Assembly: GCA_044226205.1 (NCBI GenBank)
Contig: JBGAHL010000016.1
Location: 8,208 to 72,207, forward strand
DNA from: Saprospiraceae bacterium
Lineage (GTDB): Bacteria > Bacteroidota > Bacteroidia > Chitinophagales > Saprospiraceae
Reading direction: 5' to 3'
Length of the DNA stretch: 64,000 nucleotides
The translations under genes and the position numbers were made by a program. Of this stretch, positions 1 to 64,000 are shown in pieces. The notes under the pieces were generated by a model. It was not told where the DNA came from, did not search any database, and was given only the letters and a program-made list of their open reading frames with translations. How positions within the stretch are numbered: the first letter of the stretch is position 1; every line of letters begins with the position of its first letter.

Positions 1-374
1 TCAACCGTTCCGTCTGCCTTTTTGCGCTCGGGCGCTTCGAAGAAGCCCTCGCCTCGATGCCCGAAACGTCGCCCTACGTGGGCTATCTGCTTATCCTGCG
101 CCGCCTTGAACTGAAAATCCTGTACGAAACCCAGTCCGACCTCCTGCCTTACAAAATCGATGCGTTCAAGATGTTTCTGAGCCGGGCATCCAACAAGTTC
201 CTTGCGCGCGCACTGCGCGAGTACCAGAACAATTTTGTCAACTTCCTTTACCAGATCACGCATTCCATCCGAGGCGACAAAAAACGCTCGGAGCGCCTTG
301 TCCGGCGTATTTCAACCCGAAAATTCGTGTCGGAACGCGAATGGCTGCTCGAAAAAGCGCGCCAATTGGCATGA
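1..374 (+). CDS. hypothetical protein, C-terminal fragment (gene begins upstream of the window)
   Basis: Frame 3 is open from nt 3 to the TGA at 372-374. The tracked ORF 57..374 is only the part after the first Met. No diagnostic motif recognised. Confidence 0.4.
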   Translation, partial: NRSVCLFALGRFEEALASMPETSPYVGYLLILRRLELKILYETQSDLLPYKIDAFKMFLSRASNKFLARALREYQNNFVNFLYQITHSIRGDKKRSERLVRRISTRKFVSEREWLLEKARQLA

Positions 375-611
375 TCAATCGGGAATACTCGTCCGGGCGC
401 GTTACAGTTTTAACTTTAAAATAATGCGATAGCAAGGGAAGGCGGGTCTTTTGTGCTGATTGTCAAGCATTTGGAGTCCTAATGTATGGCAGAATAGCCG
501 TAGAAAATCGTTATAGGCCGGTAAATGAAGGCAGGCCAGTTTTGCAGTATCAAAACAGCGCGTGCACCGCTGCCTCCTCCTTTCTTTACCTTCAAAACGA
601 TGTTTTTTACC

Positions 612-1046
612 ATGAAAAAACTCCTCTTTCTTCTCCCGGCCCTGGTCTTCGCCTTGTCGTATTGCAGCAAACAACAAACGGACGAACTCGTACCGGAAAC
701 CAACAGCACGGCTACCGAACGCACCATCTGCAACGTCGTGATCGGTGGCGACTCCGATTTCGAACTGTGCGGTACCCTCGCGCCGGGCACGGGCGCCTAT
801 TGCAACGCCTGCACGTCCGGCGGCTCCGGCTCCCTCCTTCACTATGGTACGCAGGCATTCCCGGCCGGCACCTGGGGGATTACGATCAATGCCCCCAGTC
901 CCCACTTCATCAGCATCCGCAACACGGGTAACCAGGTGGGCAATTACAAAATCGGCGCAGGCAGCAATCAGGTGCTGGTCACCCTGGCGCCCGGCGACTG
1001 TGAAGAACTGAAACTGGATGCCGGCTGCTTCGTGACGGTGATTTAA
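612..1046 (+). CDS. small secreted lipoprotein, unknown function
   Basis: An internal ATG at 612 gives MKKLLFLLPALVFALSYC, a signal peptide with a lipobox-like Cys. The upstream part of ORF 525..1046 has no signal-like character. A hairpin terminator follows. Confidence 0.6.
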   Translation: MKKLLFLLPALVFALSYCSKQQTDELVPETNSTATERTICNVVIGGDSDFELCGTLAPGTGAYCNACTSGGSGSLLHYGTQAFPAGTWGITINAPSPHFISIRNTGNQVGNYKIGAGSNQVLVTLAPGDCEELKLDAGCFVTVI

Positions 1047-1072
1047 ATTGCTGATTTACAACTACCTAAGAA

Positions 1073-1111
1073 AGTCGGGGCAGCCTTCGTGGCCGCCCCG
1101 ACTATTTTTTT
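1073..1111 (+). terminator. rho-independent terminator after the lipoprotein gene
   Basis: A 9-bp stem agtcggggc/gccccgact (1073-1081 with 1095-1103) is followed by a T7 run at 1105-1111. Confidence 0.6.
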
Positions 1112-1115
1112 ACGG

Positions 1116-1155
1116 TAAAAACTTAGGCAGGGGCGCTGCCCCTGCCTAAGTTTTT
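1116..1155. terminator. bidirectional hairpin terminator containing one copy of the GGGGCGCTGCCCCTGC repeat
   Basis: A 12-bp stem cttaggcagggg/cccctgcctaag (1122-1133 with 1139-1150) is flanked by an A-run on the left and a T-run on the right. It lies between the convergent lipoprotein and nadE genes. The same 16-mer recurs at 61812-61960. Confidence 0.55.
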
Positions 1156-1160
1156 ACTTT

Positions 1161-2912
1161 TTACGACAAATATTTCGCTTCAATCGGCATCCTTCGGCCC
1201 ATGCCGAATGCCTTGGGACTTACGCGCAGCACGGGCGCGGCCTGTTCTCTTTTGAATTCGCTGATATTGACCAGTCGCAACACCCGCGCCACCAAATCGT
1301 GATCGAAGCCCTGGGCTTCCAGTTCGCGGGGCCCCTGCCGCCGCTCGATGTACTGGTAGAGCAACTGATCGAGCACCTCGTAAGGCGGCAGGCTGTCGGT
1401 GTCTTTTTGTCCGGGCCGCAACTCGGCGCTGGGCGGTTTGGTGATGGAATTGAGGGGGATGAGACCGCCGCCGCGGAGGGCCCCACCCCCAACCCCTCCC
1501 CCCAAGGGGAGGGGAGCCGATCCGAGCTGGGAACCACTCCCCTCCCCTTGGGGGGAGAGGTTGGGGGTGGGGCCTCCCGCATAGCAATCATTTATGTACT
1601 TCGCCAGTTCGTACACCTCCGTTTTATACACGTCTGCCAGCACGGCGAGGCCGCCGCAAAGATCACCGTAGAGGGTGCCGTAGCCGACCGACATTTCGCT
1701 TTTGTTGGTCGTATTGAGCAGGATGTTGCCGAATTTGTTCGACATGGCCATCAGCAAGGTGCCACGTACGCGAGCCTGGATGTTTTCTTCCGTGACGTTG
1801 AACGGGAGATCCTTGAAAAAAGGCTGCAAAGCGCCCTCAAAGGCATCGTACATGTTTTTGATGGGGACAATGTCGTACTGGATGCCGAGGTTTTCGGCAA
1901 GGTCGCGGGCGTCGTCGACGGAGTGGCCGGTGCTGAACTGGCTGGGCAGGAGCAGCACCCGGACATTTTCCTTGCCCAGCGCCTTGACCGCCAGCACAGT
2001 CGTCACAGCCGAGTCGATGCCGCCGGAAAGGCCGAGAATGGCTTTTTTGAAGCCGAGTTTGTGGAAATATTCGCGGATGCCTTCTACCAGGGCATCGTGG
2101 ATGAGCCGGGTTTTGTCCTTGGGTTGCTCGGCATCGCGGCCGCCGCGCGCCACCTCGTCGAGGTCATACACGCGCAGGCATTCCTCAAAATAGGGCATCT
2201 CGTCGAACACCTTGCAGTCGGGCGAAACCACGAGGCTGCCGCCGTCGAAAATAATGTCGGTCTGGGCGCCCACGTGGTTGGCGTAGAACATGGGCACGCC
2301 GTAGCGCTCCACATTGGTTTTTACCGTGTGAATACGCAGGGTGGCGTGGGTGTAGTCGAAGGGCGAAGCGGAAAGGTTGAGGATGAAATCCGGGCGCTCG
2401 TCCATCATTTCATCGAGTGGACAAATTTTGTACAGCGGGTTTTCATTGCCCACATTCCAGATGTCTTCGCAGATCGAGAGCGCTATTTTTTTGCCTTTAA
2501 AATTAAAGGTATGAAACTCGGTGGCCGGCTCGAAGTAGCGGTACTCGTCAAAAATATCGTAGGTCGGCAACAGGGTTTTGTGCTGTACGCCCAAAATCCG
2601 GCCTTCCCAAAGGAAAAAAGCCGAGTTGTGCAGATCCTTGCCTTCCCGAACGGGGTTGCGTGTCGGCGAACCCACGACGATGGCGATATCGCGGGAGGCT
2701 TCGCGCAGTTTTTCCACGGAGGCGTCGCTGCGGCGGATAAAGTCGTCGAATTCAAGGAAGTCGCGGGGTGGGTAGCCGCAGGTGGCCAGTTCGCCGAAAC
2801 AAATCAGGTCGGCGCCCTGCCGGCGGGCCTCCGCCGCGGCATCGAGCATTTTCTGGAGGTTGCCTTCGAAGTTGCCGATATGGTAGTTGAGTTGAGCCAG
2901 GGCTATTTTCAT
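1161..2912 (-). CDS. nadE: glutamine-dependent NAD+ synthetase (N-terminal CN-hydrolase domain plus NAD synthase domain)
   Basis: Start taken at MKIALAQLNYH, Met19 of ORF 1161..2966. The nitrilase-type motifs CFGELATCGYP and ALSICEDIW and the PP-loop LGLSGGIDSAV are present. The C-terminal block ITKPPSAELRPGQKDTDSLPPY is typical of NadE. Confidence 0.93.
   Translation of the reverse strand: MKIALAQLNYHIGNFEGNLQKMLDAAAEARRQGADLICFGELATCGYPPRDFLEFDDFIRRSDASVEKLREASRDIAIVVGSPTRNPVREGKDLHNSAFFLWEGRILGVQHKTLLPTYDIFDEYRYFEPATEFHTFNFKGKKIALSICEDIWNVGNENPLYKICPLDEMMDERPDFILNLSASPFDYTHATLRIHTVKTNVERYGVPMFYANHVGAQTDIIFDGGSLVVSPDCKVFDEMPYFEECLRVYDLDEVARGGRDAEQPKDKTRLIHDALVEGIREYFHKLGFKKAILGLSGGIDSAVTTVLAVKALGKENVRVLLLPSQFSTGHSVDDARDLAENLGIQYDIVPIKNMYDAFEGALQPFFKDLPFNVTEENIQARVRGTLLMAMSNKFGNILLNTTNKSEMSVGYGTLYGDLCGGLAVLADVYKTEVYELAKYINDCYAGGPTPNLSPQGEGSGSQLGSAPLPLGGGVGGGALRGGGLIPLNSITKPPSAELRPGQKDTDSLPPYEVLDQLLYQYIERRQGPRELEAQGFDHDLVARVLRLVNISEFKREQAAPVLRVSPKAFGMGRRMPIEAKYLS
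1464..1586. repeat. nested palindromic repeat element inserted in-frame in nadE
   Basis: The 42-nt arms 1475-1516 and 1537-1578 are reverse complements at 39 of 42 positions, with a 20-nt spacer. Each arm contains a cccctcccc/ggggagggg mini-hairpin. The element is translated as a Gly/Pro-rich segment of about 41 aa. Confidence 0.7.
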
Positions 2913-2933
2913 GCGACGGGTAGTTTTATGCGG

Positions 2934-2941
2934 CAAATGTA
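2934..2941 (-). promoter_or_regulatory. Bacteroidota -7 box (TAcaTTTG) upstream of nadE
   Basis: The reverse complement of caaatgta is TACATTTG, matching the TAnnTTTG consensus. It lies about 22 nt upstream of the nadE ATG. Confidence 0.4.
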
Positions 2942-3115
2942 GTGCCTGCGGGCAGATGGGATCCAATGGATTTAGCGGCGCTGAAATTTATGGAAACGAA
3001 AAGATTCACTTTCAGCACGCTATTTTTCAACAAAATCCAAAGCCTGCTGTCTGACGTATCTTGTAAATCTTGACCAAGAAGCCCTCAAAACCAGTCCGCA
3101 AGCAACCGGAACGTT

Positions 3116-3123
3116 TACCTTTG
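3116..3123 (+). promoter_or_regulatory. Bacteroidota -7 box (TAccTTTG) upstream of ubiE
   Basis: TACCTTTG ends 10 nt before the ATG at 3134. Confidence 0.4.
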
Positions 3124-3133
3124 CGCCAGTTTT

Positions 3134-3868
3134 ATGAAAGAAAAATCTGTGGTCACTCCGTACAACGACGCCGAAGCCAAAAAAGCACAGGTGGAGCGCA
3201 TGTTCGACAACATCGCGCCGAAATACGACCTGCTCAACCGCGTGCTTTCACTCGGCATCGACATACAGTGGCGAAAAAAAGCCCTGAATTACCTGCGCGA
3301 CCTTGCGCCGCAAAGCCTGCTCGACGTGGCAACCGGCACGGCCGACGTGGCCATCATGGCCGCCCGCCGACTGGGGCCGAAACAAATCATCGGCATCGAT
3401 ATCGCCAACCAAATGCTCGATATCGGCCGCGACAAGATCGGGAAAGCGGGTTTGCAGGACACCATCAGCCTCGAAACCGGCGACAGCGAAAACCTGCGTT
3501 TTGCCGACAACAGCTTCGACGCGGTCACTGTGGCTTTCGGGGTGCGCAATTTTGAAAACCTGGAAAAAGGCCTCGCAGAAATGCTGCGCGTACTCCGCCC
3601 GGGCGGCCGTGTGGTCATTCTGGAATTCTCCAAACCGGGTATTTTTCCGATAAAACAGCTGTACAACAGCTACTTCAAATACGTTTTGCCCCTGATCGGG
3701 CGTTTAACCAGCCGTGACATGCGCGCTTACACCTATCTCTTCGAAAGTGTGCAGGCGTTTCCCGAAGGCAAGGACTTTCTCAACATTTTATCCAAAACCG
3801 GTTATCAAAATCCACAATGCGAACGATTGACGCTCGGAATATGCTCCATTTACACTGCAATAAAATAA
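3134..3868 (+). CDS. ubiE: demethylmenaquinone/ubiquinone C-methyltransferase (UbiE/MenG family)
   Basis: The N-terminal block VERMFDNIAPKYDLLNRVLSLGIDIQWRK and the SAM motif LLDVATGTADVA are present. The 244-aa length is typical of the family. Confidence 0.9.
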   Translation: MKEKSVVTPYNDAEAKKAQVERMFDNIAPKYDLLNRVLSLGIDIQWRKKALNYLRDLAPQSLLDVATGTADVAIMAARRLGPKQIIGIDIANQMLDIGRDKIGKAGLQDTISLETGDSENLRFADNSFDAVTVAFGVRNFENLEKGLAEMLRVLRPGGRVVILEFSKPGIFPIKQLYNSYFKYVLPLIGRLTSRDMRAYTYLFESVQAFPEGKDFLNILSKTGYQNPQCERLTLGICSIYTAIK

Positions 3869-4587
3869 TCGGGACGGCCTCCAGAGTGCTGGCGGTTTGC
3901 CTGTTGCTGAGCTTCGTGGCGGCGCCCGAGGCAAAAGCCCAGTTCTCTTCGGGCCAAAACCTGAACTACCGCGATTTTCAGAACAAGCCCTATTATTTCG
4001 GCATCACGCTGGGGTACAACCAGAGCGATTTCCGCATTTTTCACTCGAAAAACTTCATTGCCAGCGATTCTTTCAGCCGCGCGGAATCGGTCACTGGCCC
4101 CGGTTTTAACCTCGGTATCGTGTCGAACCTGAAAATCGGGGAGTACTTCGACGTGCGCTTTTTGCCGACGCTCTCCTTTGCCGAGCGCAACATTCGCTAC
4201 GCCCCGCCCGGCGAAAATTCCATCTTGCTCACCCGCCGCATTGAGTCGGTTTTTGTGGAAATGCCTTTTCATGTGCGCTACAAATCGGCGCCGTTCCACG
4301 ATTTCCGCCTTTTCGTCATCGGCGGCGTCAAGTACGTGTTCGACGTAGCGAGCGACTCCCGCACCCGGCAGGCGGCAGGTCTGGTCAAAATCGCGCCGAC
4401 CGACTTCCAGGTGGAATACGGGGCTGGCATCCAGTTCTTTTTCCCGTATTTTATTTTCTCCCCGGAGTTCAAAATCTCACAGGGCATCAACAATATCCTG
4501 ATCTACAACGACCGGCTCGAGCAAAGCACCATTCTGGAAAAAGTGATGTCGCGAACCTTTACCATTTCGCTGCACTTCGAAGGATAA
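3841..4587 (+). CDS. PorT-family outer-membrane beta-barrel protein (T9SS-associated family)
   Basis: A signal peptide ends in AAPEAKAQ. Alternating beta-strand patterns such as FGITLGYNQSDF, GFNLGIVSNL and VEMPFHVRYK are present, with a terminal aromatic-rich strand. Position directly after ubiE is a common Bacteroidota arrangement. The start is uncertain: ATG 3841 overlaps the ubiE stop, and GTG 3886 is an alternative. Confidence 0.6.
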   Translation: MLHLHCNKIIGTASRVLAVCLLLSFVAAPEAKAQFSSGQNLNYRDFQNKPYYFGITLGYNQSDFRIFHSKNFIASDSFSRAESVTGPGFNLGIVSNLKIGEYFDVRFLPTLSFAERNIRYAPPGENSILLTRRIESVFVEMPFHVRYKSAPFHDFRLFVIGGVKYVFDVASDSRTRQAAGLVKIAPTDFQVEYGAGIQFFFPYFIFSPEFKISQGINNILIYNDRLEQSTILEKVMSRTFTISLHFEG

Positions 4588-4615
4588 GCGCCGGATTTCC
4601 CGCAAAAAAAATTCC

Positions 4616-4662
4616 CAGATGTTACACAGAATCAAGGTCTTCTGTGTAACATCTGTTTTTTT
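4616..4662 (+). terminator. rho-independent terminator
   Basis: A perfect 16-bp stem cagatgttacacagaa/ttctgtgtaacatctg with an 8-nt loop is followed by T7. Confidence 0.75.
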
Positions 4663-4708
4663 ATATCAGGGGCAGGATGTCCTGAAAAGCCGCCCCGCCG
4701 GGAATTGC

Positions 4709-4716
4709 TATATTTG
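4709..4716 (+). promoter_or_regulatory. Bacteroidota -7 box (TAtaTTTG) upstream of dnaG
   Basis: TATATTTG ends 11 nt before the ATG at 4728. Confidence 0.4.
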
Positions 4717-4727
4717 CCAGACGACAA

Positions 4728-6698
4728 ATGATTACCGCCAAAACCGTCCGGGAAATCCTCGACGCAGTCCGTATCGAAGAAGTGATCGAGGAGTTTGTGA
4801 GCCTGCGCCGCCGCGGGATCAACCTGATTGGTTTGTGCCCTTTCCACCACGAAAAAACGCCGTCGTTCAACGTCAATCCTGCGCGCAACCTGTTCAAGTG
4901 TTTTGGCTGCGGCAAAGCCGGCGACGCCATCACGTTCCTGCGCGAACACGAGCAGTTCTCTTACCCGGAAGCCCTGCGCTGGCTGGCCAGAAAGTACAAT
5001 ATCGAGATCGAAGAGGCAGAACTCAGTCCCGAGCAGCGGGCCGCCGATCAGATGGCCGAGTCCTTGTACATCGTCAATGATTTTGGTCTGAAGCATTTTC
5101 AGGAGCAACTGTTCGACACCGACGAGGGCAAATCCGTGGCGCTTTCCTACTTCCGTCAGCGCGGCCTGCGCGAAGACACGATCCGCACTTTCGGGCTGGG
5201 CTACGCCCCCGACCAGCGCGACCTGCTCATGCAACGGGCGCGCACGACCGGCCACTCCGTGGAATTGCTCAAAAAAGTCGGGCTCTGCAGCAACGACGGT
5301 TCGCGGGATTTTTTTCGCGGACGAGTCATGTTCGCCATTCACAACCTCTCGGGAAAAGTGGCCGCTTTCGCGGGCCGCACGATGTCGGCCGACAAGTCGG
5401 TTCCGAAATACATCAACAGCCCGGAAACCGAGATTTATGTCAAAAACAAAACCCTTTACGGCGCATTTCAGGCTAAAAAAGCCATTCGCCAGCAGGATGA
5501 ATGCATCCTGGTCGAGGGTTATATGGACGTCATTTCGCTGTACCAGGCCGGCATCGAAAACGTGGTGGCCAGCAGCGGCACCTCGCTGACGGAAGGACAA
5601 CTCAACCTCATCCGCCGCAACACCAACAACCTCAAAATTCTGTACGACGGCGATCCGGCGGGCATCAAAGCAGCCCTTCGCGGCCTCGATCTGGCCCTCG
5701 AACAGGACCTCAATGTGCGCATCGTACTGTTGCCCGATGGCGAAGACCCTGACAGCTACGTGCAAAAGGTCGGCAGCGAGGCTTTTCTGGAATATGTGGC
5801 CCGCGAAGCGAAGGATTTTATCCTGTTCAAAACCCAGCTGTTGCTGTCGGAGATCAAAGGCGACCCGATCAAAAAAGCGGGTTTGGTGAAAGATATCGTT
5901 GCCAGTATTTCCCGTATTCCCGACCCGATCAAGCGCAGCGTTTACCAAAAAGAATGTGCCAGCCTGCTCGATGTAGCGGAGCCTGCGCTCGTGGAAGAAA
6001 CCAACAAACTGATCACGCAGGGCCTCAAAAAACAGGAAGAACGCAAGGCCCGCGCCCCCGAAGCAGCATCCGATTCGCCCGATGCGCAGCCCAACCCCGA
6101 GGTGCCGGTGGAAGATCCCGCGTTTGCACGGCCAAGGGAGCGTCCGATGGCACGCGGAGATGAGTTTCAGGAACGTTATATCATTCGACTTTTGGTGTTG
6201 TATGGCGATCAAATACTACCCGAAGGCGTATCCGTGGCCGAGTACATTTTGGCTGATATCGAGGATTCGCTAGGTAGTTTTGACAATCCGCTTTATGGGA
6301 AAATTGCGACGGAATGCCATGATTTACTGCTTCAAAATCAAAATGTGGATTCCAATTATTTCCTGAGTCATACGAATCGTGATGTGCAAAGTTTGGCGCT
6401 TGATTTTCTGAATGAGCCTGATGAATACTCACCCAATTGGGAAGAACGGTACAATTACCCCTTGCAAAACCAAAAGCCGCCCGAGTTCAATTTTGATCCT
6501 GATACGCGCCAGGCCTTGGATCGGTTCAAAATCCGGAAAATTGAAAAAATGGTAGACATCAATAAATCGCGCCTGAAATCGGCCCAGGAGCAAGGCGATG
6601 TAGAAAATGTGGAACGTTATGTAAAAATCCACATGAAACTGACCGATGCTCGTAACGACGTGATCCGCCGTGCAGGTACTGTGGTAATCCCCAAATAG
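4728..6698 (+). CDS. dnaG: DNA primase
   Basis: The zinc-ribbon CPFHHEKTPSFNVNPARNLFKCFGCGKAGD and the TOPRIM motifs LVEGYMDVISL and LYDGDPAG are present. Confidence 0.93.
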   Translation: MITAKTVREILDAVRIEEVIEEFVSLRRRGINLIGLCPFHHEKTPSFNVNPARNLFKCFGCGKAGDAITFLREHEQFSYPEALRWLARKYNIEIEEAELSPEQRAADQMAESLYIVNDFGLKHFQEQLFDTDEGKSVALSYFRQRGLREDTIRTFGLGYAPDQRDLLMQRARTTGHSVELLKKVGLCSNDGSRDFFRGRVMFAIHNLSGKVAAFAGRTMSADKSVPKYINSPETEIYVKNKTLYGAFQAKKAIRQQDECILVEGYMDVISLYQAGIENVVASSGTSLTEGQLNLIRRNTNNLKILYDGDPAGIKAALRGLDLALEQDLNVRIVLLPDGEDPDSYVQKVGSEAFLEYVAREAKDFILFKTQLLLSEIKGDPIKKAGLVKDIVASISRIPDPIKRSVYQKECASLLDVAEPALVEETNKLITQGLKKQEERKARAPEAASDSPDAQPNPEVPVEDPAFARPRERPMARGDEFQERYIIRLLVLYGDQILPEGVSVAEYILADIEDSLGSFDNPLYGKIATECHDLLLQNQNVDSNYFLSHTNRDVQSLALDFLNEPDEYSPNWEERYNYPLQNQKPPEFNFDPDTRQALDRFKIRKIEKMVDINKSRLKSAQEQGDVENVERYVKIHMKLTDARNDVIRRAGTVVIPK

Positions 6699-7165
6699 CT
6701 ACATACGTTTTGCCGCGATGCGGCGCCCTTCGATCCGCCGGCAACCATGTGCTACATACGTGATGCCGCGATGCGGCAGGGTTTGCTCCGTGTAAAATCA
6801 TGAGATTTGGATGCAAGGATTTTGGTTTTCGAGAATATTCAACTGATGCTTCAAAGTCTAGTTGTTTTCTATTGACCGAACCCTGCCGCATCACGCATGT
6901 AGCACATGGTTTTCCGGGGAATGAACCCTGCCGCATCGCGGCATCACGTATGTAGCACATGGTTTTCCGGGGATCGAGCCCTGCCGCATCGCGGCATAAC
7001 GTATGTAGCACATGGTTTGCCGGCGGATCGAACCCTGCCGCATCGCGGCATAACGTATGTAGCACATGGTTTTCCGGGGATCGAATCCTGTCGCATCGCG
7101 GCATCACGGTATGTAGCACATGGTTGTCGGCGGATCGAAGGGCACCGCATCGCGGCATAACATAT
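6699..7165. repeat. REP-like repeat array (about 53-54-bp units)
   Basis: Direct copies of gaaccctgccgcatcgcggcatcacgtatgtagcacatggttttccggggatc start at 6878, 6923, 6976, 7030, 7083 and 7137 (the last is partial). Two inverted copies lie at 6699-6790. Each unit has gccgc-N3-gcggc and catgt-N3-acatg hairpins and a GTAG tetranucleotide. The outermost units, 6699-6751 and 7112-7165, are inverted copies of each other. Confidence 0.8.
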
Positions 7166-7337
7166 AAATCAAAGCATCTCTGGGGTAATGTGTTTTTGCC
7201 TAAATATCTGATAGTCAATTCCTTAATGCTTGTTTTTTTGAAAAATATTTTCCCAGCAACCTGCGACTAACACCAACGGGCCTTTAAATTTCGACGCTTT
7301 TGATTTATTTTTCAAAACATAATGTGTCCGGAAAACA

Positions 7338-7799
7338 ATGGCCAATACTTACACTCAACTCTACATCCAGTTGGTTTTTGCTGTTAAACACAGAAATGCA
7401 CTCATTGAAAAAAGTTGGAAAGAGGAGATACACAGGTACATCACTGGGATCGTGGAAAATAATGGTCATAAACTACTGCGTGTACATGCCATGCCAGACC
7501 ACATCCACATTTTGATCGGTTATCATCCCGATCAGTCCATCGCGGATCTGGTAAAAGAAATCAAAATGTCGTCCAATCATTTTATCAATGAACAAAAGCT
7601 AAGTTCACGGCTGTTTGCCTGGCAAAAAGGATACGGAGCATTTTCTTACAGCCGCTCACAAGTACCGATGGTAGCGCGATATATTGAAAATCAAGAGCAG
7701 CATCACGCCGGCAAGAATTTTCAGCAGGAATATTTGAGTATCCTGAATAATGCCGGAGTTCCTTCCGATCCCCGTTATTTGTTCGAGTTTTTTGATTAA
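7338..7799 (+). CDS. IS200/IS605-like Y1 (HUH) transposase homolog, likely a REP-associated tyrosine transposase (RAYT-like)
   Basis: The protein is 153 aa, with the HUH motif PDHIHILIG and the Tyr region GYGAFSYSRSQVPMVARYIENQEQHH. It is a single gene without tnpB, lies next to the REP-like array, and has lower GC than its neighbours. Confidence 0.8.
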   Translation: MANTYTQLYIQLVFAVKHRNALIEKSWKEEIHRYITGIVENNGHKLLRVHAMPDHIHILIGYHPDQSIADLVKEIKMSSNHFINEQKLSSRLFAWQKGYGAFSYSRSQVPMVARYIENQEQHHAGKNFQQEYLSILNNAGVPSDPRYLFEFFD

Positions 7800-7809
7800 A
7801 ACCGAACTC

Positions 7810-8736
7810 ATGCAACTCACCATCCTCGGCAATGGCTCTGGCGGCCCGTTTCAGGGCAGGCATTACACGGCGCAGATTTTACAGGTCGATAACCATATTT
7901 ACCTGATCGATTGCGGCGAAGGTACCCAGATGCAAATGCATCGTTTTCAGGTGCGTTACGACCGGCTGGAACAAATTTTTATCAGCCACCTGCACGGCGA
8001 TCATGTGTTCGGACTGGTAGGTCTGCTGACCTCCTGGTGCCTCAAAAGACGCACCCTTCCGCTCGATATTTATGCGCCGCCGGGCATGGAAGAACTGATA
8101 ACCACCAACCTGCGCCTCTGCGGCGTACGGGTGCCGGTCACTTACCCCCTGCGATTCCACGTCGTGGATGCGGCGGTGTTTGCCAAAGTTTTCGAGACGC
8201 CGACCCTGGAAGTGTACAGCGTGCCGCTCGAACATCGGGGCGTGGAATGCTGCGGCTGGCTGTTTCGGGAAAAACCGCGCCTGCGCAACATCCGCCCCGA
8301 AAAAATTACCGAATACGACATTCCCTACACCCTGTTGCCGGGCATCAAGGCCGGGCAGGATCTCGTTTTGCCCGGCGGCCAGATCGTGCCCAACGAAGAC
8401 CTGACTTTGCCGCCCCGCGCCCCGCTCAGCTACGCTTTTTGCAGCGATACGTCGCCGTCCGAACGGGTCGCCGAATGGGTGCAAGTGGTCGATCTGCTGT
8501 ATCACGAAGCCACGTTCCTCTCCGAGCATACGACCGAGGCCGAACTGTCCGGGCACTCCACCGCCGCGCAGGCGGCGCAAATCGCACGACAGGCCGGCGT
8601 CGGGAAACTGCTTTTGGGACATTTTTCAGGCCGCTACAACGACACCGACGGGCATCTGGCCGAGGCGAGGGCAGTTTTTGACCGCACGGAAGCAGCAGAA
8701 GAAGGCAAAACCTACGAGGTGGAACACCGCGATTGA
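7810..8736 (+). CDS. rnz: ribonuclease Z (metallo-beta-lactamase fold)
   Basis: Start taken at MQLTILGNGSG, Met21 of ORF 7750..8736. The motif ISHLHGDHVFGL and the C-terminal HFSGRY are present. Confidence 0.85.
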   Translation: MQLTILGNGSGGPFQGRHYTAQILQVDNHIYLIDCGEGTQMQMHRFQVRYDRLEQIFISHLHGDHVFGLVGLLTSWCLKRRTLPLDIYAPPGMEELITTNLRLCGVRVPVTYPLRFHVVDAAVFAKVFETPTLEVYSVPLEHRGVECCGWLFREKPRLRNIRPEKITEYDIPYTLLPGIKAGQDLVLPGGQIVPNEDLTLPPRAPLSYAFCSDTSPSERVAEWVQVVDLLYHEATFLSEHTTEAELSGHSTAAQAAQIARQAGVGKLLLGHFSGRYNDTDGHLAEARAVFDRTEAAEEGKTYEVEHRD

Positions 8737-8781
8737 ACTTTTACCTCCTGCATAATTTCCCCGAAAAAGTATCTTCGCCCG

Positions 8782-9609
8782 ATGCAATTCAAGCGACTTT
8801 CCGGGCTTATTCTGGCGCTGCTGAGCAGTGCGGCGGTGCTGCATGCACAGGTTTTTATGCGGGCCTTCGATCCTGCTCCAGCGCTGGGCATGGGCGGCGC
8901 CAATGTGGCTTATCCCGACCCTACCGCCGGCCTGGCCAATGAAGCGGCGCTCGTATTCCAGCCCCGTTGGGGTTTGTTGCTGGGCTCCGCCCTGCCGTAC
9001 GCCGTGGAAGGCTGGACGACCGCGAATTTTCAGGCCTACACCAGCATCGACGCCAACAGCAGCGCCGCGATCGACATTGCCCACAATGGCACTGCCGCTT
9101 ATCAGGAACAGCGTTTTCGCCTGCAGTACGCGCGCCGTGCCGGCGCCAAGTTCGCGTTCGGGGGCAGCGCCGACCTGATGCGCGTGTCGGCGCAGGACTA
9201 CGGTTCCGCCAATGCGTTCAGTTTCGGACTCGGGGTGCTGGCCCAACCCGTCAAAAACCTCTGGCTGGGCGCCCGGGTGCAAAATCCGCTTCAAGTCAAA
9301 CTTGGCGACGATATCCTGCCCGCCACCTTGCGCGTAGGCGCCGCCTGGCGCAGCTCGAAAACCCTGCTGTGGCTGCTCGAAGCGGAAAAAGACCTCGAAC
9401 GCCCCGCACAAATTCGCGCAGGGCTGGAGTATCGCCCCTTGCCTTCCCTGTTTTTGAGAGCGGGCATTCGGAGTGCGCCCGGGAGGATGTCGCTCGGGGC
9501 AGGTTTTTTGTTAAAAAATGGACTGGCACTGCATGCCGCGGCCGAATGGCACCCGGTTTTGGGCGTCACACCAGCCGCCGGCATCAGCTACACGGCCGCC
9601 GCGAGATAA
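8782..9609 (+). CDS. outer-membrane beta-barrel protein, unknown function (PorV/PorQ-like features)
   Basis: A signal peptide ends in VLHAQ. The block LGMGGANVAYPDPTAGLANEAAL resembles the N-terminal motif of PorV/PorQ-type barrels, and amphipathic strands continue to the C-terminus. The family assignment is tentative. Confidence 0.5.
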   Translation: MQFKRLSGLILALLSSAAVLHAQVFMRAFDPAPALGMGGANVAYPDPTAGLANEAALVFQPRWGLLLGSALPYAVEGWTTANFQAYTSIDANSSAAIDIAHNGTAAYQEQRFRLQYARRAGAKFAFGGSADLMRVSAQDYGSANAFSFGLGVLAQPVKNLWLGARVQNPLQVKLGDDILPATLRVGAAWRSSKTLLWLLEAEKDLERPAQIRAGLEYRPLPSLFLRAGIRSAPGRMSLGAGFLLKNGLALHAAAEWHPVLGVTPAAGISYTAAAR

Positions 9610-9653
9610 ACCCCTGTCAACTTTTCCCCTGTATTCAAGCTAACTATCCAAAT

Positions 9654-10541
9654 ATGCACCACATTACAGTTATCGGCGGTGGCACCATGGGCAATGGCAT
9701 CGCACACGTTTTTGCACAATACGGATTCAAGGTCACACTCGTCGACGTGGCACAGGCCGCGCTCGACAAGGCCCGGGCGACCATTGAAAAAAACCTCGAC
9801 CGGCAGGTCGGAAAAGGCGCCATCAGCGAAGCCGACAAAGCCGCTACCCTCGACCGGCTGACTTTCCAAACTGACCTTGCCGCAGGCGTTCAACACGCTG
9901 ACCTGGTCGTGGAAGCCGCCACGGAAAACGTGAACCTGAAACTCAAGATTTTTATCGACATCGATCAGGTGGCGCCCGCCGGCTGCATTCTCGCGACCAA
10001 TACTTCCAGCATCAGCATCACGAAAATCGCCGCCGCGACAAAACGCCCCGACAAGGTGATCGGCATGCACTTCATGAACCCCGTGCCGGTAATGAAACTG
10101 GTCGAGGTGATTCGCGGCTACGCGACCTCCGACGAGGTGACGACCCAAATCATGGACCTGTCGCGGACGCTCGAAAAAGTGCCCGTGGAAGTCAATGATT
10201 ACCCCGGGTTCGTGGCCAACCGCATCCTCATGCCGATGATCAACGAAGCCATCTTCACCCTCTACGAGGGCGTGAGTGGCGTGGCGGAGATCGATACGGT
10301 GATGAAACTCGGCATGGCGCACCCCATGGGACCGCTCCAGTTGGCCGATTTTATCGGCCTCGATGTTTGTCTGGCCATCCTGCGTGTGTTGCACGAAGGC
10401 TTCGGCAACCCGAAATACGCGCCCTGTCCCTTGCTCGTCAACATGGTGACGGCCGGCAAGCTGGGCGCCAAAAGCGGGGAAGGGTTTTACACTTATACTC
10501 CCGGCTCCAAGGATCTGGTGGTTTCGCCGCGCTTTCGGTAA
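9654..10541 (+). CDS. hbd: 3-hydroxybutyryl/3-hydroxyacyl-CoA dehydrogenase
   Basis: Begins MHHITVIGGGTMGNGIAHVF (Rossmann GxGxxG). The blocks NTSSISIT, GMHFMNPVPVMKLVEV, PGFVANRILMPMINEA and HPMGPLQLADFIGLDV are present. The long ORF 8967..10541 is real only from ATG 9654. Confidence 0.87.
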   Translation: MHHITVIGGGTMGNGIAHVFAQYGFKVTLVDVAQAALDKARATIEKNLDRQVGKGAISEADKAATLDRLTFQTDLAAGVQHADLVVEAATENVNLKLKIFIDIDQVAPAGCILATNTSSISITKIAAATKRPDKVIGMHFMNPVPVMKLVEVIRGYATSDEVTTQIMDLSRTLEKVPVEVNDYPGFVANRILMPMINEAIFTLYEGVSGVAEIDTVMKLGMAHPMGPLQLADFIGLDVCLAILRVLHEGFGNPKYAPCPLLVNMVTAGKLGAKSGEGFYTYTPGSKDLVVSPRFR

Positions 10542-10616
10542 TTCGAGCCCGTGCAGGAGTCGGGCATCAAACATTGCGACTGAATGCCCGATTCCTGCGC
10601 CACATTTCACTGCCGT

Positions 10617-11180
10617 ATGGAACAACTCGAACGGGCCCTGGACCAGATTTATCCTTTGCCGCAGCCGGCGAGAGCCACTTTCCTGGCCGCGTGGAGCCGT
10701 GCCGAGTATCCCAAAGGGCATTTATTGCTGCCCGAAGGAAAAGTGAGCCATTACTTCTACTTCGTCAGGCAGGGCCTGGTCCGTATTTTTTATCATAAAG
10801 GCAAAAACGAGATCACGGAATGGCTGACGATGGACGGCCGCTTTTTCCTTTCCATTACCAGTTTTTTCAAACGCGCACCCAGCCGCCTCATCATTCAGTT
10901 GCTCGAACCCTCGGAGATCCTGTTTATCCATCACGATGCGTTCATGCAACTTTGCCGCGAATACCACGACGTGGAGCGGCTTTTCCGGCTCATGCTGACC
11001 GATTCTCTGCTGCTTTCGCAACAGCGCGTCGATTCTCTGCAGTTCGAGACCGCCCGTCAGCGTTATCAAAAATTGCTGACCTCGCATCCGGACATCGTGC
11101 AGCGCGTGCCGCTGGCGTACATCGCTTCTTTCCTCGGCATCACACAGGAGACCCTGAGCCGCATCCGCGCGGCATACTGA
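10617..11180 (+). CDS. Crp/Fnr-family transcriptional regulator (cNMP-binding domain plus HTH)
   Basis: A cNMP-binding-like beta-roll (GHLLLPEGKVSHYFYFVRQGLVRIFY) and a C-terminal HTH (PLAYIASFLGITQETLSRIR) are present. Start at Met12 is preferred. Confidence 0.75.
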   Translation: MEQLERALDQIYPLPQPARATFLAAWSRAEYPKGHLLLPEGKVSHYFYFVRQGLVRIFYHKGKNEITEWLTMDGRFFLSITSFFKRAPSRLIIQLLEPSEILFIHHDAFMQLCREYHDVERLFRLMLTDSLLLSQQRVDSLQFETARQRYQKLLTSHPDIVQRVPLAYIASFLGITQETLSRIRAAY

Positions 11181-11294
11181 CGCATTATTTGACATTTGTC
11201 AAAAGCAAACCTGCGCTCCTCCTCCCATCTTTGTTACCTCATTGCTGCGCAGCAAAAATTTGTTCCCGTTCAACGTTTCAACTGCTTGAAAACG

Positions 11295-13646
11295 ATGGTA
11301 AAATTTTTGCTTCCCGCCCTCTCGGGCCTCCTTTTTTGCTCCGCTCTTTTTGCCCAAAACACCGACTACCACGCCCGCGCCAAGGCGCTGGTGGCGCAAA
11401 TGACCCTTGAAGAAAAAGCCGGCCTGTGCTCCGGCCAGGATTTCTGGAGCACCAAGCCGATCCCCCGGCTCGGTATTCCCTCGGTGTTTATGACCGACGG
11501 CCCGCACGGCCTGCGCAAAGCCGTGGGCACCGACCTGGCCAACAGCGTGCCCGCTACCTGTTTCCCGACTGCTTCCGCACTGGCCTCCTCCTGGGACGTC
11601 GATCTCATCGGTCAGGTCGGGGTGGCGTTGGGACGCGAATGCCAGGCCAACGATGTGCAAATCCTGCTCGGGCCGGGCGTCAATATGAAGCGCTCCCCTT
11701 TGGGCGGCCGCAACTTTGAGTATTTTTCTGAAGATCCCGTGCTGTCGGGCCAGATTGCGGCCGCCCTGATCAACGGGGTGCAAAGCCAGGGCGTAGGCAC
11801 TTCGCTGAAACACTTCGCGGCCAACAACCAGGAATATGAGCGCATGACCATGAGTTCTAACCCCGATGAGCGCAGCCTGCATGAAATCTATTTTCCTGCC
11901 TTTGAAATTGCCGTAACCAAGGCGCAGCCCTGGTCGGTCATGTGCGCGTACAACAAACTGAACGGCGTGTATTGCGCCGAAAATCCCTACCTGCTCACCG
12001 ATGTGCTGCGGCGCGACTGGGGCTTTCAGGGCTTCGTGGTGTCCGACTGGGGCGCCGTCAACGACCGGCCGACGGGCGTCGCGGCGGGCCTGAACCTTGA
12101 AATGCCGTCGAGCGGCGGCCGCAACGACCAGAAAATCATTGCCGCCGTCCGCTCTGGTCAGTTGAAGGAGACCGATCTGGACCGCTCGGCGACCGACCTG
12201 CTGGCCGTGCTGTTGAAGGCTTACAATGCACGCCGTCCGGGTACGCGTGTCGACGTCAATGCGCAGCATGCGCTGGCTCGTCAGGTTTCGGCCGACTGTG
12301 TGGTGTTGTTGAAAAACGAAGGGCAAATCTTGCCGGTTCAGCCGGGCAAGGTGAAAAAAGTGGCGGTAATCGGGAGTTTTGCCAAAAATCCCCGCTTTCA
12401 GGGCAGCGGCAGTTCGCAGGTGCGCCCCACGCAGGTCGTTAATGCTTACGACGAATTGTCCAAAATTTTGTCGCCCGCGACCAGCCTGAGCTACGCCGAG
12501 GGCTACCGCCCCGACGGCAGCAGCAGTGAGGAATTGCTCGCCGAGGCGCGCCGACAAGCCAAAAACGCCGATCTGGCTATCGTTTTCGTGGGTTTGCCCG
12601 ACTCGTACGAGTCCGAAGGCTACGACCGCGCAGGCATCGATTTGCCCGAATGGCACAACCGGCTGGTGGCCGCCGTGGCTGCCGAACAATCCAACCTGGT
12701 CGTCGTGCTGATCAACGGCTCGGCCGTCGCGATGCCCTGGGCTGCGCAGGCCGATGCCATCGTGGAAGGCTGGCTCGGCGGGCAAGGCGGCGGTGGCGCT
12801 CTGGCCGATGTGCTCACGGGGCGCGTCAATCCGTCGGGCAAACTTTCCGAGACGTTCCCCGAACGACTGGAAGACACGCCTTGCTACCTCGATTTCCCGG
12901 GCAAAGGCGGCGAAGCGCGCTACGGCGAAGGTATTTTTATCGGCTACCGTTATTACGACAAGAAAAAAATCGCCCCCCTGTTCCCCTTCGGTTTCGGGTT
13001 GAGTTACACCACTTTTTCTTTTGAAAAAATGAGTCTCAGTGCGTCGTCTATCAAGGACACGGACCCGCTGACGGTTGACATTACGGTCAAAAACACAGGA
13101 AAAGTGGCCGGCAAAGAGGTCGTCCAGCTGTACGTCAGGGAGCCCAACGCCCCGGTCATCCGCCCGGAAAAAGAACTGCGGCATTTTGCCAAAGTCAGTT
13201 TGCAACCCGGCGAAAGCAAGGTGGTTCGTTTCGAACTGTCGTACCGCGATTTCGCCTGGTACGACCCGGCCGTACACGCCTGGCAGGTCAATTCGAATCA
13301 GTTCATCATCCTTGCCGGCGGCTCATCGGCCCAGTTGCCCCTTCAGCAAAATGTACAGGTGGAAGCAACGCGGAAATTGTACCCGCCCCTCTCGCGCAAT
13401 TCCATGTTGAAAGAATTTGCCGCCAACCCCAAAGGCCGGTTCGTGTACGACGAAATCACGGCATTGTTGACGGCCACCGATCCCAATGCGCCCAAAATGA
13501 CGCCCGAAGAGGCCGAAATACGCCGCAAATCGAGCGCCATGATGTTGACGTTCATGCAGGACATGCCGGTGTACAAAGTCGTGTACATGTCGCGCGGCCG
13601 CCTGACCGACGAACGCCTGAACGATATGTTGAGCCGGATCAAATAG
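11295..13646 (+). CDS. bglX: glycoside hydrolase family 3 beta-glucosidase, secreted
   Basis: The signal peptide is MVKFLLPALSGLLFCSALFAQ. GH3 blocks are present: DGPHGLR, GPGVNMKRSPLGGRNFEYFSEDP, and GFVVSDWGA with the nucleophile Asp. A C-terminal Fn3-like domain follows. Confidence 0.9.
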   Translation: MVKFLLPALSGLLFCSALFAQNTDYHARAKALVAQMTLEEKAGLCSGQDFWSTKPIPRLGIPSVFMTDGPHGLRKAVGTDLANSVPATCFPTASALASSWDVDLIGQVGVALGRECQANDVQILLGPGVNMKRSPLGGRNFEYFSEDPVLSGQIAAALINGVQSQGVGTSLKHFAANNQEYERMTMSSNPDERSLHEIYFPAFEIAVTKAQPWSVMCAYNKLNGVYCAENPYLLTDVLRRDWGFQGFVVSDWGAVNDRPTGVAAGLNLEMPSSGGRNDQKIIAAVRSGQLKETDLDRSATDLLAVLLKAYNARRPGTRVDVNAQHALARQVSADCVVLLKNEGQILPVQPGKVKKVAVIGSFAKNPRFQGSGSSQVRPTQVVNAYDELSKILSPATSLSYAEGYRPDGSSSEELLAEARRQAKNADLAIVFVGLPDSYESEGYDRAGIDLPEWHNRLVAAVAAEQSNLVVVLINGSAVAMPWAAQADAIVEGWLGGQGGGGALADVLTGRVNPSGKLSETFPERLEDTPCYLDFPGKGGEARYGEGIFIGYRYYDKKKIAPLFPFGFGLSYTTFSFEKMSLSASSIKDTDPLTVDITVKNTGKVAGKEVVQLYVREPNAPVIRPEKELRHFAKVSLQPGESKVVRFELSYRDFAWYDPAVHAWQVNSNQFIILAGGSSAQLPLQQNVQVEATRKLYPPLSRNSMLKEFAANPKGRFVYDEITALLTATDPNAPKMTPEEAEIRRKSSAMMLTFMQDMPVYKVVYMSRGRLTDERLNDMLSRIK

Positions 13647-13648
13647 CG

Positions 13649-15628
13649 CTATTGGCGCACCACCTTTTGAGAATACCGGCCTCCCCGGCTGGTTTCCACG
13701 GTGATGAAATACATGCCCCGTTCGGCCGGCAGCCAGATGGTGTTGTCGGCCGAACGATCCCAAACCAGTCGCCCTTTGGCGTCGTACGCGCGCACGCTGC
13801 GGAGGGTTTCGCCGGGCGCTGTCGAGACGAACACGCGACCGTCGTTGCTCAGGGTCGGGCTGATGCGCACTTGCGAGGCCGCTACGGGACGGGTGGAGAG
13901 CGGCGTGACGACCACCGGGCCGAGCGTTTTTTCCGCGACCAGCACGGGGCTGCGGTCGGCGGCTTCCAGCATGACCTTGAACGAATCGATCTCGGGCGAC
14001 GACCATTCGAAAATCGGCACCATCCATTTGGGCGGCAAACTTTGGTACCAAACCCGCGCCGTGACGGTCAGCGTGCCCTCGTAGCCGTCGAGCGGAATGC
14101 GGTAATGCACCCGGTCGGAGCCCGAACCTTCTACTCCGTCGGCATTAAAATTAAAATCAGGATCGCTCAACGCCCCGCCGACAATGGCTGTGGTGTCGTA
14201 GGTCGGGTCGCCGAGCGAGAAGCCGGCGGGCACGAGGCGGTTGTCTTTCATGGCGCTGTGGCAACGTTCGAGCACGTTGGTGAAATTGCCCGCCACATCG
14301 CCCGGCACGAGTTCGTAAATCTGCACCTGATCGGCCCGATTGATGACATTGTAGTGCGGTTCGAAATTGGGGTCTTCGTCGGGCAAACTGTAATCTGGGT
14401 CATAACGCCCGGAGTGGAACACCGTTTCTCCGCTTTCATTTTTCACCTCAAACTCGATCCATGCGCGGCGGGCCGGGTAGCCAGAGGGGAATTTGTGGCC
14501 CGCCTTGTTGACCAAACTCAGGTCGAACTGCACGGTGTCGCCGTTGAGGTCGGCTGCCGAGAGGGACATGTCGAGCGATTTTTGCTGCAACATGCGCAGG
14601 GTGGCGGCGATGGTGCTGTCGAATTGTTCCGCCTGCGCCGGAATCTGGAGCGCTTCCCGATTGTCGCGCAGCAATTTGAGCATAGTCACGTTGGCGCCGG
14701 CCAGTTCGTGCAGTCCGAAAGGCGATTTTGGGGTCAGAAACTGGTAGTTGGCGGAAATGATGATCTCGTCGTTGATCTGCGGGACGTGGCAGGTCTGGCA
14801 ACTGACGTTGTCGTGCTGCTTGTCGTAACGAGAGTTGAGCCACTCGTGGTAAGTCGCCTGCTCGACAAAACTCGTACCGGTCAGGTTGCCCTGCAAATCG
14901 ACGGCGTCGGTGATCAGGGTATGGCAGCCTGCGCAAAGTCCGCCGTCGGCGATGTGCGGGCCAAACAGCGGTGTGATGCCCACGAAGTTGTGCATGGGCG
15001 GCGCAAAAGAGAATTCATACGGCCCGTAGGCGATGCGAATAAAATTGGTGTCGAAATACAGGTTGCCGGAGTTGAGCAGGCCCAGCATTTGCGGCGATTG
15101 CGCATGACAAGCCTGGCAGGTGACGCCGTCGAGGCCCAGGGTGTCGGTGTAGAGGTCGGCGAGGGTGTAAAACTCCTCGTGGCGTTTCAGCTTGGCCTGG
15201 TAGTGGCCCGCCGGCGCATGGCAGGAGGTACACTTGTTTTGCAGTTCGTTGCTATGGGCCGGGTTGACCAGAATTTCATGGGTCACTTTGGCCCGCCAGA
15301 ACGGGTCGCGGGCGCTGTTGGCCATCATTGTGGAGCGCCAGTCGTCGTAAATGTTCACGTCTTTGCCGTCGGTGGTCACCAGCGCAAACATATTCGGATC
15401 GTGGCCGTGGCAGCCGCCGCAGGTTTTGGAGGTGGGAAAAAGAATGTTGGAATCGATAGGAAGCAGGTCGGGGGAGTTGTGACCGATGGCCTGGCCTTTC
15501 ATAAAAGCCTGGAAAAACTCCAGTTCAGCCGCACTGTGAAAAGTTTTTTGGTCGCGGGAAAAGGGGAAAAGTGCGAGCAGCACAACAGCGAGCGGCAGAG
15601 AAAAAGCCAGTAGCGTATATTTTTTCAT
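13649..15628 (-). CDS. multiheme c-type cytochrome (5 CxxCH) with a T9SS type-A C-terminal sorting domain
   Basis: A signal peptide is present. Heme motifs are CGGCH (aa 70-74), CTSCH (133-137), CQACH (171-175), CAGCH (232-236) and CQTCH (277-281). The last ~80 aa (RISPTLSNDGRVFVSTAPGE...GMYFITVETSRGGRYSQKVVRQ) look like a T9SS CTD. Confidence 0.75.
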   Translation of the reverse strand: MKKYTLLAFSLPLAVVLLALFPFSRDQKTFHSAAELEFFQAFMKGQAIGHNSPDLLPIDSNILFPTSKTCGGCHGHDPNMFALVTTDGKDVNIYDDWRSTMMANSARDPFWRAKVTHEILVNPAHSNELQNKCTSCHAPAGHYQAKLKRHEEFYTLADLYTDTLGLDGVTCQACHAQSPQMLGLLNSGNLYFDTNFIRIAYGPYEFSFAPPMHNFVGITPLFGPHIADGGLCAGCHTLITDAVDLQGNLTGTSFVEQATYHEWLNSRYDKQHDNVSCQTCHVPQINDEIIISANYQFLTPKSPFGLHELAGANVTMLKLLRDNREALQIPAQAEQFDSTIAATLRMLQQKSLDMSLSAADLNGDTVQFDLSLVNKAGHKFPSGYPARRAWIEFEVKNESGETVFHSGRYDPDYSLPDEDPNFEPHYNVINRADQVQIYELVPGDVAGNFTNVLERCHSAMKDNRLVPAGFSLGDPTYDTTAIVGGALSDPDFNFNADGVEGSGSDRVHYRIPLDGYEGTLTVTARVWYQSLPPKWMVPIFEWSSPEIDSFKVMLEAADRSPVLVAEKTLGPVVVTPLSTRPVAASQVRISPTLSNDGRVFVSTAPGETLRSVRAYDAKGRLVWDRSADNTIWLPAERGMYFITVETSRGGRYSQKVVRQ

Positions 15629-15735
15629 GGAAAGTCAGCAGCGGTTTGATTTGACCGGCCAAAAATAGGGGCTTGGTAAATGCAAGCGAGCGTTAGAATG
15701 CTATTTGTCAAAACGAGACGGAAAGGAGGGCGGAG

Positions 15736-15940
15736 AGGTGTGGGTTTGGTGGACAGGATTTACAGGATTTTTTTGATTAAAAAGGGGAGTAGACCTTGCC
15801 AATGTTGTTTTGGCGGTGGGAAAAGGAAAGGGCGGAGAATCTACCCGCACGCGGCCGCCCAGACAACCAATTACTCAACCACAATTTATCCCCATTTTAA
15901 TCAAAAAATCCTGTAAATCCTGTCCATCAACCCCACACCT
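15736..15940. repeat. MITE-like element with ~46-bp terminal inverted repeats
   Basis: The left arm 15736-15783 is aggtgtgggtttggtggacaggatttacaggatttttttgattaaaa. The right arm 15895-15940 is its reverse complement with a few mismatches or indels. The core is about 110 bp and non-coding. Confidence 0.6.
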
Positions 15941-15957
15941 GTCCCGCAAAAAAACGG

Positions 15958-17337
15958 TCAAAATTTGAGCATTTTGACTGTTTTTTTGCCTGAAAGCCAT
16001 CCCCTGATGATCCGCCCGGCATCGGGGTCGGGGCCGGGCAAACGCATCATTTCCAGCAGGTCCTCAGTGGTGCAGGCCTCTTCGGCGTTGGCAAATGCGT
16101 AGCCCAGAAACCGTCCGTCCTGCACCCCGACAATGGCGTTTTCGCCGGTGTTCCGACCGGGTTCAACCAGAAAAAAACTGCCGCTCAGCCGTTTGTCGAG
16201 CACCAGCAGCGCCTGTTCGAGACGGGCGTTGTAGTCTTCTGGCGATTCCTCACCCACACAGGCGCCGCGACATTGTTTGATGTTGTAATGAAAGCAGGCG
16301 GCCCCGCTGAAATCGAGGTTGCAAAGCCGGTCGCAGAGTTCGAACTGTCGCACCACGGCCTGCAAATGGTTGCGGGCGTGGTCGAGTTTGGGGTATTCGG
16401 CCACCAGTTCCAGGTCTTTTTTGATGCGGGCGGTGATCTTGCCCGGCGCCAGGCAGCGGTAGCCCCGTTCGTCGGTGTAGGCAAAAATACCGCCCACGAA
16501 ATGCTGGTTGCGCATGGCGCGGTTGACGGGCGGTTGCAGGCGTTTGATCTCGGCGCTTTCGAGCAGCAGCGCCACAAGTTCGGAGCCCGTGACCTCGAAG
16601 CTGAGGTCGGCTACGCCAGCGCGCAATTTTTCGCCCTTGGCCGTCGGGTCGCTGAAATGTTCGAACAGCCGCTTCTGGATGTTCAGGCTTTTTCCCACAT
16701 AAATCACCTGCCCCTCGCTGTTGTGAAAATAATACACCCCGCAAGCTGTCGGTATCTCGTGCAGGCGCTCGAGCGTGATGGCCTGCGGAAGTTTGGCCTC
16801 GCGCACGCCGCGGTTGACGAACTGCCGGATGCTTCCTTCGGCCGATTGCTCGGCGAGGATGAGTTCGAACAGGCGGGCCGTGGCCAGGGTGTCGTCGAGC
16901 GCGCGGTGGCTTTGTTCGGCGTGAATGCCAAAATGGCGTTTCAGGTTGCCCAGACTGTAGCTGGGCAGACCGGGAAACACCTTGCGGGCCAGGCGCACGG
17001 TGCAAAGTTGTTTGCGGTTGAACTCGAACCCCAGGCGGGCAAACTCTTCACGGACAAAGTGATAATCGAAACTCACGTTGTGAGCGACAAAGATTTTGCC
17101 TTCGGTCATTTCCACGATTTTACGCGCTACTTCGTAGAATTTCGGGGCATGGGCCACCATATCGTCGGTGATGCCGGTCAGTTGAGTGATGTTCCAGGGA
17201 ATGCTGCGCTCGGGGTTGAGCAGGGTGGAGAAGGTATCGACGACGCGCGCGCCGTCGTGCAACACGATGGCGATTTCGGTGATGCGTTCGTAGCGGGCCT
17301 GTCCGCCCGTGGTTTCGACGTCGATGATGGCGTACAT
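15958..17337 (-). CDS. DnaQ-like 3'-5' exonuclease fused to a GIY-YIG nuclease domain
   Basis: DEDDh exonuclease motifs (AIIDVETTG, FVAHNVSFDYHF, HRALDD) are followed by a GIY-YIG region (CGVYYFHNSEGQVIYVGKSLNIQKR). Confidence 0.85.
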   Translation of the reverse strand: MYAIIDVETTGGQARYERITEIAIVLHDGARVVDTFSTLLNPERSIPWNITQLTGITDDMVAHAPKFYEVARKIVEMTEGKIFVAHNVSFDYHFVREEFARLGFEFNRKQLCTVRLARKVFPGLPSYSLGNLKRHFGIHAEQSHRALDDTLATARLFELILAEQSAEGSIRQFVNRGVREAKLPQAITLERLHEIPTACGVYYFHNSEGQVIYVGKSLNIQKRLFEHFSDPTAKGEKLRAGVADLSFEVTGSELVALLLESAEIKRLQPPVNRAMRNQHFVGGIFAYTDERGYRCLAPGKITARIKKDLELVAEYPKLDHARNHLQAVVRQFELCDRLCNLDFSGAACFHYNIKQCRGACVGEESPEDYNARLEQALLVLDKRLSGSFFLVEPGRNTGENAIVGVQDGRFLGYAFANAEEACTTEDLLEMMRLPGPDPDAGRIIRGWLSGKKTVKMLKF

Positions 17338-17342
17338 GCGGG

Positions 17343-17795
17343 TTATTTGCCGGTTTTTTGTTTGCCTTTTTCACTCATGGCGAAGGAGCGGGTCATGGTT
17401 TTGATGTACTCGACCCGCCGAAAACGCAGCGCCGACCAGTCTTCGTCGACGGCCACCATCCGAACCGGCTCGAAGCCGAGTTTGCCCAGGGTTTGCCAGC
17501 CGTTGTCGCGGTTGAAGTCGCATTTGTAGCGTTTGGAGCTGCCTTTCGGGTAGGCAAACCACAGCTGCCCGTCGCCGTCCAGTTTGGCGTTCAGGAGCGG
17601 TGCAAGGGCTTCGATATGATCCTGTCGGGTGACGAAGGCCAGCGCGAAGCCGGTTTTTTCAGACCCGCCAGGATCGGTCAAAACGAGGGTGTCGGGCAAT
17701 GCGTTCGCGATTTTCGACACAAAATCATCGGGTGATTGCAGCACCAGCACGGGGTTTTGCCCCTTGTAATTCATTTTTTTCAACAACTCCTGCAT
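17343..17795 (-). CDS. conserved hypothetical protein
   Basis: The coding-looking ORF starts at MQELLKKMNYKG (Met17). It ends 6 nt upstream of the start of the exonuclease gene on the same strand. No motif recognised. Confidence 0.5.
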   Translation of the reverse strand: MQELLKKMNYKGQNPVLVLQSPDDFVSKIANALPDTLVLTDPGGSEKTGFALAFVTRQDHIEALAPLLNAKLDGDGQLWFAYPKGSSKRYKCDFNRDNGWQTLGKLGFEPVRMVAVDEDWSALRFRRVEYIKTMTRSFAMSEKGKQKTGK

Positions 17796-17926
17796 GGCTG
17801 CGCTGTGTTTTATTTTTTTAAAAATCGGCCAAATATAAAACAAACCGTGTTAAAAAATAAAATATGCACCCCCGGCCGATTCCGTTCGGGCAATTATACC
17901 TTGCACCGCCAGGTTTTGAGCGCGAC

Positions 17927-17970
17927 GGGGTTTTATAAACCCTTATAAACCATAATAAACCGCATAAACC
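17927..17970. repeat. tandem ~9-10-bp repeats (yATAAACC, about 4 copies)
   Basis: The sequence is ggggttttataaacccttataaaccataataaaccgcataaacc. It belongs to the same TTATAAACC family as the elements at 41903-42010 and 43721-43828. Confidence 0.6.
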
Positions 17971-17999
17971 TTGTGCTAAAATCTTCGCGGTGTGAAGTA

Positions 18000-18007
18000 T
18001 ACATTTG
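18000..18007 (+). promoter_or_regulatory. Bacteroidota -7 box (TAcaTTTG) upstream of the DUF1343 gene
   Basis: TACATTTG ends 7 nt before the ATG at 18015. Confidence 0.4.
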
Positions 18008-18014
18008 CCTTCCC

Positions 18015-19202
18015 ATGCTGATCCGAGTTATTCTGTTTGTTGGCCTGACCCTGGCCTCCGCCGTCGCGGCGCTTGCGCAAGCCGACTCTCTGCCGCGTGT
18101 AATCGTGGGCGCCGAACGCCTCGATGTTTACCTGCCCATGCTGGCTGGCAAACAGGTGGGGCTGGTCGTCAATCCCACGGCGCGGGTGGGCGCCACGCAT
18201 CTGTTGGATACCTTGCTGCGGCGTGGCGTGTGCGTTACGCGGATTTTTGCGCCGGAACACGGTTTTCGGGGCGAAGAAGAAGCCGGCGAAGAGGTGCGCA
18301 ATGGCCTCGATGTACGCACCGGCACCCCGGTTATTTCCCTCTACGGCCGCAAGAAAAAACCTTCCGCGGCCGATCTTGCCTTTGTCGACGTAGTGATTTT
18401 CGACATTCAGGATGTCGGCGCCCGGTTTTACACCTATATCTCCACGCTTTTTTACGTCATGGAGGCCTGCGCCGCCAATGACAAGCCGATCCTCGTGCTC
18501 GACCGGCCGAATCCGAACGGCCACCTCGTGGATGGCCCGCTGTTGGAGCCGGACCAGGAATCTTTCGTGGGGATCGCGCCGCTGCCCATAGCGCATGGCT
18601 GCACGGTGGGCGAACTGGCTCGTTATTTCACCGGGGAAGACTGGATATGGAAAGGCCCCAAGCCCGTGCTGACCGTCGTGCCCTGCCTCCACTACACCCA
18701 CCATACGCCCTACGACCTGCCGGTGAAACCTTCGCCAAACCTGCCCGATTCGCGTTCGGTGTTGCTGTATCCGTCCATTTGTCTGTTCGAAGGCACGGTG
18801 GTGAGCGTCGGGCGCGGCACCGACACGCCTTTTCAACTCGTCGGTCATCCGGATTTTCCGCTGCTCGACTTTTGTTTTATCCCCCGCTGCAACGCGGGCG
18901 CCAAGTCGCCCCTGTACGACGGTCAGCGCTGTTACGGCTACGATATGCGCGGTATTTCGATCGATTCGTTGCGAGCCCGCGACCAGCTGGACCTGCACTG
19001 GCTGCTCGATTTTTACTGCGAATACCCCGACAAGAGCCGCTTTTTTTTGAAAAATAATTTCTTCGATCTGCTCGCCGGCACACCGGAATTGCGACGGCAA
19101 ATAGAACTTGGTACCTCGGAAGACGAAATACGCGCTTCCTGGCAGCCCGGCCTGGATTTTTTCAAGTCGGTCCGCAAACCATATTTGTTGTACCCGGAGT
19201 GA
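18015..19202 (+). CDS. DUF1343 family protein (NamZ-like exo-beta-N-acetylmuramidase)
   Basis: The signal peptide is MLIRVILFVGLTLASAVAALAQ. Characteristic blocks are VGLVVNPTARVG, IFAPEHGFRG, VVIFDIQDVGARFYTYISTL and LVLDRPNPNG. Confidence 0.8.
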   Translation: MLIRVILFVGLTLASAVAALAQADSLPRVIVGAERLDVYLPMLAGKQVGLVVNPTARVGATHLLDTLLRRGVCVTRIFAPEHGFRGEEEAGEEVRNGLDVRTGTPVISLYGRKKKPSAADLAFVDVVIFDIQDVGARFYTYISTLFYVMEACAANDKPILVLDRPNPNGHLVDGPLLEPDQESFVGIAPLPIAHGCTVGELARYFTGEDWIWKGPKPVLTVVPCLHYTHHTPYDLPVKPSPNLPDSRSVLLYPSICLFEGTVVSVGRGTDTPFQLVGHPDFPLLDFCFIPRCNAGAKSPLYDGQRCYGYDMRGISIDSLRARDQLDLHWLLDFYCEYPDKSRFFLKNNFFDLLAGTPELRRQIELGTSEDEIRASWQPGLDFFKSVRKPYLLYPE

Positions 19203-19240
19203 GGCGGGAGAGGTGGGGTTGGAGGATTTTTTAAAAAGGT
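19203..19240. repeat. solo copy of the GGCGGrAGAGGTG...GGATTTTTT..AAAAAGG head module
   Basis: ggcgggagaggtggggttggaggattttttaaaaagg aligns with 15729-15786, the left end of the MITE-like element, and more loosely with 61761-61806. Confidence 0.5.
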
Positions 19241-19260
19241 GACTAAACCCAGTGATACAT

Positions 19261-19444
19261 TTTCACCGCAAAGACACAAAGACGCAAAGGGGGCGCGAAT
19301 TTCTTGGCGTCTTAGCGTCTTGGCGGTGAAAAGCAAAGGCACAAAGGGGCGCGAATTTCTTGGCGTCTTAGCGTCTTGGCGGTGAAAAGCAAAGGCACAA
19401 AGGGGCGCGAATTTCTTGGCGGCTTTGCGTCTTGGCGGTGAAAA
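19261..19444. repeat. three tandem copies of a 56-bp repeat with imperfect internal dyad symmetry
   Basis: gcgcgaat recurs at 19293, 19349 and 19405, giving a 56-bp period. The unit is tgaaaagcaaaggcacaaaggggcgcgaatttcttggcgtcttagcgtcttggcgg. Confidence 0.8.
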
Positions 19445-19523
19445 TGTGCAAGCGGGTATAGTCCTTACTCCCCCCTCTCTTTTCAATACAAATCCTCGCC
19501 TGCCGCTCCACAAAAAATTGCAA

Positions 19524-19889
19524 ATGGCAGAGCACATCGACACCGGGCGGCAAGGGGAGCGACTGGCCGCTGAATTGCTGGAAAGCAAAGGCTACCGCAT
19601 CGCGGCGCGGAATTTTCGCAGCGGACGGGGCGAAATCGATCTGATCGCCTGGAGCCCTGAAAACATCCTCGTTTTTGTGGAAGTTAAAACACGGGCCTAC
19701 GACAGTTTCGGCGGCCCCGAAGGCGCTGTGGCGAGCAAAAAAATGGACCTGATGGCCCGTGCCGCCGGGGTGTACATGGAAAGTATCGGCTACGAATGGG
19801 AGATACGTTTCGACGTGATCGGCGTGGTGCTGCGCAATGGCGAATTGCGCGAAATCCGCCATACGGAAGATGCATTTTGGCCGCGTTGA
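19524..19889 (+). CDS. YraN-family (UPF0102) endonuclease-like protein
   Basis: Start taken at MAEHIDTGRQGE (Met37 of the ORF). The motif GEIDLIAWSPENILVFVEVKTR is present. Confidence 0.8.
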   Translation: MAEHIDTGRQGERLAAELLESKGYRIAARNFRSGRGEIDLIAWSPENILVFVEVKTRAYDSFGGPEGAVASKKMDLMARAAGVYMESIGYEWEIRFDVIGVVLRNGELREIRHTEDAFWPR

Positions 19890-19999
19890 GTCGGAGAAAG
19901 ACGCCTTTTGGCGAAACGCTTCGGTCAATGGGTGATTGTTGACCCGAATTTTCGGACATTCGGGCACTTTTTTTAAATCGCTCAAAACGGTTCGTACTC

Positions 20000-21856
20000 A
20001 TGTTTCGATGGTTAAGCCTTTGCGGGGCCTTGCTTCTTTGCGCCCTGGTTCTTCCCGCCCAAAACCTCAACACCACTTTTCGCTCCAAAATGACTTTTAC
20101 CGGCCAAACCCTTGCGAACGTCTGGGGATATACGGCTGGGGGCCGTGAATATGCCCTGCTTGGCGCCCGCAACGGCCTTATTATCGTGGATATCACCGAC
20201 CCGGACAACCCGACCCAGATCGTCCAAATCCCCGGCCCGGCCAATTTGTGGAAGGAGATCAAAACCTATTCGCACTACGCTTACGTGGTGTCGGAAGGCG
20301 GTTGGGGCGTCCAGATCATCGATTTGTCCGGCCTGCCTTCTCCCAACCTCACCTACCACAGCTACAATGGCGACGGGGCGATCAATGGCCAGTTCAACAA
20401 GGCGCACGCCCTGCATATCGATACGACCAAAGGCTTTTTGTACGCCCACGGCAGCAACCTGTTCAGCGGCGGGCCGGTCATTCTGAACCTGAACCCCGAC
20501 CCCTACAATCCGACTTTTGCCGGCAAATACAACCAGCAAGGCTACGTGCACGACGGGTACGCCGACAACGATACCTTGTACGCAGGGCATATTTATGCGG
20601 GCACTTTTGCCATTGTGGATTGCACGGACAAGAACAATCCGGTCGTGCTGGCTACCCAGCAGACGCCCAACAATTTTACCCACAACACCTGGCCCTCGGC
20701 CGATAAAAAAACCTTGTTCACGACCGACGAAACCAACAACTCGTTTCTCGCCTCCTACGACATTTCCGACCCGACCGATATCAAATTGCTGGACAAAATC
20801 CAGAGCAACCCGGGCTCGAACTCCATTGTGCACAATACGCACATCCTCAATCAGTTCGCGGTAACTTCCTGGTACAAAGACGGCTTTACCATCGTGGATG
20901 TAACCCGCCCGGCCAACCTCGTTCAGGTGGGCAATTATGACACTTATCCGATTGGCGGCAGCGGCTTCGACGGCTGCTGGGGCGTGTATCCGTTTTTCCC
21001 GTCGGGCACCATCATCGCGTCCAATATCAATGCGCAGGGCACGAGTAACGGCGAATTATTCATCGTTACGCCCAACTACGTGCATGCCTGCTGGATCGAA
21101 GGAACCATTACCAGCGCGGCCACCGGCGCCGTGTTGTCGGGCGCGCAGGTGAGCGTTTTGGGGAGCAACCCGCTGACGCAGGGCCAAAGCGCCGTGGACG
21201 GGCAGTACAAAATCGGGCAGGAGCAGGCCGGGCTGTTTACCGTTCAGGTCAGCCTTGCGGGGTATCAAACTGCCAATATCCCGGTCCAGTTGGTCAATGG
21301 AGAACTGACGGCGCTCAACGTGGCTCTTTTTCCGCTGGGCGGTATCGTGGTGGATGGTGAAGTGCGCCGTTTCGGCACGCTGGAAACGGTGCCCGACGCC
21401 ACGGTCTGTTTGTACAGCGATGACAATACCTATTGCACCACGACCGATGCCTCCGGTCATTTTTCCATCTCCGACGTGCTGCCTGGCGTGTACGACGTGG
21501 CCGCCTCGGCCGACACGGTTGGCCTGACCATGCAATACCGGCAGGTGCTGGCGACCAATTCGTCGCTGGTGCTCGAACTTTACCCATACCATCGCCGCGA
21601 CGTGGCCGGGCCCGGGACGAGTGCTGCCGACTGCCTGGCCTCGCCCAATCCGTTTGCGACGGCGACCCGCCTTGCGTTTCATTTTTCCGGCGGCACGCAT
21701 GACATAAAAGTGTTCAATGTGGCGGGTAAAATGATCGAACGCCACATGCCCGAAGGGCAGGACGGGGTGATTGAACTGGGTGAAAACTGGTCGCCCGGCG
21801 TTTATCTGATCGGCATCGAGGGACAGGCGCCTTTGAAATTGATAAAAATGAAATGA
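20000..21856 (+). CDS. LVIVD-repeat (choice-of-anchor-B-like) beta-propeller protein with a CarboxypepD_reg-like domain and T9SS CTD (paralog 1)
   Basis: A signal peptide is present. LVIVD-type repeats include GLIIVDITDPDNP, GVQIIDLSGLP, FAIVDCTDKNNP, YDISDPTDI and FTIVDVTRPANL. The C-terminus is ASPNPFATATRLAF...GVYLIGIEGQAPLKLIKMK. Confidence 0.8.
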   Translation: MFRWLSLCGALLLCALVLPAQNLNTTFRSKMTFTGQTLANVWGYTAGGREYALLGARNGLIIVDITDPDNPTQIVQIPGPANLWKEIKTYSHYAYVVSEGGWGVQIIDLSGLPSPNLTYHSYNGDGAINGQFNKAHALHIDTTKGFLYAHGSNLFSGGPVILNLNPDPYNPTFAGKYNQQGYVHDGYADNDTLYAGHIYAGTFAIVDCTDKNNPVVLATQQTPNNFTHNTWPSADKKTLFTTDETNNSFLASYDISDPTDIKLLDKIQSNPGSNSIVHNTHILNQFAVTSWYKDGFTIVDVTRPANLVQVGNYDTYPIGGSGFDGCWGVYPFFPSGTIIASNINAQGTSNGELFIVTPNYVHACWIEGTITSAATGAVLSGAQVSVLGSNPLTQGQSAVDGQYKIGQEQAGLFTVQVSLAGYQTANIPVQLVNGELTALNVALFPLGGIVVDGEVRRFGTLETVPDATVCLYSDDNTYCTTTDASGHFSISDVLPGVYDVAASADTVGLTMQYRQVLATNSSLVLELYPYHRRDVAGPGTSAADCLASPNPFATATRLAFHFSGGTHDIKVFNVAGKMIERHMPEGQDGVIELGENWSPGVYLIGIEGQAPLKLIKMK

Positions 21857-21884
21857 ACGATCCTGCATTCAGGGTGTAAACAAG

Positions 21885-21926
21885 GCGGAGATTCGGGTAC
21901 AAAAAGCGGCCCGAATCTCCGCTTTT
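21885..21926 (+). terminator. rho-independent terminator
   Basis: A 13-bp stem gcggagattcggg/cccgaatctccgc is followed by TTTT. Confidence 0.65.
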
Positions 21927-22020
21927 CGTTTACAAGGTCACGCTCGTCGAAAAAAGAGCGTCCAATGAGCAACCCTGCACCCTTATTTGTGGTCTCCTGT
22001 CACAAAAAAATCACCTGGTT

Positions 22021-24435
22021 ATGAAATCAATTTTCCGACTCTTCTGTGTCGGCCTGTTCCTGTCGTTTGGCTTGTCTACCTTGTCTGCCCAAAACCTGAA
22101 CATTGCCTTCCGCTCCAAACTCACCATTCCCAACCAGACCCTGGCCAATATTTGCGGCTACGCCGCCAACGGGCATGAATACGCCTTGCTGGGCGCATCG
22201 AAAGGGTTGATTATCGTCGAAGTAACGAACCCTGACGCTCCCCAGCAAATCGTTCAGATCCCGGGTCCCGACAACCTGTGGAAAGAAATCAAAACCTACA
22301 AACACTACGCTTACGTGACCAGCGAAGGCGGCCAGGGCGTGCAAATTGTCGACCTCAACGGCTTGCCCGGCTCCACGCTCAATTACCATCACTATACCGG
22401 CGACGGCGACATCGCGGGCGAACTCAATACCATTCACGCCCTGCACATCGATACGACCAAAGGATTCCTGTACGCCTACGGCAGCAACCTGTTCAATGGC
22501 GGGGCCGTCGTACTCGACCTGAACGCGGACCCGTACAACCCCACTTATGCCGGTAAATTTGATGCCTACGGGTATATCCACGATGGCTGGGTCGACAACG
22601 ACACCCTGTACGGGTCGCACATTTACAACGGCTTCTTTTCCATTGTGAATATGGCGGACAAAAGCAATCCTGTGCCGCTCGGCCTCGAATTCACGCCCAA
22701 CAGTTTTACCCACAACACCTGGATGTCGAAAGATCGAAAAGTGATCTTCACGACCGACGAAGTGGACAACTCCTACCTCGGGGCATACGATATTTCCGAT
22801 CCGACGGATATCAAATTTTTGGATAAAATCCAGGCCAATCCCGGCTCCAACGCGGTCGTTCACAATACGCATATCCTTGAAAATTATGCCGTTACCTCCT
22901 GGTACACCGAGGGGGTGAGCATCGTGGATGTTACCGAGCCCGACAATCTGGTTCAGGTAGGATTATTCGATGTGGCGCCTGCATTTCAGGGCGGCGGCTT
23001 CGACGGCTGCTGGGGTGTGTATCCCTTCCTGCCGTCCGGCAATCTCATTGCATCCGTGATTCCCACGACCAGTTCGCCCGGCGGCGGCGAATTGTGGGTG
23101 CTGACGCCGACCTACACCCGGGCTTGCTACCTCGAAGGGGTGGTGACCGACGCGTCCAATTCCTTGCCCCTCAACGGCGCCAAGGTTGAAATTTTGGGCG
23201 GAGAAAATATCCAGGCGGCGCTGACCAATACCAGCGGCCAGTTCAAAACGGGACATGCCGCGGCTGGTACCGTCGATGTCAAGGTGAGTAAGCCGGGTTA
23301 CACGCCCGTCACTGTTTCGGTGCCCCTGGCCACGGCCGTCATTGCCGTGGTGAACGTGGCGCTGGTCCCCCTGCCTACGGTGACGGTCAGCGGTCAGGTC
23401 CTCGAAACCGGCACCAATGCCCCCGTCGCCAACGCGGTTGTCGCCCTCAGCAGCGATGACGGCCTCCATTTTGACGTGGCGACCGACGGTAACGGACAGT
23501 TCTCGCTGTCGGGTGTTTATTCCGGGCAGTACGACATGGTGGCCGGCGCCTGGGGCTACGGCTACGCCCTCAAAAACAACCAGAACGTCAATGGCGGCCA
23601 GTCATACAATTTCTTCCTGGCCAAAGGCTACCGCGACGATTTCGCGCTCGACTACGGCTGGGAAGTCAGCGGTACTTCGACCGAAGGCGTCTGGGAACGC
23701 GCCGAGCCGCAGGGTATCAACGTTGGCGTTGTGCTTTGCCCCGAAACCGATTTCTCGGGCGACGTGGGCGATCAGTGCTACGTCACCGGCAACGGCAACC
23801 CCGGCGTGGATGCCGACGACGTGGAAAGCGGCACCGCGATCCTTCGTTCGCCGGTCATGGACCTGACCACCTATACGCATCCTGTGGCTCGGGGCGTCTA
23901 TTTTTTCACCAGCATAACTTTTGACAACGAGTCGCTGGATTCCATCAAATTTTACATCGAAAACGGCACCGACGAGGCGCTGCTTCTGGCTGCGCCAGGG
24001 TTTAATTTTAGCTGGCAAATCCTCAACAAGCCCATCGAGCCGCTGATCGCCATCACCTCGACCATGCGCCTGCGCATCGAGTGTTACGACAACCCGAATT
24101 ACATCGGGGTAGATTCCTACGAAGCGGTTTTCGACGATTTTAAAATTGCGGCAGGAGCAGCCAGCGCTACCCTCGAACCCTTTGAAGGAGTGCAATTGAC
24201 CGTGCGTCCCAATCCTTTCCGGGGGCAAGCCATTCTCGATTACACCACGCCGGCAGGCGGCGAGTACCAGGTCGTGGTGACCGATCTGCTGGGTCGTGAG
24301 GTGGAAACGTACACGGTGGACGGCACCGGCGGCTACCTGTCGGTGGGCGCCGAACTGAGGCCGGGTGTTTACACAGCCCGCCTTCAGCGCGATGGACAAG
24401 TGTCGCAGCCGGTCAAATTGATCAAAGCCGAGTAA
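22021..24435 (+). CDS. LVIVD-repeat protein with two CarboxypepD_reg-like domains, a MAM/jelly-roll-like domain and T9SS CTD (paralog 2)
   Basis: By eye, the N-terminal ~330 aa are about 65% identical to paralog 1 (QNLN..FRSK.., WKEIKTY.HYAYV.SEGG.GVQI.DL). The C-terminus is VRPNPFRGQAILDY...GVYTARLQRDGQVSQPVKLIKAE. Confidence 0.8.
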   Translation: MKSIFRLFCVGLFLSFGLSTLSAQNLNIAFRSKLTIPNQTLANICGYAANGHEYALLGASKGLIIVEVTNPDAPQQIVQIPGPDNLWKEIKTYKHYAYVTSEGGQGVQIVDLNGLPGSTLNYHHYTGDGDIAGELNTIHALHIDTTKGFLYAYGSNLFNGGAVVLDLNADPYNPTYAGKFDAYGYIHDGWVDNDTLYGSHIYNGFFSIVNMADKSNPVPLGLEFTPNSFTHNTWMSKDRKVIFTTDEVDNSYLGAYDISDPTDIKFLDKIQANPGSNAVVHNTHILENYAVTSWYTEGVSIVDVTEPDNLVQVGLFDVAPAFQGGGFDGCWGVYPFLPSGNLIASVIPTTSSPGGGELWVLTPTYTRACYLEGVVTDASNSLPLNGAKVEILGGENIQAALTNTSGQFKTGHAAAGTVDVKVSKPGYTPVTVSVPLATAVIAVVNVALVPLPTVTVSGQVLETGTNAPVANAVVALSSDDGLHFDVATDGNGQFSLSGVYSGQYDMVAGAWGYGYALKNNQNVNGGQSYNFFLAKGYRDDFALDYGWEVSGTSTEGVWERAEPQGINVGVVLCPETDFSGDVGDQCYVTGNGNPGVDADDVESGTAILRSPVMDLTTYTHPVARGVYFFTSITFDNESLDSIKFYIENGTDEALLLAAPGFNFSWQILNKPIEPLIAITSTMRLRIECYDNPNYIGVDSYEAVFDDFKIAAGAASATLEPFEGVQLTVRPNPFRGQAILDYTTPAGGEYQVVVTDLLGREVETYTVDGTGGYLSVGAELRPGVYTARLQRDGQVSQPVKLIKAE

Positions 24436-24488
24436 AGTCGGAGCAGTGCAAAAACGAAAGAGGCTGTCTCATAAGTCCTTGCGGCCAA

Positions 24489-24520
24489 CTGACGGGGTGA
24501 CTACAAAGTCACCCCGTCAG
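24489..24520 (+). terminator. strong hairpin, possible terminator (no T-run)
   Basis: A 13-bp stem ctgacggggtgac/gtcaccccgtcag has a 6-nt loop. No U-tract follows. Confidence 0.4.
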
Positions 24521-24554
24521 TAATAACCTGAAGGCAAATAAACCTGCCGCGGCG

Positions 24555-24562
24555 TACATTTG
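24555..24562 (+). promoter_or_regulatory. Bacteroidota -7 box (TAcaTTTG) upstream of dapB
   Basis: TACATTTG ends only 6 nt before the ATG at 24569. Confidence 0.4.
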
Positions 24563-24568
24563 CCGGGT

Positions 24569-25291
24569 ATGAAAATCGGACTTTTCGGCTACGGCAAAAT
24601 GGGTCGTGCCATTGAACAAATAGGGCTTGCGCAAGGCCACGACATCGCCTGGCGCATCAATCGCTCCAGTCAGCAAGAGCTGACGCCGGAACTGCTCCGG
24701 CAAGCCGATGTGGTCATCGAATTCACCCGCCCCGACGCGGCTTTTGACAATGTCATGTTTTGCCTGAGCCATGGCGTGCCGGTTGTCAGCGGCACCACGG
24801 GCTGGCTCGACCGGCTGCCGGCCGCGCAGGAGTTTTGTGTCGACAAGGGCGGCGCCTTGCTCTGGGCTTCCAATTTCAGCGTGGGCGTCAACCTGTTTTT
24901 TGCCCTCAACCGCTACCTCGCCAGGCTGATGAACACCCGTGCCGAATACGAAGCCGCCGTGACCGAGACCCACCACATCCACAAACTGGATGCACCCAGC
25001 GGAACGGCGCTCACGCTCACCCAGGATATCCTCGCGGCCGTCGACCGGCTCGAAGGCTGGGCGTTCGATGCTGGTTCGGCCGAAGGCTCGGGGATCGTTC
25101 CTGTAACGGCTATTCGCGAGGGCGAGGTGCCCGGCACGCACCAGATTCGCTGGACCGGGCCGGTGGACGAGATCACGATCGAACACAAAGCCCGGTCGCG
25201 CACAGGGTTTGCCGCCGGCGCAGTGCTGGCAGCCGAATGGTTGCTGGGCCGAAAAGGGGTGTTCTGTATGGGGGATGTGCTGGGTTTGTGA
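24569..25291 (+). CDS. dapB: 4-hydroxy-tetrahydrodipicolinate reductase
   Basis: Begins MKIGLFGYGKMGRAI (NAD(P)-binding). The signature ETHHIHKLDAPSGTA is present. Confidence 0.9.
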   Translation: MKIGLFGYGKMGRAIEQIGLAQGHDIAWRINRSSQQELTPELLRQADVVIEFTRPDAAFDNVMFCLSHGVPVVSGTTGWLDRLPAAQEFCVDKGGALLWASNFSVGVNLFFALNRYLARLMNTRAEYEAAVTETHHIHKLDAPSGTALTLTQDILAAVDRLEGWAFDAGSAEGSGIVPVTAIREGEVPGTHQIRWTGPVDEITIEHKARSRTGFAAGAVLAAEWLLGRKGVFCMGDVLGL

Positions 25292-25419
25292 GTTACTGAG
25301 GGCTCTACTCACTTAAAAGGCTTGTTCGGCTTTCGTTTAGTGGTATTGGATAAGTAGGGGGGACGTTGATTCAAAAAGCGGGATTCTTTTGTTTCCGAAA
25401 AAACTCAAGACAAAAGACT

Positions 25420-27816
25420 ATGCGCCCAATTTGTAACACCGTCCTGATCGCCGTTTTGTTGACGGCTGTTTTCGGCCTCTCCGCCCAGAACCTGAACATA
25501 GCTTATCGCTCCAAGCTATTTTTCCCGGAAAGAACATTATACAATGTCGGCGGTTATGCCTCGGATGGCAAGGAGTATGCCCTGGTTTGTACTGGCGAAG
25601 CGCTTGCCATCGTCGATGTTTCCAACCCGGACCAGCCCGAATGGATCACAGAGATACCCTGTTCATATTCGGTTGAGGTGAAAACCTATTCTCACTATGC
25701 GTACACGAGTGGTGATTGGAACGATGGTGTCACGATCATTGATTTGTCCGGCTTGCCAGGCTCTATCCTCGATTGGTATTTATTCGAGGGCGAAGGGGCA
25801 GTTGCTAACCAAATACCGGGTTGTCACACCCTGCATATCGATACAACCAGCGGTTATTTGTATACCTATGGCGTGGCGTTTTCCGGGGGCGCTGTGGTGT
25901 TTGATTTGAACGACGACCCCTATCACCCGGTGTTTGCCGGGAAATATGACCAATACGGCTACATACATGATGGGTTCGTGGACCATGACACCTTGTACGC
26001 TGCGCACATAAGCAGCGGCTTGTTTACCATTGTGGACATGACAGACAAATCCGCTCCGTCGGTGCTGGGCGTGCAATCTACACCCGGCAATTTTACCCAT
26101 AGCACATGGCTGACCAATGACCGGAAAACCTTGCTGACCTCAGACGAGGTAACGGGGGGCTACCTGTCTGCATTCGACGTGAGTGACCCGACTGATATTC
26201 ATTTGCTGGATAAAATCCGGGTCATGCCGCTCAATGCCACTCCGACAATCCACAATATACATGTCCGGGGCAATTTTTCGGTCAATTCCTGGTATTCGGC
26301 AGGTGTCACGATCGTGGATATTACACACCCCGACAACCTGGTGGAAGTCGGGAGATTCGATGTTTATCCATTCAGCGACGTAGCCGGGTTTGACGGGTGT
26401 TTTGGTGTTTACCCCTATTTACCCTCCGGCAATCTGCTGGCTTCCGTTATGAACAACGGGACGGGAGGCGGAGAGCTATGGGTGCTGACACCCGATTATC
26501 AGCCTGCCTGTTTCCTTACCGGTCTGGTCACCGATGCATCGTCTGGAAATCCGCTCAACGGGGTACTGACCAAACTTCAAAACGGAGAAGAAGGCACGAC
26601 ACTACATACAGGAAGCGACGGCATTTTCCGGATGGGGCAGGCCTCGGGAGGGCAGTTTAATCTAATTGTTAGCAAACCTGGCTACTGGCCTCAATCCATT
26701 CCGGTAACGCTCTCACCGTCTTTAATCGTCGATTTGAATGTTGCCCTGGTTCCTGTTCCCACGATCACCCTGAACGGTCAGGTGCTCACGGCAGACAACC
26801 AGCCTGTCCCCCAGGCCAGGGTGGCCGCCTGGGCTGTAAACGGGCTGTATTTCGAAACGGAAACGGATGAAGAAGGCAATTATCTCTTGTCGGGCGTGAG
26901 TGAAGGGACATACCACCTTGTCGCCGGCGCCTGGGGCTTTGGGTACGAGGTAAATAGTAGCGTTCAACTTGCTGATGATCAGGAAATCAATTTTCTGATT
27001 GATCGGAAATATATCGACGACTTCTTTTTTGATTACGGCTGGGAAGTAAGCGGTACTTCCCCGACCGGCATCTGGGAACGCTGCGACCCGGTTGTCGCGG
27101 CCGATGAGTCAGGGTTAGTCATTGTACCGGAAAATGATGTGCCGGTGGGCGATATTGGTAGTTTGTGCTACACTACTGGAAACGGCCCTACATCCAGCCT
27201 GAACACCGTGCACGACGGAAGCGCAATACTCCGCTCTCCTGCAATGGATTTGAGCGCTTACAGCCAGCCGGTTTTTTCCGGAAAGGTATATTTTGCCTAC
27301 GGATTTGCTGCGAACCCGGTGTTCGACTCGCTGACAATCTATATTGAAAATGGCGATACGGAAAAAGTGCTTGCCCGTTTTGGCCGGGGATTCAACTGGC
27401 AAACCCTGAATGCCGTTATGCCGGGAGACATGGCGCTGAGTTCAAACATGCGCATCCGGGTTGAATGCAATTCCACGACAGTAGCACCGTCTATAGGTCT
27501 TGAAGCCACCTTCGATCATTTTGCCGTAATGGAAGGTGCGTCAAGCCAGGTTGCTTTGCCCGACAGAAACATCTTTGTAAAAAGCAGCCCCAATCCTTTT
27601 GTTTCCAATACCCGGCTCGAATGTGTCTTGAACAACGGTGAGCATTGGCAGCTGGTCGTCCGTGACGTGCTTGGCCAAAAGGTGTGGCAAAACGAGGTGC
27701 AAGGCCCGGACTGCAGTCTCGAAATTGGAAATGACTGGCAGCCCGGTTTCTATTTCGCACGACTTGAGCAAGCCGGCCGTGTTAGCCCGGCGCTAAAAAT
27801 CGTCAAAACAAAATAA
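25420..27816 (+). CDS. LVIVD-repeat protein with CarboxypepD_reg-like, MAM/jelly-roll-like and T9SS CTD domains (paralog 3, more diverged)
   Basis: The signal peptide is MRPICNTVLIAVLLTAVFGLSAQ. The domain order matches paralog 2. The C-terminus is SSPNPFVSNTRLEC...GFYFARLEQAGRVSPALKIVKTK. GC is visibly lower than in paralogs 1 and 2. Confidence 0.8.
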   Translation: MRPICNTVLIAVLLTAVFGLSAQNLNIAYRSKLFFPERTLYNVGGYASDGKEYALVCTGEALAIVDVSNPDQPEWITEIPCSYSVEVKTYSHYAYTSGDWNDGVTIIDLSGLPGSILDWYLFEGEGAVANQIPGCHTLHIDTTSGYLYTYGVAFSGGAVVFDLNDDPYHPVFAGKYDQYGYIHDGFVDHDTLYAAHISSGLFTIVDMTDKSAPSVLGVQSTPGNFTHSTWLTNDRKTLLTSDEVTGGYLSAFDVSDPTDIHLLDKIRVMPLNATPTIHNIHVRGNFSVNSWYSAGVTIVDITHPDNLVEVGRFDVYPFSDVAGFDGCFGVYPYLPSGNLLASVMNNGTGGGELWVLTPDYQPACFLTGLVTDASSGNPLNGVLTKLQNGEEGTTLHTGSDGIFRMGQASGGQFNLIVSKPGYWPQSIPVTLSPSLIVDLNVALVPVPTITLNGQVLTADNQPVPQARVAAWAVNGLYFETETDEEGNYLLSGVSEGTYHLVAGAWGFGYEVNSSVQLADDQEINFLIDRKYIDDFFFDYGWEVSGTSPTGIWERCDPVVAADESGLVIVPENDVPVGDIGSLCYTTGNGPTSSLNTVHDGSAILRSPAMDLSAYSQPVFSGKVYFAYGFAANPVFDSLTIYIENGDTEKVLARFGRGFNWQTLNAVMPGDMALSSNMRIRVECNSTTVAPSIGLEATFDHFAVMEGASSQVALPDRNIFVKSSPNPFVSNTRLECVLNNGEHWQLVVRDVLGQKVWQNEVQGPDCSLEIGNDWQPGFYFARLEQAGRVSPALKIVKTK

Positions 27817-27822
27817 AGGGGC

Positions 27823-29355
27823 TCAAACCTCCGGCCGCATCTGTGGAAAGAACAACACTTCCTGAATGCTCGTCTGTCCCGTAAACAACATCGTCAGGCG
27901 GTCGATGCCGAAGCCGATGCCGGCCGTGGGCGGCATGCCGTATTCGAGGGCGCGCAGGAAATCATCGTCGAGGGCCATGGCTTCCTCGTCGCCGCGGGCG
28001 GCCAGGCGTAGTTGCTCCTCGAAGCGTTCGCGCTGATCGATCGGGTCGTTGAGCTCGGAGTAGGCGTTGCCCACTTCCTTGCCGTTGACGAACAACTCGA
28101 AACGCTCGACCAGCCCCGGTTTGGAGCGGTGCTTTTTGGTCAGGGGTGACATTTCCACGGGGTAATCGATCAGGAAAGTCGGCTGTATGAGGTGGGGTTC
28201 CACTTTTTCTCCGAAAATCTCGTCGATCAGTTTGGCCTTGCCCATCGTGGCGTCGATTTCGATGCCGTTTTGGCGGCAATAATTGCGCAGGGCGCTTTCG
28301 TCGGCGGTTTCCACGTTCAGGCCGGTGTATTGCTGGATGGCATCGAACATCGTCAGGCGGGTGTAGGGCCCTGCAAAATTGATGTCGTGATCGCCGACGC
28401 GCATCACGGCGCCGCCGTCGGGACTGAGGGCGCGGGCGACGCGTTCGAGCATTGTTTCGGTCACGTCCATGAGCCAGAAATAATCCTTGTAGGCGACGTA
28501 AAATTCGAGCATGGTGAACTCGGGATTGTGGGTCCGGTCCATGCCTTCGTTGCGAAACATTTTGCCCATCTCATACACCCCGTCGAAACCGCCTACGATC
28601 AGTCTTTTGAGGTATAACTCATTGGCAATCCGCATGTAAAGCGGCATGTCCAACGTGTTGTGGTGGCTTTTGAAAGGGCGTGCGGAAGCGCCGCCGTGGA
28701 TGGGTTGCAGGATGGGCGTTTCCACTTCCAGCAGGCCCAGCTCGTCGAGGTAGGCGCGGATGGTTTTGATCAGTTTGGTGCGTTTGATAAACGTCTCGCG
28801 CACTTCCGGATTGACCGTCAGATCGACGTAGCGCATGCGGTAGCGGTGCTCCGGATCGGTAAAAGCGTCGAACACGTTGCCTTCGGCATCGCGTTTGACA
28901 ATGGGCAGCGGGCGCAGGCTTTTGGACAGGAATTTGAACTCCTGCACGTGTACGGAAACCTCACCCGTTTTGGTGCGAAAAGCAAACCCGCGAATACCGA
29001 TATAATCGCCCAGATCAAGCAGTTTTTTAATGACCGTGTCGAACATCGGCGAGTTTTCATCGCCGCCGTTGATCTCCTCGCGCCGCAGATACAGTTGAAT
29101 GCGGCCGCTGGAATCCTGCATGTTCATAAACAGGGCTTTGCCCGCTTCGCGCATGGCCATGACGCGGCCGGCGAGGGCGACATCCTGGTAATTCAGGCGG
29201 TTTTTCGTGCCGTCGTCGAGCAATTCTTCCTGGTAGTTGGCTACAATATCAGCGGCATGGGCGCTCACCGGGAACATTTCGGCGGGGTAGGGGTCGATGC
29301 CCAGGGCCTGTAATTCCTTGAGTTTGTCGCGGCGGATGATTTCCTGTTCCGTCAT
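27823..29355 (-). CDS. lysS: lysine--tRNA ligase (class II)
   Basis: Start taken at MTEQEIIRRDKLKEL (Met17). Class II motifs MFRNEGMDRTHNPEFTMLEFY and GIGFGIDRLTMLF are present. Confidence 0.93.
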   Translation of the reverse strand: MTEQEIIRRDKLKELQALGIDPYPAEMFPVSAHAADIVANYQEELLDDGTKNRLNYQDVALAGRVMAMREAGKALFMNMQDSSGRIQLYLRREEINGGDENSPMFDTVIKKLLDLGDYIGIRGFAFRTKTGEVSVHVQEFKFLSKSLRPLPIVKRDAEGNVFDAFTDPEHRYRMRYVDLTVNPEVRETFIKRTKLIKTIRAYLDELGLLEVETPILQPIHGGASARPFKSHHNTLDMPLYMRIANELYLKRLIVGGFDGVYEMGKMFRNEGMDRTHNPEFTMLEFYVAYKDYFWLMDVTETMLERVARALSPDGGAVMRVGDHDINFAGPYTRLTMFDAIQQYTGLNVETADESALRNYCRQNGIEIDATMGKAKLIDEIFGEKVEPHLIQPTFLIDYPVEMSPLTKKHRSKPGLVERFELFVNGKEVGNAYSELNDPIDQRERFEEQLRLAARGDEEAMALDDDFLRALEYGMPPTAGIGFGIDRLTMLFTGQTSIQEVLFFPQMRPEV

Positions 29356-29400
29356 GGATAAAATTTTAAATAATTCGTACTGCTTGTGGTTTGGGCGGCG

Positions 29401-29408
29401 CAAAAATA
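29401..29408 (-). promoter_or_regulatory. Bacteroidota -7 box (TAttTTTG) upstream of lysS
   Basis: The reverse complement of caaaaata is TATTTTTG. It lies about 46 nt upstream of the lysS ATG. Confidence 0.35.
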
Positions 29409-29560
29409 GGCGTTCGGCTCGGGAAAACGGGCAATCGCCTCAAACGAGTTCCCCATTGTTTCCAACATCTTTATTTTTTCTTAATCACAAGCTGGTTAAA
29501 TTTAGGGCTTCAAACCCTGCATTTTTTTTAAAAACCATTGAATATCAAATTCCTCTGGAT

Positions 29561-31243
29561 ATGAGCAGACTGGCCGACATAGTTCTGGATTTGAAATCCC
29601 GTATTGGAGAAGGTATTGAGCCAGCGCTCAAATTTCTCGAGCAAATACTGTCCCCCGGGTCAGACAATTACAACGATTATATTCAGATCAAGGGCCGATA
29701 CAACAGCCTCCAGCGGGAATTGTTGCTCGGCACCCTCGATCAGGCGACCTACGACAAGGCGCGCAACGGCATCAGTCAGTCCCTGCTCGTGCTGGCCGAT
29801 ACCTTGCAGGAAGACGACCTGAAGCCGGAGGCCATTCAGCCTGCCCCCTCACCCGACAAACGCGGCGAAATTCTTTACCGTATTCCCGACCGTATGCAAA
29901 TCGGGCACGAGGAAAAGTGCGTCGTGCGGCTGGCCTGGCTCTTGGACAATTTGTTGCGCGACTGGGAAAAGTCGGAAGCCGACGTCGTCAAAAATATCCG
30001 GATGGCCGAGGTGATGGGCGTCGTGCTGCTCAATGTGGATGAAAACAACCCGTTTGCGATCCGCACCGTGACCGAGCCGGTCCAGTTTGTGGACAAGGAC
30101 GACTACACGGAATGGCTTTTTTACGTCAAACCTTTGATCGTCGGCTCCTTCCCGCTGCTGCTGCGGGTTTCCGTGATCGAAATGATCAATGGAAAAGAGT
30201 ACAAAAAAGACATCGTGCTCGAAGAGCAGATCATGGTGGTGAACGAGGAGGTTCCCCCGGTTGAAAATTTTAAAAAGGCCGACGACAGCCTTGTCGCCGG
30301 CGGCACGGAAGGCGCCCGTTCGGCGGCAGCCCCTGAGTCATCGGCCGAAGGGGATACCTCGGTGAAGGTCAAACGAAATACCGGCAAATGGCTCGGAATT
30401 GCGTTGAGCACGGTCGCGCTGGCCACCATCGGCGTCTTTGTCGGCGTGCCTTATTTCCGCGAAGAACAAGCCTGGCGCGGCGCCGTTAAAGGCGGACAAA
30501 AACGAGATTACGAGATCTTTTTGTCGCAATATCCCGATGGCTGGCGCCGACAGGATGCGCTGGACTCCCTCCGGCGTTTCCAGACTGCTGCGCCCGATAC
30601 GATTCCCGTTGCGCCGGTCGAGCCCGAGCGACCCGATTCCTCCGCAGTGATTGCCCCGCCGTCAGACGACGCTCCGCCGCCGCCTGTTGAAAAAAAGAAG
30701 GATACGCGCAAAAACCAGTCACAGACCAGCGCTCCTAAACCGGCGGAAAAGCCCAGTCGGCCCGACCCCTTGCCTTCTCGCCCTGCCAACCCCGGCCCTA
30801 CCTCCACCAGCGCAATCCCGGTGCTGAGCGGCCAGGTCACGCCGTTCGACATGTCGCCTTTTTCCGTGTTAACTGACGCCAATACCACCCTGGAAATCAA
30901 GTTCATGGAGTTCAACGAAAAAGGACAGTCGCGCGCTACCGTGTTTTTTAAAGGCAACTGGACCTTGAAACAGGGCCAGGATATGACGTTTTTGATGGAC
31001 AAAGGCCGTCAGGTGAAAACCCGCCTGGCATACGTTGCACAGAGCGCCAACAAAACGGAAGGCGCTACCGGGTACTTTTTTATGGAAAAAAAGGACCTGG
31101 AAATGCTGGCCGACCGCGGGGTGAAATCCATTCGTTTTCAGGACCTTAAAAAACCCGGGCTCAATGGCTACAACCTCAGCGACGGCGGTCGTCGCGAATT
31201 GCGACAAAAAGCCAAACGCGCCTATCAAAAACTGCCCGACTAG
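29561..31243 (+). CDS. single-pass membrane protein: helical N-terminal module, beta-rich cytoplasmic domain, TM helix, Pro-rich linker and C-terminal domain; unknown function
   Basis: Start taken at MSRLADIVLDLK (Met89 of ORF 29297..31243, which otherwise overlaps lysS). One hydrophobic helix, WLGIALSTVALATIGVFVGVPYF, is present. A Pro/Ser/Lys-rich linker of about 90 aa follows. Confidence 0.55.
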   Translation: MSRLADIVLDLKSRIGEGIEPALKFLEQILSPGSDNYNDYIQIKGRYNSLQRELLLGTLDQATYDKARNGISQSLLVLADTLQEDDLKPEAIQPAPSPDKRGEILYRIPDRMQIGHEEKCVVRLAWLLDNLLRDWEKSEADVVKNIRMAEVMGVVLLNVDENNPFAIRTVTEPVQFVDKDDYTEWLFYVKPLIVGSFPLLLRVSVIEMINGKEYKKDIVLEEQIMVVNEEVPPVENFKKADDSLVAGGTEGARSAAAPESSAEGDTSVKVKRNTGKWLGIALSTVALATIGVFVGVPYFREEQAWRGAVKGGQKRDYEIFLSQYPDGWRRQDALDSLRRFQTAAPDTIPVAPVEPERPDSSAVIAPPSDDAPPPPVEKKKDTRKNQSQTSAPKPAEKPSRPDPLPSRPANPGPTSTSAIPVLSGQVTPFDMSPFSVLTDANTTLEIKFMEFNEKGQSRATVFFKGNWTLKQGQDMTFLMDKGRQVKTRLAYVAQSANKTEGATGYFFMEKKDLEMLADRGVKSIRFQDLKKPGLNGYNLSDGGRRELRQKAKRAYQKLPD

Positions 31244-32577
31244 GGCGTTTTGACCAGTTTGACCAAAACCTGACGGCCCGCAGGGTCGGACAATTGCAAA
31301 ACGTACAAACCTGCCGGCCAGTCCTGTGCTCCGATCACCAACCGGCTCTCCGGCAAGCCGGCTGCCGACCAGACAACCGATCCGCCGGCATTCCGTACAA
31401 CGGCTTGAACGGGTGCAAACCCGGCATCGACGAGCCAGCCGCCCGCACTGGGGTTGGGTGAAACCTGCGGCGCTGCAAGTGCAGGTTCCTGATTGCTGCT
31501 GGCGCCACATTCCAGCGCGTTGAGCCGTGCCCAAAGCTGGTTGTCAAAGCCGATCGGTACGTCGTTGCCGCCAGGGCCGGTGATACTCGCCGCATTGCCC
31601 TGACGCACCACCACCCAACCTTTGGAGGGCGCCACGTGGATTTTCTGGTCGTTTTTGCCCAGCGCGGCAAACATATCGGCCGGCGCATTGGGAATCATAG
31701 GCCCTGGAAGCACCAGTTGCAGGCCCGGCAGCATGAAAGTTTGCTGCCCGTTGAGCCACCAGAGGTAGCCGTAGCTTTTGTTCAGGTCCTGCGAACTGTG
31801 TGTCATGGCGTTGAAATAGGTCTGGTCGTGCAACAAGGTGTCGCCATCCCACACCCCATGCGCCTGAATGAGCAACCCGAAGCGCGCCATATCGCGGGCA
31901 CGGCCGTACATCACGTCGGATACCCACAAACCTTTCATGCCGGTGCGGTCGAGCAGCCGGTTTTTTGTAAACTGGTTGATGGTTTGACCGCTGGCCTCGG
32001 CTATGACGTCCTGCAACAAGCGGTACGCGCCGGTATGGTAAGCCCAGCGCGTGCCCGGCGGCACGAGGTACTGGAGGCAGGAGGGGTCGGTGCAATTGTT
32101 CGGATCAGGCTCGGCGCTGGTCGGCGTATCGTCGAGACCGGTGGTCATGGTCAGCTGGTGCCGCAATGTAATGGCGGCTTCCTGCGCGGGCGTGCACGAG
32201 GTCCAGCCGACGCCCAGATAGTCTGTCGTCGGGTCATCGATGTCGAGCAGGCCTTCTTCCTGCGCCTGTCCGACGAGGAAGGCTGTGAGGGATTTTCCGG
32301 CCGAAGCCCAGTACCAGATCGAGTCCTGGACAAAGGCGCCGAAGTATTTTTCCAGCACGATTTTGCCGTCTTTCAGCAGGAGGAAAGACTTGGTATTGTT
32401 GGCTTCCAGGAACTGGTACAAGCTGTCGATCTGTTCGGGGCAAAAGCCAAGCGTCGAGGGCGATGTCGTGCTCCAGGTGTTCCCGGTTTTGGGAGGGAAG
32501 TACAAAGCGCCGGATTGCGACCAGAGCGAGGCGTTGCAGAGCAATGCGAGAAACAGCGTAAAAAAATGACGAGTCAT
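31240..32577 (-). CDS. serine hydrolase (beta-lactamase / PBP4-like family) with T9SS CTD
   Basis: A signal peptide and the S-x-x-K motif WASAGKSLTAF are present. The C-terminus VSPNPSAGGWLV...GLYVLQLSDPAGRQVLVKLVKTP is CTD-like. Confidence 0.8.
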   Translation of the reverse strand: MTRHFFTLFLALLCNASLWSQSGALYFPPKTGNTWSTTSPSTLGFCPEQIDSLYQFLEANNTKSFLLLKDGKIVLEKYFGAFVQDSIWYWASAGKSLTAFLVGQAQEEGLLDIDDPTTDYLGVGWTSCTPAQEAAITLRHQLTMTTGLDDTPTSAEPDPNNCTDPSCLQYLVPPGTRWAYHTGAYRLLQDVIAEASGQTINQFTKNRLLDRTGMKGLWVSDVMYGRARDMARFGLLIQAHGVWDGDTLLHDQTYFNAMTHSSQDLNKSYGYLWWLNGQQTFMLPGLQLVLPGPMIPNAPADMFAALGKNDQKIHVAPSKGWVVVRQGNAASITGPGGNDVPIGFDNQLWARLNALECGASSNQEPALAAPQVSPNPSAGGWLVDAGFAPVQAVVRNAGGSVVWSAAGLPESRLVIGAQDWPAGLYVLQLSDPAGRQVLVKLVKTP

Positions 32578-32698
32578 GAGCGGATCGGATGTTTGAGCCA
32601 GGGTTAGACGGGCAAGCCACGGCGAGGTTTAGCGTGCCGAGGCACAAAAATCAAAGCAGGGGCGGATTAGGGCTTTTTTGAAAAATATTCACCCTGAA

Positions 32699-32732
32699 TA
32701 AAAAAGCCCGGCAACGCATTGGTTGCCAGGCT
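32699..32732 (-). terminator. rho-independent terminator (minus strand) after the adenylate cyclase gene
   Basis: On the minus strand a stem gcctggcaac/gttgccgggc (one G-U pair) is followed by a T-run (plus-strand A-run 32700-32705). Confidence 0.5.
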
Positions 32733-32863
32733 TATCCATTTTTTCAACTATTTGGGAATACCCGTACAGGTTAGTTTAGTTCAGTCAGTATCACAGGTTT
32801 GACAGTACAAAATTACGGGTTCCTACCGAGTCTTTCCTTAGAACGAAATTAGAATGTAGTTGT

Positions 32864-34399
32864 TCAGTTTTCGACAAAATACATATCGATTTCGCCCTTG
32901 TTTTTGGCCGGGATCTTGCCCCGGTATTTGCAGGGAACATAGTTTTTGAGCACTTCGTAAGCTTCCCCTGAAATATTGATCCGGCCGCCTTCGCCGGCCT
33001 GTTCGATCCGTGCGGCAATGTTGACGGTGTCGCCCCAGATGTCGAACGCGAATTTTTTGGACCCGACGACACCTGCCACCACGGGGCCGCGATGGATGCC
33101 GATGCGGGCGTCGAAGCGCGGCAAACCTTTGGCTTGCCGGATGGCATTCCAGTCGGCCAGCCAGGTTTGCATGGCGCGCGCGGCATCCACCATGTTGCGC
33201 AGGTGGTTGTCGTTGCTGTCCGGAATGCCGCCGGCGCACATGTAGGCATCGCCGATGGTTTTGATTTTTTCAAGTCCGTATCGGGCGATTATTTCATCAA
33301 AAGCCTGAAAACAGGTGTCGAGTTCAGTCACGAGTTGTTGCGGGGTGAGTTGCTCCGTGATTTTGCTAAAACCCACAAAATCAGCAAACAACACGCTGAC
33401 ATCTTCGAAATAGCGGGCATTGGTGCGCCCCATTTTTTTCAATTCGTCGGCTACAAGGGCGGGCAACACGTTGAGCAGCAGGTTCTCGGAACGTTGTTGC
33501 TCTTCCCGTATGATGTTGTTTTTTTCGGCCAGGATACGGGCATTCTGGCGGGCGCGAATAAAGCCGAATGCGGCGCCGCCGGCCAGCAGCAGCAGAATAC
33601 CCATGATGGCATAGTTAAACCGGCGATTGCTTTCCGCTTCGCGGAGCGCCAGGTTCCAGTTGCTCAGCGACATGGAGTCGAGTTTGCTCCGGTAGGAGAG
33701 CGAGTCGAGCATTTGACGGGTCTGGAGCAGCAAAAATTCATTCTTGATCTGGGTCTCGGTCATCTCGCTGATGGCGGCTTCCTTGGCAGCGAGCTGGGCT
33801 TGCAGTTCCTTACTTTCATCCAGCAGCTTTTGCTCCCGCTCGTCGGTCGACGTAATGATCACATTGGAACCTGAAAATGCAGACTGACCGCCGCTGCCGG
33901 TGTGGGCGGAGCCGCCGCCTTTGAGTTGTTCGATACGGGCGTCGAGTTCCACGACCTCGCCATTTCGGCCGGCGCGCAGGGCGAGTGCCCGCAGGTTTTC
34001 AAGATTGTCGAGCGCCAGGGTGCGGTTGTTGATGCCCGATTCGCGGAGAATGTCGGCGCTAAGTCGAAACTTCGGCGCCGCGCGTTCTTTGTTGCCGAAA
34101 AGGCCGCCGCGTTTGTCGGCTTTCATCAAGGCCTTGCCCTGGAGGTTGAGGGCGAGGGCGCGTTGTTCGGGGCGTTTCAATCGCCGGGCCATGTCGGCGG
34201 TATTTTCGGCCCACTCAATGGCCTTTTCCATGTTGCCGGCATTGAAATAGGCATTGGCGACGATCAGCATCTTGTCCACCCGCGCAGGGCCGGAGGTGCC
34301 GTTAGCATCGTTTTCCAGATCGATAATTGACGTTGATTGTGCCGTAACAAATTGACAGACAACGAACAGGAGGGAGAGGGAGACAAAAAATGATTTCAT
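32864..34399 (-). CDS. class III adenylate/guanylate cyclase with an N-terminal TPR-like periplasmic region and a TM helix
   Basis: Start taken at MKSFFVSLSLLFVVCQFVTAQ. Cyclase blocks are VLFADFVGFS, KTIGDAYMCAGG, RIGIHRGPVVAGVVG and FDIWGDTVNIAARIE. Confidence 0.85.
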   Translation of the reverse strand: MKSFFVSLSLLFVVCQFVTAQSTSIIDLENDANGTSGPARVDKMLIVANAYFNAGNMEKAIEWAENTADMARRLKRPEQRALALNLQGKALMKADKRGGLFGNKERAAPKFRLSADILRESGINNRTLALDNLENLRALALRAGRNGEVVELDARIEQLKGGGSAHTGSGGQSAFSGSNVIITSTDEREQKLLDESKELQAQLAAKEAAISEMTETQIKNEFLLLQTRQMLDSLSYRSKLDSMSLSNWNLALREAESNRRFNYAIMGILLLLAGGAAFGFIRARQNARILAEKNNIIREEQQRSENLLLNVLPALVADELKKMGRTNARYFEDVSVLFADFVGFSKITEQLTPQQLVTELDTCFQAFDEIIARYGLEKIKTIGDAYMCAGGIPDSNDNHLRNMVDAARAMQTWLADWNAIRQAKGLPRFDARIGIHRGPVVAGVVGSKKFAFDIWGDTVNIAARIEQAGEGGRINISGEAYEVLKNYVPCKYRGKIPAKNKGEIDMYFVEN

Positions 34400-34745
34400 T
34401 GGCAAATTTCGTGCAGGCGATGTGCCAGACATTGAGGCGACGAAGGTAATTGTACTGTGAGTGTTGCGGTTCAGGAATTTCTATTCCTGCCAAAACAGGA
34501 CTTTTTGGGAGGTTTCGGTTGGGGTTTTTATCTTGATATGCAATTAAAAAAAATCTGATTTGTATCGAAATTCAGGAAAATACAGGCTGTGATGGCCAGT
34601 AGTTTTGTTGCAAAAATGTTGCCATGAAACACTTTTTCTGGTTCTCCTGATATTTTTTCTGCATACAAATTTGCGCCTCTGGTCCGGGTGTTCTCAGGTC
34701 TGGGCGCGAGCCGCGTAAAAGGAAAGTTAGAAATCGTGCCCATCC

Positions 34746-37187
34746 TCACACCGGATCGACATCCACCGCGACCTGCACCTGCCCAAAGCCTTTTTCGCCA
34801 ACGACGATCTCCGTGGTCGCCCTGATCAGGTTTTTGGTCCACAGCAGCAGACGGGCGTCCTTTTCCAGTTTAAGCAAAATATCCTGTCCGTACAGACCGC
34901 GCAACCGTGAAATCGGCGGCTGAACCGGCCCCAGCACCCGCTCGCCGAGTTTTTCCCTCAACACACGGGCAAACAGCGCGGCGGCGGCTTGCACGGTTCT
35001 TTCCTCCTTGTGGCGCAGGGTGAGCTGGATCATTCGTACAAAAGGCGGATAATTGAACTCCCGGCGTTCGGCCAGTTCGCGCCGCAGGTGACCGGCAAAA
35101 TCGCCGCTCAGCACTTCCTGCAGCACCGGGTGGGTAGGGTTGTAGGCCTGGAGCAGCACGCGCCCGCGTTTGTTTTTGCGGCCCGCACGTCCGGCAACCT
35201 GCGTCAGCAATTGGTAAGCGCGTTCACCCGCACGGAAGTCGGGGAAGCGCACGAGTTGATCGGCGCCGAGCACGCCGACCAGCCCGACATTTTCGAAATC
35301 GAGGCCTTTGGTCACCATTTGTGTGCCGACGAGCACGTCGAGTTCTTTTTCTTCAAATGCCGCGAGCAACGCGCCTAGACTGGTTTTCGATCCGGCCGTA
35401 TCGAGATCAAGCCGCCCAACGCGGGCTTCGGGCAAGAGGAGTTTGAGGTCGTCCTCGATCTTTTCCGTGCCGAATCCGAGCAGGGTCACCTTGCCGCTGC
35501 CGCAGGCCGGGCAAACCTTCACGGGCTCCTGCTGGTAGCCGCAATAATGGCAACGAAGCCGGTCGCTGAACTTGTGGTAGGTCAGGCTGACGTCGCAATG
35601 GCGGCACTGGGCCGTCCAGCCGCACACCTGACATTCCATGATAGGAGCGAATCCGCGGCGATTCTGGAACAGGATGACCTGTTCGCCGTTGGCGAGTGCT
35701 GCTTGCAGGCTGTCGAGCAGGGCGCTTGAAAAAATACCCTGCATGCGGCGGGTTTTTAGTTGATCGCGCAGGTCGACAGTGTCGATTTCGGGCATTTCCA
35801 CGCCGCCGAAGCGCTCGCGAAGTTCGACGAGGCCGTATTTGCCGCTGCTGGCGTTGAAATAGGTTTCGAGCGCAGGGGTGGCAGTGCCCAGCAAGACTTT
35901 GGCGCCGTACAGTCCGGCCAGGTAAATAGCCGTGTCGCGGGCGTGGTAGCGGGGAGCGGGGTCGTATTGTTTGAACGAAGGGTCGTGCTCTTCGTCTACG
36001 ATGACGAGTTGCAGGTTTTGAAAAGGCAAAAAAAGCCCGGAGCGCGCGCTCAGGATCACCGGCTGGCCGGCGGCGGTATTGCGCCAGAGTTCGACGCGTT
36101 CGTGGTAATTTATTTTTGAGTGATAAACCGAGATGTCGCCACCCAGTACTTTTTTTAAACGGTTGATAATCTGGGTAGTAAGGGCGATTTCCGGCAAAAG
36201 ATAAAGCACCTGGCCGCCTTGCCGGATGGTCTGCTGAATGAGTTCGACGTACACCCGGGTTTTGCCCGAGCCGGTGACGCCGTGGAGCAGTACCACGTTT
36301 TTTTCACGAAAATGCGCTTCGATCTCTTCCAATGCCCGTTGCTGGTGCGGCGAGAGCTCGCCGGCTTCGGCAAATTCGTCGTCGTAACCGGCCACACGGC
36401 TCACTTCGCGTTCAAAAATTTCAAGGATGCCATTTTTGACCAGGGTGTTTAGCGAGGAGGGGGAGGCGCCGGATTTTTTCAGCAATTCGGACCGCCGGAC
36501 GAGGGGTTGTTGCCTCGACAGGTGCAGATAGGCCAGCAGGGCTTCCATCTGTTTCTCCCGTTTTTCCAGTTCTGCCATTACTTCGCGCAGCTGTTCAGGC
36601 GCCGAACGGTAGGGCTCGGCCAGCCGCACGGCCGTGATCATGCGGGGCCGGTATTTTTCCTGCAAATCTTCCCGCAAAAACAACAGCCCGCGATTGAGCA
36701 GGCGCTGGATGACGGGGAAAACCGTCTTTTTGTTCAGGATTTTGCGCACGTCGTCGATGGAAACGGCATTCTGGATTTGCAGGGCTTCGGCCACCAGGTA
36801 CTCGTCGTCGTCGAATTCGCCGAAGTCGTCGCCATAGGACGGATTCAGTACCACTTTCGTCTCGCTGGTCAGTTTGAGGTGGCCGGGCATGGCCGCAGCC
36901 ATCACTTCACCGAGCGTGCAGCAATAATATTCGGAGAGCCAGTCCCACATTTTCAGTTGCTGCGGGCTCACTACGGAGACCTCATCGAGCACTGCCTGAA
37001 TGCTTTTGACGCGATAATCGGGCTTTTCATCGTGGACACGCTCCACCAGACCGCTGTACAGTTTGCTGGGCCCGAACTGCACCTCGACGCGAACGCCTTT
37101 CTGGATGTAGGCAGCGAGGCTGTCCGGCACCGCGTAGGTGTAGGTGCGTTTGGGCAGGGCAAGCGGCAGGATAATATCGGCGTACAT
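34746..37187 (-). CDS. priA: primosomal protein N' (replication restart helicase)
   Basis: Start taken at MYADIILPLALP (Met45). Walker A GVTGSGKT, DEAH-type VDEEHD and the Cys-rich zinc region CQVCGW..CRHC...CHYCG...CPACGS are present. Confidence 0.92.
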   Translation of the reverse strand: MYADIILPLALPKRTYTYAVPDSLAAYIQKGVRVEVQFGPSKLYSGLVERVHDEKPDYRVKSIQAVLDEVSVVSPQQLKMWDWLSEYYCCTLGEVMAAAMPGHLKLTSETKVVLNPSYGDDFGEFDDDEYLVAEALQIQNAVSIDDVRKILNKKTVFPVIQRLLNRGLLFLREDLQEKYRPRMITAVRLAEPYRSAPEQLREVMAELEKREKQMEALLAYLHLSRQQPLVRRSELLKKSGASPSSLNTLVKNGILEIFEREVSRVAGYDDEFAEAGELSPHQQRALEEIEAHFREKNVVLLHGVTGSGKTRVYVELIQQTIRQGGQVLYLLPEIALTTQIINRLKKVLGGDISVYHSKINYHERVELWRNTAAGQPVILSARSGLFLPFQNLQLVIVDEEHDPSFKQYDPAPRYHARDTAIYLAGLYGAKVLLGTATPALETYFNASSGKYGLVELRERFGGVEMPEIDTVDLRDQLKTRRMQGIFSSALLDSLQAALANGEQVILFQNRRGFAPIMECQVCGWTAQCRHCDVSLTYHKFSDRLRCHYCGYQQEPVKVCPACGSGKVTLLGFGTEKIEDDLKLLLPEARVGRLDLDTAGSKTSLGALLAAFEEKELDVLVGTQMVTKGLDFENVGLVGVLGADQLVRFPDFRAGERAYQLLTQVAGRAGRKNKRGRVLLQAYNPTHPVLQEVLSGDFAGHLRRELAERREFNYPPFVRMIQLTLRHKEERTVQAAAALFARVLREKLGERVLGPVQPPISRLRGLYGQDILLKLEKDARLLLWTKNLIRATTEIVVGEKGFGQVQVAVDVDPV

Positions 37188-37450
37188 GCGAAAAAGAAGA
37201 GAGGAGAAAGAATCCGTGCAGCAAATTTGAAACAAATTATTTGCAATGGGCCCCGGTTTTTTTATCTTCCGAGGCCGGGCGAAGCACTGCTCCTTCAAGA
37301 TGTTAAAAAATTCTCGCAAAATGAACTCATAACATAAACGTTAAGTTTTACTTTTGTGCAAACAAGAGCGCTGGGTACGCGGGTCTTTCCGGGTATCCAC
37401 TTTTTTTTGCCCTGTTTGGGCGGTATTTTTTAACAAAACAACTTGATTCA

Positions 37451-38104
37451 TTGGCATTAAAACCTTCCTATCCTTCCCGGCCGGGCGGTAACCGGCCCGG
37501 AGGCAACCGGCCCGGAGGCGGTGGTCGTCCTTACGACCGGCGTTTCCCGCAAGCACCCGAACACAACATCAACGAATACATCCGTGCCCCCGAGGTGCGT
37601 TTGGTTGGCGACAACCTGGCGGAAATCAGCGAGGCTGTCGGGCAAAACGTAGAGACGGGCATTTTTCCCACGGGCACCCTGCGGCGCTGGGCCGAAGAAA
37701 TGGGACTCGACGTGGTGGAAATCACCCCGAACGCCGAGCCGCCGGTCGTCCGAATTACCGACTACAACAAGTTCCTTTACCAGAAGAAAAAACGCGAAAA
37801 GGAACTGAAAGCCAATGCGGTCAAGCAGGAACTGAAAGAGATCCGCTTTGGTCCCGAAACCGGCGAACACGACTTCGAATTCAAACTGCGGCATGCCAAA
37901 AACTTCCTCGCGGAAGGCAACAAGGTGAAAGCCTACGTGCAATTCCGGGGCCGAGCCATCATGTTCAAAGACCGTGGCGAATTATTGTTGCTGCGTTTTA
38001 TCAAAGAACTCGAAGAACTGGGCGCCGCCGAACAACTACCCAAACTCGAAGGCAAACGAATGATGGTCATCCTCGCTCCCAAAAAGGGTGTGGTGAAAAA
38101 ATAA
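37451..38104 (+). CDS. infC: translation initiation factor IF-3
   Basis: The blocks [16 protein letters not shown] and [15 protein letters not shown] and the C-terminal domain are present. The ORF as tracked starts at TTG 37451, and there is no in-frame ATG upstream of the conserved core. The N-terminus carries an RPGGN repeat extension. Confidence 0.9.
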
Positions 38105-38182
38105 GTGGAAAAGATCAGGCCGCAGGCATCTTACACGGCCAACTTTTTTCCCTGCATTCTTTTGTCGTTCGCCGGGAGCGGT

Positions 38183-38190
38183 TACCTTTG
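38183..38190 (+). promoter_or_regulatory. Bacteroidota -7 box (TAccTTTG) upstream of rpmI
   Basis: TACCTTTG lies 30 nt upstream of the ATG at 38221. Confidence 0.4.
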
Positions 38191-38220
38191 CGCTCCATTT
38201 TCAAAAAATACTGATTTATC

Positions 38221-38415
38221 ATGCCGAAAATGAAAACCCACTCCAGCGCCAAGAAGCGTTTCAAGGTGACTGGCACGGGTAAAATCAAGCGTAATCGGGC
38301 TCGTATGCGCCACCTGATGCGCAAAAAAACGACAAAAGCCAAGCGCCACCTGCGCAACGGAGTGATCGTGGATCAATCCGAACACGCACGTATCGAGCGC
38401 CTGCTGGCTATGTAA
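38221..38415 (+). CDS. rpmI: 50S ribosomal protein L35
   Basis: Begins MPKMKTHSSAKKRFKVTGTGKIKR, typical of L35. Length is 64 aa. Confidence 0.95.
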   Translation: MPKMKTHSSAKKRFKVTGTGKIKRNRARMRHLMRKKTTKAKRHLRNGVIVDQSEHARIERLLAM

Positions 38416-38540
38416 TTCAGCGCATAATGTCCCGTTTTTAGCGGGAGATTAGAACCTTATTTTTTAACGAGAATTTCGGAAAAAGCATTTGTCGGCCTTT
38501 TGCGCCTCAAATCCCGGAATTGCACTAAAAAAATTCGCTC

Positions 38541-38891
38541 ATGCCAAGAGCTACCAACAACCCGGCCAGCCGCGCCCGCCGGAAAAGAATTATGCTCGCC
38601 GCCCGCGGTTATTTCGGCGCGCGTTCCAAAGTTTACACCGTTGCCAAGAACACCCTTGAAAAAGGCTGGCAGTACGCTTTCCGCGACCGCAAGTTCAAAA
38701 AACGCGTGTACCGCCGCCTGTGGATCGCCCGTATCAACGCTGCAACGCGTGCTCAGGGCATCACGTACAGCCGCTTTATTCATGCCTTGTCTGAAAAAGA
38801 CATTGCCCTGAACCGCAAAGCCCTGGCTGACCTGGCCCTCAACCACCCGGCAACGTTCAAAGCCATCGTCGATTCGGTGAAGAACAAATAA
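38541..38891 (+). CDS. rplT: 50S ribosomal protein L20
   Basis: [30 protein letters not shown] and WIARINAA are typical of L20. The infC-rpmI-rplT gene order is canonical. Confidence 0.95.
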
Positions 38892-38935
38892 GCCGTTTTA
38901 CGGGTCTGGTACCCGAAATTCCGGCCTGCCATTTT

Positions 38936-38976
38936 CGCGAGCCATCCTGATCGATCAGGATGGCTCGCGTTTTTTT
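38936..38976 (+). terminator. rho-independent terminator of the infC-rpmI-rplT cluster
   Basis: A perfect 34-nt palindrome cgcgagccatcctgatcgatcaggatggctcgcg is followed by T7. Confidence 0.8.
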
Positions 38977-39117
38977 GCCGCCCTGCAAGGCTTCAGAAAT
39001 TACTTTTTTGACAAATCCCTTTCTTTTGTTGCGCTCCAATCGGAGAATTACCGGAACTTCGGCTTCTGTTTCCAAACCGATTAAACATTTAACCTTACTT
39101 ACACTTTGCTTTACCCT

Positions 39118-39903
39118 ATGAAAAAAGCACTACTCTCCTTTGTTCTGCTCTGTGTCGCAGGTTTTGTTTCAGCCCAGGACTGCCAGGTGGATTCCAGCCT
39201 TCTGCAAACCGGCGGCTTGCTTTCTCCCACCCCGTATTCCGATCAAAATCCGCAGTACAACCTCGCTGTTGCCTGTATCGGATCGCCGTACAACCAATCG
39301 GTCACCGTCAATGTGCCTTCTACTTTTTCGGGCTTCCCGATCGATAGCGTAGGCATCGCGGCAGCGGGCGCCATTGGCAACCTGCCGGCTGGCCTGCAGT
39401 ACAGCTGCGAGCCGCCGAACTGCATTTTCTACCCGGGCACACTCGGCTGTATCCTCATGTACGGCACGCCCAGCGGCTCCAACCCTGCCCCCGACACACT
39501 CGATCTTACCATCACCGCGACGGTTTACACCCCGCTGATCGATATTCCGATCGGTTTTCCGGGTCAGGCCGCCCCGGGCAACCACTACTACCTGATCCTC
39601 AACCAGGCAGGTAACTGCGCCAGCGCGGCTACCGAACCGTCCGGCGCAATCAGCAGCCTCAAAAGCGCCCCCAACCCGTTCAGCGTCCAGACGACCATCG
39701 AAGTGGTATCCGTTCAGGCCGGCCAGTTCCAGTTCGAAGTATTCGATCTGCTCGGCCAGCGTGTTTTCTTTGAAAACATCCGCCTCGTGGAAGGTTCCAA
39801 CACCTTCACCTTCGATGCCGGCGACCTTGCCAACGGCTCCTACTTCTACAGCATCGGCAATGGCGAAGGCAAATTGTCGAAAATGTTCGTCGTAGCGCGA
39901 TAG
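39118..39903 (+). CDS. secreted hypothetical protein with T9SS CTD
   Basis: The signal peptide is MKKALLSFVLLCVAGFVSAQ. The C-terminus is APNPFSVQTTIEVV...GSYFYSIGNGEGKLSKMFVVAR. Confidence 0.65.
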   Translation: MKKALLSFVLLCVAGFVSAQDCQVDSSLLQTGGLLSPTPYSDQNPQYNLAVACIGSPYNQSVTVNVPSTFSGFPIDSVGIAAAGAIGNLPAGLQYSCEPPNCIFYPGTLGCILMYGTPSGSNPAPDTLDLTITATVYTPLIDIPIGFPGQAAPGNHYYLILNQAGNCASAATEPSGAISSLKSAPNPFSVQTTIEVVSVQAGQFQFEVFDLLGQRVFFENIRLVEGSNTFTFDAGDLANGSYFYSIGNGEGKLSKMFVVAR

Positions 39904-39910
39904 TTTTTTT

Positions 39911-39988
39911 AGTGATGAGTGATGAGTGATGAACGATGAGTTTTACGATTGGAATAAACTCATCACTCATCACTCATCACTCATCACT
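39911..39988. repeat. long hairpin built from GTGATGA heptamer repeats (terminator-like)
   Basis: The left arm is agtgatgagtgatgagtgatgaacgatgagttt (39911-39943). The right arm 39956-39988 is its reverse complement with 2 mismatches. The loop contains ttttacgatt, and TCTTTT follows. Confidence 0.7.
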
Positions 39989-40089
39989 TCTTTTAATCGG
40001 CTTGTGAAAAGTTGTTGCCGCCTTCGGACCGACCGTCCATTCTCTCCTTTTTTGCAACATAATTTTATCACAAACCAACCCCGTTGCTT

Positions 40090-41898
40090 ATGCGACAAAT
40101 CGCGCTTTCCCTTTTGCTGGGCGTATTTGCCATTTCCGCGCTCTCTGCCCAAATCGGCTGCCCCGGCTGCCAAACCAACCTGCCTCCTCTTCCTGCCGAT
40201 ACCCTTTATCTTCAAAATTTGCCGGATGGCGAACAAGGGCAGACGTACGATCACGACATCTCTTTTCGCGTTCCCAAAACCACCACGCCGGTCAATGCTG
40301 TAGACAGCGTGACACCGCCGGGTCTGCCTATTTCCAAAATTGAAATTGTGTCGCTGGAAGGGCTCCCTCCCGGCCTCAACTGGCAGCCCAGCCAGTGGAG
40401 TTTTCAGACGGATAGCGAAACGGACGGCTGCATCCGTATTTGCGGTACGCCAGAAGTGGCCGATTCGTTCGTCTTGATCGTCAAACTGAAAGCCACGGTC
40501 TTTATCATCACCCAGGAAGCCAGCTTCCCGATGTCGCTGTATATCGCGCCGCCCACGGTAAGCAACGACGGCTTCTCCATGGCGAATTATGCCGGCTGCG
40601 GCAGTACCACGGTGTCGTTTACCAACAATCACCCCTCCGGTGGCAGTCCGGATTACACCTATGCCTGGGATTTTGGCGATGGGACCACATTTGATGGCGA
40701 AAACCCGCCGCCGCACACCTACAATACGCCAGGCGTGTATCCTGTCAATTATTATGCGGCTATCGATACCGGCCGCTACGTACTCAAAAACGCCACCGTC
40801 ATTGATGTCGATTGCGTGGATCAACTGGGGCTCGGAGCCCCCGACCTTTATTTATTGGTAAAAGGCCCGGACGGTCAGTTGCTGTTCGACTCATCACCGG
40901 ATGTAGAAAACACCTCGTTGCCGTTCACATTTCCGGTTGGTTTGGCGCTCGATGCCGGCAATTACACCATCGAGGTGTGGGATGAAGATTCCGGACTGAA
41001 AGGCAGCGACGACCCTTGCGGCACGGTTTCGTTCAATTATTTGAGCAATGACACCCTTGTAGCAGGCGGATTTGAAGTCGCGCTGGTTATCGAAAAACCG
41101 GTGACGGAATTGTTCTCCGTCGATACCGTATTCGTGTACGAGCAGCCTGCCGCCCCGACCGTAACGGCGCCGAACGGCTTGTCCAATTGCACCGGCAACC
41201 CGACCCTGTCGCTGGAATCTTCTTCTACCGACAACAACCAGTGGTTGCTCGATGGCGATCCGCTCGCCGGCGCCACGAGCAACATCTACGTACCGCAAGT
41301 CACCGGCTATTATCAGGTTCAAATTACCAATGCGGAAGGCTGTAAAGCCGTTTCCGACAGCGTTTTGGTTGGGCTTTACACCCCGCCCGCAGAACCCGTT
41401 TTCGCGAATCACCTGAACCTGCTGTATCTGACTGATTCGATTGGCGTTCCGGCTTCGTATGATTTTCAATGGTTCCTGTCCGGCGTCCCGATCCCGGGAG
41501 AAACAGGCTGGACGCTATGTACTGCCGAGAACGGTGTTTATGGTCTGGTTGTGACGGACGCCAACACCGGCTGCTCCAATTTTTTTGCAGGATCGGTTAC
41601 CTACGACCCCAATTACCCCGATTGCATCAGCGGTACGAAGGACATTGCTATTGCGCCTATGAGTCTTTTTCCCAATCCCGCATCTACGGAAGTGACGCTG
41701 CAATGGCAGGAAGGCGGCAATGCCCCCGCTGTTTTGCGCATGTTTGATACTGCAGGCCGTATGGTGAAACAGGAAACGATCCCAGGCGGCGTTCAGGCCC
41801 ACACGTTCTCCTGTTCCGGCTTGTCGCCCGGCGTTTACACCCTTTCGCTGTCCGGCGAACGGAGCCTGTTTGTAGGCCGCTTGGTGATTATGAAATGA
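40090..41898 (+). CDS. PKD-domain protein with T9SS CTD
   Basis: The signal peptide is MRQIALSLLLGVFAISALSAQ. A PKD signature YAWDFGDGTTFDGENPPPHTYNTPGVY is present. The C-terminus is LFPNPASTEVTLQW...GVYTLSLSGERSLFVGRLVIMK. Confidence 0.72.
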   Translation: MRQIALSLLLGVFAISALSAQIGCPGCQTNLPPLPADTLYLQNLPDGEQGQTYDHDISFRVPKTTTPVNAVDSVTPPGLPISKIEIVSLEGLPPGLNWQPSQWSFQTDSETDGCIRICGTPEVADSFVLIVKLKATVFIITQEASFPMSLYIAPPTVSNDGFSMANYAGCGSTTVSFTNNHPSGGSPDYTYAWDFGDGTTFDGENPPPHTYNTPGVYPVNYYAAIDTGRYVLKNATVIDVDCVDQLGLGAPDLYLLVKGPDGQLLFDSSPDVENTSLPFTFPVGLALDAGNYTIEVWDEDSGLKGSDDPCGTVSFNYLSNDTLVAGGFEVALVIEKPVTELFSVDTVFVYEQPAAPTVTAPNGLSNCTGNPTLSLESSSTDNNQWLLDGDPLAGATSNIYVPQVTGYYQVQITNAEGCKAVSDSVLVGLYTPPAEPVFANHLNLLYLTDSIGVPASYDFQWFLSGVPIPGETGWTLCTAENGVYGLVVTDANTGCSNFFAGSVTYDPNYPDCISGTKDIAIAPMSLFPNPASTEVTLQWQEGGNAPAVLRMFDTAGRMVKQETIPGGVQAHTFSCSGLSPGVYTLSLSGERSLFVGRLVIMK

Positions 41899-41902
41899 TG
41901 AT

Positions 41903-42010
41903 AAGGTGGGTTGATGAGGTTGATATAGTTTATTAGGTTGATGAGGTTTATAAGATTGATGGTCAAGTGTTTATAAACCTCGTCAACCTTATAAACCCTA
42001 TCAACCCTAT
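41903..42010. repeat. hairpin element built from GGTTGATGA / GGTTTATAA 9-mers
   Basis: aggttgatgaggtttataag (41935-41954) pairs with ttataaacctcgtcaacct (41971-41989). Additional ggttgat and ttataaacc units flank the stem. Confidence 0.55.
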
Positions 42011-42011
42011 T

Positions 42012-42050
42012 AAAAAAGAGCCGTCATGTCGAACATGGCGGCTCTTTTTT
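42012..42050. terminator. bidirectional rho-independent terminator
   Basis: An 11-bp stem agagccgtcat/atggcggctct (one G-U pair) is flanked by A5 and T5-6. It lies between convergent genes. Confidence 0.75.
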
Positions 42051-42068
42051 AATAGGGGACGATTCGTT

Positions 42069-43679
42069 TTAGTCGAACATCACGATTTTGGTCATAAAGC
42101 CTTCTTTGAAACTCACCTTGATTACATACAAACCTGAAACAAGCCCGTTGCGTTCGATGGTGAAGTTGTTGGCATTTACGTTGTTGTGCATTTGCACGAG
42201 ACGGCCGGTGCGGTCGTACACCTGAATAGCAAGCATCGGGTGTTCAACTTCGCTGGTCAGACGGATTTCGCTGCTGGCAGGGTTCGGAGCGGCGTTGAGC
42301 GCGATATTTTGTGCCTGCGGCTCGTTCTGGCCAACCACGGCGTCGATGCACTCCTGCAGGCCCAGTGCGAAGCAGGCGCGCGGTGCATAGAAACGCATCA
42401 CCGTATCCACATAAGCGATAGCATAGGCTTTGTCGTTGTTGCAGGTAGCCGGTGCGGCAGGCTGGAAGCTCGTCCATTCCCACGGAGCCGTGGTAGCGGG
42501 CGGGTTGCCCGGCTGAAGGAAGGGATAGAGGCCCGGGGTCGGGTCGGACACATCGACATTGCCCGGCTGGAGCAGGGGAGAGTTGGCAAAAGCGAGTTCC
42601 TGCTCGGCAGTCAGGTCGAACACGACGCCTGCATCAGCAAAAAGCGTATTGTTGCCATAGGCCTCGGCTTTTTGCTGGGCGAAGTAGCTGCCCACTACGC
42701 GAACAACCTGCAGGGGCGTGCCCGGAACGTTCACGATACCTTCATTGTAAGGAGCATAGATGTCGGTCGGTACGTGATAGGAGATCATCGGCGGTTGGCC
42801 GGGGCTAAGCCAGGTTGAGTCGCCGACAGCGCCGGCCATGTTGACGCAGAGCTGGAAATCGGAGGAATAGCCCACGTGGTTGGGATAGCACAGGGTATCG
42901 AGGCCGTTGGGCGCCGATGCGTTGGGTACCTGGCCTACGCTGGTGCCGTAGATGTCGCCGTTGACCGGTTCGATGATCATCGGGATCGGCGGCGTGTTGG
43001 GATTCTGGTCGTGGTCCCAAACGAATTTACCACCCGAGGCAGTCGGGATTTTGAGGTAATTATCGAGCGCCGCAGTGTTCAGCGTGATGTAACCGCCCGT
43101 GCCCTGGCCCCAAAGCACGATTTTGTTGGGGTCGATGCCCCAGGGGTTGCCGGCTTCGGCAACGGTTTTGCGGAAATAGCGAATGGCCGTACGGGCATCC
43201 TGAACGCCGCGATAGGCAGCGTTGATCAGGCCGTAACGGCGGTCAACGTCGGTCGGAGCAAGAGGGTTCCAGCCGAGACGGTAGTCGACGGAAGCAACTA
43301 CATAACCCATGCTGGCCAGGCGATGTGCGGCTTCCACAGGGAAAGAGTCGGTCCGCGTACCGCCGCAGGCGCCGTTAAAGCCGCCTTGCGTGGGGTTGGA
43401 AGGGTTGTAGAAAGGCAGGAAGTTGCCGGTGTGGAAAATGAGCACCAGCGGACGGTTTGTAGCCGTATCGCCTTCCGGACGGTACACGTCGAGTTTCAAT
43501 GCTTCGGGAACAGCCTGACCCAGTACCGAGTAGTACAGCACCGTGGCATTGACCCCGTACACGACTCCGCCGTCTTTTGTCACGTTGTCGAATACAGGCT
43601 GCAGATAGCGGGTTTGTGCCGTGATCATACCAGAGGCGAAGCTGGCAATCAGCAGAAGAAGTACAGGTAATTTTTTCAT
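42069..43679 (-). CDS. alpha/beta-hydrolase-fold (HSL/carboxylesterase-like) protein with T9SS CTD; catalytic Ser apparently absent
   Basis: Start taken at MKKLPVLLLLIASFASGMITAQ (Met31). HTGNF is found where HGGG(F) is expected, and GQGTGG where GDSAGG is expected. The C-terminus is AAPNPASSEIRLTS...GLYVIKVSFKEGFMTKIVMFD. Confidence 0.68.
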   Translation of the reverse strand: MKKLPVLLLLIASFASGMITAQTRYLQPVFDNVTKDGGVVYGVNATVLYYSVLGQAVPEALKLDVYRPEGDTATNRPLVLIFHTGNFLPFYNPSNPTQGGFNGACGGTRTDSFPVEAAHRLASMGYVVASVDYRLGWNPLAPTDVDRRYGLINAAYRGVQDARTAIRYFRKTVAEAGNPWGIDPNKIVLWGQGTGGYITLNTAALDNYLKIPTASGGKFVWDHDQNPNTPPIPMIIEPVNGDIYGTSVGQVPNASAPNGLDTLCYPNHVGYSSDFQLCVNMAGAVGDSTWLSPGQPPMISYHVPTDIYAPYNEGIVNVPGTPLQVVRVVGSYFAQQKAEAYGNNTLFADAGVVFDLTAEQELAFANSPLLQPGNVDVSDPTPGLYPFLQPGNPPATTAPWEWTSFQPAAPATCNNDKAYAIAYVDTVMRFYAPRACFALGLQECIDAVVGQNEPQAQNIALNAAPNPASSEIRLTSEVEHPMLAIQVYDRTGRLVQMHNNVNANNFTIERNGLVSGLYVIKVSFKEGFMTKIVMFD

Positions 43680-43720
43680 TGTCAGAGGATTGTGATGTAG
43701 AATGGTTGGTTGCAATGAAT

Positions 43721-43828
43721 GTTGATTATGGTTGATAAGGGTTGATGAGGGTTTATAAAAATTGATCATTCACGAACAAAATCAACCTTTATAAACCTTT
43801 ATAAACCTTCATAAACCCTTATCAATCA
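43721..43828. repeat. hairpin element built from GGTTGATrAGG / TTTATAAACC units
   Basis: gttgattatggttgataagggttgatgagggtttataaaa lies opposite tttataaacctttataaaccttcataaacccttatcaa. The right end overlaps the stop codon of the TonB-dependent receptor gene. Confidence 0.55.
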
Positions 43829-46768
43829 ATCTTTTTTCTCAAAATTATACACGAGTGAAATGTAAGCCAGACGCCCGATCCGCGGACCGCCGTAAGTCTG
43901 GTACTGACGGTTGTCGAACATGGCGTCGAGTTTGGAGCGGCCGCCATTTTCGGCATCGCTGCGGAACAGGGGCGCAAGGCCAAAGATATTGGTAGCGCCG
44001 ATTTTCAGTACGGTATGCAGGCGTTCGAGCTCGCAGTTCCACTGGGCATCGACCATGTCGTAGGTGGGGATTTCGCCGGTAAACTGGGGCGAGCCCTCAA
44101 ACAGGAAGCCCTGGATCCACTTGTAATTTACGCTGAATCCCGTTTTTTTCAACTTGCCGATCGGCAGATCGCGGGCCGACAAACCGACATTAAATTTGTG
44201 CTCCGGCGTGTTGAATGCCGGGATGATCGGGTCATCTACGTCCAGTTTGTTCAGTTTGTTCCACGAATAGTTGCCACTCAGCTGGTAATAGTCGCTGAAG
44301 TAATAATTCATCCCGACGTTGAAGCCCTGCGTGGTCACCTGGTTGGTCGAGTTGGCTGCAACGCGATACACTTTGATGCTGGCCGGGTTGAGCACGCCTT
44401 GCGAAATAACGGCGTCGATACCGATGTTGTAGCCGATGAAGTCGTTGTAAATGTTGAAATAATACCCGCCGTCAATGTACAAACGGTTGAAAAGGGTCGT
44501 GCGATAGCCCACTTCGAAAGTTTTGACTTTCTCCGGCTGAATTGGCGGAGCGTTGAAATATTCGAACAGGTTGTAATTGTTGGCTTTAAGGCCGTCCTGA
44601 AAAGATTGCAAACTGATCAGGTTGTTGAAGCCGTCGAGATTGCCCAGCAGTGTTGCCCGGCCCACGTTCAATTGCAGGTACTGGTCGGTGAGTGTCGGGT
44701 TGCGGATGGCCGAGGAGAAGGAGAAACGAAGGAAATTCGTCTTGTTGGGCGTGTACACCACCGAGGCAGCCGGGGTGAAGAGCCAGTCGAAATTCTGGTT
44801 TTTATCCATACGTATCGTTCCAGACAGGATGAAGCGATCGTTCAGGATCTTTTTGTCCACGCCGGTGTAGAGGCCGAATTCGTAGTTGGTAATCTTGCGA
44901 TAGGAAGAATCGAGCACAACGCCTCCCGCCCCGTAGGTGCGCGTGATGGTATCGGAGAAAATAGTGCCTTCCGAGCGCGGCGTGTAGAGGCGGAAATTGC
45001 CGCCCACAACCCAGCGTTCGAGCCAAAGCGGCTGAAACTGGTATTCGCCATGCACGTGGTAGAGCGCCGATTTGTCAAAAAATCGCGTGCCGCCGTAACT
45101 GCCCGATTTGGTCTTGGTGATGCGGTCGAATTCCTGCTGAAACTCCGGTGAGCCCGGTTGAAACAGGTCGTACGACTTGGTATCGGGGCGCGTCGACTGC
45201 TTGTTGGCATATTCGAGCGCGGCAGTGTGCCAGGCCGCGAGCGTGTCGCGGTAATCGGTAAACCACTGTGTTGCCGCGGCGTCGTCGAAGGTAAAGGTAA
45301 ACGTCACCGGATCGAACACCAGTTGCGGGTAGCCGAGGGCAGCCATACGGCCCGAATAGTTTTGGGCGGCCCAGAAATTGGTGTAGTCGCCACGGAAAAC
45401 ATCGTTGCTTTTGGCTGTTTCCTGAAGGCGAAGGGCGGTGAAATAGGGGTCGTAAGAATCGCCGGCATCTTCGTTGGTGGCGTATGCGCGGATGAAAAAC
45501 TTGTCTTTCTGGCGCAATTCCAGGCGGTTCTGGAAAAACAGAATATTGCGCAGACTGAACCGGTTGTCGCCCTGATACACCGTGGTGCCGCTACCGAAAC
45601 TCGAAGCCAGAATCAACTCCGGCGATTCGAAATCTTTTGAAGGATTGAGCCGGAAATGGAAGCTGGCGCTTGCCTTGTAGTTGCGGGTGTTGTAATCTAC
45701 CAGATCCACTTCGTTGTAACCCGAACGGTGGTATTGTTGCAACCCGTAGAATTGCGCCCAGGCCGATTCTCCGGTGGCATCGAAACCTGCGTAGTACTCG
45801 TCGCCATAGCGGTTGACGGCGTCGTAGCGACCCGGGTTTTCGAGCGGGGTGAAGTAGCGGCCTGCTTCGGTACCATCGACGGGCTGGTAGTTGTCGGCCA
45901 CCCAGTCGTAGGCCCGCAGGTAGAAAAAGTTGAGTTTATAGGCAAAAACGTCGTTGCCCGATTTGTTTTTGAAGGCGTCGGCCCAGCGAATGCAGCCTTC
46001 GAAAAGATCGCGTTCGCCGCCTTTGACCGAAGCGGAAAGCCCTTTATGAATAAAAGGGTCTTTGGTTTTAATGCTGATCACACCGTTGAAGGCATTGGGA
46101 CCGTAAAAAGGCCCGCTGGCGCCGGCGACCAGTTCTACGCCGTTGGCATCGAGTTCGGAGCAGCCCAGAAAGTTGCCGAGGGAAAAGTTGAGTCCCGGCG
46201 CCTGGTTGTCCACCCCGTCGATAATCTGGAGCGAACGCACCGGACTGGTGGAGTTGAAGCCCCTCATATTGATGATGGTAAAACCGAGCGAAGCGGTGGT
46301 AAGGTCCACGCCTTTAAGGTTTCCGAGGCCGTTGTAGAAGCTCACGGCAGGCGTTTCCTTGATGGCGATGGCGTCGAGGTTTTCCACCGTCAGCGGCGCC
46401 GATTTTTGCCGGTCGTCGATGCGCTGGCCGCGAATGACGGCTTCCTCGATGACGATGGTGTTGGTTTCCAGTTTGATGGAAATGCGCTCGTCGGCGCTTT
46501 CCACAAGTACTTCCTGGGCCGTGTAGCCGGTGTACGAGATTTTCAGGGTAGCGGGCAGGGCAGGTACTTTGACAGAGAAACTGCCTTCGTAATCGGTGAC
46601 TGCACCTCCTTCCACACCGACAATCTGAATTGCTGCACCGATCAGGTCTTCTCCGCTGAGTGCGTCTTGTACTTTACCCCTTACGACAACCTGCGAAGAG
46701 GCGGAATAGGCAAAACTGAGAAAAAGAAGACTGGCAGTCAAAAATTTGTTGAATTGCTTCATACGCAT
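43826..46768 (-). CDS. TonB-dependent outer-membrane receptor with an N-terminal CarboxypepD_reg-like domain
   Basis: A signal peptide is followed by VVRGKVQDALSGEDLIGAAIQIVG (CarboxypepD_reg-like) and plug blocks (NLDAIAIKETPAVSFYNGLGNLKGV, INMRGFNS). A long beta-barrel follows. The start may be Met3 at 46762. Confidence 0.9.
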   Translation of the reverse strand: MRMKQFNKFLTASLLFLSFAYSASSQVVVRGKVQDALSGEDLIGAAIQIVGVEGGAVTDYEGSFSVKVPALPATLKISYTGYTAQEVLVESADERISIKLETNTIVIEEAVIRGQRIDDRQKSAPLTVENLDAIAIKETPAVSFYNGLGNLKGVDLTTASLGFTIINMRGFNSTSPVRSLQIIDGVDNQAPGLNFSLGNFLGCSELDANGVELVAGASGPFYGPNAFNGVISIKTKDPFIHKGLSASVKGGERDLFEGCIRWADAFKNKSGNDVFAYKLNFFYLRAYDWVADNYQPVDGTEAGRYFTPLENPGRYDAVNRYGDEYYAGFDATGESAWAQFYGLQQYHRSGYNEVDLVDYNTRNYKASASFHFRLNPSKDFESPELILASSFGSGTTVYQGDNRFSLRNILFFQNRLELRQKDKFFIRAYATNEDAGDSYDPYFTALRLQETAKSNDVFRGDYTNFWAAQNYSGRMAALGYPQLVFDPVTFTFTFDDAAATQWFTDYRDTLAAWHTAALEYANKQSTRPDTKSYDLFQPGSPEFQQEFDRITKTKSGSYGGTRFFDKSALYHVHGEYQFQPLWLERWVVGGNFRLYTPRSEGTIFSDTITRTYGAGGVVLDSSYRKITNYEFGLYTGVDKKILNDRFILSGTIRMDKNQNFDWLFTPAASVVYTPNKTNFLRFSFSSAIRNPTLTDQYLQLNVGRATLLGNLDGFNNLISLQSFQDGLKANNYNLFEYFNAPPIQPEKVKTFEVGYRTTLFNRLYIDGGYYFNIYNDFIGYNIGIDAVISQGVLNPASIKVYRVAANSTNQVTTQGFNVGMNYYFSDYYQLSGNYSWNKLNKLDVDDPIIPAFNTPEHKFNVGLSARDLPIGKLKKTGFSVNYKWIQGFLFEGSPQFTGEIPTYDMVDAQWNCELERLHTVLKIGATNIFGLAPLFRSDAENGGRSKLDAMFDNRQYQTYGGPRIGRLAYISLVYNFEKKD

Positions 46769-46932
46769 AAACGTTTGATTTCAGAAAGAAAACTAAACGA
46801 AACACCGTCTTTTCTGAAACGCTGTTTGCTTCGCAAAAGAAGAAAGAAAATTTGATTCCAAATCAAAAATGCGGGCTTTCTACCAATCCGGGCAAAATGC
46901 GGTCGATCGCCGGGATAGGTGAAAATGGGGAT

Positions 46933-47619
46933 TCACGCCGAAGTTTCCTCTTTCAGCACATAACCCTGCCCGAAAAGCGTATGGATCAGGCGTTGTCCGT
47001 AGCCCTTGTCCACTTTGTTGCGGAGGTAATTCACATAAACTTCCACCACGTTGGTGCCGGTATCGAAGCCTACGTCCCACACTTTTTCCGCGATTTCGGT
47101 TTTGGACAGCACCCTGCCGGGGTGGCGCATAAAAAATTCGAGCAAGGCAAATTCTCGGGGCGTCAGGCTGATGGGTTTGCCGGCCCGGCGCACGGCACGG
47201 CTGTACTGGTCGAGTTCGAGGTCGGCAAAGCGCAGGATGTTGTCGGGCTGGAATGTCCCCGTCGGCCGGCGCGCAAGCGCTTTGGCGCGGGCCAGGAATT
47301 CGCGAAATTCAAAAGGTTTGGTGAGGTAGTCGTCTGCGCCTGCTTCGAGGCCACTCACCTTGTCGTCGGTTTCGCCCAGGGCCGAGAGCAGCAGGATAGG
47401 GGTTTTAAGGCCCTCGCGGCGGAGCTGTCGGCACAATTCAAGTCCGTTGATGCCCGGCACGATGATGTCGGACACGATCACGTCGTACTCATTCTTGAGT
47501 GCGAGCCGCCGGCCGGTATCGCCGTCGTAGGCCATATCGACCGTCCACTGGTTTTCTTCCAGCCCCTGGCGGAGCGACTGGATGGTTTTGACTTCGTCTT
47601 CGATGAGGAGTATGCGCAT
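46933..47619 (-). CDS. OmpR-family response regulator (receiver plus winged-helix)
   Basis: Start taken at MRILLIEDE (Met8). A phospho-acceptor context (VIVSDIIVPGING) and LTKPF are present. The wHTH region is LTPREFALLEFFMRHPGRVLSKTEIAEKVW. Confidence 0.88.
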   Translation of the reverse strand: MRILLIEDEVKTIQSLRQGLEENQWTVDMAYDGDTGRRLALKNEYDVIVSDIIVPGINGLELCRQLRREGLKTPILLLSALGETDDKVSGLEAGADDYLTKPFEFREFLARAKALARRPTGTFQPDNILRFADLELDQYSRAVRRAGKPISLTPREFALLEFFMRHPGRVLSKTEIAEKVWDVGFDTGTNVVEVYVNYLRNKVDKGYGQRLIHTLFGQGYVLKEETSA

Positions 47620-47698
47620 GCAGGGGTGTGCCGTATGCAAGCAAAGTTACGAAGGCAAACGCAGTCGCGGGAAAAAGTTGGCCGAAGGGCCGAAATGC

Positions 47699-47932
47699 CT
47701 ACCGTACCATCAGGTCGTCGACTGGTCGGACGATCAGTTGATCGACCGGGATTTCCAGCGCGTTGGCAATGTCTTCGATGTGGGACAGCCTGATGTCGGT
47801 TTCTCCCGCCTCGATTTTGCTGTACGCGGGCTGGGAGATGCCCAGTTGATCGGCGATGGCGGTTTGTGAAAGTTTTTTTCTGGAGCGGATTGAACGGATT
47901 TTAAGCAACAGTTCCGAGGTGAAGGAAGCCAT
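47699..47932 (-). CDS. XRE-family helix-turn-helix transcriptional regulator
   Basis: The protein is 77 aa with the HTH LSQTAIADQLGISQPAYSKIEAGE. Confidence 0.75.
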   Translation of the reverse strand: MASFTSELLLKIRSIRSRKKLSQTAIADQLGISQPAYSKIEAGETDIRLSHIEDIANALEIPVDQLIVRPVDDLMVR

Positions 47933-48134
47933 TGGGTTCGGGTTATAAAGGTGAATGAATGTTCAACTCGGCAGGCTACAATAATACGGGGGGGAGCATT
48001 AATGATGCAAATATGCACTTGTGTTTTTTTGTAAAAGTGAAATTATAACCTGTGGTTGTTGGACTGGAACAGCAAGGAAGACATCTTTGTAAGTTAGTAC
48101 GTGAAAATGTAATCTGTAACCCTTTGCTATTTTT

Positions 48135-48761
48135 ATGAATAAGATTGTCGCTCCGTTCGTCGCAATTTTTTACCTGCTTTTGATTACTTCCGGTTGCGGA
48201 AAAAAATCAGAAGACAACACGCCGGAAATCACCTATCCGTTGTTGTTCGCCATTCAGGGCCTCGAATTTCAGCCCTCTCATTTTTATGCCCTCAATGCCG
48301 GGTCGTTTGTTGAAATACCGCCAGCGGGTTCTTTTGTTCCAGTGGATGCATTTCTGGAGCCGGAACTGGAAGATGCCGCCAGCTTCATCGAACTGGAAAA
48401 AATCGAACTGCTGGACGAGTCACAGGCCAAAATTTATTTCTTCGACAACACGGGCATTCCGGAGATAACGGCGGACTACACTTCCGACAATAATCGTATT
48501 CGTATTGTCCTGGAGCCAGGCGCCGATCCTGTGTTCTTTGACATCGATTACGAGGCCGGCACTGCCAGACTCGGTTTGGAAAGTACTTATTTCAGTTTCC
48601 ACGATTCTTCCGGCGACGTCGATTATTCTCCGCTGGATGTTGAGTTTAAAGTGCCTGGTTCTGCTGGCGACGTCATCTCGGCGCTCAAAACTCAGTACGA
48701 TTTGGCTGATGGCGACACGATCATGATTAATTGGTCCGCGGTGTTGTATAAGACGGAATGA
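48135..48761 (+). CDS. lipoprotein, unknown function (intermediate GC)
   Basis: The signal peptide with lipobox is MNKIVAPFVAIFYLLLITSGC. The mature part is acidic. No motif recognised. Confidence 0.55.
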   Translation: MNKIVAPFVAIFYLLLITSGCGKKSEDNTPEITYPLLFAIQGLEFQPSHFYALNAGSFVEIPPAGSFVPVDAFLEPELEDAASFIELEKIELLDESQAKIYFFDNTGIPEITADYTSDNNRIRIVLEPGADPVFFDIDYEAGTARLGLESTYFSFHDSSGDVDYSPLDVEFKVPGSAGDVISALKTQYDLADGDTIMINWSAVLYKTE

Positions 48762-49104
48762 GGGGTTGGGTAAGGTAAATGGTAGCAACAACTGATTTCT
48801 GAATATCGGAAGAGGGATATTTTCATTAGAGTTGTTGTATCCTAATGCGTTGATTTTCAATAGATAATGCAACTATTTTTCTTACAGATTGAAACCTTTG
48901 CATTTCAAATAAAAATCATTGTCAGTGACCTTGCCTTAAAAATCATAAAAAGTTGATTTTCATATTGCAACAAGGATAACTAAACAAGATATAACCCTGA
49001 TTCAAAGTTTTTTACTATAAATCTATCGCTGTTAAGACTCATCAATGACGAAAATTAATTTAACTTGCATATTTTAAACTATGATTTAATTGCTTAAAAA
49101 TATT

Positions 49105-50049
49105 ATGAAAGCGAATTCAAAATTACTGAGTGTTTGTAATTGGGCATTAATAGTAATCTTATTTTTTCTATTTTCATTACAAAGCTTTGGCCAAAAAGCA
49201 AAGGTCATAATTAATCAAGACCCAAACCGACCTGAGGGTTTTAGTTTTATTGATTCATTGGGCAAAGAGTCCGCTTACCTTACTACATCAGACCTCTGTA
49301 AGAGAAACCCTTATTCAAAAATAACTTTGATGCCAAGGAGCGGAGGTGTTCCTGGCAATTATCAAGCATTTGATACTGAGGGTTTGTCAGTACATCAAAT
49401 TAAGGCAGGATTAAACAATACTATAAAAGAATTTCCAATAGATTCTGTGCTTGAAAAAGCAAAAAAAATTACTGCGTCATATAATTGGTATTATGATTAT
49501 CAACATGAAAATTATCTGACAATCATATACACGCTGACAATTTATGATGAAGAATTAATTGAGATATGGGTGGAATCGGAAATAAATGTATATGAAAGCA
49601 TTGATAGGCCAATCTTGGTTTTTACAGACTATCATAATTTGCAACAAATATGTATTTCGCCTGATGGAGAGTATATGATCACGGGGCAAGTTTTGTCAAT
49701 GATTGGAGACGGGGCTTCTGATTTACCGATTGGAATGCTATTGTTTAACTTAAAAAATAAAACCTATATCGGGGCAATGCCAAATGTAATTGGGAATGTT
49801 GAACAGGCACAATACGAACAGGGTTTTTTTTTATTATATGCATATATAGATTATGATGCTTTTGTTATAAATGACAATATCCCTGTAAAGGTTGTTGTCG
49901 ATCCTGAAAATAGAAAAATTTATACAAAGAAATACAATTGGTTGGCAAGTGATCTGACAGAAGATAACCTTTTACATATAAAATCAATCTCTTTCCCTAA
50001 TGGGGAGGATATTATGACTTATAAATCAAGTCCTTTAATACGAAAATGA
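49105..50049 (+). CDS. exported hypothetical protein (AT-rich island)
   Basis: Begins MKANSKLLSVCNWALIVILFFLFSLQSFGQ (signal or anchor). The ORF is 314 aa with no recognised motif. A T9 run lies at 49824-49832. Confidence 0.5.
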   Translation: MKANSKLLSVCNWALIVILFFLFSLQSFGQKAKVIINQDPNRPEGFSFIDSLGKESAYLTTSDLCKRNPYSKITLMPRSGGVPGNYQAFDTEGLSVHQIKAGLNNTIKEFPIDSVLEKAKKITASYNWYYDYQHENYLTIIYTLTIYDEELIEIWVESEINVYESIDRPILVFTDYHNLQQICISPDGEYMITGQVLSMIGDGASDLPIGMLLFNLKNKTYIGAMPNVIGNVEQAQYEQGFFLLYAYIDYDAFVINDNIPVKVVVDPENRKIYTKKYNWLASDLTEDNLLHIKSISFPNGEDIMTYKSSPLIRK

Positions 50050-50176
50050 ATTTTTGTACTGCTATTTTTTGAGTATAATGTTATAGTTGAATACAAGAAG
50101 GAGGTGTAAATAGGCTTAATGTCCGGGGCCGCTTCTTGAAAAGGACGATATTTTTTTGGACTAATCAGCAAATTCC

Positions 50177-50443
50177 TTATCGAAGTATATTATTGTGGCG
50201 CTTGACATGGGGTTTGGCCAGATCCTGTGCTTGCCATTTGATGCCTGTTAGATCAATAATATTTTCGTGTACCTCCCAAGGATCGCTAACGAGAAACAAC
50301 GGTGATATTCTCTGGGGGCCACACTCCTTGCACTTGTACTTGGGGTTTATAGAACTATTGCTCTCGTTTTTGACGAGCTCTAATTGAGACAGTTTTTGTT
50401 CATCTACTATGTAATAGAACTTCTTACAAAGAAGTTCAACCAA
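50177..50443 (-). CDS. questionable small ORF (TTG start; single CxxC: KCKECG), possibly a gene remnant
   Basis: This is the only ORF of any length in the 483-bp gap upstream of the giant gene. There is no ATG start and no recognised family. Confidence 0.2.
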   Translation of the reverse strand: MVELLCKKFYYIVDEQKLSQLELVKNESNSSINPKYKCKECGPQRISPLFLVSDPWEVHENIIDLTGIKWQAQDLAKPHVKRHNNILR

Positions 50444-50532
50444 AAAATGGACGCTGTCGAATTTATAATTGTAAAATTATTTGTTAATACTTCATACTAA
50501 TGGTTTAATGTTTACGCCCAAAATTCGACGCT

Positions 50533-53500
50533 ATGAAAAAAATATTCCTGCTATTGCTTGCCTTTTCCTATTTTAAAGGCGTGTTTGGGCAAAATGGAAT
50601 GCTAATATCTTTGCAATATAAATTATGTAGCCAGTGCCCAAATGGTGATAACCAGTCAATTGACTACTCATATGATAATGACGCAAGCTCTTATATAACA
50701 GAAAATATAGAGAGTGATTATGATATGCGTGTTGCCGATGGTACCAGGTTTCACCAAGGGATTGATTACCTTCCTCGTAATGATTGCAGGGGAGATGCCA
50801 TCTTAAATGTAGAACAAGGTGTATGTACTGTAATGTACGTGGGGGGGGGGAACTCATCCCTTAAAAATATTGTGCTTCAAAATCAGGATGGTACACGTGC
50901 TTTTGTATATATGCATTGTTTTGTTAATGCCAATATTGGGCCTGACGGTTTGCGATCGGGAGACTTCCTAATTAAAAGGATTGATAATAGTACTGAACTT
51001 ACAATCATTAATATGAATAGTAGTCCTGTTGTTGCATATGCTAAAACTCCAAATAGAACTGTAACATACAAGCGTTATGTTAATTCAACAACTACATCTA
51101 CCGTTCAAACGACGAATCATGTAGACCCTGGTGCTATGATTGCACCAATTGGTGATTCAGGTGAGGTGCCAGGTGTACACCTTCATATTTCTCTAATTGA
51201 GAGCCCAACTCTAAATGATCCAGCCTTTCGTGGGGGGCGTGACAATAATCGATCTGTTGACCCCTGGACTGTACTAGAGCACCCTCAAACCAATTTTTTT
51301 CAACAAATACGAACTCGAAAGATTGGCAATTTTGATGCTTCAATATGTGAACATACGGGGCCTGGTACTGATAGTTGGGGTCAAATAGTACCTGATTATT
51401 CAGGCGATACTAGAAACACAATTGAAATTGAGGTTGCTCTGGATGGAGCCGCTCCAAGACCAAATGACGATTCCAGATATGCCAATAAGTGTATGGACCA
51501 AGAAGAGGTTGTTCTTGGAATTAAAAATCTCAACTTTAATTCCGATTTTTCAGTTGCAACGGGGTCGGATTTTGAATCCAAATTTATTATCAACCCAATT
51601 GGTGATAAAATTATTTACCCATTTACCATGCTACTGCCTAATGGGACTGCTTATGGCTCCCCGACAAGGAATGGAATGAGCCCATTTGCCTACCGTGATT
51701 ATATAGGGTTTCATCCTCATGACTATTATTTTGTCTCTGATTTTTATATGCGAATTAGCAAAAACGACAATCTGTTACCTGCCCCAGTTCCCCACATGCC
51801 CCCTCCTGTTTCTACTCATACCTTAGCGCAATTTCCATGGGATGCTAGATACCCGGATGGCGATTATCAGATGCGGCCAAGCATCTTAGAAGTCAATAGC
51901 TCATCATGGCAGCCAATGGCAAATCCTGTAGATTTCAAAATTGACAATTTTAAACCTTTTATTGTTAAGGTAGGATTATTTGTGGGTAATGTGACTTCTA
52001 GTAGCACACCCGCATATTATCGAGCTTGGAGTACTGATGGGGCACCTCCTGGCAGTTTACGTTTATCTGGCTTATCAGGCAAGCAGCCGTCTTCAACAAG
52101 TAATCAACCAATTACAGTTTATGTCGTCGCGAGTGAATCTATGTCTAAAGTTCGGGCATTTATCAACGGCCTAACAGGCTGGGTTGATGGAACTACATTG
52201 CCTTTTGATTCCAACGATCCTGATAGTTGGGGTCATCAAAAATGGGAATTTCAATTTGGGACCTATACTCTTGATCCAGATATCTGCTACAACATAGTTT
52301 TTGAGGGTGAAGATTTATCAGGTAACAAGTTATTGAATTTACCTCAGCCTCTTTATTGTAATACAGGGTCAAATTTAATCTTTACACCACCACATCGCAC
52401 AGGTAGTAATTCGTGGAGCAACAACTCCATAGGGCAAGGTTCTGATTGGGTACACAAGTTTCGACTAGACGATTGTGGGGGAATTTTTAATCTTAGTCCC
52501 TCTGACCCATGCATAACATCAGAAGATGTACAATATTCTCTAAAATTTTCCGAGCCCCAATCTCATACTGGTAGCATTGATATGGATATTTCGGCGAATA
52601 CTAATGGCGCCTCGTTTACCTGGAGCGACGAATCCGGAGCGGTCATAAGTAATTCGGAAGACATATCTAACTTGCCCCCTGGCGTTTACTGCATCGAAAT
52701 CCTGAAAGACTGCTGTTCGTTTAATGATTGTTTGGAAATCGGGACTTGCGCGCTTAACGTGACAGAATCGCATACCAACCCTTCTAATAATGAGCATAAT
52801 GGCGAAATCACTTTGCTCCCTGAGCAAGGAATTGAGCCTTATTCGTATCATTGGAACACGGGTGAGACCACTGATGCCTTGTTTGATTTGCCTGCCGGCA
52901 CATATACGTGTACAGTAACTGATCATGTAGCCTGTCAGGCAGTTGTCAGCATTACGCTAATTAATTGCTCACCAATTGAAGTAGAACCTCATTACACAAA
53001 TGTAGTTCAGCCTACTTCCTGCGATTCTGATGATGGTTCCTTTCGCGTCCTGTCTGTTTCTACACCAACCGGCGGCACTCCTCCATATTCCTATCATTGG
53101 GAAGATCAGGATGGGAATACTTTATCAGGTGGCCCAGTATACTCTGGTTTGGGGCCAGGGCAATATTGTATTGTTGCAACTGATGCGAATGGCTGCACTG
53201 GTACAAGTTGCTTAACGCTTCAAGCATTGAGTGATATCTATGTTTCGGAGACGATTTACCCAGCTTGTGAATTAGATTACAATGGGTCTATATCTGTTTT
53301 TGCTTCAACTTCAACGGGGGGATACTGCGATTTTTACTGGGACACTGATTTCCAAAATAATAATGATCAATTTTCAACAATAACCGGACTTGCAAGTGGT
53401 ACTTATTGCGTCACGGTTACGCCCGCTGATGAGCCCAATTGCATCACTACCAGCTGCTATGAGGTGCCATCAGTTTGGCCAGAACCCATGAACTTGTCCT

Positions 53501-56500
53501 ATAATGTTATCCATCCTTGCCCATCTCAGCATAATGGGTCAATTAATTTGACGATAACAGGAGGGTACCCGCCTTTGAAATTTAAATGGGAGGATATTAT
53601 TAATGATACGGATAATAGGACTATGTTGGGCGATGGGACATATACGGTTACTGTTACGGATTATTGCGGAAGTTCTATTTCTAAAACATTTATTTTGAAG
53701 TCACTTGAACAGCCGATGTTAGTTTCCCATCCTGGTTGCGAAGGCGAAGGTTCAATTGAATGTAATACTGTTCATGGTGGCAATTCGCCAGTTACCCTCA
53801 AATGGAGTACAGGTAGTACAAATTATGGGACAGCCGGGACCATAAATTACCTTCATTCAGGGAATTATTGTGTAACTGCAACTGAATCAGAAGGTTGCAC
53901 AAGCGTGAATTGCATAACTTTGAATAATATATGGTACACAATTTCAAAAGAAGAGCCATGTCCTGGATCTCATAATGGGTTAATCACTATTCATGTAAAT
54001 AACCCCAATGAGGGTGAGGTTAGCGCATCATTGGAAGGTGTTCAAGTTTTTTTCAATGCTCATGCTCCACAAAATTTCGATATCGAAGTTCCTTCTTTGG
54101 AAGGGGACAAAAATTACAATTTTGTCTTTTCGATAGACAATTGTATATATTCGGAGATAGTCCATCTTGCTAACTCACCGCTGGAAAAAGAATTTCTGGA
54201 ATACAATGGCGCGAACCATACATGTATATACCAAAACACCTGTAATGGAGAACCTATTCCTGGTAGTATAGTTGTTAATGATGCCGCATATAATTATTCT
54301 ATGGCAAGTGGAGGTTTCTTTGTAGGGTGTGAAATACCCGTTTCTTGTGACGGGGTACAACAGGATGTGTTGCATATCGATAAGATAACAATTCGTGCGG
54401 CTCAATATGAGCAAATACTTCTCCATGTCGCGCCACAGTATTTTAGTATAGACGTGGTTGAGTCACTACTTCAAGCATTTTATAACCAACATTTTTGCGA
54501 TTGCACATGGGTGAGATATTGCCCTGCAAATTTGGAAATAACATCTGTTATAGAAGGTCTTCCAGGGAGATGTGGCAATGCAACTCCTATTGAAGGCGAG
54601 TATGGTTGCTTTTCGTTGCATTGTGGTATTTTTGGTATAAATGATGAAAGTTTTTGTTTAGGGCAATATAGTGAAGGCTATCCAGTGAATATAATACCAT
54701 CCGTATTTGAAAATTATAATTATGAAACAACAGTTGAGGACTGCAACCCTGTAACGATTAATTTATATCAGTTAATCGTTTGGGCAAATGATTTAGATGA
54801 ATATTATCAGGATCAGGATTTTCAAAGTTCTCCATTGTACTATTATATAAATAATTACCAATCCGATCCTAGGGCTAAATGCGCAACCATTACATTTTGT
54901 TCGTCTAATTTACAGGTGCTATATTGCGATGTCGAACTTGTGAATTGTGAGGATTATGAGAATATATATCTTGATCCGGCAGATTGTAGCCATTGGGGGG
55001 ATTTATTTGGAGAAGATGATAGTCATTGTGAATATTTTTTATGTGCTGATCCAAATGAAAATAACATGTTAGCAGTTAATCATCTTGTTGCAGGAGATGT
55101 ACCATCTACTAGTTATATCCACGGCCATCTCCAAAAGGTTTGCGATGACTTTCCAGGGCACTTTTTTTCCTCGCCTGATGAAAGCGATGAAAAGCTATAT
55201 CTGGGCTATTCACCAAATGAGAGTTTAATAAACTTTGGAATAACTCGATTTCAAAATGAAATTTATCCAAAGGGGATACTTCGTGTAGGAGAAGTCGGGA
55301 TCTATTTGGACTACGCTCTTACTATGAAGTATGATCGAAAAGAAATAATTCCAAATATTTCTTATTTCGTTGACGATTGGGATAATAATCGCCTGGCTTA
55401 CGTTGAAAATGTACAAAATGGGAAATCCATATTAATGGGTTGCCAAAATAATATTTTAGATTGGAATTATGACCTTCACAGCGATAATTTCTTGTCTGTA
55501 AATTATTTTAATCAAAGAGACAGTTTTTATTTCGTGGGGGGAGAATTTCAAGGGAATCTGATGCATGGCGAGACAGTTATCGCTAGTGGAAATAACAAGT
55601 CTGGCTATCTTATGAAAATAGGTAAAGATGGCTCTACGTTATCTACTGATATATTCAGAATGCAAAACCCAAATCAGGCGTTAATTTTCGAATCTTCTGA
55701 CAATGGGATTCATGTATTAGGGCGAGGTGGGGATCAGCCTTTGTCGATAAATGGAGTGAATCAACTTGTGGCAAACAATAGCATTTTTGATTTGCTTATT
55801 ACAAATCAAGGTTTGGCAAGTGTGTATAGTAGCGTGCCATTTGACCCTACAAAGACAATTGTAAGGTCTGCCTATTCGAGTGATGGGTCATATAAAACCT
55901 TTCTCCTTCGTGATAATAATATTACGGGATCTGAGGCTAATAGCAATTTGACTATTTATACAGAGTCAACAAATGGAAATTATTGGACTGAAACAATAGA
56001 TGGTAATATAACAAACGATGACGTTAGCGTTGTGTGTTCTACTGATAGCTCTATAATTGTAGGGGTGTCTTTTCAAGGCACTTTGTCACTTCAAGATGTA
56101 GAAATTCAAAATTATGGAAGCACGGATATTGCGTTGTTGAAGTTTTCTACTAATGGTGAATTGCTGGGATATTTGAATTATGGAACGCCTGCAAGTGAAA
56201 ATATCTCCCAACTACTTGTTAATGATAGTATTGTGTATTTTGGCGGCGAATATCAATCTACGTTAGATGAACGCGCTATCGGCCGGCATAATTTCAAATC
56301 GCCTCCTAATGGTATGACAGTACCATATCTGTCTTACGTGGAGCTTTCTGATTTTCAATTAGTCAATAATTTTAAACCCAATTTGGAAAGGTCAGATGCC
56401 CCAATTAATTTGTCTCATTTGCAAATACGGCCTAATCCCTTTAATCAAAATTTCGAAATCCTTCTTGATTTAACGGAGGATTCAAATGTTCAAATTTCCA

Positions 56501-56667
56501 TATTTGATCCATTGGGCAGGGTTTTGAAAAATATATCAAGAAATGCTCCACGCGGGATATCTAGTATTTCTGTTAGTGATCTTTCTAGTTTGCCTTCTGG
56601 TACTTATTATCTCAAAGTTATTGTTGGTGGTAATCTGTGTAAAAATATATGTATAATTAAGAAATAG
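50533..56667 (+). CDS. 2044-aa T9SS cargo: M23/LytM-type metallopeptidase domain, unknown region, about 7 SprB repeats, a 20-Cys module, SBBP-like beta-propeller repeats and a T9SS type-A CTD
   Basis: The signal peptide is MKKIFLLLLAFSYFKGVFGQ. M23 motifs are HQGID (aa 74-78; His codon at 50752) and GVHLHIS (aa 214-220; His216 codon at 51178). SprB-type repeats include NGEITLLPEQGIEPYSYHWNTGETT..LPAGTYTCTVTD and DDGSFRV..GGTPPYSYHWEDQDGN..GPGQYCIVATDANGC (aa ~655-1212). The C-terminus is IRPNPFNQNFEILLDL...SGTYYLKVIVGGNLCKNICIIKK. Confidence 0.85.
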   Translation: MKKIFLLLLAFSYFKGVFGQNGMLISLQYKLCSQCPNGDNQSIDYSYDNDASSYITENIESDYDMRVADGTRFHQGIDYLPRNDCRGDAILNVEQGVCTVMYVGGGNSSLKNIVLQNQDGTRAFVYMHCFVNANIGPDGLRSGDFLIKRIDNSTELTIINMNSSPVVAYAKTPNRTVTYKRYVNSTTTSTVQTTNHVDPGAMIAPIGDSGEVPGVHLHISLIESPTLNDPAFRGGRDNNRSVDPWTVLEHPQTNFFQQIRTRKIGNFDASICEHTGPGTDSWGQIVPDYSGDTRNTIEIEVALDGAAPRPNDDSRYANKCMDQEEVVLGIKNLNFNSDFSVATGSDFESKFIINPIGDKIIYPFTMLLPNGTAYGSPTRNGMSPFAYRDYIGFHPHDYYFVSDFYMRISKNDNLLPAPVPHMPPPVSTHTLAQFPWDARYPDGDYQMRPSILEVNSSSWQPMANPVDFKIDNFKPFIVKVGLFVGNVTSSSTPAYYRAWSTDGAPPGSLRLSGLSGKQPSSTSNQPITVYVVASESMSKVRAFINGLTGWVDGTTLPFDSNDPDSWGHQKWEFQFGTYTLDPDICYNIVFEGEDLSGNKLLNLPQPLYCNTGSNLIFTPPHRTGSNSWSNNSIGQGSDWVHKFRLDDCGGIFNLSPSDPCITSEDVQYSLKFSEPQSHTGSIDMDISANTNGASFTWSDESGAVISNSEDISNLPPGVYCIEILKDCCSFNDCLEIGTCALNVTESHTNPSNNEHNGEITLLPEQGIEPYSYHWNTGETTDALFDLPAGTYTCTVTDHVACQAVVSITLINCSPIEVEPHYTNVVQPTSCDSDDGSFRVLSVSTPTGGTPPYSYHWEDQDGNTLSGGPVYSGLGPGQYCIVATDANGCTGTSCLTLQALSDIYVSETIYPACELDYNGSISVFASTSTGGYCDFYWDTDFQNNNDQFSTITGLASGTYCVTVTPADEPNCITTSCYEVPSVWPEPMNLSYNVIHPCPSQHNGSINLTITGGYPPLKFKWEDIINDTDNRTMLGDGTYTVTVTDYCGSSISKTFILKSLEQPMLVSHPGCEGEGSIECNTVHGGNSPVTLKWSTGSTNYGTAGTINYLHSGNYCVTATESEGCTSVNCITLNNIWYTISKEEPCPGSHNGLITIHVNNPNEGEVSASLEGVQVFFNAHAPQNFDIEVPSLEGDKNYNFVFSIDNCIYSEIVHLANSPLEKEFLEYNGANHTCIYQNTCNGEPIPGSIVVNDAAYNYSMASGGFFVGCEIPVSCDGVQQDVLHIDKITIRAAQYEQILLHVAPQYFSIDVVESLLQAFYNQHFCDCTWVRYCPANLEITSVIEGLPGRCGNATPIEGEYGCFSLHCGIFGINDESFCLGQYSEGYPVNIIPSVFENYNYETTVEDCNPVTINLYQLIVWANDLDEYYQDQDFQSSPLYYYINNYQSDPRAKCATITFCSSNLQVLYCDVELVNCEDYENIYLDPADCSHWGDLFGEDDSHCEYFLCADPNENNMLAVNHLVAGDVPSTSYIHGHLQKVCDDFPGHFFSSPDESDEKLYLGYSPNESLINFGITRFQNEIYPKGILRVGEVGIYLDYALTMKYDRKEIIPNISYFVDDWDNNRLAYVENVQNGKSILMGCQNNILDWNYDLHSDNFLSVNYFNQRDSFYFVGGEFQGNLMHGETVIASGNNKSGYLMKIGKDGSTLSTDIFRMQNPNQALIFESSDNGIHVLGRGGDQPLSINGVNQLVANNSIFDLLITNQGLASVYSSVPFDPTKTIVRSAYSSDGSYKTFLLRDNNITGSEANSNLTIYTESTNGNYWTETIDGNITNDDVSVVCSTDSSIIVGVSFQGTLSLQDVEIQNYGSTDIALLKFSTNGELLGYLNYGTPASENISQLLVNDSIVYFGGEYQSTLDERAIGRHNFKSPPNGMTVPYLSYVELSDFQLVNNFKPNLERSDAPINLSHLQIRPNPFNQNFEILLDLTEDSNVQISIFDPLGRVLKNISRNAPRGISSISVSDLSSLPSGTYYLKVIVGGNLCKNICIIKK
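50841..50850 (+). repeat. G10 homopolymer tract inside the M23-coding region
   Basis: The sequence is gtacgt-gggggggggg-aactc, read as V-G-G-G-N (aa 103-107). It sits in an otherwise AT-rich gene. Confidence 0.9.
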
Positions 56668-56694
56668 CAAGATATAGCAGATTGCTTATGAATA

Positions 56695-56745
56695 GGGCCC
56701 GAGAAACGGATGTCTATGTGATATTCGTTTCTTGGGCCCTTTTTT
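56695..56745 (+). terminator. rho-independent terminator after the giant gene
   Basis: A 14-bp stem gggcccgagaaacg/cgtttcttgggccc (one G-U pair) is followed by T6. Confidence 0.7.
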
Positions 56746-56772
56746 ATCTTGCTTAAATAAATATGCATCTCC

Positions 56773-56780
56773 TACATTTG
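56773..56780 (+). promoter_or_regulatory. Bacteroidota -7 box (TAcaTTTG)
   Basis: TACATTTG ends 5 nt before the ATG at 56786. Confidence 0.4.
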
Positions 56781-56785
56781 CCCCC

Positions 56786-57325
56786 ATGCCCACCCTCAGC
56801 ACCCGCCAGCTTGCCCAGCGCCTCGAACGCCTCGAAAAGGAAGATCTGGTACAGGAAATCCTGAAAATTTGCGCGCGTTTCCGCGAAGCCAAGCAGTATT
56901 GCCAGATGGAATACGGCGATGCGCCCCATCAGGAAGCGCTGCTGGCGGCCTTCAAGGACAAAATTGTCAAACATTTTTTTCCCGAACGCCGATCCCGCCG
57001 GCACCGCGCACGGACGAGCCGTCTGCGCAAAATCACCGGCGATTTCAAAAAAATAGCCGTTTTTCCCCACCACCTCGCCGACGTACTGCTGTATTGGCCC
57101 GAACAGGCCGTGATGTATCTCGACCAGCGCGGCTACGTCAAAGACACTTTTTTCCCGCCCACCGTGGCGGCTTTCGAAGAAGCCTGCCAGCTGATTGCCG
57201 ACAACGAACTGCACGATTACTTCCGCGAGCGCATCGAAAACCTCCTGCAATCGGCCGGCGCCCTTCGCGGCCGACAGGATTTTGCCGCGGCGCTCTCTGC
57301 CGCGGTTGCCCGCATCGGGTATTAA
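56786..57325 (+). CDS. conserved hypothetical protein (helical, cytoplasmic)
   Basis: Start taken at MPTLSTRQLAQRLERLEKEDL (Met19). GC is back at the high core level. No motif recognised. Confidence 0.5.
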   Translation: MPTLSTRQLAQRLERLEKEDLVQEILKICARFREAKQYCQMEYGDAPHQEALLAAFKDKIVKHFFPERRSRRHRARTSRLRKITGDFKKIAVFPHHLADVLLYWPEQAVMYLDQRGYVKDTFFPPTVAAFEEACQLIADNELHDYFRERIENLLQSAGALRGRQDFAAALSAAVARIGY

Positions 57326-57386
57326 AAGCAATCAAGCCGGCTTCGAAAAAAAAGACCGCACCTTTTGCCTGACGTCAAAATGCCGC

Positions 57387-57394
57387 TATCTTTG
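57387..57394 (+). promoter_or_regulatory. Bacteroidota -7 box (TAtcTTTG) upstream of tRNA-Val
   Basis: TATCTTTG ends 11 nt before the tRNA 5' end. Confidence 0.45.
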
Positions 57395-57405
57395 CCGCCC
57401 TCATC

Positions 57406-57480
57406 CGGAGCATAGCTCAGTCGGTTTAGAGCGCACGCTTCACACGCGTGAGGTCGTAGGTTCGAATCCTACTGTTCCGA
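57406..57480 (+). tRNA. tRNA-Val: tRNA-Val (anticodon CAC)
   Basis: A manual cloverleaf fits. The acceptor is cggagca/tgttccg (one G-U pair), the D stem gctc/gagc, and the anticodon stem cacgc/gcgtg. The loop ttCACac places U33 before the anticodon. The T arm is gtagg-ttcgaat-cctac and the discriminator is A. No CCA is encoded. Confidence 0.9.
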
Positions 57481-57488
57481 CAAATTTC

Positions 57489-57527
57489 AAGGCTAACATT
57501 CTGACCATCAGAACGTTAGCCTTTTTT
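57489..57527 (+). terminator. rho-independent terminator after tRNA-Val
   Basis: A stem aaggctaacattctga/tcagaacgttagcctt (one mismatch) is followed by T6. Confidence 0.75.
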
Positions 57528-57549
57528 ATTTTCCCTGTTTTTTATCCAT

Positions 57550-57590
57550 AAAAAAATCCCCGCGCGGTATCTGGCGACTCCTGCGCGGGG
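57550..57590 (-). terminator. hairpin terminator (minus strand) after the low-complexity protein gene
   Basis: An 8-bp GC stem ccccgcgc/gcgcgggg is present. The plus-strand A7 run at 57550-57556 becomes the trailing T-run on the minus strand. Confidence 0.55.
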
Positions 57591-57633
57591 AAAACAATTC
57601 CAGAATCAATCCTGGTAAAACCGCTACTCCTTC

Positions 57634-58071
57634 TCAGTTCTTGTTACCGCTGCTTTTGGGGGCAGCGCTGGGGGCCGGCTTGCCGGGGGGCGTTTTGGCC
57701 GTGTTGCTCGAAGAAGAGGCCGGTTTTTTGTGCGTGGTATGGCGTTTTTTCATGCTTTTGCATGTGCCGGACGTCGATTTGGAGCCCGTCGAAGCCGACT
57801 TGGCGGAAGTCGAGGCCGGTTTGGCAGAGGCCGGCGCAGGCTTGGTGGAAGCAGATTGCGGCTTGGCGGTAGCCGAACCCGTGGCCGGATTTTGGGTGGG
57901 GGCTTTGCTTACTGCGGGCGTCTGGACGGCGGAACTGACGCCGGGAGATTTGCTCAGCGAGGATTGCGTCGCAGTTGGGCGCGGTTTCTGGGTATTGTTG
58001 GCGGCGGGCGTTTGGGCATAAACACCGGCGACGAACAAGCTCAGGAAGCAGGCAAAGAGGGTCTTTTTCAT
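57634..58071 (-). CDS. secreted low-complexity Ala/Ser/Pro/Lys/Thr-rich basic protein
   Basis: Start taken at MKKTLFACFLSLFVAGVYAQ (Met25). The rest is compositionally biased (AKPASTSAKSASTGSKSTSG...). Coding status is plausible but not certain. Confidence 0.45.
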   Translation of the reverse strand: MKKTLFACFLSLFVAGVYAQTPAANNTQKPRPTATQSSLSKSPGVSSAVQTPAVSKAPTQNPATGSATAKPQSASTKPAPASAKPASTSAKSASTGSKSTSGTCKSMKKRHTTHKKPASSSSNTAKTPPGKPAPSAAPKSSGNKN

Positions 58072-58173
58072 AGGAATGACATTGAATGTTGAAAAAATGT
58101 TGTTGGACTGCGTCGGCATCCCTGAATCGGATGACTGGTACAAAAGTGCGGTCCGGGCATTCCCCGAGAAAGC

Positions 58174-58201
58174 AAAAACCCCGACAGGCGGGCAGTCGGG
58201 G
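58174..58201 (-). terminator. hairpin terminator (minus strand) after the LytS/LytTR pair
   Basis: A stem ccccgac/gtcgggg has a 9-nt loop. The plus-strand A5 run precedes it, which gives a T-run after the hairpin on the minus strand. Confidence 0.5.
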
Positions 58202-58240
58202 CTTTGAAACAGGCAAAACGGCGCCTGAAATTTCGAGGCG

Positions 58241-58996
58241 CTACATCCGTTCCATCCAGCGCAAAAAATCGCCGGCTTTGGCCTTGCTCACGACAAGCGC
58301 GTCGCGGGTATTCACATTGAGTTTGAGCAGGAGTTTTCGGGCAAAATATTGCTGCACCTCCTGTACTGCCTTGAAATTGACCAAAAACTGGCGGTTGGCC
58401 CGGTAAAACTGATCGGGATCGAGGCTTTGCTCCAGTTCTTCCAGCGTGAAATTCACGACGAAACGCCGCCCGTCGAAAGTGTGCAAAAACGTGACTTCGT
58501 GCTCGATATGAAAATAGGCCACGTCTTCGGCCGCGATGGGCAGAAGCCGGTCGCGCTGACTGACCAGAAAGGTGTTTTTTCGCGCCGCGGGCCGGACGCC
58601 GGCGGGCAGCCGCTCACCCGCGACCCTGTGCTGAAAATAATTCTCCAGCCGCCGCACCTTGTCGAGCGCCCGGGCGATGGCAGACCGGTCGAAGGGCTTG
58701 AGCACGTAGTCGATCCCATTGGTCTGGAACGCCTGAAGCGCATATTCGTCGAAAGCCGTGCAAAACACCACCGGGCACTTTACCTCCACCTCTTCAAACA
58801 CGTCAAAACTGCTTCCATCGGCCAGTTGCACGTCAAAAAACGCCAGATCGGGCGGGGGCTGGGTTTGAAAAAAACGCACAGCCGCCGCTACCGTGTCGAT
58901 CACGGGCAGAAACATGGCTTCCGGCTCCAGTTCAAACAGGGTGGCCTGCAGATCGAGGGCCGTGCGGTATTCGTCTTCAATAATCAGGATTTTCAT
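58241..58996 (-). CDS. LytR/AlgR-family response regulator (receiver plus LytTR DNA-binding domain)
   Basis: Begins MKILIIEDE. An acceptor context (LAFFDVQLADGS) and YVLKPF are present. The C-terminal LytTR-like region is FHIEHEVTFLHTFDGRRFVVNFTLEELE. Confidence 0.88.
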   Translation of the reverse strand: MKILIIEDEYRTALDLQATLFELEPEAMFLPVIDTVAAAVRFFQTQPPPDLAFFDVQLADGSSFDVFEEVEVKCPVVFCTAFDEYALQAFQTNGIDYVLKPFDRSAIARALDKVRRLENYFQHRVAGERLPAGVRPAARKNTFLVSQRDRLLPIAAEDVAYFHIEHEVTFLHTFDGRRFVVNFTLEELEQSLDPDQFYRANRQFLVNFKAVQEVQQYFARKLLLKLNVNTRDALVVSKAKAGDFLRWMERM

Positions 58997-60042
58997 GATC
59001 GAGCCGGTATGATGGGCAAGCGTACGACAAAATACTTGTCCGATTTTTCAATAGAAATTTCCTGCCGGGTGAGCAGATAATAGCGCCGGCTGATGTTGGC
59101 CAGGCCGATGTGCGCGCCCTCGTCGGTCGAGCGCCGGGGCTGCAGATTGTTGCGGACAACCAGTTGCTGCCCTTCTGCAAAAAACTCGATTTGCAGGGGC
59201 GCATCGTGGCTGACGACATTGTGTTTTATGGCGTTTTCAACAAGCATTTGAAGCGTAAACGGGGGGATGGCACTCTGCAACAAGGCGGCGTCGATCCGGC
59301 GTTCGAACCGGATTTTGTCTTCAAACCGCGCTTTTAACATAAATAAATAGTGATCGAGCGCGGTTAGTTCTTCACTCAGCGTGACTTTTTCCCGCCGCTC
59401 TACCGCCAGCAGGCCGCGATACAACTCGGCCAGCCGGACGACGTATTCCTCGGCTTTCCCATCGTGGTTTTTGACGAGGGTTTTCAAAATGTTGAAGGAG
59501 TTGAATAAAAAATGCGGGTTGACCTGCTGTTTGAGCATCTCGAATTGCGCCAGCGCGTTCTCGTGCTCAAGCCGCTCATTTTCCCAGCGGGTTTGATAAA
59601 AACGTTTGACCGTGTCGAGCAAAAAAGCCAGTAAAACCACTGCCCCGGCGACCAGCATGGCCCTGAATTCGTTGGAATATTCCGGGTAGGCATAATCCTC
59701 CAGCGTGGAGTCTATTTGTAAAATTTGAAGGCGTTCATCGAGCCAAACGACCAGAAATCCGGTCAAAATCGTGCTGCAGGCGCGTACCAGCGCCTTTGAA
59801 CTGTACGTGTTGTGTCGCAGAAAAATGCGCTCCAGCGCCGGGAAGGCGCTGAGGTTGTACCACCACATCAGCCCGGTGTACAAAAGCCCGAACAGGGCTT
59901 CGCGCCAGTAGGCCGTGGTGTCGAACCCCTTGCGGAAAATCGCCCCCATGCCGAAAAGCAAGGCGACCAGCAGGGTGCTGCCGGCCGCAATCCGCCAGTA
60001 AAATCGCGGGCTGATCTGCCGCATTTTTTCAAGTCGAGGCAT
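58993..60042 (-). CDS. LytS-type sensor histidine kinase (His_kinase / 2TM-5TM family)
   Basis: Several N-terminal TM helices are followed by QQVNPHFLFNSFNILKTLV and an ATPase region (ENAIKHN). The gene overlaps the response-regulator gene by 4 nt. Confidence 0.85.
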   Translation of the reverse strand: MPRLEKMRQISPRFYWRIAAGSTLLVALLFGMGAIFRKGFDTTAYWREALFGLLYTGLMWWYNLSAFPALERIFLRHNTYSSKALVRACSTILTGFLVVWLDERLQILQIDSTLEDYAYPEYSNEFRAMLVAGAVVLLAFLLDTVKRFYQTRWENERLEHENALAQFEMLKQQVNPHFLFNSFNILKTLVKNHDGKAEEYVVRLAELYRGLLAVERREKVTLSEELTALDHYLFMLKARFEDKIRFERRIDAALLQSAIPPFTLQMLVENAIKHNVVSHDAPLQIEFFAEGQQLVVRNNLQPRRSTDEGAHIGLANISRRYYLLTRQEISIEKSDKYFVVRLPIIPARS

Positions 60043-60106
60043 GGTGCGAAATTAGGGGGATTTTGGCAGGCATGGGCAATTTTGGCCCATGCCTGCCGGC
60101 TGTCGC

Positions 60107-61615
60107 CTATTTGCCGAAGGCGTAATAATAAGTACCCGAACTGCCCGGGTACATCCCTTCGAGCATGATCCCGCCATTGGCTTTTTCGATGACAGAGGCG
60201 AGTTCTTCCGCGGTTCGCACCGCGATGTTGTTTACCCTGACCACGACAAAACCTTCGTGCATGTCGGTCTGATTGGCAATTTTGCCAGCGCCGAGACGGG
60301 CAACTTTTACGCCGCCGCTGATGCCCATACGCTCCGCTTCGCGGGCTCCGAGCGTCTCGAATTCGGCCCCGAGCGCGTTGAGCACCTGGTCCTGATCCTG
60401 TTTGGTGACGCGGTCGGTATTGCCGTCGCGATTTTTCAGGACCACGCTGATCGTGCGTTCATCGCCCTCGCGCAGCACGCTGAGGTTGAGTTTGTCGCCC
60501 GGCCGGTGCTTCCCGACGATTTCAAGCAGTTCGGGGGCCGCTTTGACGGCCTGCCCGTCCACGTGGGTGATGAGGTCGCCTTTGCGGATACCTGCTGCGC
60601 CGGCAGCGCTGTTGGCCACCAGGCTGTCGACCAGCACGCCCGGCGTGAAATTGCGGTGGCTGTTTTCGGCCAGTTCCTGGGTGTTGTCGCGGATGGTGAT
60701 ACCCAGATAACCGCGTTGTACCACGCCGAATTGCCGCAGGTCGTCGACCACTTTGGCGACCAGATTGGACGGTATGGCGAAAGCGTAGCCCGCGTACACA
60801 CCGGTGGGCGATGCGATGGCGGTGTTGATACCGATGAGTTCACCCTGCAAATTGACCAGGGCGCCGCCCGAGTTGCCGGGGTTGACGACGGCATCGGTCT
60901 GAATGAAACTTTCCACAGGTGCTTTGTCCTGTACGATGTGCAGGTCGCGGCCTTTGGCGCTCACGATGCCGGCCGTGACGGTGCCCGATAGGTTGAATGG
61001 ATTGCCAATGGCGACCACCCATTGCCCGATTTGCACGTCGTCAGAATTGCCGAAACGCATGAACGGCAGCCCTTCTGCATCAATTTTGACCACGGCAAGG
61101 TCGGTGGAAGGGTCTGTTCCGATCACTTTTGCCGTGTAACGCCGCTTGTCGTTCAGCGTCACGGTCAGTTCGTCGGCATCGCGCACCACGTGGTTGTTGG
61201 TGACAATGTATCCGTCTGCACTCAGGACAACGCCGCTTCCGGAGCCTTGGGCCTGCTCGTCGTCGCCCTGAGGGCTGTCGGGCATGGGCGATTGCGGGAG
61301 ATTGAAAAAATGGCGGAAAGGAGCCGGTAAATCCTGAAAGTCAAATTGTTGCATACCGCCGGCTTGCCGCCCGTTGCGGTGCATGGTCGCCTGAATATGC
61401 ACCACTTCAGGCAGGGCCGCCTGTGCCGCGCCGGTAAAATCGGCCACGACCGAAGGCCCTTGTCCTTCCGACCAACCAGTGTAATGGGCCGGCGCCGTAT
61501 CGAACGCACTTTGCGGTGCATGTTGCGTGTGCCAGCCCAAGAGTCCTGCGCCCAGCAAAGCCAGGCAGGCGCCTGCGAGCGCCGAGCCGCTCATCCAGAT
61601 AAACTGATTTTTCAT
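60107..61615 (-). CDS. Do/DegP/HtrA-family periplasmic serine protease with two PDZ domains
   Basis: Start taken at MKNQFIWMSGSALAGACLALLGAG (Met33). The catalytic triad contexts TNNHVV and GNSGGALVN are present. Two PDZ-like segments follow. Confidence 0.9.
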   Translation of the reverse strand: MKNQFIWMSGSALAGACLALLGAGLLGWHTQHAPQSAFDTAPAHYTGWSEGQGPSVVADFTGAAQAALPEVVHIQATMHRNGRQAGGMQQFDFQDLPAPFRHFFNLPQSPMPDSPQGDDEQAQGSGSGVVLSADGYIVTNNHVVRDADELTVTLNDKRRYTAKVIGTDPSTDLAVVKIDAEGLPFMRFGNSDDVQIGQWVVAIGNPFNLSGTVTAGIVSAKGRDLHIVQDKAPVESFIQTDAVVNPGNSGGALVNLQGELIGINTAIASPTGVYAGYAFAIPSNLVAKVVDDLRQFGVVQRGYLGITIRDNTQELAENSHRNFTPGVLVDSLVANSAAGAAGIRKGDLITHVDGQAVKAAPELLEIVGKHRPGDKLNLSVLREGDERTISVVLKNRDGNTDRVTKQDQDQVLNALGAEFETLGAREAERMGISGGVKVARLGAGKIANQTDMHEGFVVVRVNNIAVRTAEELASVIEKANGGIMLEGMYPGSSGTYYYAFGK

Positions 61616-61756
61616 GACAGTTACGCTTATTGTTGTGGTTATGGTTCTTGTCCACAAAAAAGCGCAAACCTGCCAGCCCATTTCAAGCGACTTTACGTTA
61701 AAACAGGCCAAAAAGAGGTTAAAGCGGGCAATTTTTAACCTGATTGTAAAAACCTG

Positions 61757-61980
61757 GATAGAGGGCGAAAGGTGGAGGGCAGAAGGTTTTTACGATTTTT
61801 TTAAAGGCCTAGCAGGGGCAGCGCCCCGAAAGATTTGTAGTAAATGGCGGAGAAAACAGGCCAGGAGGGGCAGCGCCCCGAAACATCTTTCGGGGCGCTG
61901 CCCCTCCTGAATGGATTTTGGTACTAAAAGACTACAAATATTACGGGGCGCTGCCCCTGCCAAAGTTTTTTACGATTTGT
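61757..61980. repeat. composite palindromic repeat cluster built on GCAGGGGCAGCGCCCC
   Basis: A perfect 21-bp-stem hairpin lies at 61863-61908 (aggaggggcagcgccccgaaa-catc-tttcggggcgctgcccctcct). It is bracketed by an outer inverted pair 61812-61841 / 61931-61960 and by direct tttttacgattt motifs at about 61788 and 61966. Confidence 0.75.
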
Positions 61981-61987
61981 CCAAATG

Positions 61988-64000
61988 TCAGCGCAACAAG
62001 GTCAGTTCGCCTTTGAACTGTTGCGTCCGGCCGTCGTAGTACACCACCTCCGCCGTCCAGAATAACACATCGGAGGGATAGTCGCGACCATTCACCTTGC
62101 CGTCCCACCCGGTGGAGGGGTTGTTCGGGTCGAGGTTGAACCCGCCGTACACCTCCGTACCCCAGCGCGACCAGACGTGCAAAGAGCGGATGCTGTACAC
62201 ACAGGGGTCGGTGAGGAGGTAAAAAGTGTCGTTGGTGCCGTCGCCGTCGGGGCTGAATGCCGTGGGCGCCCGAACCGCACACATGTCGCTGACAGTCAGT
62301 GTAATGGCATCGGTGGCGGTGCAGCCGTTGGCGTCGGTGGCCAGTACGTTGTAGGTGACGGTCTGGAGTGGCGCAGCGGTCGGGGTCGGGCAATCGTCGC
62401 AACTCAGGCCGCCGGGGGGCGTCCATTGGTACTGCAAGGAAGCACTGCCGGGCGACAAAACCGCGAGGGGGAGTTCCGCGCCGATTTTCAGGCTGGTGTC
62501 GGCCGGCAGTTGTACCTGAAGTGGCGGGAAAATGTTGATCATGGCCGTCAGTTCGAGATCGCAACCGTCGGCCGTCACGAAATCCAGTGTCAGGGTGGTA
62601 TCGGCGCCGGAGGGCAGGCTTTGCCCCAGGTATTCGAGCGGCGCGCCGATGCAGATCGTGGTGTCGAGCACGGCGTCGAGTATCTGCGGGCCGACGCGGA
62701 TGGTATCTGTGCTCAGGCAGCCATCGGCATTTTGCGCGGTGACCACGTAATTGACGACATTTTCCGGGTAAATTGCCACAAGGGGGCAGGTGTCGCAACT
62801 CAAAGACAGGTCGGGCGACCATTGCCAGGACTCAAAATTGTCGGGCAATTCGAAACTCGTACCGGCCAGTCGGCAAACCACCCGGTTGGGGCCCAGATCG
62901 AGTTGCGAGCCGTGATCTACCGTGATCTTGACCGTATCGCGCTGCGCATTGCCGCAGGCATCCCAAACGGTGACCCAGTAAACGCCGGGGTAAGAAGTGG
63001 TCAGGGTCTGATCGGCTGTGCCATCCTGCCAGCGATAGCGGGCGTAGCCCGCCCCGGCATCGAGTTTAAAGACGCCATTTTCGCATACTTTGATGTCGGG
63101 ACCCAGGTTGAGTGCGGGCGCTTCGTCGTCGCTTACCGTGATGTACAGGGTATCGGTTTTCAGGCCGCATTTGAACCATGCTTTTGCCACAAGCCGGTAC
63201 GTGCCCGTGTCCAGATATTGAACAAAATATTCCTCCACATTAAAAACGCCCCCTATGCCGCCGCTTTGCTCCCAGCGCACGCTGTCGGCGCCGGCGCAAA
63301 GGAGGGAGCCGAGGGTGTAAACGCTCTGGGCCGGCAGGCCGCAAAGGGAGTCGGCTCCCTGGATATGGATGGGCCGTTCGGCATTGAGCAGCCAGGGCGC
63401 GATGCAGGGCAATCCGTATCTCACCCGGCCTGTACCCAGGGTTTGGGCATTGGCCTGGTACTGGCAGGCGGCGCCGGCCTCGTTGGGGTAAAAAATTAAG
63501 TCGAGCGCATCGGCAGGCGCTCCCGCTCCCGTGGCGATGTACAATTTGCCGTTGGGCCCCATTTGTATGGCGCCAAAACGCGGCGTAGCGCTGCTGGCCA
63601 GCGTCACCCTCGATGCCTTGATGGCCTGGGCATCGTCTGAAATCAGGTCGAACTGATACAAACCGGTGGGGGTGGCCACGTAGAGGAAACGGTCGTTGGG
63701 AGAAAATTCGAGGGTGTAAGCTTCCGCGAGCTCAGCTTGCCGGATGGAAATGACGTCCGACAGGCCGCCCAGAATCGGGTCGAAATGAAGGAGGTCGAAG
63801 CCGCTGGAGTTGGGCAGGGCGTCGGCGAGCAGGGTGCCCGCATGGTTGAATTTCATTTGGGCAATGATATTGCTCCCTGAGGTGTTCTGATCCAGTTCGC
63901 CGATATCGATGGAAAAAGGCTGAACCCCGACACTGTTGTCGGGCAGGACCTGGGTGATCAGAAATTGTGCCGTGTTTTGCCTTTTACGCAACACCCATTT
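61988..64000 (-). CDS. large surface protein with a T9SS type-B (gliding-motility-associated, CHU_C) C-terminal domain; N-terminus lies beyond the window
   Basis: The C-terminus is APTAFSPDGDGTNDTFYL...GWDGKVNGRDYPSDVLFWTAEVVYYDGRTQQFKGELTLLR, typical of the type-B sorting domain. The ORF is open to the window end. Confidence 0.8.
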   Translation of the reverse strand, partial: KWVLRKRQNTAQFLITQVLPDNSVGVQPFSIDIGELDQNTSGSNIIAQMKFNHAGTLLADALPNSSGFDLLHFDPILGGLSDVISIRQAELAEAYTLEFSPNDRFLYVATPTGLYQFDLISDDAQAIKASRVTLASSATPRFGAIQMGPNGKLYIATGAGAPADALDLIFYPNEAGAACQYQANAQTLGTGRVRYGLPCIAPWLLNAERPIHIQGADSLCGLPAQSVYTLGSLLCAGADSVRWEQSGGIGGVFNVEEYFVQYLDTGTYRLVAKAWFKCGLKTDTLYITVSDDEAPALNLGPDIKVCENGVFKLDAGAGYARYRWQDGTADQTLTTSYPGVYWVTVWDACGNAQRDTVKITVDHGSQLDLGPNRVVCRLAGTSFELPDNFESWQWSPDLSLSCDTCPLVAIYPENVVNYVVTAQNADGCLSTDTIRVGPQILDAVLDTTICIGAPLEYLGQSLPSGADTTLTLDFVTADGCDLELTAMINIFPPLQVQLPADTSLKIGAELPLAVLSPGSASLQYQWTPPGGLSCDDCPTPTAAPLQTVTYNVLATDANGCTATDAITLTVSDMCAVRAPTAFSPDGDGTNDTFYLLTDPCVYSIRSLHVWSRWGTEVYGGFNLDPNNPSTGWDGKVNGRDYPSDVLFWTAEVVYYDGRTQQFKGELTLLR

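Follow-up and report, generated by a model that had tools for sequence, protein, structure and literature searches.

Does a run of ten guanines inside the coding region of a large secreted protein act as a switch for slipped-strand phase variation, or is it a by-product of repeated glycine codons? This question is raised by a tract, termed G10 here, in a gene of a Saprospiraceae bacterium, located in a window (the whole stretch of DNA analysed) of 64,000 nucleotides. Poly-G and poly-C contingency loci are well known from Campylobacter jejuni, Helicobacter pylori, Neisseria and Haemophilus, and phase variation in Bacteroidota is usually ascribed to invertible promoters. The original prediction, made from the sequence of the window, had put G10 forward as a candidate switch of the poly-G type.

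Position and reading frame of the tract

The tract and the stop codons that would close the shifted frames were read directly from the window:

50841..50850, forward strand: G10 homopolymer, comprising the last base of GTG (V103) and GGG GGG GGG (G104-G106)
50862..50864, forward strand: TAA closing the frame of a G11 (or G8) allele, predicted product 110 (or 109) aa
50969..50971, forward strand: TAA closing the frame of a G9 (or G12) allele, predicted product 145 (or 146) aa

The immediate context of the run is gtacgt GGGGGGGGGG aactc, and the window letters around it are gtacgtGGGGGGGGGGaactc. The codons over the tract are GTG GGG GGG GGG AAC, encoding V103 G104 G105 G106 N107, so that both the position and the V-G-G-G-N motif given in the original prediction are borne out by the sequence and the codon read. 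The tract lies 5.0% into the open reading frame and is thereby a long G/C tract (about eight bases or more) in the 5' part of an ORF, as is characteristic of phase-variable loci. No other G/C run of at least eight bases exists in the 64-kb window, which otherwise contains 13 runs of six and one of seven. Two shorter runs that had been pointed out in the neighbourhood, a T9 run (49824-49832) and a G7 run (47988-47994), are both present.

In the assembled sequence, G10 keeps the 2044-aa ORF open, i.e. the tract is indeed in the ON frame, and the gain or loss of a single base removes the full-length product. Truncation had been expected after about 105 residues; the computed OFF products are somewhat longer, with the predicted stop after 110 aa in a G11 allele and after 145 aa in a G9 allele; the residues contributed by the shifted frames number just 4 or 39 and are unconserved. 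The frame would be preserved in G7 and G13 alleles.

The gene and its M23-like domain

The gene that carries the tract encodes a multidomain protein with the following features:

50533..56667, forward strand: 2044-aa T9SS cargo gene, with signal peptide, M23-like domain, SprB repeats, Cys-rich and repeat regions, and C-terminal sorting domain
50752..50766, forward strand: HxxxD motif (H74-Q-G-I-D78) of the M23-like domain, invariant in six homologues
51178..51186, forward strand: HxH motif (H216-L-H218) of the M23-like domain, invariant in six homologues
52996..53109, forward strand: best-scoring SprB repeat, aa 822-859 (Pfam PF13573, 46.5 bits, cut-off 28)
56431..56631, forward strand: T9SS C-terminal sorting domain (Por_Secre_tail), aa 1967-2033 (Pfam PF18962, 42.2 bits, cut-off 27)

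Its G+C content is 39%, not roughly one-third as had been assumed, and that of the window is 53%. The N-terminus (MKKIFLLLLAFSYFKGVFG) was judged by eye to be a signal peptide; the protein therefore shows both marks by which T9SS cargo was recognized here, an N-terminal signal peptide and a Por_Secre_tail domain.

The proposal of an M23 peptidase domain holds for the motifs but not for the family score. H74..D78, H128 and H216-L-H218 are all found in the cargo protein, H128 lying in a YMH motif and being, like the other two motifs, invariant across all six family members, and the tract is situated between H74-x3-D78 and H216-L-H218, as predicted. The match to Pfam Peptidase_M23 (PF01551), however, covers only aa 179-223 and reaches 18.6 bits (E 0.002), below the gathering cut-off of 28.7. 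The domain is therefore best called M23-like, judging from its sequence. A profile built from the six sequences and searched against the PDB retrieved LytU (5kqb, E 0.003), and in this alignment the tract region corresponds to a glycine-containing turn between the first two motifs. In addition, PF01551 appears in the precomputed Pfam list of one homologue (P0003). The AF2 model is poor (mean pLDDT 61); it places the three glycines, at this low confidence, between two predicted strands, and its best M23 match in Foldseek was again 5kqb, which was not significant (E 0.12, probability 0.54).

An accessory island with few known relatives

The gene lies in a block of low G+C content together with two further genes that are relevant here:

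48063..56770: low-GC (37-42%) accessory island with the cargo gene, missing at the syntenic site in two related Saprospiraceae MAGs
48135..48761, forward strand: 208-aa first island gene, no Pfam family; a similar-sized gene is found at this position in L002 and L003, and one of 341 aa in L004/L005
49090..50049, forward strand: 319-aa partner gene, conserved, containing the T9 run 49824-49832; 32% identity with the gene immediately preceding the L001 homologue

The host is related to the MAG STL-BAC35 (L104), with 93% identity in PriA and 95% in the neighbouring TonB-dependent receptor. Both flanks of the block are syntenic in L104 and in a second MAG (L086), at about 72-85% nucleotide identity, and L104 has a 336-bp spacer in place of 48063-56770. 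As a low-GC block is missing between syntenic flanks in both MAGs, we regard this region as an accessory island of 8.7 kb. Neither mobility genes nor convincing direct repeats were seen at the island ends.

Five homologues of the cargo protein are known among 5.8 billion proteins, at identities of 35-53% across the N-terminal 300 aa, one of them in a Saprospirales MAG (L001); closer relatives were not present in the collections searched. The surroundings of these genes (L001-L005) resemble the island, a partner gene of about 340 aa being located directly upstream of a cargo gene of about 2050 aa. A gene of 208-341 aa before the partner gene is likewise common to this layout, although the 208-aa protein has no significant similarity to its counterpart in L001. 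The shared layout and the overall GC content of the related loci (39-47%) suggest that the island was acquired from a relative of lower G+C content.

The tract itself is not shared by these relatives. In the protein alignment, the tract region of the cargo protein (VMYVGGGNSSLKN) stands opposite FV---KGDGNLKN, FV---KGNGNLKN, LI---FATDGLKS and LI---GVGYGLKS, its loop being three residues longer than in all five homologues. The homopolymer and the GGG motif are missing from 5/5 homologues, so that a tract maintained among relatives with varying length was found in none of them. The DNA of L001-L004 uses mixed codons at this position (GGC AAT GGC, GGC GAT GGC, GAT GGG and GGT GTC GGG TAT GGC), and nowhere in these four genes is there a G/C run of at least eight bases. 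As far as can be read from the sequences, the GGG motif is lineage-specific and the tract no conserved feature of the family. At identities of 35-53%, its absence in homologues says nothing for or against a recent switch.

The tract in public metagenomes

The locus was found in public runs from wastewater, activated-sludge and bioreactor metagenomes, which were examined as Logan contigs. Contigs of 13 runs, which belong to 9 studies (2019-2025), cross the tract as G10 with zero gaps and zero mismatches:

Runs crossed as G10: X1 (14.6x), X2 (156x), X4, X5, X6, X7, X25, X19, X26, X27, X28, X29 and the metatranscriptome X8

The contig of the metatranscriptome X8 spans 50366-51234 with G10 intact. 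Barring DNA carry-over as its source, this contig shows in situ transcription of the cargo gene in the ON frame.

These data bear on whether the length of ten is genuine at all. Homopolymer miscounts are common in long-read assemblies and several low-depth contigs are interrupted at the tract, which would fit an assembly or polishing artefact hiding a different true length. Against this, G10 is recovered without gaps in independent k-mer assemblies of all 13 runs, including the 156x run and the RNA run, and the G10 frame yields a protein of 2044 aa that is collinear with homologues of 2010-2054 aa. We consider an artefact ruled out by the 13 independent assemblies, its residual probability being practically negligible.

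The comparison of tract length across the public runs thus returned G10 in 13/13 runs at the level of consensus contigs. No G9, G11 or other tract length occurs in any contig of these runs, where Logan contigs represent the dominant path only. In a collection of 15 billion proteins, the full-length 2044-aa protein has one entry and the exact products of G8, G9, G11 and G12 alleles are absent; a protein search for short N-terminal fragments (83-262 aa) resembling the first 150 aa likewise found none. Patterns anchored in the flanks and allowing any tract length gave 0 matches in JGI metagenome contigs and species-representative genomes, not even for G10.

How much weight this uniformity can bear depends on the method. 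Logan contigs suppress minority alleles, and the depth in most runs is only 2-7x. Low-depth contigs of X3, X4, X5, X29 and X31 stop at or beside the tract, which could be due to low coverage or to mixed lengths. A C15 tract of another locus (L097, see below) served as a control: it was C15 in 4/4 runs of one study, and contigs broke off there in the two shallower ones. As this presumably highly unstable tract also appears uniform, contigs have little power to show length variation, and the uniformity of G10 is therefore weak evidence and no refutation of switching. In addition, contigs over a 3-kb stretch match the window exactly in X1 and X2 and only four substituted sites were seen in the other runs; this near absence of SNPs suggests a very recent split of the sampled populations. 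With a mutation rate of perhaps ~1e-4 per generation, a tract might still keep its modal length even if it were neutral.

Chance expectation and other G/C tracts

The original prediction had called a run of ten guanines very unlikely by chance. This is true for the single gene, in which an i.i.d. model predicts 0.0008 G10 runs, but it does not extend to larger amounts of sequence. GGG accounts for 30% of the 161 glycine codons of the cargo gene, and the probability of GTG GGG GGG GGG given the residues VGGG is about 0.005. In a background set of 1.72 Mb, mainly Saprospiraceae loci with some from other Bacteroidota, G/C runs of five bases were found 935 times, of six 171, of seven 32, of eight 7, of nine 0, of ten once and of fifteen once. 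The counts drop approximately 5-fold per added base, and extrapolation gives about 1.6 runs of at least nine bases against 2 observed, from which we conclude that a single G10 in a multi-megabase genome fits the neutral tail.

The run of ten in the background set, a C10, lies in a repeated contig end. The run of fifteen is the C15 tract mentioned above (L097:6691-6705), which occupies codons 6-11 of a gene encoding 946 aa, downstream of the start codon and ahead of the signal peptide's hydrophobic core. This gene encodes a NosD-type beta-helix domain and a Por_Secre_tail and hence a T9SS cargo. Its layout is the textbook contingency arrangement, in a further T9SS cargo gene from a related Saprospiraceae MAG, and it is the only other coding G/C run of at least nine bases among the related loci of the set. 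Runs of eight in the related loci showed no consistent placement at the 5' ends of genes for secreted proteins.

By-product or switch

We favour the view that G10 is a by-product of glycine-codon repetition which is prone to slippage and held in the ON state by selection, and that it is neither a demonstrated nor an evidently evolved switch; we give this reading a probability of about one half. The tract would have arisen in the host lineage as three consecutive GGG codons in the M23-like loop, either by codon repetition or by slippage. It would then be expected to slip during replication, with a change of one base ending the protein early; this expectation is based on the established instability of homopolymers and on published background (PMC2831843). 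The in-frame tract dominates every population sampled, and the ON state may thus be under selection. In favour of the by-product reading are the uniform G10 in the 13 runs together with the absence of OFF products, the homologues that lack a tract, the frequent use of GGG, the run count in line with a neutral tail, and the placement of the tract at the site of a glycine-rich turn of M23 enzymes, as seen in the alignment with LytU. Counted against it are a contingency-like site within the first 5% of a secreted accessory gene with nearby stops in both frames, the improbable codon choice, the C15 tract in another T9SS cargo, the limited strength of the uniformity evidence and the low-depth contigs that end at the tract.

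Most of the latter points are also what speaks for a true slipped-strand contingency switch, reversible between G10 as ON and G9 or G11 as OFF, by which the population would hedge over a costly or exposed T9SS cargo. Such a switch would allow escape from phages or grazers or a saving of costs, with the ON state favoured in the sampled sludge. A ten-base tract 5% into the ORF with early stops in both shifted frames, a product of the secreted or surface type encoded on an accessory island, expression in situ (X8), a codon choice of such low probability, and the related MAG with a C15 between start codon and signal-peptide core are all consistent with it. At the level of sequence, everything that such a switch would need is in place. 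These points are set against 13 runs and 9 studies with no length variant and no OFF-majority population, a protein collection devoid of OFF-allele products, 5/5 homologues devoid of the tract, a window with no other long G/C tract, and a searched literature in which no documented poly-G switch in Bacteroidota was found. We give the switch tentative credence, as the main rival of the by-product reading, and regard it as a plausible candidate.

A role of the run in transcription or translation instead, with the RNA polymerase slipping or ribosomes shifting frame on G GGG GGG GGG so that a short M23 fragment is made alongside the full-length protein, seems very improbable to us. At the neighbouring T9 run, the RNA data contain a T10 branch where most DNA contigs, including those at 156x and 15x, have T9, suggesting that slippage during RNA synthesis is conceivable in this organism. 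The RNA contig nevertheless crosses G10 itself without a branch or gap, and an RNA-level role is difficult to reconcile with shifted frames that add so few and unconserved residues and with homologues that lack the tract. A wider proposal, which we consider doubtful, is that long G/C homopolymers near the 5' ends of T9SS cargo genes form a multi-locus 'phasome' in free-living Saprospiraceae and other environmental Bacteroidota. If this were true, G10 (ON) and the C15 of the L097 MAG would be two of its members, and surface as well as secreted weaponry would be varied by replication slippage.

Comparison with known systems

The M23-like domain shares HxxxD, HxH and the YMH histidine with M23/LytM enzymes such as LytU (5kqb). 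In contrast to these, a long insert separates the two halves of its M23 core, and it is fused to SprB repeats and further modules, together about 1800 aa, followed by the T9SS sorting domain.

In comparison to the poly-G and poly-C loci of pathogens, G10 is alike in being an intragenic G tract of about ten bases near the 5' end of a gene for a surface or secreted protein, where a change of one base leads to an early stop. It differs from them in that length polymorphism was not observed, that it is the one tract in the window and that the homologues are without it; moreover, the host is a free-living member of the Saprospiraceae and the tract lies inside a catalytic domain instead of a leader or signal peptide.

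Prokaryotic genes generally contain fewer poly(G) and poly(C) tracts than expected (PMC2831843), and the general background on contingency loci can be found in PMC2831843 and PMC5084427. The inlA gene of Listeria monocytogenes (Orsi et al. 2010, PMC2831843) is similar in having a single 5' homopolymer whose change in length truncates a surface protein; there, the homopolymer is an A7 and truncated alleles occur in nature, whereas the intact allele is the only one seen for G10. The nanH3 sialidase of Gardnerella, as described in a preprint (bioRxiv 10.1101/2020.09.16.300947), has a poly-C tract for which slipped-strand mispairing was demonstrated, in contrast to G10 with no observed length variation, and shares with our locus a homopolymer in the ORF of a large, extracellular, surface-associated enzyme.

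The present value of the G10 locus is that of a well-defined target, with a verified tract in an intact, expressed gene. If switching were true, it would amount to a clean case of phase variation by slipped-strand mispairing in a wastewater member of the Saprospiraceae that is abundant and uncultured, giving control over a giant hydrolase of the M23 type which is secreted through the T9SS and could act on cells nearby, and it would extend contingency biology beyond host-adapted pathogens, and Bacteroidota beyond invertible promoters.

The low-GC island and its gene module

The 2044-aa cargo gene, which codes for a T9SS cargo protein with an M23-like domain, SprB repeats and a C-terminal sorting domain (CTD), and the 319-aa partner gene upstream of it are both part of a low-GC island.

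Window 48063-56770: low-GC island of 8.7 kb, containing the 208-aa gene, the 319-aa partner gene and the 2044-aa cargo gene

The island is missing at the syntenic site in two related Saprospiraceae MAGs (L104 and L086), the first of which carries a 336-bp spacer in its place. When the ends of the island were inspected, no integrase, tRNA or clear direct repeats were seen; a 9-mer, AAATATGCA, is present near both ends, at 48009 and at 56759, and this pair may be due to chance.

A conserved pair of genes goes with the cargo gene both in the window (48135-56667) and in five loci with homologues of it (L001-L005). In these five loci a partner gene of ~340 aa is found directly 5' of a gene of ~2050 aa with the M23-like/SprB/CTD architecture. 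The other member of the pair, a gene of ~210 aa (341 aa in L004 and L005), precedes the partner gene, and in L002 a gene of the XRE-type HTH family is located upstream of the module.

Two further genes of the window code for proteins that are additional candidates for surface-protein cargo.

Window 20000-24435: two adjacent genes for choice-of-anchor B family proteins (TIGR04312) of 618 and 804 aa

Sequencing contigs around G10 and homopolymeric tracts

In the 156x metagenome X2, two long contigs meet at window positions 50930-50959 and not at the G10 tract (50841-50850). The same run includes a 40-nt side contig with a loose end that matches GCCTGACGGT (50940-50949) in reverse complement. This has the appearance of an artefact, from either a hairpin or a chimeric read, at a short palindromic sequence.

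Other homopolymeric runs were found in the partner gene, in the locus of the homologue P0004 (L003) and in another T9SS cargo gene.

Window 49824-49832: T9 run of the partner gene (319 aa), codons GGG TTT TTT TTA (GFFL)
L003, 1273-1283: T11 run in the partner gene (346 aa), ~50 nt from its 5' end
L003, at 2285: T9 run just upstream of the start of the giant gene
L097, 6691-6705: C15 tract at codons 6-11 in the gene for a T9SS cargo of 946 aa, Saprospiraceae MAG JTS-AC40

Most DNA contigs over 49824-49832, including those of X2 and X1 (15x), read T9, and X14, a low-depth and noisier run, reads T8. In the metatranscriptome X8 a T10 contig (depth 7.39) occurs alongside a T9 contig (depth 12.9); this branch could stem from slippage during transcription, but equally from errors of RT/PCR or of sequencing.

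The tract of L097 has a length of C15 in four runs, which belong to a single study, and contigs break at it in the two shallower ones. It comes after the start codon and before the part for the signal-peptide core in a cargo gene whose product combines a NosD beta-helix with a Por_Secre_tail domain.
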